The notes under the pieces: model-generated
Told to the model about the DNA's origin: nothing
What the model saw: the letters and a program-made list of their open reading frames with translations, nothing else
Database searches by the model: none
NCBI GenBank assembly: GCA_943704425.1
Contig: CALSCP010002369.1
Span: 1 to 34,210, forward strand
Length of the DNA: 34,210 nucleotides
Source of the DNA: Ministeria vibrans ATCC 50519
Lineage: Eukaryota; Protista; Filasterea
Direction: 5' to 3'
Position numbers and translations under genes: made by a program
Part shown: piece after piece, positions 1-34,210 of the stretch
Position numbering within the stretch: position 1 is the first letter of the stretch
Layout of the letters: the number at the start of each line of letters is the position of its first letter

Positions 1-21
1 CCCCCTTTTTTTTTTTTTTTT

Positions 22-1361
22 TTACTTCCATGAGACATTTCCAATTCCCTGAAATTGCCGACGCAATGAATTGGGATCGGCCCACGCACTATCCAAATGC
101 GTGTCTTCCATTTCACTCTCAAGTCGTTTCAGTTCCTCCTATGAACAATTTTCACTTAGTCTCCTCAGTGTCACTCTCACACACAGTCATTCACACTCTC
201 AGTGTCACTCTCACTCACAGTCGTTCACACTCTCAGTGTCACTCTCACTCACTCACTCTCCCACTCTCTCACAAACACCAAGCTCTCTTGTCTCTGCCGT
301 ACTTGTCTCTTATGATATTCCATCATAAGTCGCTTCTGTGTCTCCTCATCCACTCGTGGCTCTCTTCCGGGCGCTCCACCCCCCTTCCGCTGCACTTTCA
401 CCACAATCGTCGTCTGCAACACAACATTTTTCCAGTTTCAACGCCTCTCTGTAGCTCACCCCCCCATCCCTTCCCCCTCCACACCTTCTCGTTTGCTCCT
501 ATATAGTCCTTGACCGTCTTCCCTCGTTCCATCTGCTTTCCTGCCCACCACATTTCACCCGTCTCCCCATCAATCTGATCCGCCACTTCGCACTCCTTGG
601 TGTCCTCCAGTAGCTGGCGTGCGGGTTCGTGTGGGGGTAATCCCATAGGGTAGACAATGGTGAGAGCACCACGAATAAGCTGGAATTGCGACGTGACCGT
701 CTCCGCAGTCAGAGCAACCCGTCGCTTGGCCTTATAAAGACGTACTATGTCAGAATTCATTCGTCAACACTTGCCCCTTTCTCCTACTTGCTCTGGCCCT
801 ACGGCGGCTCGCGCTTCCGCAGCAGTCTTGACAAGCATCTCCGCTAGCTGTCCCAGGGGGGCGTTGCCTCCGCGCCGGCCCATGGGGTCAGCGTGGGCGA
901 CAGAGCCACCGCTTGGCAAACACTTTGCCGCCCATTCGTCAACCAACTTCAATTCCTCAATCTGCGCAACATTTTCGATCAGAACAAACCTCTCCCATCA
1001 TCCAACCGCCACCACCGCACTAGCGACCCTCACACCTGCGACTCATGAAGACCCTGCATGGCGGGCGGGAGTGCAATGCCGTGCTGCGCAATCAGCTCAA
1101 TCGCATCACAAAGCGCCTGTAGTCGTCGGATGTCGTTGTACACCCGCAAGACTTCGGGAACAAGCTTCTCAAGAGCTGCACAATGAAGGGGTTAAGCGGA
1201 AAACAAGGGCATCGCAGTAAACAAGCTCAAATCAGATTTTCGTTTCGATAGCAACCGTTTTTTTTTTTGTGCGTTTGCTCATTCTCTTCATCACCTGCTG
1301 CCGTCGTTGTTTCCCACAGAAACACTTGGTCGTCGCCGCGTTTTACATTCAAATGTACCAT
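22..1361 (-). CDS. CFAP298: Cilia- and flagella-associated protein 298 (C21orf59/Kurly homolog), 6 exons
   Basis: Exons 1361-1295, 1175-1036, 961-788, 730-485, 413-303 and 138-22, all GT-AG and in phase. They give MVHLNVKRGDDQVFL...HGIALPPAMQGLHESQIEELKLVDEWAAKCLPSGG...IRGALTIVYPMGLPPHEP...WWAGKQM...GAPGREP...YHKRQEELKRLE...WADPNSLRRQFQGIGNVSWK*, collinear with CFAP298 from end to end. Confidence 0.95.
162..272. repeat. Degenerate (TCAC)n/CTCAGTGTCACTCTCAC repeat in the last CFAP298 intron
   Basis: CTCAGTGTCACTCTCAC occurs three times within TC/AC-rich sequence. Confidence 0.7.
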
Positions 1362-1442
1362 AATAATATTAAGTTAATTAATGTGATCTAATCTCTCGAA
1401 TTAATAAATTAGGGAAAGTTCAATGTTTTTATTTTTATTTTT
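1362..1442. promoter_or_regulatory. Putative bidirectional promoter
   Basis: 81 bp of very AT-rich sequence between the divergent ATGs at 1361 (-) and 1443 (+). Confidence 0.55.
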
Positions 1443-2477
1443 ATGCAGCACTCCCTTCCCGACGAACTTCTCGTCCAAATATTGCTTCGGTGCAATCCGG
1501 ACACTGCCTTGGCTCTGCGCTGGAGCTGCACGCGCTGGTTTTCCATCACAACGTCAGATGGGTTTGAGAGTCTTCGTTTTGGTCTCTCGTCCATTTCGGC
1601 ACTGTCCGACCGCGAACGCTCTCGTGCGCTTCGGGTGATGGACCTTTTAGTGCGTACTTCGCGCGACACGTGGGAGAACCGCCTCAAGGTGCGGAATTCC
1701 GTCGGATTTTGTGTGCAACATGGTCAAAACATTTTGAGTGGCGCAGTCGCTCCAGCTCGCTTTGTGAATGAAGAGGACGACGACGACGACTACAGTACCG
1801 ACTCCGAGCCTGAAGAGCACGACAAGGAGCCTACAGCGTGCCGTGTGGGGTGCGAGGATTTGGTTCGGTTTCTGCTGACCGACGCACAAGTCAATCCGGC
1901 GAATGACCGCCAGAGTGCACTGCGACAAGCTTGCGCCATGGGACACGCCCGTGTAATCTCCATCTTGCTCTCCGACGTGCGTGTTGATCCGAGTATTGAG
2001 AGCAGTTTCGTGGTGCACAAGGCGTGCGTTGCAAATGCACTCGAGGCGGTGCGTGTGTTGCTCGCGGACAGTCGTGCCGACCCGTCAGCTTTTGCAAACA
2101 GTGCCCTGGTCTCTTCAGCGTACCTGGGGCTTGCCTCTATAGTAGACGAGCTGCTAAAAGACCCGAGAGTGAATCCAGCGGCACGCGATGACGAGGCCAT
2201 TCGATTTGCCTCTTTCAATGGACACACTGAGACAGTGCGGGCGCTGCTGCAAGACGGTCGTGTCAATCCCGCTGCACTCAACTTTGAAGCTGTCTCAGGC
2301 GCCATCATCAAGAGTCACACTGAAATTCTTGCACTTCTTCTTTCCGACGAGCGGGTGCGCCCGCCTCATGACTTTCTCCGCAAGCAGTTGCGACAACCCA
2401 AAGTGCAGTATGGCAACCCCGCCATCATGCGCATTGTCCACTCTTACATTGCAGCGTTCCCCGAGGACCCGCTGTAG
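1443..2477 (+). CDS. F-box-like plus ankyrin-repeat protein, intronless, 344 aa
   Basis: N-terminal SLPDELLVQILLRC...LRWSCTRW (F-box-like), an acidic linker, then about 5 ankyrin repeats of the 'V(D/N)PAAxxxxAIRxASxNGHxExVxxLLxDxRV' type. Confidence 0.85.
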   Translation: MQHSLPDELLVQILLRCNPDTALALRWSCTRWFSITTSDGFESLRFGLSSISALSDRERSRALRVMDLLVRTSRDTWENRLKVRNSVGFCVQHGQNILSGAVAPARFVNEEDDDDDYSTDSEPEEHDKEPTACRVGCEDLVRFLLTDAQVNPANDRQSALRQACAMGHARVISILLSDVRVDPSIESSFVVHKACVANALEAVRVLLADSRADPSAFANSALVSSAYLGLASIVDELLKDPRVNPAARDDEAIRFASFNGHTETVRALLQDGRVNPAALNFEAVSGAIIKSHTEILALLLSDERVRPPHDFLRKQLRQPKVQYGNPAIMRIVHSYIAAFPEDPL

Positions 2478-2924
2478 CCTATGGAATGCTGATGTTTTGT
2501 TTTTTATTGGATATAGAGGGTAGGGGATGGGGATAACAAAACATAACACTAACTCGTTGTCGCATTTCTCGACTGAAGAGTGTCTTTATAGAAGTCGGAC
2601 GGACGGTGAAGGTTGTTTTGATGATTTGTACGACCAAGTCAGAAAATACGTAAAATCATAAATACTCAGAAGGAGAAGAAGAATGGAACCCGTTTATTAC
2701 CGTTACAGTGAGTTAACAGTCACCACAGTCAAATTTACTATTGTAATAAGTAAAAGTAAATAATGCAACGAAGGCCAACTCTGCGAAGATGAAGCTCCCA
2801 TAAACGAATACCCAAAAAGTCAATAGATCATTCGTCATAGCCCATAGGACATAGGACATAGATTCATAAATACGCTCTTACAGCGAGCGTACAAAAAGGA
2901 ATCAGTGAATTAGTGAAAAAAGAG

Positions 2925-3003
2925 AAAATAATAATAATAAATAATAGAAGAAGAAGAATACAACCCAATAATAAATAATAAATTAATATAATAATTATTA
3001 TTA

Positions 3004-3039
<36 letters not shown>

Positions 3040-3102
3040 CATTCAATCAGAAAAATATTCAAAATATTTAATATCAGAATAATTAATTAATTAATATTTA
3101 AT
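2925..3102. repeat. AT-rich low-complexity tract with (AAT)n/(ATT)n microsatellite
   Basis: (ATT)n at about 3007-3040 and (AAT)n at about 2928-2980; almost no G/C. Confidence 0.85.
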
Positions 3103-3494
3103 TTCCTCGCCGAGCTTCTCTCATCGGTAGGCAATTTAGAACCTACCCACATCTCCCACGCAAAACACCCACACAAAAAAAAGAGCCAAAAGAGGAAAAC
3201 CATTTCGTTCGCGAATTTTCCTCTCATTTTCGTTTCACACCAGAGAAAACCGCCTCTTTCTTTGCACGTCTTCTTGCCATAGCGCCGCACTCTAGCCGAA
3301 ACTAGACGTGTGGGCATGCGAGGCGCTCTTTACTACTGCGATATTTTATCTACACGTGTCGAGCAAAAAAGCACTGACAAAAAAAAATATTCTTCTCTCG
3401 CAGCTCATTACGAGGCTTCTCCTCTTCGACTTTCTCTTTTGAGTGACTCCCTGGCCCAGAAGTTTCCGAGATTCCGGTGGCAACTCTCAGCGAA

Positions 3495-6400
3495 ATGCCG
3501 CGCAAAGCGGCCGAACCGACGGTTGAGGTTCAGTCGGTGCCTCCTCCGCCGCCTTCCTTTGCCAAACCCAGCGCGACCGTCGCTTCCTCGTCCCCAGGAG
3601 GCGCTCCACCGCCCATGGCGTATGCTGCAGCCGCAGCTTCAGGTCTTGCCAATGACCTGAAAAAACTTGACATCAGCGCATCGTCGTTGTCGTCGTCGTC
3701 GTCGTCGTCGCCATCGCCCTCTGCCACGACGCCCCCGCCCGTCAGTGTCAACGGGGCGTCGTCGCCGACACCCGCCACACCTGCTACTGCTCCATCATCA
3801 TCATCATCATCAGAAGCAGCAGCAGCAGCAGCAGCAGCAGCAACCAATGCAGCAGCAACGGCTGTAGCCAGTGACAGCAGCCCCAATGTAGACCATTCTT
3901 CGCTCTTTACGACGACCGCTGCTCTTAGTCCGACTCCCGCGTCACGTTCGAGGGCACGCACGTCGTCGTCACCGTCCAAGGGACCTCTGTCGCTCTCGTC
4001 GTCACAGGCAACGTGGAAGTGCAATTCGGAAATCAACGCGATGGCGCAGGCCGGTCGCGTTGACGAGGCACTTGCAATGCTCGGGCGAATGGAGGCAGAA
4101 GCACGCGCGGGCAACAGTGATATTGCGCCGGACACGGTCACATTCACGAGTGTCATCAAGGCGTGCGCCAAGACAGGCCGTGTCGACGAGGCACTGAGCA
4201 TCCTTGAGCGCATGGAGAAGGAGGCGGAGGCAGGTCGGCACGAAGTCGCACCCGACACCATCACGTTCACAACGGTCATCAAGGCGTGCGCCACGGCTGG
4301 TCGTGTCGAGAACGCGCTCACGCTTCTTATGCGCATGGAGCAGCTGGCCGAATCGGGTCGCAAGGACGTCGCACCCAACACGGTCACGTACAACTCAGTC
4401 ATCAACGCCTGTGCCCAGACAGGTCATGCCGACGAAGCCATGCGGGTCCTGCAGCAAATGGAAGACTCGTTGCGCGCGGGAAACGAACAGGTTGCGCCCG
4501 ACACGGTTACGTACAATTCGGTAATTAAGGCTTTTGCGCAGGCAGGTCGCGCCGAGCAGGCATTGTCCATGTTGCGCCGCATGGAGGTCGAGTCGACGAC
4601 GGGCGGTCGACCCGAGCTTGCCCCCAACACCGTCACCTTCTCGTCCGTCATCAATGCTATGGCACGCGCGTCGCTTGCAAACGAAGCGGTGCAGGTGCTC
4701 GAACATATGGAGCGCGAGGCGAGCTCGGGCCACCGCGAGATTGCACCCAATACGGTCACGTACAATGCAGTGATCAAGGCGTGTGCCAAAGCGGGCCAGA
4801 TCGACCGGGCTCTTGAGGTGCTGGGCACCATGGAGACGGCAGCGCGTAGCGGCCGCCATGAAGTTGCCCCCGACACCGTCTCGTACTCGACGGTGCTCAA
4901 GTCGCTCGCGCAAAAGGGCTGTGTCGACGAGGCACTCGTCGTGCTAGGGCGCATGGAGGCGTCGGGACGTCGTGAGGTTGCGCCCGACACGGTCACGTTC
5001 AATTCGGTGATCAATGCATTTGCGCAGGCCGGTCGTGTTGACGATGCCATGGACATGCTTGAGCGAATGGAGCGTGACGGACGTCTGCTTGTTGCCCCCG
5101 ACACTGTCACGTTCTCGTCGGTGATCAAGGCGTGTGCACAGACAGGTCGAGTCGACGACGCTCTTAAGGTTCTGGATCGTATGGAGAAGGAGGCAGCCAG
5201 CGGTCGACGTGAAGTCGCGCCCAACACGGTCACTTTTTCGTCGGTTATCGACGCCTGTGCCCAGGCCGGTCGTGTCGAGGAGGCACTGTCGCTGCTGGAT
5301 CGCATGGAGCGCGAAGCAGCCAACGGCCGCAACGAGGTCGCGCCCAACACGGTCACGTTCAACTCGGTGATCAATGCCTGTGCGCAAAAGGGCCGTGTCG
5401 AGGACGCCATGCGTGTGCTCAAGCGTATGGAGGCGAGCAAACGCCAGGATGTATCGCCCGACACGGTCACACTCACCAGTGTGATCAAAGCGTGTGCGCA
5501 CGCGGGTCGTGTCGAGGACGCCGTGTCAGTGCTGAGTCGCATGGAGACGGCAGCGTCGTCTGGCCGACAGAAGATGGCGCCCAACACGGTTACGTACAAC
5601 TCGGTCATCAATGCCATGGCGCAGGCGGGCCTCGCCGAGGAAGCCATGCAGGTGCTGGAGCGCATGGAAAAGGAGGCGGCTAATGGACGTCCTGAGGTCG
5701 CACCCGACACGGTCACCTACTCGTCGGTGATCAAGGCGTGCGCTCAGGCGGGCCGTGTCGAGGAGGCCATGTGGGTGCTTGCGCGCATGGAGATGGAGTG
5801 TGCTCTGGGCGGTCGTCAGCAAGTCGCGCCCGACACGGTCACGTTCAACTCGGTCATCAACGCCTGTGCCCAGGCCGGTCGTGTCGACGATGCTGTGTCC
5901 GTGCTCGAGCGTATGCAGCGTGCCGCCAACAGCGGTCGACGCAACGTCTGTCCCGACACCGTCACCTACTCGTCGGTCATCAATGCCTGTGCTAAAGCAC
6001 CCCGTCCTTCTCTCGACACTGTCGAGCGCATGTTTGAGATTTTCCGTCGTCTCCCAGCCGAGCAGCGCAACGAGCGCACCTATACGGCCATGATCAAGGC
6101 TCTGGGACGTGTCGGACGTGTCCAGGAGGCGGTGGGCCTGCTTGACGAAGACATCTCGCCCAACGTGTTTATGTACAACACTGCCATTGGAGCGGTGGTC
6201 AACGATCGGCGCACAAGTCCTGCCGAGAAGCAGTCGTTGGTGTGGTCTCTCTATGAGCGTATGCTGCGTGCTCAGGTTGCTCCCAACGAGTTTACTGCTA
6301 ACTACGTGCGCAAGGTTGGCATTGATCCAGGTCCCATTGGTGGTGGTGGAGGCGGCGGCGGTGGCAGTACCGGCGGTGGTGGGGGCAGTGACTACTCCGC

Positions 6401-6741
6401 CGATTCGTCTAATGGCTCTGGCTCACGCACCCTTTCGAACGGCCGTGTGACTCGTGGCGGTCGGGGTGGTGGCAATGGTGGTGGTGGACGTTCACGGGGT
6501 GGTGGACGTGGCGGCCGTGGTGGTGGTCGTGGGTACCATCAGCAGATGCAACTGCATCACCAACAGCTTCAGCAGCAGCAGCATCACCACCACCCACATC
6601 ATCACCAGCAACAGCAACACCATTCTCAGCAGCATCACCATCAGCAACAACAGCAACAGCAGCAACAACAACAACAACAACAACAGCAACACCATCCGCA
6701 TCACCATCAAATGGACGGTGACCTCGGATTTGTTCCCATGC

Positions 6742-6775
<34 letters not shown>

Positions 6776-7358
6776 GCAACAGCATTACCAGCAACAGCAG
6801 CAACAGTTTGTGCCTTCGGCTCACGTACAACATCATTTGCAACAGCAACAACAACAACAGCAACAGCAGCAGCGGCAGCTTCACATGCAGCAACAACAAT
6901 TTCAGCAACTTCAGCAACAACAACAACACCAGCAACACCTTTATCAACCACACGAACCGGTACACACGACATCAGTGACTCCTACGACAGCAGCAGCAAC
7001 GACAACCACAACAGCATCAACAGGAACCGGAGCAAGTGCGCTAGCCGACCGGGACGCGCCATTGGTTGAGCCGTCCAGTTCGGGTGGCTGGCCCAGCGTG
7101 TACTCGCCCAGCGACGTCGCCTCCATGGGCTTCTATCCGTCGGGTACGAGTGCCTCCACAACTGCCGTGGGTGGTTCACGCCACGTCTATGGCGGTATTG
7201 GCTCGTCGTTTGCCCAGTCAGCAGGTCCTTCGCTCATGGCGGCCGGCGGTCCCTTTGCCTCCAGTGGCTTTGCTCACGAGCTCTCCGCCTCGTCCCCCCT
7301 CAACGATTCCCATGCCTTCATGTTTGCCGCCTGGAATGGGCAGTCCAGTCATGAGTGA
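3495..7358 (+). CDS. Pentatricopeptide-repeat protein with about 19 extended repeats (mostly 38-42 aa), Ser/Pro/Ala-rich N-terminus and RGG plus polyQ/H C-terminus
   Basis: Tandem motif TVT(F/Y)(N/S/T)SVIxACAxAGRVxEAxxxLxRMExxxxxGxxxVAP(D/N) over about 4010-6290, i.e. the P-type PPR consensus with an insertion. First ATG is 3495 (the ORF track starts at GTG 3477). Single open frame. Confidence 0.93.
6536..6950 (+). repeat. Coding (CAA/CAG/CAC)n tract giving polyQ/H
   Basis: Long CAA/CAG runs in frame in the PPR gene. Confidence 0.95.
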
Positions 7359-8045
7359 TTTTCATTTGTGTCTGTTTGTGTGTCTGCGTGCCGGCGTGTG
7401 AGTGGAGAGAGAGCGCGTCGTCGGGAATAGTGTGCGTGTGCGTGTGTGTGCAGGTGTGATGAGAAGAGAGGGAGGGACAGAGAGATAGAGAGATGAACAG
7501 AGAAAGAGAGCGAACACAGAAAGTGAGAGAAAGTGAGACCGACTTCAGACGTGAATAATAATTATATTTTGATGCAATAAAAAAAAGAAAGTATGAAACT
7601 GATTCGAAAAACACCCGCGATGCGATTTCAATTTTTTGTACAAGTGATCCACTTTATTTGCAATGCGTTTTCTGATCTTGATGCTCTCCTCGTTCCTCTA
7701 TCGGTTGCCTCTAACAGCAATTGCGGCAAAGAGGAGCAGCGGCATAGCACACGCCCTGGGCATCCAAAGAAGAGAAGCAAATACACGGATGCCACCGCCA
7801 ATTTGTTGGCACTGAGAAACACAAGCTTGCTCCGCCATGCAGTTGTCGTAAGAAATAATGTCATCTATTGATTACCATGATACAACATGATACTACTAAT
7901 AAGTTATAATAGTAATAAATGAAGTGAAAACAGAGATGAAAATAGTAAAATTAATAATATTGTGTTTTAAAAAGGAAGGAACACTCACACATTTTCCCAC
8001 CCATATATACGTGCACCCAACGACGAGGAAAAAAAAAAGGCAAAA

Positions 8046-10469
8046 TTAAAAAAAGCCTGTTTTGTGGATGTCCTCGAGCGGACACGCCTGCTCGTGGGTT
8101 GAGCTCAGACTGAGGCAGAAGCACTTGAGAAAGGCGGCCACTTTGTTTTTCCGCAAATTGTGCACTACGTCGTTGGGCAAGCGCGCAAAGGTGTCGACGC
8201 ACAGCAGAGACGGGCAGTCGGCAAACACACTGGCGGAGCGACCAAGAACGTGGCTTAAGATGTCCGGCCAGCGCTCTTTCATGTCTGTAGAGAAAGAAAA
8301 AAAAGAAAGATTTGCCATGAATTGGGAATTTATTAAGAAAAGGGTTTAAACCGCATTACCGCGAACTCCGACGTAGAACGAGTCAATGCAGAGCTTTTTG
8401 TTGCCGTAGAGTAAGCGAATGGTGAGGAGTGCACAGTGCTCCTCGGGTGCCAACGCGTTGGGGACGATCAGATCGAAGGTGTGCCGGAAGGAGCCAACTT
8501 TGACCCAGGCAGTGCTGACAAGCGTTTTGGTGGGGATCGAGTTGAAGGCAAGGTGCACCTGAGCATAGGTGTTGTCGAGAGGTTCGGCAAAGTAGGTGTT
8601 GAGGGAGACGCGAAGGATCACCGACGTGTTCGTGGCAGAGGGCACACGGAAGCTTGTCACGACCAGTTGCTTGCGACCGGCCGGTTCGGGTTTCAGACCG
8701 GAAATGGGTGGCTCTGGGGAGGCGCTTGGCACCAGCGCAAAGCTGACGGTTTGTTGTGAGGTGCGGGCAAGTGAAATGTGCGAAGCGCGCCACGGGAACT
8801 CAAAAGACTGGCCGTGTCGGCCAAGGGACGCCCAGACTTCAAGCACACTCGTTTCGGTGTCGCAGGTGTCGCTGGAACAGTACGAAGACAATGGCAGTTC
8901 CATCGCACGTTCAGAAAAGAAAGGGGAAAGAGAATCTGAAACAGGAGTGCCGGAGGGGAGTGAGGAAGTGTCGGACGCGGGTGTGAACGTGGGTGAGGTA
9001 GATGCGAGGGCACAGTCGGCCGGAGTTGCTGGTGTAGGTGTCTCGAGTGAGGTAGATGCGGGAGTTGCCGGCGTGACAGCCGATGATGAAGGTGGCGGAG
9101 AAACACTTTCGAGGGAGGAAGAAGGAGCTGTGGCAAGAGGTGAAGCCAGAGGTGAGCTTTCGGTGGAGGATGCGGATGAAGCAGTGTCTCTGTGCGCGGC
9201 TGGTGTGACAGCTGCTTGAAAGTGTGTTGCGGCGAAGCGTAGAACTTTGTACTCGTTGCTTTGGTTGACAGCTCGCACGCACAGGTACAAATCGAAGCCT
9301 TGATCGAAGAACATTTGACACTGAGACTCCTCAACACCAAAAAGAAGGGTGGCAGCAGAGGTGCCGTTGTCGGTGGTCGTGGGCGCACAGGTCCGAATGC
9401 GAATGTCCAGCGCATGCACTGCGCCAATGACACTTGCACCAGTCCCTCCACCACTTTGGAGAGCACCAGAACAAGATGGCGCAGCTGACAGAACCCACCG
9501 TGTTTCCGGCATCTGATGCACAGCGCGAGGGCTAGCACTTGGAGCGTCGCTCAGGGTTTCGGCAAACCTAAACCACCACTCGCGATCCTGAGAATTTATT
9601 GTGGGTGGATACTGAATGAGGTAGTTGGCTGGCGCGGAGAGGTCAATGGGAACGCACTTGAGGGAGAGAAAGGGCTGCGTATCCAATTGGAAGTTGGCTG
9701 AGTCGTACGTTTCGCAGTAGCTGTACTGAGTGCAAAAAAAAGCATTGCCGGAACATGGCTCGCATGCAATATCTTGCACACATATAAGACTATCTGCAAG
9801 ATACAGAGGCACAAATCGGCTGAGCGGCAAATTGACTCCCATTTCAAAGAATACTCCGACTCCGTTTGCGTGCTTTGTCGAGTCGTCGGGCACGCGCGAC
9901 CGACTTTGGCGAACGGGGACCATCACAATTGTTGTCATGCCCCCAGCGTAGCCGTCATCGTACACTGTAACTTCTGCTGGCACAAAGCGGAAGGGCGACC
10001 GTCGTGGGACGGGCCGCGTATCCCTGTGCAGCGGAGGTTTGTGCTTCAGGATCAAAATGGGACCAATTTCAAACTCTTCCTTAGCAAAAGGCTCAATGAC
10101 TTCAATGGTCCTCAGCGGGCCAAACTTCAAGGACCTCCTCTCCGCCTCTGCGTGCAGCCAGCAAGTCCATCGTGTCTCCCACACATTGAATTTGTTATGG
10201 TACATTGCCGCATACGGAAACGACACTTTGACGGTTCCTCCACCGTTCACAACACGCACACACATCTTGGGACACGTCGAGCGCCCCCCCGTCGAGAGCA
10301 ATCGCGACGGGCACGTGCGGAACTCGTCATCTGCGAGATTCTCCTCCCCAAGTCGAAAATCGTTCAGGTCCGCATCTTTTTCTGCAAGCGCGAGGCTGAC
10401 CGTGGCATCCAGTGACGTGCCAAACTCTACCACGGCCCCGTTAGGGAAGCAGGTGCGCGTCGCAAGCAT
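8046..10469 (-). CDS. Hypothetical protein, about 782 aa, 2 coding exons, Ser/Pro/Thr-rich middle, no family recognised
   Basis: 707-codon ORF. Donor CG|GTAATG at 8359 and acceptor TTTCTCTACAG at 8285 join it in frame to 8284-8046 (DMKERWPDIL...). A perfect CAG|GTAAGT at about 10690-10698 (-) with downstream pyrimidine-rich acceptors suggests a 5'-UTR intron. Confidence 0.7.
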
Positions 10470-10941
10470 TTAAATTTACGATTCCACTTCTTCGTTCCTT
10501 CTCCCCTCAAAAAGAAGTTGAAGAACAGTTAGAACACAGGCGAGAAGAGGGAGCGGTGCAGTAGTGACCCCGTAAACTGCTCGTGACAAGACAACACCAG
10601 ATAAATACTGAAGAAGAAGAAGAAGACAAATAAATACTGTTTACTGTCCAAACGCGATCAAACTTTTGACGTGGCGCCAGAAAACCCGAAACTTACCTGA
10701 TAGGGCACTTCCCGTACTGGCTCACTAAAGTACGCAGCTACTAGCGTAACTAGATCGATGTTAGAAACGCCCCGCCTAGTCGGGCACTGCCGATTCGTCC
10801 GCACTCGCTGGTTTGTTTGGAAGTTCGTTTATTTATTTTTTCGACTAAAATAAGGACCCTTTAGGACTTATTGAGGCGACTCAAAAACTGAAACTGTCAA
10901 AATATTTCTATTATTTCACAATTTTCCTCCTTCTCTCCCGC

Positions 10942-13900
10942 ATGCCTTCCAATCAGGGGTCTTATAGGGCTGTCTCTGTGGATGATGTCCACTCCTCACG
11001 CCACTGGGTCCTGGACAGGATGCGCCAATGCGATTGGGCCATTCCCGATCAGTGTGAACGGGAAAGCCCACTCGTTGTGACCAATTCGTCCGCCATCGAG
11101 ACGTGCTTCCCGTCGGCACCCACAACACCTGGGACAAACTCCTTTGCAGCCTTCTGCGCCTTCAACGAAGCCGAAATCGCTGGCGGTCGTGTTGAGCGCG
11201 ACAAAGCGGAAGAGACGGTCGACAACGGCGAAACTTTAGCGACTCTCCGCGAAGCAGTCGAAAACCCGCTCGACGGCTGGCAAGGCTGGCTAAACGCGCA
11301 CACAATCTTCTCATCCTATCTGCCGCGGAGCGTATTCCGCTCTCTGGGACTCGACGGGATGCCTCGAACGCATTTCTTGCTCCTCGATTTCACCTTTGAG
11401 GAGTCGGGCGGTCAATATGCGCACATTGAGAGCGCCGTGCAGCACATCGGGTTTCTCACCTATGCGTCTGTTTTGAAAACTCCAAAGTGGTCCGCGAGTG
11501 AGCTGCGTGCTGCTCTGAAGCGGATTTTTGCGAATGTTCAAGAGCAGGTAACAAAATAAGAACAAAATAATAGTATGATAAGAATAATAATAATAATATT
11601 TTGATTTTCAATGTCATTCATACTGATGGTATGCCTCTGCTTGTGCACGTCTATCTCTCCCCAGGACACTTTGATTGCGATGGTTGTTGCGCATGGGAAA
11701 TTGTGCTGCGTAAGCGGCTGTACTCAGTGTCGCGGTCCCGTATCTCTCTGTGCCATTTGCGCGACGCATGTGAAGGCGTTTGGTGAGTGTCCCTCGTATG
11801 ACTTTGATCGAAGCATGCTTGCTGCGTCCGAGTGCACTCGCTGCCTTGCCGTTGGCAAGGAGCCCGTCATCGCCATTGGCAAGGAGGACCTTCATCGCTC
11901 CGAGCTGATTCGGATGTTCCGCTATGCGCCACAGTGCCGCGCCTCTAGGACACTGCTGACGTTTGTGGCGTGCAATGTGGGCATTGCGGTGTCCAATGAG
12001 TGTCTCGTGAGCCCAGCGGATGTGCACAAGAACGTAGAGTACTCACCACAAGAGCTGCGTGCAATTTCCAAGAACACCGGGATGATTGTGCTTTCCGCTG
12101 TGTGTGGTGACCAGAAGCTCAAGGTGAGGGACGCGCGAAAGTTTGTGGAATTCTTTGCGGAGGGTCTCACGGGTGCTGCAGACTTCTCGCTGGGGTGTCA
12201 CGTGACGCTATTGTCGTTGATCGCGTACCTCCGCAGCGAAATGTACCAGTACATGGGGTCACAGCGCGCGTTTGTGGCGCGGGCGGATGGCGGTGAGCTG
12301 TTGCACTATGCGCTCGCATGCGAGTCATTTCCGGCAGTCTCTTCTCGGCGTATCAGGGGTACGACAGAAGAGCAAATGCCAGTGGGCAGTGATTTGGTGC
12401 TTGCCACAACGAGAACACCGCAGCGCAACCTCAAGTTTGACTTCTTGCTCATTCTTGTGCCATTGTTTTGGGCCGCTCTTGTGTCTGTCATGCTGTGGCT
12501 CGTGTGGGGACGCTACGTTGTGGACGCGGCAAACTTGAGTAATACTCGTTCGGTGGAAGGCTACTTGCTGTTTCTTCTGCAATGCCTCGTGGGACTCTTT
12601 CAGTCCATCTCACTGCCTGGCCGATGGCGGTTGTCCTACGACGAGGCTGTTTGGTGCGTGCGTGAGTCAAAGGGCATGCGGGCGTCTCTCCATGTCATGC
12701 TGGTGACGGTGTGCCTGCTCTCGCTGGCTGTGTGTGTGCCCGCGTTTGTCCAGGGACAGCTGGTGGGTGTCCCCCGGGTGTTCTGGTGGTGGGGCGCGTT
12801 TACGGCTCCGAGTGGGCTCTTTGCGTTCTTGTTTGTGCGCTTCTTTGCGATTGCAATTGCCAAGGCCAAGCCCGTTGTCTCGCTTCCCATCGTCACCAAC
12901 GTGTCTACTCTGGCGCTCTATGCAGTTCGCTGGATGCTCATGGCGCCCACTCTGCTTGTGTTTGCCGATTCTTACGATTCACACCATGTGCACAACAGCG
13001 GGGGCTTCTACCTACTCCTTGTCCTGACCTTTCTTGCCTTCCCCCTTGTAATGTACTTCAATGTGGCGGACGTGCGGCACGATCCTCCTGAGCGGTTTCA
13101 AGAGGGCGCCACGGAGAGCATTCTGGCGGGCGTGTGTCTTGGGGCACTCATGGCGTGTCTACAGACAAGCGTTTTGTGGACCAATACGCCGATGACCACG
13201 CCCTTTGTTCCAATAACACTGTCGCTCTTGTGTGCCGCTGTGTTCTATGGGCTACACTCGCTCTATATGTGGTACAAGCAGCGTGGGATTGCACGACGTG
13301 CTTTTGTGCGTCAGTACGCAACGGAGTCGTGGTCGCGCCGCTCTGTGGCAGGGTACACGTGTCGTGGTGTGTTGTGGGGTGTGTTGGTGTGGACCTTTTT
13401 AGTGTTGGGTGTCATTTCGACGATTCTCCCTCGATTCGATAAGACTCGTGCGGTGGCTGACCGTGACACCTTTTACCACGTCACCAAGCTCGACGATCTT
13501 GTCTTTCGCTGGGCCATGGGGCTCTATCTGCCGTGGGGCCTGCTTGTAATGTGGCCGCAGCTGCGGCAACTGATCTTTCGCGGACAGCTTGCGTGGATGA
13601 GCCGGCGATTTGTGGCGTTTTGTGCGGAAAAATGGCGCGGAGACAACGCAAGGCGCCCCACGTTTTCTGCACTGACTGCACACGTTCAACACGAAGAGGG
13701 GGTTTCACCCCTTGAGGATCAAGTTATTTACGCCAATGTTGAGACTGTCTCTTTGTTATCAGCTGCCGACGACGGCTTGGACACTGTCGCAGCTGCGACA
13801 GAACGGGATCAGTGCGCTGCAAGTAGACTTGGCCCGCCTTTTGAGGCGGAGGACAATTGCGTTGTTGTGCGCCGCGAATGGGTGAGTGTTCTGGCGGGGA

Positions 13901-14094
13901 AGCTCTGCAATGTAATCTTTTGGGGCTATTTCAGCTTTCTAAGTAGGTTATATAAATTATTACGAGTTTACTCAAGGAAGTTAACTGAAACTCCTTTCTC
14001 TAAACAGCGCCGTGGGCCGATGCTGGTGACGGTCCTTATTTCATTATTCATCAACAAGGCTATGCTTTTGTTGGCTCTTTACTGCTTGGAGTGA
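10942..14094 (+). CDS. Caspase-like (clan CD, C14-like) domain fused to a multi-pass membrane domain
   Basis: Exon 10942-11547 (CAG|GTAACA) splices in phase 0 to 11665 (TCTCTCCCCAG|). The joined protein has DTLIAMVVAHG (His codon 11692) and RTLLTFVACNVG (Cys codon 11971), then about 10-11 hydrophobic helices. A probable in-frame intron lies at 13882-14007. Confidence 0.75.
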
Positions 14095-14586
14095 TACTTT
14101 ATTACGTGGCTCTTTCCAAGTGACTATGATAATGTTTTGGTTGTACAACTGTGAAAATCTGATTAATTATTAATTTTAGTAATGAGAAGAACATTATTAT
14201 TAAAATTAATTACGGATGTTATGAACGAAATTAGTTGATTGTTATATTATTGTGTGTATAAGGCCCACCACTTATTAGCCGAATAGCCGTATAATTCGAG
14301 TCTTTTTTGCAAGTGTATGTGTTTAATTGACGAGTGATTACTTCACACCTCCTTCTGATAAATATTAGGAGAAGAAGAAGATTACATCCCATTTATTAAT
14401 GATACAGTTATCACGCAAAGACACAGCCAGACCGCCTTGCAAACACAACCAAAACTCTAGAGGTAACATGGAAGAAGAGTGGCAGGTCAGAGTGCTGATA
14501 ATTATAACTCGAAGACGTATTATGTAAACAATATAAGTAATTAATATTGATCAATCAATCAATTCACACACATTTTCGAAGGGGCA

Positions 14587-14836
14587 ATGGCTACGGATGC
14601 CACTGAGGCAGTGGAAGCATTCATCCGCGCCCGGCGCATGTGCCTCCCGCCGCCAGCGTGCACCGCCGCCGAAGCCGTGACGTGTGCCTCGCCCGCGTCT
14701 CTTGCCGCTCTCCTCGTCTCCAGCGGCTTCGAGGACGTCTCGCTCTTGCCGGACCTCGACGCAGACGACCTTGAGGAAATGGGCATCCAGACACCGTCCG
14801 TCCGTCTTCTTCTCGTTGACAATTTTTCGGTTCGGA

Positions 14837-14884
<48 letters not shown>

Positions 14885-17800
14885 TTTTTTTTTGCGTTGT
14901 GTTGTTCTTCAGACGACCACTGCTGCCGTATGCGGCTCCTTCGCCCCCATTTCTCACTCTCTCCCCTCTCCTCTATCTATTATGCTGCTGTCTACCTGTC
15001 GATTGCGCCCCATGAGGCTCTCTTTGAGTTCATCGCGCGTCTTTTACGTTTTGTCCCCCTCTGATCGAAACAATCTCAAGTCTCTCTCTCGTTTCGCGCT
15101 GTTTTCTGGCGCTTTTGTCCCCTATCTTGCCCCGTCCCCGCTACCATGGGTACCCTTTGTGCGTGTGGACACCGGGAATCGGCCTATAAGCGGCGGCGTC
15201 TTTCCAACTCCGTCGTTTGATATCTTTTTTTTCTTCTCTTGTTAGAAACCACCCGTGCAGGACGACGAAGAGGGCCCCGGCAGCGACGCGTTAGTTGTCG
15301 AATCAACGGCTACCGACGAAGCTACCGATGGTGCGGTCGAGGCGTCTCCGCCTCCCCCAGCAGAGGACAAACGGCCTCTTTTGAAACCTGCTCTTGTGCG
15401 CCCGCCCATTTCAGGCAACAAGCCCACTCTTCGCCCAGTCGTGGCCGCCTCTAAGCCAGCACTCAGGCCCCAGGGTGCGAAGCCAGCCATTGCTGCAGCG
15501 ACTAAGCCCGCCATTGCAGCAGCAAAGCCTTCCATTGCCGCAGCAAAGCCTGCCATGACAGCCAAGCCAGCCATTGCAGCAACAAAGCCCAAGGTGGCTT
15601 CCCAACCACGTTCACAGCCTTCGCCTGTGCCATCAAACAGCAGTCCAGCTAGCGATAGTTCTTTAGCGAAAACGACAGCGAGCAGCGAAGGCAGCCCAAC
15701 TCGCAGTCAGGACACACGAAGTGCCTCGGTCTCACCTGTTGCTCCCAAACCGTCTCCAACGGCAGCCCCTCGCCCCCAGGCGGCCCCACGCCCAAGCGCA
15801 CGTCCTCGTCTTCCACCCACCAACACAACCATACCGCTACAAACGGCATCAGCGCCCGTCTCCATGTCTATTGACGACGAACTCGATGACCACAACAACG
15901 ACAACGACACGCCTCCACCCAAACCTAAACTTCCCTCCACTTTCACCCTCGACCCCCTTCCCACCCCCACCACCCCCACTGTCGTCATCCCACCCACTGC
16001 CGNNNNNNNNNNNNNNNNNNNNNNNNNNNNNNNNNNNNNNNNNNNNNNNNNNNNNNNNNNNNNNNNNNNNNNNNNNNNNNNNNNNNNNNNNNNNNNNNNN
16101 NNNNNNNNNNNNNNNNNNNNNNNNNNNNNNNNNNNNNNNNNNNNNNNNNNNNNNNNNNNNNNNNNNNNNNNNNNNNNNNNNNNNNNNNNNNNNNNNNNNN
16201 NNNNNNNNNNNNNNNNNNNNNNNNNNNNNNNNNNNNNNNNNNNNNNNNNNNNNNNNNNNNNNNNNNNNNNNNNNNNNNNNNNNNNNNNNNNNNNNNNNNN
16301 NNNNNNNNNNNNNNNNNNNNNNNNNNNNNNNNNNNNNNNNNNNNNNNNNNNNNNNNNNNNNNNNNNNNNNNNNNNNNNNNNNNNNNNNNNNNNNNNNNNN
16401 NNNNNNNNNNNNNNNNNNNNNNNNNNNNNNNNNNNNNNNNNNNNNNNNNNNNNNNNNNNNNNNNNNNNNNNNNNNNNNNNNNNNNNNNNNNNNNNNNNNN
16501 NNNNNNNNNNNNNNNNNNNNNNNNNNNNNNNNNNNNNNNNNNNNNNNNNNNNNNNNNNNNNNNNNNNNNNNNNNNNNNNNNNNNNNNNNNNNNNNNNNNN
16601 NNNNNNNNNNNNNNNNNNNNNNNNNNNNNNNNNNNNNNNNNNNNNNNNNNNNNNNNNNNNNNNNNNNNNNNNNNNNNNNNNNNNNNNNNNNNNNNNNNNN
16701 NNNNNNNNNNNNNNNNNNNNNNNNNNNNNNNNNNNNNNNNNNNNNNNNNNNNNNNNNNNNNNNNNNNNNNNNNNNNNNNNNNNNNNNNNNNNNNNNNNNN
16801 NNNNNNNNNNNNNNNNNNNNNNNNNNNNNNNNNNNNNNNNNNNNNNNNNNNNNNNNNNNNNNNNNNNNNNNNNNNNNNNNNNNNNNNNNNNNNNNNNNNN
16901 NNNNNNNNNNNNNNTTTGTTGTGTTTTCTCTGATTTTGTTGTGTTTTCTCTGATTTTGTTGTGTTTTCTCTGATTTTGTTGTGTTTTCTCTGATTTTGTT
17001 GTGTTTTCTCTGATTTTGTTGTGTTCTTTCTGATTTTGTTGTGTTTTCTCTGATTTTGTTGTGTTTTCTCTGATTTTGTTGTGTTCTCTCTGATTTTTGT
17101 TGTGTTTTCTCTGATTTTGTTGTGTTCTCTCTGATTTTTGTTGTGTTCTCTCTGATTTTTGTTGTGTTCTCTCTGATTTTGTTGTGTTCTCTCTGATTTT
17201 TGTTGTGTCAGGAGGTTCAACGAGGCGACGAGAGTGATTCGTACGAAGAGATTGATGTGGTGCTGGACAATGATGATTCGAGCAGTGTGTTCAGTTTGAG
17301 TTCGGCAAATGCGTCGCGGACTGGTCGCACGACGCCGAGTGTGCGCTCGAAGAAAGAGAGTAAGATTCTAAAAATTATTTTATTGTGACGTACTTGTATC
17401 CATGTCTGTCTGTGCATGACTCACTTTTTGTGTAGGTCGCGCTGACGACGAAGAGGATGAAGATGATGGTGAAGAAGACGATGACGATGAAGAAGGTTTG
17501 GGTCCAGTGATTGTGTCTCAAGAGCCACTGCCCACCGACGAAGTAACACACACTCACCCTTACCATCTCACTCACCCACATACATCCATTCTCTCTTACA
17601 GGGCATTGAAGACACCACCATGCGCGCTATTGCTGCTGCCAATGTGCGTGGAAATCTGTCCATGCAAGCCATTGGCGTCATTCGCTTTCTGGAGAGCATC
17701 AAAATGTCGCACCATGTCGACGCGTACGCCATTTCCTCTTTTGCAGGGTTTTCTTTTTCTTCTTCACGCTCCCCTTAATCCCGTTTCTCTTTAGGTTTCT

Positions 17801-18607
17801 GTCCAACGGATACGATGACATTGAGTTTATGTGTGATATTGGCGTGTTTGACTTGGATTTGTTGGATATTGAGTCACCCGACGAGCGCAAAATTATTTTG
17901 GCGGCCGCAAAGGGTAAGTCTGAGACCAACACACACATTGCGGTGCACTGACTACGGCATTAGGCGTGAGTGTTGCGTCTGAGAGTCGACGGTTAGTTGT
18001 GGCTGCGGATGCGCGAGAGCACAGCAAGCTGGCGCGAAGAGTCAGCTCAGGGCTAGATGTGAAGCTAGAGTCGTTCTTTTTGGGGCCCACTGCGAAGGAG
18101 GAGGAAGTGGAAGAAGAGGATGAGGAACAACAGAAGGGAGCCGAAGAAGCAGCGAGGGAAGAAACAGAGGAGGAAGAAGAGAAGGAGAAGGAGAAGGAGG
18201 AGGAGGAGGAGAAGGAGGAGAAGGAGGAGAAGGAGGAGGAGGAAGGGCAGGAGGCGGCGGAAGTGAAGGGCTCTGATGAAGATGATGGGAGTGTGGAGGA
18301 GTCGGAACGAAAGGAGGAGGACTATGAAGTGAGCGACGGCGAAGGAGTTGCTGAAGAGGATGACGAAGAAGAAGAAGACCAAGCGGCCTTCATGGCGGGC
18401 ATTGGGAGCAGTGGAGAGCCAAAGGGAGCGCTGGAGCAGTGGCTCGGTGGATTGGGTCTTGAGCAGTATTGGGTAATCTTTGATGTGAATGGCTACAACG
18501 AAGCGGATCTCATTAATGCGCTCGATGGCGACGATTTGGACGAGCTTGGGATTACCGACGCAGCCCATCGTGCACTGCTGTTGGACAACGCAGCTTCCTT
18601 TGTGTGA
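14587..18607 (+). CDS. Triple SAM-domain protein with Pro-rich and acidic linkers; spans the assembly gap
   Basis: Exons 14587-14829, 15246-gap, 17212-17359, 17436-17542, 17602-17723, 17795-17913 and 17964-18607. SAM-like segments: LLVSSGFEDVSLLPDLDADDLEEMGIQTPSVRLLL; RFLESIKMSHHVDAFLSNGYDDIEFMCDIGVFDLDLLDIESPDERKIIL; LEQWLGGLGLEQYWVIFDVNGY...LDGDDLDELGITDAAHRALLL. Continuity across the gap is assumed. Confidence 0.75.
14838..14893. repeat. (CT)n microsatellite plus poly-T in an intron
   Basis: About 18 CT units followed by a T run. Confidence 0.95.
16003..16914. other. Assembly gap (N run)
   Basis: 912 N bases. Confidence 1.
16915..17207. repeat. 20-21 bp minisatellite, about 14 visible copies, intronic
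   Basis: Unit TTTTGTTGTGTT(T/C)TCTCTGA repeated head to tail, running out of the gap and ending at the acceptor GTCAG (17211). Confidence 0.95.
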
Positions 18608-18688
18608 CCAAAGTCTAATTATTATTCGGAACAATGTACAAAAACGTCTTAATATTTTTATCTCACCCCATTCCCAAAGTCGGTCCGA

Positions 18689-21600
18689 ATGAAAGAGCTC
18701 AGGGTCACGACCCTACTGCTCCTTCTGGCAGCAGCCGTTCCCTCGCCCGTGCTGGCTGGCTCGTGTGCCGGACGATCCTTCCTCTCCGCCTCGTCTGCAA
18801 CTATCTCCGATGGTGCCGGTATGTCGCCCTCTGCCGCCTTCTCCTCCCGTCCACACTCTCCCTACATCATCTTCTACCCGTTCCCGCCTTCTCCATGCCG
18901 AACGACCGGTTTAAATGTGGAGTTTTTTTTTTAAAAAAAATTTCAGTCCGTCAGTCTCAACCGCAAACGAAGATCCAACGTGTTCTTTAGTGTGGATTGC
19001 GTCTCCTGGGGGGGAGGGGCCCTTGCGATGTCGTTGCTCCCGCACCGCACTGCGATCCTTCCTTCCTTTGTCGTTTGCTCTTCAACAGAGAGTCTCTCTC
19101 TTCTCTCTCTCGTTGTCATTTATGCGTTGTTTACCGCTCCTATGGACCCAAGCCGTGTGTCTGTGCCTCATCTGACGTTGCGTATCATACCACCACCATC
19201 CCCTCGTCCCCTCCCCTCTCTCTTTCTCTCTTTCTCTGCGCGTTGGTGTCTCTCTGTTCTTCAAGCACACACTCACACGCCACTCATTTCTGAGCTCTTG
19301 TTGTCTCGTTGCACGTCCTTTAATTCGCCTTTCCGTCTGTTCCCTTGTCTTGCTGTTGTCTAGGTACCCATGTAGTCAACGAGAACTGCACCTTCGTTGT
19401 GGCTCCGACCGATACGTCGAGATTTTTGTCGTTTTCGGTGGACTTACTCTCGCTCGAATGCTCTTGGGACTTTCTGTTCGTTTTGAACAGCGCCGCGTAC
19501 ACTGCGTCGCGTGCGTCGACACTCACTGGCGTACGCTCTGGCGAAAAGGTTCTCGTGCCCTCGTCGTCGACCATGGTTCATTTCTACAGTGACCTGGGTG
19601 TGGCGGGCGCCGGCTTCTCCCTGGTCTACACCGCTGATGCATGTCCCTTCAACTGCTCGTCGCACGGCTCGTGTGACACTGGCTCGGGTCTGTGCACCTG
19701 CGATGTGGGCTGGTCCGGCTACGACTGCAGTACTTTGTTGTGTCCCAATGATTGCGGCGGCACCACCAACGGTGTGTGCTCGGTAAACGTGACGGCGCCC
19801 GTCGCCAATGCCACGGTCAACTGCCTGTGCACCGCCAACTTTACGGGTGTCGCGTGCGAGCTCGCACTGCCGCTTGCAACAGGTATCACCCAATTGAGAC
19901 CCTCTGACGTGTACAACAAGCTGTTGCCGCCTGTGTCGGTGGCAGTGCCGTCCGTGCTTGGGGGACTAGAGGGCGACCTAGCGGCCTTTCGAAACGGCCA
20001 CTCGTCTGTGTTTGTCGCCGCTTCCTCGCACATCTATCTCTTTGCCGGCTACGACTGGCAACAGGAGCTTGTCGACACGGTAGTACGACTCCATACTCCT
20101 TCGGGAACATGGTCACTCGTGGGCACGAGCGGTACTTCACCCACTGCACGGTTCGCACACAGTGCCGTGCTTGCGGCCTCCGACACGACCATGCTGGTCT
20201 TTGGGGGACAGTCTGCGAGCGGTGAGGTGCTCAACGACCTGTGGTCGCTCAATGTAAACACGTCGAGCGGGGCGTTTGGCTCATGGACACAACTGACAGG
20301 GAGCGGCGACACTCCCGTGGCCGTGTGGTCGCACACTGCGTCGCTCGTGTCGTCCGGCTCGCAAATGGTCGTGATCGGCGGTGCAGGGCTGATCGAGCTC
20401 TTTCCGCGCACCCTTCAGGTCTACACCCTTGCCACCAACTCATGGGAGGTGGTTCTTCCCTCGCACGTCTCGTCCGACATTGAGTTGCGCGTCTTCCAGC
20501 ACTCTGCAGTCACCAACGAGGACGGCTCGGTGGTTTATGTCTTTGGCGGTGTGGTGCCCTCGTCCTCATCAGGTCGTGGACGCCCCTCAAGCGACCTCTA
20601 CGCCTACAATGTTGCCTCTCGATCGTTTGCCAGACTACAGGCGGGACCCTCAACGGCGTTTCAGCACACTGCCGTCATGGCAGGCTCGTCTCGCATGCTG
20701 GTGTACGGCGGTGGGATCAACTGCTACTCGTCGCTACTCTTTGTCTACAATGTCGAGTGCAACGCCTGGCAGACCATCGCATCGCCTGAAGGACTCGGCT
20801 TGATCGAAGATGGCCCTCGCGAAGGCCACACTGCCCAGCTTGTTCCAGTCTCGGCCTTGCCCTCGAGCATCGACGCGGGGCTCGTTGCGGGCCGTGCTGC
20901 CTCAGACCTTGTCATGGTGATGCATGGTGGCTTTGACGGTGCTGTTTTGGGCGATTCGCTTGTCTATTGGCCGCCGGTGTGTTCCGCACTAAGCACACCC
21001 GACGAGTGTGCCACCTCGAGCTTTACCTGTGGTTGGTGCAGCGGCGCCTGCGTGAGCCTACTGACTGCCTCCTCGTCTGGGTGTGCGACCGATGAGGCAC
21101 TCAGGGCCGCGCGCAACGCCTCTTGTCCAGCACCTCCCGCGAGCGACTGCCACCTGAACACCGAGTGTGCGTCGTGTACGGCTGACGCAACGTGTGCCTG
21201 GTGTGCGACTCTGTCCACGTGTACTGCACTCGCAAGTGGCAACACGTGTGGTGCGACATACATTTCGAGCACGCAATCGTCACTCACCTGTGCCAATGTC
21301 TCCTCACTGCTGGACCCCGTGCGGTGTTCGTCGCGCTACAGTTGCAATGGATGCGAGTTGGGCAGCAACGACGCCTGTGAATGGTCCTACACGATTCTTG
21401 TGGCGGGTCTGGCAGTGTTGCGAACCTGCGCGAAGAAGCCCACGGGTGCCGTTGCGACTCCAACGCCCACCGCCACGGTGAGCACCACTGATCCGGCGAT
21501 CATTGCCTCGCAGTGTCCCGGCTCGTGTCAGCAAATGACCAATTGCTCGTCGTGTCTGAACACACTCGAGAACTCGTGCATTTGGTGCTCGAGTCGCCAG

Positions 21601-24042
21601 CAGTGCCAACAAGGCGACTCACTGTACATCTATGAGAATCCTTATGGACAATGCATGGCCTATCAGGCGGGTCTGATTCCCGAGCAATGTCTTGCATCCT
21701 GCAGCGCACACCGCTCGTGTGAGTCGTGTCAAAGTCAACCCGAGTGTGGCTGGTGTTCCGACGGAAGCGAGACGGGCCAGGGTGTGTGTACCGAAGGCAG
21801 TCTGAGTGTATCCTCGAGTGTGTGTCCCGCGCCCCAGTGGCACTTCGCCGACTGCCCCCTGTGCCAGTGCAATGGACACTCTACCTGTGATACGGTCAAT
21901 GGCACAGCCACCGACATGTGTAGCAACTGTACCAACAACACGACAGGCACACACTGTGAGTCGTGTGTGCCGCTGTACCATGGCGATCCCATCAACGGTG
22001 GACAATGCTCCGAGTGTGTCCAGTCGTACGGTGACATTGAGTGCTTTGCCTGCTCTCCCGTCTCCGGTGCGTGCATCAACTGTGCAAACTACACGACTGG
22101 AGATACCTGTGAAATGGTCAGAGAACAATTTGAGAGCCAACAACATTAATTCTGATTTTTTTTTACTCCTCTCTTTTAGTGTTCTGGGGGATTCTTCAAT
22201 ATGACCAATGTAAATGACACAAGTCCACTCGTGACTGTGTCTGGGCAGCCTATCAACTGTGTCCTTTGTGATTGCAATGGGCAGAGTTCAGTGTGTGACA
22301 GTCACACAGGTGAAAATGAGAGGAGTGTGAGAGAAGAAAATGATGTTATTAAATTTTTTGTTGGTATAGGGGATTGTTCGTGTTTTCCTAATTATGCGGG
22401 AACGCACTGTCGAGAGTGTTCGAGTGTGGCCGAGAAGCGTTCTGACAGTGGCGATGTGTGTTACTTTCTTCTTGAAGTGAACGAAAAGGTACAATGAAAT
22501 AGTCAGTGAGTGAGAGAGAGAGAGACAAGTGGGAGAAAGACCTCTCAAACTCTTTTTTATTTTTGTTGTTTTTCTTTTTCTCCACTCACGCGCACGCACA
22601 ACTCTCGTAGGAAACCTTCCGATACGAGTCCAACTTTGTCTTTCCACCGCACCCTAATGGCGTTGACATGGAAATGCACCTTACCATCCTCCTCACACCT
22701 GCTGCTCCCGGTTACCTCCTCAACATGTCCTCATACTCACCAAGTACGCAACGGCTTCACGAACTGACTCACTGACTGACTCACGCACCCTTTTGGTCAC
22801 TCTCTTCCTTACTCACTCACCGATTGACTTACTATCTTTTTCATATCCTTACCCCCTCACCGATTGACTTTATGCCTCTTTTTTTTTAAAAAATCCTTAC
22901 TCTCTCACCGATTGACTTTATGCCTCTCTTTTTTCATAAGGTGGTGAATTTTTCAAGCAACTTGAGACGAATGAGTATCTTACTCGAGCGGCTTTGTATG
23001 TGCGGGCTATTCCTGAAACGGATTTCATTCAAGGTGGAAATTGATACTTTGAATCATTGCTTCATTTTGACTGTCACCTACTCTTTTTTTTCTATCGTAA
23101 CCTATGACGAACTCACTCTCTATCCCTTTTCTTTTCTCTCTCTCTCTTTCTCTCTCTGTGTGTGTGATTAGGTGGACGAATCTACGTTGTCCTGATTGCG
23201 CCCTCTTTGGGCACTCCTCTCTACACCATTGAGTTCAAGCAGAACGCACGACCCCTGAATCTTATCCACTTCTTCACCACCTTCTTTGCCTGTTTCTTTG
23301 CTCTGCTCATTTTGGCCTACTTTTCATGGAGAGTCAAAACGCGAATGGAGATAATGCGGGATGTGCAAGAACGAGAAATTGAAATGACCCAAATGGCCTC
23401 GCGACCCTTCTCCTGTACGTCTGTCTCTCTCTTTCTTTTCCAGTTGCATACTGGTGTCGCTCTACATCACTTTGTTTCATTTTCTCATCTGACAGTCTCT
23501 CTCTCCACCACTTTGTTTACTTCCCTCCTCTCCCTATCAATTTGTTCTTTGTGTGTGTTTCTCACAGTCTTTCTCTCTTTCAGGTGTTGTGATTTGGGAT
23601 CTTGCGCGAGTGCGTCGTAGGCACAAAGCTCGCACAAGTCGCTGTGTGGCCGTGGCCAGCCAGGAACTCGCCCACCCCGACGCAACCCTTCAGACGTTTG
23701 TCTTTGATATGCCCTACGAGAAGGTACCGCGACAATTCACCACTTCCTCGACTGTGATTGACATTTGCGGGTGTGACATAGGAGCAAGCGCGGTCGTTTG
23801 TCCTTGGCAGTGGCTTCATGACCACCACCACATACACTCGCAAGCTGGGTCCTCCATCACACGGCTCATCCTCACGACGAGGACTCACCGAAAATGATCA
23901 ACTCACCGACACGAACAATAACAATGCGTCACCGTCAGACGCAGCACCCCACGCGCACAACAGCAACGGTAACAGTAGTCTCCATGTAGCAGCCTCACCG
24001 CCCATAGTGCTGCGTGTGCCTGTCTCAGACACACACGCCTGA
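18689..24042 (+). CDS. ATRN: Attractin-like type I membrane protein (signal peptide, CUB, EGF, kelch, PSI, laminin-EGF, TM, MASRPF tail), 9 exons
   Basis: Exons 18689-18818, 19364-22116, 22180-22309, 22370-22488, 22611-22743, 22941-23033, 23172-23414, 23584-23723 and 23782-24042, all in phase. Motifs: ECSWDFLFV..HFYSD (CUB), CPFNCSSHGSC (EGF), kelch GG repeats, CGWC PSI repeats, CPLCQCNGHSTC, TM NLIHFFTTFFACFFALLILAYFSWRVK and EMTQMASRPFS. Confidence 0.92.
22810..22935. repeat. Three imperfect 40-48 bp tandem copies in attractin intron 5
   Basis: CTCACCGATTGACTT at about 22817, 22856 and 22904, each followed by a pyrimidine run. Confidence 0.8.
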
Positions 24043-24184
24043 TCACACACAGAGGGAGAGAGGGAGGAGCGAGAGGAGGCAGAGAGAGAGAGAGAGAGAG
24101 AGTGAGAGAGGAGGGAGAAAGAGCAAAGTGATAAAGAGAGACATATAGAGAGATTGATTGTGTAAAATAAAGACCAATGAATAA

Positions 24185-26163
24185 CTAGCGATTTGCGTTC
24201 ATAAACTCCGTCATAAACTCCACCAGCTTCTGAGTCTCCTCCACCGACATGGCATTGTACAGGGACGCGCGAATCCCCCCAACCGAGCGATGGCCCTTGA
24301 GCTGCAGAAGCTTGTGCGCCTCAGCCTCGGCCAGAAACTTCTTCTCGAGTGCGTCATCGCCCGAGCGGAGACGGAATGGAACGTTCATGCGGCTGCGGAA
24401 TTCAGTTTTGACCGGCGCACTGTAAAAAAAACAAAAAAAAACATAAAAAACAAACAAACAAACATAAAAAACATACAAAACGAGAAGAATTAAAGGGTGA
24501 AGTTTGAGAATAAGACATACTCAGAAATAAAGTGCATATAATAATATTATATATATTCATGTGTGTGTGTGTGTGTGTGAGTATAATTGAATGTACAAAA
24601 ATCTTACGAGTAGAAGCCGTCCGACGAATCAATGAGGCTGTAAACCAGTTTGGATTTTGCGTCGCTTCGCTCGTTCATTGCTAAAACAGAAAAATAAAAG
24701 TAAGATCTTCTCTCTTTTATGTTGCGTGAGTGTTTTTGTACCTTCGACAGAGCCGTTGTTGATAATCCACTTCAAAACGAGTCCAACAATGTAAATGCTT
24801 CAGAAAAGAAACAAGTGAGTGAATGTGCAGGTGAGCGAAGCAAAAATTGTTACCTCCAGCAAGGGGGAGTGTTGTAGAGTGAGTTTGAGTCAGAGAGTTG
24901 CTTGTACGACAGCATGACGGGAGTTGAGGCACGCTGCTTGCCAAGGAGATCGTCACGGACTGCATTTGGGTTGTTATGCAGGTGAGCATTGTGATTTAAG
25001 AGGGGTAGGATTCTCATTGGGTTGTCAATAGGATTACAACATAGCATTGTGATTTAAGAGGGGTAGGATTCTCATTGGGTTGTCAATAGGATTACAACAT
25101 AAATTTTGATAATTGGGCTGGAACATCAAACAGTTGGTCTCTTGCTTACTAATGACAATGGTCACGCCCGCACAGCCAATGTTCTTCTGCGCACCAGCAA
25201 AGATAAGGCCAAACTTGGTGATATCAATGGCACGCGAGAGAATGGTCGACGAGAAATCACCGACAAGGGGCACGTTGGGGAAGGTCTCGGGGATGAAGTC
25301 CAGCTCGACACCTACTCAAAGTGGACGCTACCTGTGAGACACCCGTCTCTCTTTCTCAATCTCTTTGTCAGTGTTTCTCTCGGTGTACCATCGACGGTTT
25401 CGTTGGCGCAGTAGTAGAGGTAGTCGGCCGATTCGGAGCGAGTCCATTCACTTTGCGCTGCCGGGCCGGTGTAGCCCTTAGTTTCGCTCTTGGGCACCAC
25501 CAGGTTGACATTGCCAAAGCGCTTGGCCTCTGCCGCCGCCTTGGCCGACCACGAGCCGGTGACAATGTAGTCGGCTGAGCCGCCCTCCGACATGAGATTG
25601 AGAGGCACCTGCGCAAACTGCGTGCTGCCTCCGCCCTGCACAAAGAGGATCTTGTAGTTGGCGGGAATGTTGTACAGCGTGGTCAGGTTAGACTTGGCTG
25701 TCTCGAGGATTTGCTAGAGAGCAGAGGAGAAGCGGAGAGGAAAGTGAGCGCATAGAATTGAGATCAGATCGGCGTTTATGCTTTTTTGGTTTCGCGCTGA
25801 CAAACCTCGAAAGTTTTGGAGCGATGCGACAGTTCCTATAGGTAGAAGAGAAGAGGAAGGTGTGAGCAGGAGAGAAGAGTGCAGTTTGAGAGGGGTTTGT
25901 CGCTGGAGCGGTTGAGAGAGCAAATCACGCCTCATTCACGTGTCAATCTTGTTGAAGACAAAAATCAACGGGAAGGAGGATCAAAGGGCAGGCAACGGGG
26001 GGGAACGGGCCCAGCGGTGGCTATGGAGGGCGGCGGGGGGGCGTACCATGACGCCGATGCCCGTGCCGGCGTAGTCGAGCATGTCGCGCGCCGCCTCGTT
26101 GAGCACGGCGGTTGGCAGCTTGGCGGGGCCAGCAGCAAAGTTGATAACAGCACGATCAGACAT
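24185..26163 (-). CDS. PSAT1: Phosphoserine aminotransferase, 8 exons
   Basis: Exons 26163-26047, 25835-25806, 25713-25389, 25311-25150, 24959-24854, 24797-24742, 24680-24608 and 24419-24185. Motifs: [50 protein letters not shown] (PLP lysine), [32 protein letters not shown]. Confidence 0.97.
24985..25101. repeat. Perfect 58 bp tandem duplication in PSAT1 intron 4
   Basis: AGCATTGTGATTTAAGAGGGGTAGGATTCTCATTGGGTTGTCAATAGGATTACAACAT at 24985 and again at 25043. Confidence 0.95.
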
Positions 26164-26276
26164 GGTCGTCGGGGTTGGTGAAGGAGAATGAGGTAAGAGG
26201 TGAGAAAATTTTACCCTCAGTTCCTATTCATTTCACATCGTTTGTAGATTGTAATATTTATTGTAACAGGTGAAAA

Positions 26277-26902
26277 TTAAGCAGTGGCCAAGACGCCAAA
26301 GGTGACGAGAGAGACGATCTTGACGGCATCGGCCGCAACAAAGAACACATGGGCTTTGGACGGGGGCACGTCCTTGCCCGCCGCAATGGCCAGTGCGCGC
26401 TCCGCCAGAACCGGCTACGGCAATATGAGTGAACTCGGTGCATTCCAAACGACTGTCGAGTACCTGTACAAAGAGGGACTGGAGCGTGCGCGCGGCAAGA
26501 GCGGCGCCAAGCAGCAGTCTGCCCTGTGGCGGCAGTGCAGAGGGATTGGCGTAGACAGCAGCAGCCGTGCCTGCCACAAACAGCCACTCCAGCTTCTCCA
26601 CTGCAGCGAACACGGTGCGTCCAACATCAACTGCAACCTTACGCTCCAGGAGAGGTGCCTGGAAAGTGGTGTGTGTTCCAAACGAGCGAAATGACACAAT
26701 CACTTTCTTCGCACTTCACTAAACTCACCTTAAACTTGGCAACAGCTTCAACACCGATGCACACAACGCTGCCGGCCCACATAAGTGCTGTGTACAGCAG
26801 CAGGGAGAGAGACAAGGGGCATCAGAAGGAGTTCACTTTCGTGTCATCAAATATAATGTTTTGCGTTCCCGTACCAGGGATTGCTGGGTTAATCAAAACC
26901 AT
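26277..26902 (-). CDS. Small 4-TM membrane protein (DUF4149/TMEM205-like), 139 aa, 4 exons
   Basis: Exons 26902-26875, 26787-26729, 26658-26464 and 26414-26277 give MVLINPAIPALMWAGSVVCIGVEAVAKFKAPLLERKVAVDVGRTVFAAVEKLE...QPVLAERALAIAAGKDVPPSKAHVFFVAADAVKIVSLVTFGVLATA*. The EA.xKFxAP...GRxVF and PPSxxH motifs match a family I recall mainly from bacteria. Confidence 0.8.
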
Positions 26903-27055
26903 GGGAATAGTCAAATGTCAATAGTAAGTTAGAATATGCTACACAATGGGATCGACCAAAATGTCAGATTGGGAGTGAATAAGTTTAAAATATTTTCATT
27001 TCTTTTGTTATTAATTATTGTTAATATTGATTTCCTTTGACCTTTCCCTGACAAC

Positions 27056-27826
27056 ATGACTCATTTCGAAATGCAATTTACTGATGCGCATCGCAAGCTT
27101 CTTGACTTATCAGAGTCTTGCGCGCAAGCAGCGTCCGCGCTATTTGCTCTCTCGCGAAAGGTTGCCTGGATACCGCATCAACAACAGACTAATCATGATT
27201 ATGTTGATACCTCGGTTGGTCACACATGTTATCAGACGAATGACGCTACATATGGTCCAGAAGAGACCGAAGAGGATGACGAGAGTGCCCGAGTATGGGA
27301 TGAGTTGGCAGGGAGTTGGTCGTCGTCGTCGTTGTCTTCCGACGACGAATGGCAGCGCGATACACAAGGCCCTCTGCTGCGCCGTTTGGAAACGCCTCCC
27401 ATGGACGGGAGTCAGTGGATGGAAGGGAAGAAGAAGAGCAAGCATGTGGATGCTAACTTTGCCCAGAAGAGTCCACAAGGATCGCTGCGTGGGCGGGAAA
27501 AGCTGTGTGTCAGAAGCGGCCGGGGTCGAGAAAAAACGCGCAATTTTATACATACTTTTCCATGCCAATATTGCGCGAAGCGCTTTGCTCGCAGCAATGA
27601 ACTAAAGTAGTACGAACGATGCCACACGGGCGAACGCAAGTTTCGCTGCTCAACCTGCGGGCGATCATTTTCGCACTCGGATCATTTAACGACACATTCA
27701 AGGACTCACTGTCGCGTCAAACCGTACGCCTGTCACTCCTGCGACAAGCGGTTTGCATACTAAGACGAGCTCAAAAGACACTCTCGAGTTCACATTGATA
27801 GAGTCAAAAGCGCTGTAAAATCTTGA
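27056..27826 (+). pseudogene. EGR/Krox-like triple C2H2 zinc-finger gene with two in-frame stops
   Basis: Reading through TAG 27608 and TAA 27761 gives FPCQYCAKRFARSNELK*YERCHTGERKFRCSTCGRSFSHSDHLTTHSRTHCRVKPYACHSCDKRFAY*DELKRHSRVH, ending at TGA 27824-27826. Confidence 0.8.
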
Positions 27827-27878
27827 TATTTTTGTAAAAACTTTTCGTGTAGGAATGATTATCCATTTTCTCTCAATA

Positions 27879-29781
27879 TTATGTTGTGTGTTGGTTGCGC
27901 GGAGTAGTCACAACTGAGGTAGATCCATGGAAAAAATGCGATTCCTCAAAGTCTTCAAGGTCACCTTCACAGTGGTCGTCTTGGGAAAGGTGCTTAATCC
28001 ACTCCTGATCCGTTCCCTTTCTGGCCACATCGGGGACGGTGGAGGTGAAGGTGGAGGTGGTAGCGGAGGCGGAGGTCAGGAAGTCCGAGGAGCAGTTGAT
28101 GGAGGGGTCGAGAGAGGACGGACTCACTGCGGTAAGGTCTTCGATATCGGCCACCGGTTCGTTGGCGACGTCTCGGTCGTCCATGCTACGCACTGTTGTT
28201 GTACTCTGATGAATTTTCTGTTTCTTCGTCTTCCTGGCCGCATCGGAGGCGGTGGAGGTGGAGGTGGTGGCGGTTGCTCCTTCGGCTGGGAAGGGGTAGT
28301 CGGAGCCACATCCGTCGTCGCATGAGTATTGGTTAAAATTGAGCACGTCATCCACGTTTGTCCCGTCCTCGTCGTTGTCCACCGGTTCGTTGGCGACGTC
28401 TAGGTCGTCCATGCTCTGCACTGTTGTTGTTGCCATTGAAGCGCAGTTGGTAGGCACATCTGAGCTGTCGAAAGTGTCGCGTTTGCGCTTCTTCTCCTTG
28501 AAGACCTCTTCGACACCGTACTTTTCCAGCTGCTCGGACATGATCCAGTCGTTGCTTGCGGGAGTGCAGGATTCATCACTGAGGTCAAGGCGGTGGGGGT
28601 TTTTGTCGTCGTTATTGTAATGAATCTCTCCCTTCACTTTGGCGAGGTGTTCGATGGCGTGCCGGTTGGCGTCGTTGATCCGAACTGGTTCGAGGTCGTG
28701 TGGCGTTTTGCACGCAAGACACCTCAATTTCGACAAGGGGTTGTCTGGAACTTCGGCCAAAAATTTGTGCACCTCGATCAAGTGCTTGCAGAGGCGCCCA
28801 ATTCTAAGAGAAGAGAAGAACGCGAAGAATAAGATAAAAAAGAGAAAAAAAAAGAAGAAAAAAAAAAAAGAAAGAAAGGGGCAAACCTGGTAAAATGCTC
28901 ATCACAGGCTTCACAGGTAAATTTGTGGACCACTGTCTTGGTAGTGAGATGGCCAGTGATACGGCGCACTCGTGCCCAGGGAAGGCGGTGGTATGTGATG
29001 GTAATATCATTGATGGTGAAAGTCAGCTGAAACAAACAAAACAAAATTAGTGATGAAAAAAACTGAAACGCGTTTCGTTTTCGTTCGTTTTGCGTTTCGC
29101 TTTGCCGCTTTGCAGGTTAATCGCTGCGCGCGCCCACAAAGCAGGTACACATACAACCACCATAAACCATGAAGTTTGGTATGCTCAGCGACGCGCTGAG
29201 CGAAAGAGCAGTAAAGGTTGAAGAGAAGTTCAACATAATTATAAAAAAACGCATCGCGAAGAGCAAAGAGAATCAAAATCGCCTGTATGCTTCTCATGCC
29301 CATAGAAAACTACGGTGCACACTGTACAGTAGAAAGTAAACAAGGGTGGGGGTTATGAATCGAGCAGGAAAGGCGTTTTTAAACTGAAAAAAAAAAAAAA
29401 AAACCAAAGAATCGACCAAAACAAAAAAGAAAAGAGAGACTCTCCAGGGACACGATTTTTCACAAGGGCTTAGATAAACACCACTGGTATGCAGTAGAAG
29501 AAAGGCGAGGGAGAGAGAGAGCTGTTGTGAGCCAGGCTGGGCGACGAAACGATTTTTCTTCGCGTGACACTACCAAGCCGAGAAAGCCCATTCCTTACCA
29601 TTAAAATGATAAACTGGCAGACCAAGGCACTGGCGTTGAATTCTTTATAGGCTTGGCGAAAAGCTGGGTAGTTCGGGTCGTCGCGGTACGTTTCATTGAG
29701 TGTCTCAAGTAACTTTCTTCTGATGCCAGTCAACATTTGGGATGAGAGGGGAGGACTCGGCGTCTTCTTCGTTCGCGGCAT
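27879..29781 (-). CDS. C2H2 zinc-finger protein with basic NLS-like motif and acidic, internally duplicated C-terminus, 3 exons
   Basis: Exons 29781-29599, 29026-28887 and 28803-27879. Splicing builds FTCEACDEHFTR|IGRLCKHLIEVH. There is a second atypical finger CLAC...HAIEH and a KKRKR motif. The exon 1 link is less certain. Confidence 0.72.
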
Positions 29782-30302
29782 GGCTCAATAGACAATAATG
29801 ATGTGTAGGTTGTAGAACGGGCAGTCGCGACTTCAAGAAGTAGTCGGGTTTTTGTCGTGCGAAGAGACGAAAAATTGTGTGTGAATGAAACATTTTTTGA
29901 GTCAGTGATCAATCTATGAATAGTTGTTGCGATGTATCCCGGGTTTGCGTGTTTTTCTTCTCCAATCTGCACTCTGCAACCGATTTCCCGTATGCACTTA
30001 AAAAGATGACAACAAAATACGGATACTTGATAAAGTTGCGCACAAAAGCCGGTCAGCGTTTAAATTTCGGAACGGAGGAGCTTTCACACTTTAAAACGGT
30101 TGTATAACTTGTATTTCAAGTAATTGGCCCTAAGTTCAATCCATCATTTACATCTTTTCAATTATTCCATATTACTCATGCGAACTATATTATTGAGCAC
30201 TCCCAATTTGAAATTTCAGACATTTCTAATTCGATTTGTAACACACCAAATTTGCACAAACACAAAAGCGACTCAAAAGTCAGAATTCAGAACGTTTTTT
30301 GA

Positions 30303-31308
30303 ATGAAGCTCCCAGTGGCCCTTCAAGGTGACTTGGGTGACTCGGATGAGAAAGTGGAGCGCGTTGAGGTCATTCAGGAGCTGTGGGCGAAATACGGGAC
30401 GTTGAAGCGATATTTTTTGATCTCAAATTCAACTCACCAGCAACGCACAGTTGTCGTCAAACACATCGAGATTCCCTCCACTGTCCCTCCAAGTGTCGGA
30501 AACCGTCGAAAAATACGATCGTATCAAGTGGAACAGACCTTTTACGAGCACTTCTCGTCCGAGGTCGAAGGAATGGTCAGCGCGCCCGTTTACGTCTCTC
30601 TTCTGCTCCCTCTCACACCGTCTTCTCCTTCCTCAGGTCCCCAAACTCCTCGGCGTCGGCCGTAGCCATGGCGAGGCCATTGCACTTGAGGATGCAGACG
30701 TGCACCATGCCGGACGGCGCGACACCACGACGCTGGATGAGGCATCGCTCTGTCTGCAATGGCTGGCTCGATTCCACCGAACTTTTCTGCATCGTTCAGT
30801 GGCCGGAGACTGCGAAGAGCGCTCTCTCTGGTCCACAGGCTGCTACTGGCACCTGGACACGCGCCAGGAGGAGCTACAGCGGATGGAGGACAGCGATGAG
30901 CTGAAGGAACGCGCGGCAGAGCTTGACGCGCGTCTTGAAGGCGCCCAGCACAAGACCATTGTCCACGGCGACGCCAAGGTCGCCAATTTCTGTTTTGGCG
31001 AGCGCTCTGTAGTTGCCGTAGATTTTCAATACTGTGGCCAGGGTATTGGTGTGCGCGACGTGGCCTACTTCCTGGGCAGTGTGTTCAATGATACGCAACT
31101 TGAGCGACACGCCGACGCTCTCTTGACGCACTATTTTTCCCACCTCCAATGCGGAGAGGAGGTCGAGCGTGAATGGCGTCTCTTGTACCCGGTGTGCTGG
31201 GCCGACTTTGAACGATTTCTACGTGGCTGGTCGCCTGGCCATTGGAAGAGCGGACGGTTTGCCGCGCAGATGGTCAAGAGTGCTCTTGCAACAAAAAGTC
31301 CATCTTAA
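30303..31308 (+). CDS. APH/choline-kinase-like small-molecule phosphotransferase, 2 exons
   Basis: Exons 30303-30575 and 30637-31308. Motifs IQELWAKYG, VVVKHI, SYQVE, LEDA, WLARFH, HGDAKVANF (Brenner-type catalytic loop), VDFQY, DVAYFL. Confidence 0.9.
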
Positions 31309-31507
31309 TGGAACTGAATTATTTTATATCATGTACTTTAAAACTTTTTTTGTTACGACTGTTGGCACCCAACTAAATATCTGATTGTGGAAACACTTGC
31401 ACACACAACGCTTCTTTTTTATAGCTTTTTTTTACTTCATAACAACAACAATCTCTCTCTCTCTCTCTCTCTGTGGCTCTGTCTCTTTCTCTCTATCTCT
31501 CTCTCTT

Positions 31508-34210
31508 TCATATCGCGAAGCCATCGTCATATTCATCAAGGGTACCAAACGCAACACCGGGCATTGTAGTGTCGCCCGTGTTTGCGTAAGTGAAGTCCTC
31601 GTCGTGTCCTCCGCCTCCAAAGAAATCATCGTCCTCGTCCTCCGTCACGCCGCTCAGCACCATGGCTGGCGGTGCCATCATGCTGCTTTGCGCCAGCGAG
31701 TTGATGATCGACTGTCGGCGTTGGGCAAGCGCTGCATCGGTGGATTGCGCTGCGTCACTCGCGTTCGGCATGAACTCACTCGATTCGGCCGTTGTCGCGT
31801 CCGACAGCAAAAGAATCGGGTTGATCCAGAAAGAATCACGCGAAAACTGCGATCCTACGCGAGCTGAACTCGCTACGGCCGACATGCCTTCCATGTCGTC
31901 GGTCGACGACTCGCCCGCTGCGTTGTAGTTCCAGTTGCCCGCGTTCGCGTAGATGTCTACTTCCTCATCCTCCTCATCGTCACCCGCAACCTCCAGACCG
32001 TGTTCCTGCAGCATGTACATTGTGAAGGGCTCGTTGCGCCCGCCCACATTGGCTGGTCCTGTGCGAACGCTCGAGCGCGACGTCACCTGGTTCACCTTGA
32101 TGACATCCTTGCGGTGGTACACCTGCTCCCTGCCACGACGACGCACCACCACAATCAGCAGCACAATGAGGATCACGGCAAGCACAGCCACAACAGCGCC
32201 AATGCCCATAGTCACCGCCGAGACGCTTGACGCGCTGGTCGACGCAGGTGCCACCTGACGGTATGCAGTCGTGTGGTTGGCTGAGCACGCTGCAGCGTCC
32301 TCGTCCCACGACATGCCATCCAAAGCCCACTCGCTCCGATCTTCGTCCCAGTACTCGCATGTGCCACCGTCAATCGCGTCACAGCTTTCGCCGAACGGAA
32401 TTGAAATCTTGATCGTGTCCACGTCGGCCAAGCCCGAAATGGGCTCGGGCTCGCTCGAGCCAGTCTCCTTGTTGAATACGGAGAAGTCCACCAGTTGCGA
32501 CACCGTACAGCTCGTCGACTCGGCCCATTTGCCCTCACCCGACAGAGGATTCACACCACTGTTCACTGTCAACGACGCAATAAAGACATGATCGCCCAGC
32601 TGGTCCTTGAGCGCCGCTGCATCAAAGGCAACCTGGGGACAAACCGTGAAGCCAGGACGGCACGTAGCAGTAATCAGCACAGAGCTCTGACTCGACGTGT
32701 CAAACGCAATGATGTACACCTCAATGCCGCGGTTCTCTGTGCCAAACATGATCGGATCACCTCCAACGGCAGCCGCAGGTCCCACTGCGGCAATCAAAGC
32801 ATTCAGTGTCAACGTCAGCTGTGTGCCACCAATGTTCATCTCTTGCAAGCCCTGCAGCGCCGATCCAGCAGCCGTGAGCGACAGCGCATCGTCTCCAACA
32901 ATACCGCCCGCCGCAACGACGGCAGAGCGTGCGTCGAGGTACTTCTGAACCATCGACAGAATCATGCCCGAGAGAGCCGTCACTCCGTCCTCGACCGAAC
33001 CGTCCGTCTTGGCAATGTCCACCTCCCGAAGACAGTACGAGAAGATGCTCATGTCACCAATGATCGTCATCACAGCCTCAACTTGCGCCTTGGTGCCCGC
33101 CAAGCAGTTGGCACTCGTCTGGAACTTGGTCAATGCGCCCTCAAATAGCGCATTAAGTGAGTCATCACAGGAAAGCTCACCAGTACTCTTCAGCGACTGG
33201 ATCATTCCACTCAAAAGCGTAATGTAACCAGTCGGGTCGCCGCACGGATCCACTGTCTCACTCGTGAGCTCGCCAGTCCAGAACTGCACGATGCCCTCTG
33301 GCGACGCACCCACAAGTCCAGTAGGCATCGAGAGTGTCACCTCTGTTGTAGCCTCAGCAAAAGCACTTGACTCGTCAATGACCCTCACCACAAGCACAAG
33401 AGTGGTCTCGTCGTTCGCCGGAATAGGCAGCATTGTCTTGAACGAGTTGGTGTCTTGTGGTCCCGAAATAGGCACAAACGATCCCAAGTCGTCGCGGTAG
33501 CCAAACTCGTACACCATCGGTCCAACTGATTCGTACCAGTTCGGAGCAGCGAGCGTAAACTCATCCACATTAGCAACACCCGACGTGGGTGTCACGGTGA
33601 GCGAGCCACCGCTGGGCGGCGAATTCGTCGTAATCGTCACTGAGCCGTAGCCCGTGTTGGGTGCAGTGCCAGCTGTCAGTTTGAACGTGTACGACGTGCC
33701 TCCTGCAAGCACACCCTCAGTGATGCACAAGGCCGGACCCGACAGCTGGTCAGCAAGTTTCTTGCCAGCAGTACACAGCACTCCGGCCGCCGACAGGTCA
33801 AGGACCGCGCCACTCGCGCCGTTCGGCTCGGACGACCACAGCAATGGCAGGTTAGTGACACTCGCGCCACCCACCATTACTTCACTGACAAGAGACAGAC
33901 GCTGATCGGTGTTCACGTGGACACGAGCATCATCAGTGCGCACAACCACGTACGGGACATTCGTGCCGCTCACAATAGTCACTTGCACCGTGTCAGAGAC
34001 AGTGCGAGCCTGCGCGGACGAGGACGAGCCAGCCGGTGCTGGCTTGGTCGCCGTCACTGTGATGGTGTAGCTGCCCACTGGCAAGTCGCCCGCGGCAAGC
34101 ACAGCGGTCTGCGCCGGTGCAGGCATCGTCTGTGAGCACGCCGAGCCTGTTTGCTGATCATCGCAGGTAATGGCCAGAGTGCACACCTGCGTCTGGTCGA
34201 GATCTGGGTC
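31508..34210 (-). CDS. Polycystin-1-like REJ-module receptor with GPS motif and single TM; 5' end outside the window
   Basis: Frame is open to the window edge. REJ signature LxGGTSYTFKLT...TNSPPSGGSLTVTPTSG...YEFGY...LVVRVID; GPS-like CEYWDEDRSEWALDGM...CSANHTTAY; TM IGAVVAVLAVILIVLLIVVV followed by RRR; acidic cytoplasmic tail. Confidence 0.88.
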   Translation of the reverse strand, partial: DPDLDQTQVCTLAITCDDQQTGSACSQTMPAPAQTAVLAAGDLPVGSYTITVTATKPAPAGSSSSAQARTVSDTVQVTIVSGTNVPYVVVRTDDARVHVNTDQRLSLVSEVMVGGASVTNLPLLWSSEPNGASGAVLDLSAAGVLCTAGKKLADQLSGPALCITEGVLAGGTSYTFKLTAGTAPNTGYGSVTITTNSPPSGGSLTVTPTSGVANVDEFTLAAPNWYESVGPMVYEFGYRDDLGSFVPISGPQDTNSFKTMLPIPANDETTLVLVVRVIDESSAFAEATTEVTLSMPTGLVGASPEGIVQFWTGELTSETVDPCGDPTGYITLLSGMIQSLKSTGELSCDDSLNALFEGALTKFQTSANCLAGTKAQVEAVMTIIGDMSIFSYCLREVDIAKTDGSVEDGVTALSGMILSMVQKYLDARSAVVAAGGIVGDDALSLTAAGSALQGLQEMNIGGTQLTLTLNALIAAVGPAAAVGGDPIMFGTENRGIEVYIIAFDTSSQSSVLITATCRPGFTVCPQVAFDAAALKDQLGDHVFIASLTVNSGVNPLSGEGKWAESTSCTVSQLVDFSVFNKETGSSEPEPISGLADVDTIKISIPFGESCDAIDGGTCEYWDEDRSEWALDGMSWDEDAAACSANHTTAYRQVAPASTSASSVSAVTMGIGAVVAVLAVILIVLLIVVVRRRGREQVYHRKDVIKVNQVTSRSSVRTGPANVGGRNEPFTMYMLQEHGLEVAGDDEEDEEVDIYANAGNWNYNAAGESSTDDMEGMSAVASSARVGSQFSRDSFWINPILLLSDATTAESSEFMPNASDAAQSTDAALAQRRQSIINSLAQSSMMAPPAMVLSGVTEDEDDDFFGGGGHDEDFTYANTGDTTMPGVAFGTLDEYDDGFAI

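Follow-up and report, generated by a model that had tools for sequence, protein, structure and literature searches.

The 34,210-nucleotide window of Ministeria vibrans contig CALSCP010002369.1, the whole stretch of DNA analysed here, contains on its forward (+) strand an expressed three-exon gene (10942-14123) encoding a protein of 999 amino acids. The evidence supports, at a level below the standard for family membership, a very divergent caspase/metacaspase fold (MEROPS C14, clan CD) predicted to run from about residue 143 of exon 1 to about residue 210 of exon 2. It is followed by a membrane domain that, by hydropathy, brings the protein to about 12 transmembrane helices. We consider it probable that the product of this expressed gene carries a divergent C14 fold and is a predicted cytosolic, membrane-tethered protease. 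The original prediction, made from the sequence of the window, had called such an architecture unfamiliar in eukaryotes, and the combination of a C14-like domain with about 12 transmembrane helices is indeed not described for eukaryotes in the literature searched.

Gene structure and expression

The program-made list of open reading frames contains two ORFs in a common reading frame, at 10942-11559 and 11611-14094. The coding part of exon 1 (10942-11547; 202 amino acids), which is single copy in a search of the organism's own genome, begins with the ATG at 10942, the first start codon in the transcript contigs, and is covered by them from 10931 or 10961 to 11544(+3). Intron 1 (11548-11664; 117 nt) is AT-rich, contains in-frame stops and a pyrimidine tract, and has GT..AG borders (gt at 11548-49, ag at 11663-64). 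It is absent from two RNA-derived contigs, X7 record 17 (3111 nt) and X9 record 23 (3078 nt), which derive from independent samples (depth 94.5 and 78.8, respectively), match the genome over 10931/10961-14217 with 0 mismatches and span the gene from its start codon into the 3' UTR, which extends to about 14217. The splice from 11547 to 11665 originally proposed to unite the two ORFs is therefore exact and in frame, and the RNA evidence across it that had been suggested as a check is present in both contigs. The alternative, in which each ORF is a gene of its own or the gene model results from an error of assembly or annotation, could appeal to the stop at 11557-59 that closes ORF 1, to the ATG at 11611 that opens ORF 2, and to one low-depth X20 contig that runs into intron 1 and has a loose end at 11599. 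The junctions in contigs from independent samples contradict it, and a stand-alone ORF 2 would start the His strand described below at residue 19 and would have no strand 1; we regard it as extremely improbable.

Exon 2 (11665-13942) comprises 759 complete codons, ends on the first base of a split one, and is covered by RNA contigs unbroken over 11662-13942. Intron 2 (13943-14007; 65 nt, GT..AG) is absent from the same X7 and X9 contigs, and an X20 loose end at 13942 continues into the start of exon 3, giving the same junction again. Because intron 2 is removed, the gene has a third exon (coding part 14008-14123), which completes the split codon (A in exon 2, CG in exon 3) and adds 37 amino acids, including the twelfth transmembrane segment (GYAFVGSLLLGVILYYVAL), before a tga stop at 14121-14123. 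The real C-terminus is thus not the one at 14094, where the protein had been predicted to end. Scans of the window for tRNA genes and Rfam families found nothing.

Evidence for a C14-like fold

All searches and folds were performed exon by exon. The C-terminal two thirds of the putative domain (11665-12294; exon-2 residues 1-210) present, in order, a His-Gly strand, a Cys-rich insert, a hairpin, a helix, a Cys strand, a linker, strand 5, two helices and a last strand, GGELLHY. A custom C14 HMM built from 41 sequences aligned exon-2 residues 86-204 with profile positions 170-290 (10.2 bits, i-E 4.3e-5). With residues 86-210 as the query the score was 15.2 bits, exceeded by none of 2000 shuffles, and with residues 1-250 it was 13.6 bits, against 2.3 for the best of 3000 shuffles and 9.5 for the best of 3000 block shuffles. 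Even residues 115-210 alone, which hold strand 5, the two helices and the last strand, scored 8.3 bits, a value reached by 0 of 2000 shuffles. When 301 ORFs from all loci and the window were scored, values above 5 bits were found in true C14 ORFs and this ORF only. The signal was obtained solely with a C14 profile broadened by bacterial sequences: neither a narrow HMM made from the genome's own C14 proteins nor hhalign against that profile gave a signal, and pairwise phmmer and BLAST comparisons with the same proteins detected no similarity.

Other comparisons arrive at the same register. Against A3, a C14 profile that itself matches MALT1, metacaspases and caspases in the PDB, hhalign returned 53.6% probability (P 1.3e-4) over 107 columns covering exon-2 residues 79-198. 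The MAFFT alignment A5 (25 rows, 24 of them homologues) is collinear through the last strand, where GGELLHY aligns with KGDFVF. Peptidase_C14 accounts for 28 of the 30 clusters nearest in the ESM Atlas, with a score of 0.93 and a shared feature count of 144, fewer than the 170 that true family members typically share. A separate MAFFT alignment with full-length homologues (A4) placed the first strand of exon 2 on family strand 1; this was rejected as an artefact arising because exon 1 was missing from the query, the position-specific scoring matrix (PSSM) and ESMFold2 both favouring the His strand.

The N-terminal part of the domain (11368-11547) is proposed to consist of the strand THFLLLDF (exon-1 residues 143-150) followed by a putative helix, strand and helix up to QEQ. 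Alignment-free ESMFold2 docked exon-1 residues 136-202 onto exon-2 residues 1-222 with ipSAE values of 0.69, 0.69 and 0.70 against 0.01 for the best of three controls, a pass that can stem from the model's memory of caspase p20/p10 complexes. Of 78 solved complexes, 51 attain this mark, as do 2 of 108 mismatched pairs. At least 75% of contacts recur across the three runs, the partner pLDDT is at least 54 and ESMFold2 pLDDT values span only 54-63, and THFLLLDF is modelled parallel to exon-2 residues 2-9, the His strand, as are beta1 and beta3 of the fold. Profile and block tests of the exon-1 half (strand 1, helix, strand 2, helix) were not significant (p 0.32), and the helix and GF assignments made there by the original prediction gain no support from them. 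Its broader claim, a caspase-like domain divided by the intron, fared better: the splice, the HMM and hhalign matches, the PSSM, the Atlas neighbours and the ESMFold2 strand HFLLLDF all favour it, and the thresholds of curated families are what it falls short of. AlphaFold2 from the single sequence gave a pLDDT of 30.7 and no usable fold. When AlphaFold2 was supplied with the C14 alignment, a structure search of the model returned a C14-fold match, which arises by construction because the model was built from that alignment.

Pfam PF00656 matched neither exon 1 nor exon 2, nor any of six sub-pieces, up to E 10; the C14-like domain lies below the PF00656 gathering score (21.4 bits), and the locus is not among the nine PF00656 matches in the genome. 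Searching the exons and sub-pieces against Pfam, NCBIfam and PADLOC yielded only Arg_decarbox_C and DUF5957, rejected as sub-threshold noise. A PDB sequence search found no match, exon 2 retrieved zero homologues in a billion-scale protein search and in phmmer against 1.84 billion representatives, and scans of metagenomes and viral contigs found no relatives. By these searches the protein is an orphan in the sense that it has no relative outside this genome and its near kin, a circle whose records the collections may omit. Within the genome, a scan with profile A3 recovered at least 90 C14-like loci, many of them within ORFs of 600-2000 amino acids. The gene at 10942-14123 is absent from these matches and is the only C14-like locus that the genome-wide profile scan fails to recover.

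Putative active site

The peptide elements quoted in the original prediction are all found where it had placed them, and both residues that it had described as intact now fall on catalytic columns. The putative catalytic His is exon-2 His10 (11692-11694), in DTLIAMVVAHG. A PSSM for the His-Gly block scored DTLIAMVVAHGK at 10.2 bits, at exon-2 position 1 and rank 1 of 748; none of 4404 decoy positions reached that score, and the per-position chance is 8.4e-5. His10 and Gly11 correspond to invariant columns of A5, where core strand 3 ends. The putative catalytic Cys is exon-2 Cys103 (11971-11973), in LLTFVACNVG, which HMM, hhalign and MAFFT alike align with hvlvilDaCfSG, so that Cys103 occupies the catalytic column, the C of DaCfSG. 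At 11.5 bits, the Cys block outscores every decoy. His-Gly after strand 3 and Cys after strand 4 would form a putative catalytic dyad.

The surroundings of the dyad depart from those of known families. The pentapeptide of Asp-specific C14 caspases is of the QACRG type. The Q-A-C-x-G pattern of animal caspases is replaced here by V-A-C-N-V, and because QACRG has become VACNVG, Asp specificity is not expected, as had been anticipated. The Asp of the D-x-C motif, which at least 90% of the 25 A5 rows share, is Val101 in the query, so the acidic S1 feature of the metacaspase/orthocaspase subtype is missing too. An insert of about 50 residues after His-Gly (11701-11847) contains nine Cys (exon-2 C14, 15, 19, 22, 29, 32, 42, 57 and 60), including three CxxC pairs. 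It is missing in all 24 aligned homologues of A5 and has low pLDDT in the AlphaFold2 model; it is a possible metal or redox module. Since the S1 Asp is missing and the insert adjoins the His, the C14-like domain may be inactive.

Membrane domain and topology

The polytopic membrane domain (12442-13941; exon-2 residues 260-759) contains 11 hydrophobic segments by hydropathy, to which exon 3 adds one. A multi-pass domain after the protease part was correctly predicted; its count of about 10-11 helices is revised to about 12. The loops on the N-terminal side contain 24 Lys and Arg, against 8 on the opposite side, and hydropathy reveals no N-terminal signal-like segment. A 105-residue loop of exon 2 (residues 633-737; 13561-13875) is predicted to lie on the cytosolic side. 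The C14-like domain would likewise be cytosolic, joined by a linker of about 45 residues to the 12 membrane helices. Pfam, NCBIfam and PADLOC searches of the membrane domain gave no family match, and it has no internal repeat. Among the ESM Atlas neighbours of exon 2, the vertebrate TMEM168 family, multi-pass proteins of similar length, takes rank 13 (0.82, with 129 of 256 features in common), only a language-model lead that lies below 0.9.

Comparison with known C14 and clan CD proteins

To our knowledge, descriptions of caspase homologues from non-animal organisms present them as soluble proteins. Animal caspases, c-FLIP and the MALT1 paracaspase are also soluble, and unlike them the query lacks QACxG and death-fold or Ig partners. 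It shows no sign of the Arg of the Asp pocket of animal caspases, the Arg positions being not mappable, and its structural match to these proteins follows from the alignment on which the model was built.

Among the closest known proteins are metacaspase-like proteases and orthocaspases (MEROPS C14B, p20-type, with accessory domains), which share the hydrophobic strand ending in His-Gly and then a core strand ending in x-A-C-x-x-G. Also collinear with them are a later strand, a pair of helices, the last strand (Q...G-[DE]-hydrophobic) and the AD..G..T loop. The query differs from them in falling below the Pfam threshold, in having Val for the DxC Asp and in its nine-Cys insert of 50 residues after the His. 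Orthocaspases carry an accessory domain C-terminal to the protease domain, as does the query (PMC5756287). Cyanobacterial orthocaspases have one or at most two transmembrane helices, in contrast to the 12-helix partner found here (PMC8283722). Reports of extra domains on non-animal caspase homologues come from bacteria, and for algal metacaspase-like proteins a p20 domain alone is described (PMC5756287). Two other clan CD arrangements are distinct: the GPI transamidase subunit PIGK/GPI8 (C13) is single-pass and faces the ER lumen, with the polytopic helices in other subunits, and DdvA (PDB 8rot) is a bacterial transmembrane anti-sigma factor of other architecture, with a single transmembrane helix and a CHAT domain.

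Proposed function and alternatives

The functions suggested in the original prediction (a receptor-protease, a self-activating channel or a death effector) are speculative. The protein may be a putative membrane-resident cysteine protease whose activity the membrane domain, and perhaps also the nine-Cys insert, would gate. Its targets would be membrane-proximal or cytosolic proteins or the protein itself, cut at a P1 residue that is neither Asp, since QACRG is absent, nor Arg/Lys, since the DxC Asp is Val, and it would serve as an additional output module of the genome's large, fusion-prone C14-like repertoire. More specifically, we tentatively propose a membrane sensor-protease, a possible reading in which the 12-helix domain, possibly together with the insert, detects a membrane, ion or stress signal and activates the caspase-fold domain, with its non-Asp, non-basic P1 preference.

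The same features can be read differently. Pseudoprotease domains of this kind include c-FLIP, the Raptor N-domain and inactive ortho- and metacaspases. The C14-like fold could likewise be a pseudoprotease with a regulatory, scaffolding or substrate-holding role, the real activity (transport or sensing) lying in the 12-helix domain. The replacement of the nearly invariant DxC Asp by Val101, the lack of the caspase Gln/Arg pattern and the large Cys-rich insert next to the His all fit this account, as does the extreme divergence of the only C14-like locus missed by the genome-wide profile scan; pseudo-variants are also frequent in the family (PMC5756287, PMC6426788). Against it, both dyad residues are retained at canonical strand ends, albeit in this single sequence, which has no orthologues, whereas described pseudo-orthocaspases usually replace the dyad, with His/Cys becoming Tyr/Ser (PMC6426788). 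We judge it rather unlikely. A chance resemblance, in which the N-terminal 450 residues form an unrelated alpha/beta domain, or a novel one, in which strand-HG and strand-AC motifs occur by accident, would explain the blank in every curated library and in 1.84 billion representatives, an hhalign probability of just 54%, an Atlas feature count short of the typical value and an exon 1 that profiles do not support. It is improbable given that five kinds of test (HMM with shuffles and decoys, hhalign, the His-Gly PSSM, Atlas neighbours and ESMFold2) give one collinear register.

If the preferred reading of a divergent C14 fold is correct, a caspase-fold domain within a 12-helix membrane protein would represent a new coupling of membrane events to proteolysis, made more interesting by its altered S1 pocket and by the Cys-rich insert that lies at the active site. 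Curated family models overlook C14-like copies this divergent. The gene would extend the picture of a genome in which C14-like domains have multiplied (at least 90 loci) and combined with many partners, reminiscent of immune and cell-death receptors. Should the sensor-protease reading also be true, the protein would be the first eukaryotic C14 protease with a polytopic membrane domain, and would belong to an immune or cell-death-like repertoire made of C14 fusions.

Gene structure and transcription

The ORFs at 10942-11559 and 11611-14094 on the forward strand share a common reading frame, and the AT-rich stretch between them is bordered by a gt (11548-49) and by a pyrimidine tract followed by ag (11663-64). 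The original prediction joined them by a splice from 11547 to 11665. When contigs from four sequencing runs were compared with 10400-14600, this exact junction was present in two long contigs from different samples, record 17 of run X7 (3111 nt, depth 94.5) and record 23 of run X9 (3078 nt, depth 78.8), both of which skip the same 117 nt with GT..AG borders. Both also skip a second GT..AG intron of 65 nt (13943-14007), and a loose end from a further run, X20, carries the same junction. The locus is present in runs labelled 'algae metagenome' and 'seawater metagenome'; since the X7 and X9 contigs are without introns, they are mRNA-derived.

The gene therefore has three exons, all on the forward strand and all taken from RNA-derived contigs: exon 1 at 10942-11547 (202 residues), exon 2 at 11665-13942 (759 residues and the start of a split codon) and exon 3 at 14008-14123 (37 residues after the split codon). 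These are separated by introns at 11548-11664 and 13943-14007, absent from both long contigs, and encode 999 residues (202 + 759 + 1 + 37). Intron 2 changes the frame, and the actual C-terminus is T-PWADAGDGPYFIIHQQGYAFVGSLLLGVILYYVALSK, giving one extra hydrophobic helix. The RNA junctions thus bear out the predicted joining of the two ORFs; the proposed C-terminus at 14094 is replaced by the third exon. The X9 contig has 21 loose letters before 10931, where the genome has no AG acceptor; these could come from a non-coding exon further upstream, from a leader or from a contig artefact.

Genomic setting

The window is eukaryotic, with neighbours encoding a PPR array, an F-box/ankyrin protein, an attractin-like Kelch/EGF protein and a REJ-domain protein, and the genome comprises 29.7 Mb in 2860 contigs. 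The minus-strand neighbour (8346-10570) encodes an orphan 707-aa protein and is transcribed divergently from the caspase-like gene; its RNA contigs stop at 10490-10570. This divergent arrangement, with 473 bp from ATG to ATG, suggests a common bidirectional promoter region. Downstream, at 14360-14500, lies a repeat some 130 bp long that is dispersed through the genome (266 first-look candidates; 43 copies scored, at 88-93% identity) and has no match in tRNA or Rfam scans. RNA contigs of all four runs stack on it with mismatches, and therefore reflect transcription of copies elsewhere. An assembly gap (16004-16914, a run of N) is directly followed by a 20-nt minisatellite (tttgttgtgttttctctgat) at 16915-17060.

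A probable, divergent C14-like domain

All searches and folds were run on the separate exons. Exon 2 had no match among 5.8 billion clustered proteins, in 1.84 billion representatives searched with phmmer, or in metagenome or viral contigs, and neither exon 1 nor exon 2 has a second copy in its own genome. From these searches, the protein is an orphan outside this genome and its close kin, whose records the collections may lack. A PF00656 scan of the genome returned nine other loci, the caspase-like gene not among them, and a narrow profile built from the genome's own C14 proteins did not match exon 2.

Forty-one sequences went into a broader C14 profile: 23 C14 domains of Bacteroidota detected by PF00656, seven from this genome and eleven database proteins. 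Its 32-sequence version, A3, matches MALT1 (8e-23), metacaspases and caspases in the PDB and is therefore a valid C14 profile. Run without any filter, the 41-sequence profile aligns exon-2 residues 86-204 with profile positions 170-290 (10.2 bits, i-E 4.3e-5), so that Cys103 meets the catalytic Cys of DaCfSG. For residues 1-250 the score is 13.6 bits, against at most 2.3 in 3000 shuffles and at most 9.5 in 3000 shuffles that keep local composition; residues 86-210 (15.2 bits) and 115-210 (8.3 bits) were each exceeded in 0/2000 shuffles. The profile was also compared with 301 ORFs of 120 aa or longer, drawn from the window and every retrieved locus; of these, none scored above 5 bits apart from true C14 ORFs (all at 22.7 bits or higher) and the exon-2 ORF (10.7 bits). 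Alignment of residues 1-250 to A3 with hhalign gave 53.6% probability (P 1.3e-4, 107 columns) in the same register as the HMM. Searches of Pfam, NCBIfam and PADLOC with the exons and their sub-pieces, and a sequence search of the PDB, assign no family.

Both catalytic residues had been predicted to be intact, and the alignments agree. In a His-Gly PSSM of twelve strand columns, DTLIAMVVAHGK ranks first of 748 exon-2 positions at 10.2 bits (per-position chance 8.4e-5 in shuffles; 0/4404 decoy positions as high). In a MAFFT alignment with 24 homologue fragments that begin at this strand (A5), His10 and Gly11 are invariant, Cys103 lies on the catalytic column, and the elements after it are collinear to the last strand (GGELLHY vs KGDFVF).

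Peptidase_C14 appears in 28 of the 30 nearest ESM Atlas clusters for residues 1-235 (score 0.93); according to the tool, 4-10% of shuffled proteins also score 0.9, and a count of 144 shared features is what distant relatives or chance would give. Single-sequence AF2 gave no usable model (pLDDT 30.7); with A5, AF2 reached pLDDT 64.5 (pTM 0.63), with strands and helices at the expected places. Foldseek matched this second model best to caspases, c-FLIP and MALT1 with weak E-values (0.013-0.4); since a C14 alignment went into the model, these matches show compatibility and not independent proof. Alignment-free ESMFold2 docked exon-1 residues 136-202 on exon-2 residues 1-222 (ipSAE 0.69, 0.69, 0.70; best of three controls 0.01), a mark reached by 51/78 solved complexes and 2/108 mismatched pairs. 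Contact agreement between runs was at least 75% and partner pLDDT at least 54. The closest contacts set T143-F150 (THFLLLDF), the predicted first strand, parallel to T2-A9 of the His strand, matching how strands 1 and 3 neighbour each other in the caspase sheet. This score could also arise from caspase p20/p10 complexes that ESMFold2 has learned; here, that would be the very likeness in question. The C14 profile tests gave no significant match for the exon-1 half, and an ordered-block test gave p 0.32, with helix WSASELRAALKRIFA the only block chosen as expected.

Taken together, the evidence for the caspase-fold reading is convergent but of moderate strength: the N-terminal part very likely has a C14-like fold, and this putative domain is probably an active protease. 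The caspase QACxG reads VACNV, in keeping with the prediction that Asp specificity is not expected. In metacaspase structures the DxC Asp belongs to the basic-P1 pocket; it is nearly invariant in A5 and is Val101 in exon 2, and from these motifs neither known specificity would be expected. Directly after His-Gly, an insert of about 50 aa, missing from all aligned homologues, carries nine Cys including three CxxC pairs; a zinc or redox module would be no more than a reasonable guess.

Membrane domain

By hydropathy, exon 2 has 11 hydrophobic segments, in line with the 10-11 helices predicted, and exon 3 has one, raising the total to 12; there is no N-terminal signal-like segment. With 24 Lys and Arg in N-terminal-side loops and 8 on the opposite side, the positive-inside rule predicts a cytosolic location for the protease-like domain, the 105-aa loop (residues 633-737) and the C-terminus. 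The membrane domain has no family match and no internal repeat on search; the vertebrate TMEM168 family is a weak language-model neighbour of exon 2 (0.82).

C14-like proteins in the genome

Accessory domains are described as confined to prokaryotic orthocaspases, algal metacaspase-like proteases having the p20 domain alone (PMC5756287). Transmembrane helices occur in 67/473 cyanobacterial orthocaspases, mostly singly and never more than two (PMC8283722), in contrast to the 12 hydrophobic segments here. None of the papers searched describes a polytopic C14 protein in eukaryotes. At C2636:2672-6484, a C14-like ORF of 344 aa is directly followed by an open frame (positions 2830-3813 of this locus) with about six hydrophobic segments that continues past the locus edge, possibly a second C14-plus-membrane arrangement.

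Profile A3 detects at least 90 loci in the genome (e.g. C2154:48402-49235, C883:47974-48819 and C2822:51809-52678), many as ORFs some 290 aa long and others within ORFs of 600-2000 aa. Many of the shorter ORFs have a hydrophobic N-terminal segment. For a genome of 30 Mb this expansion is very large. The caspase-like gene diverges most of all the C14-like loci found, being the only one that the genome profile scan misses.
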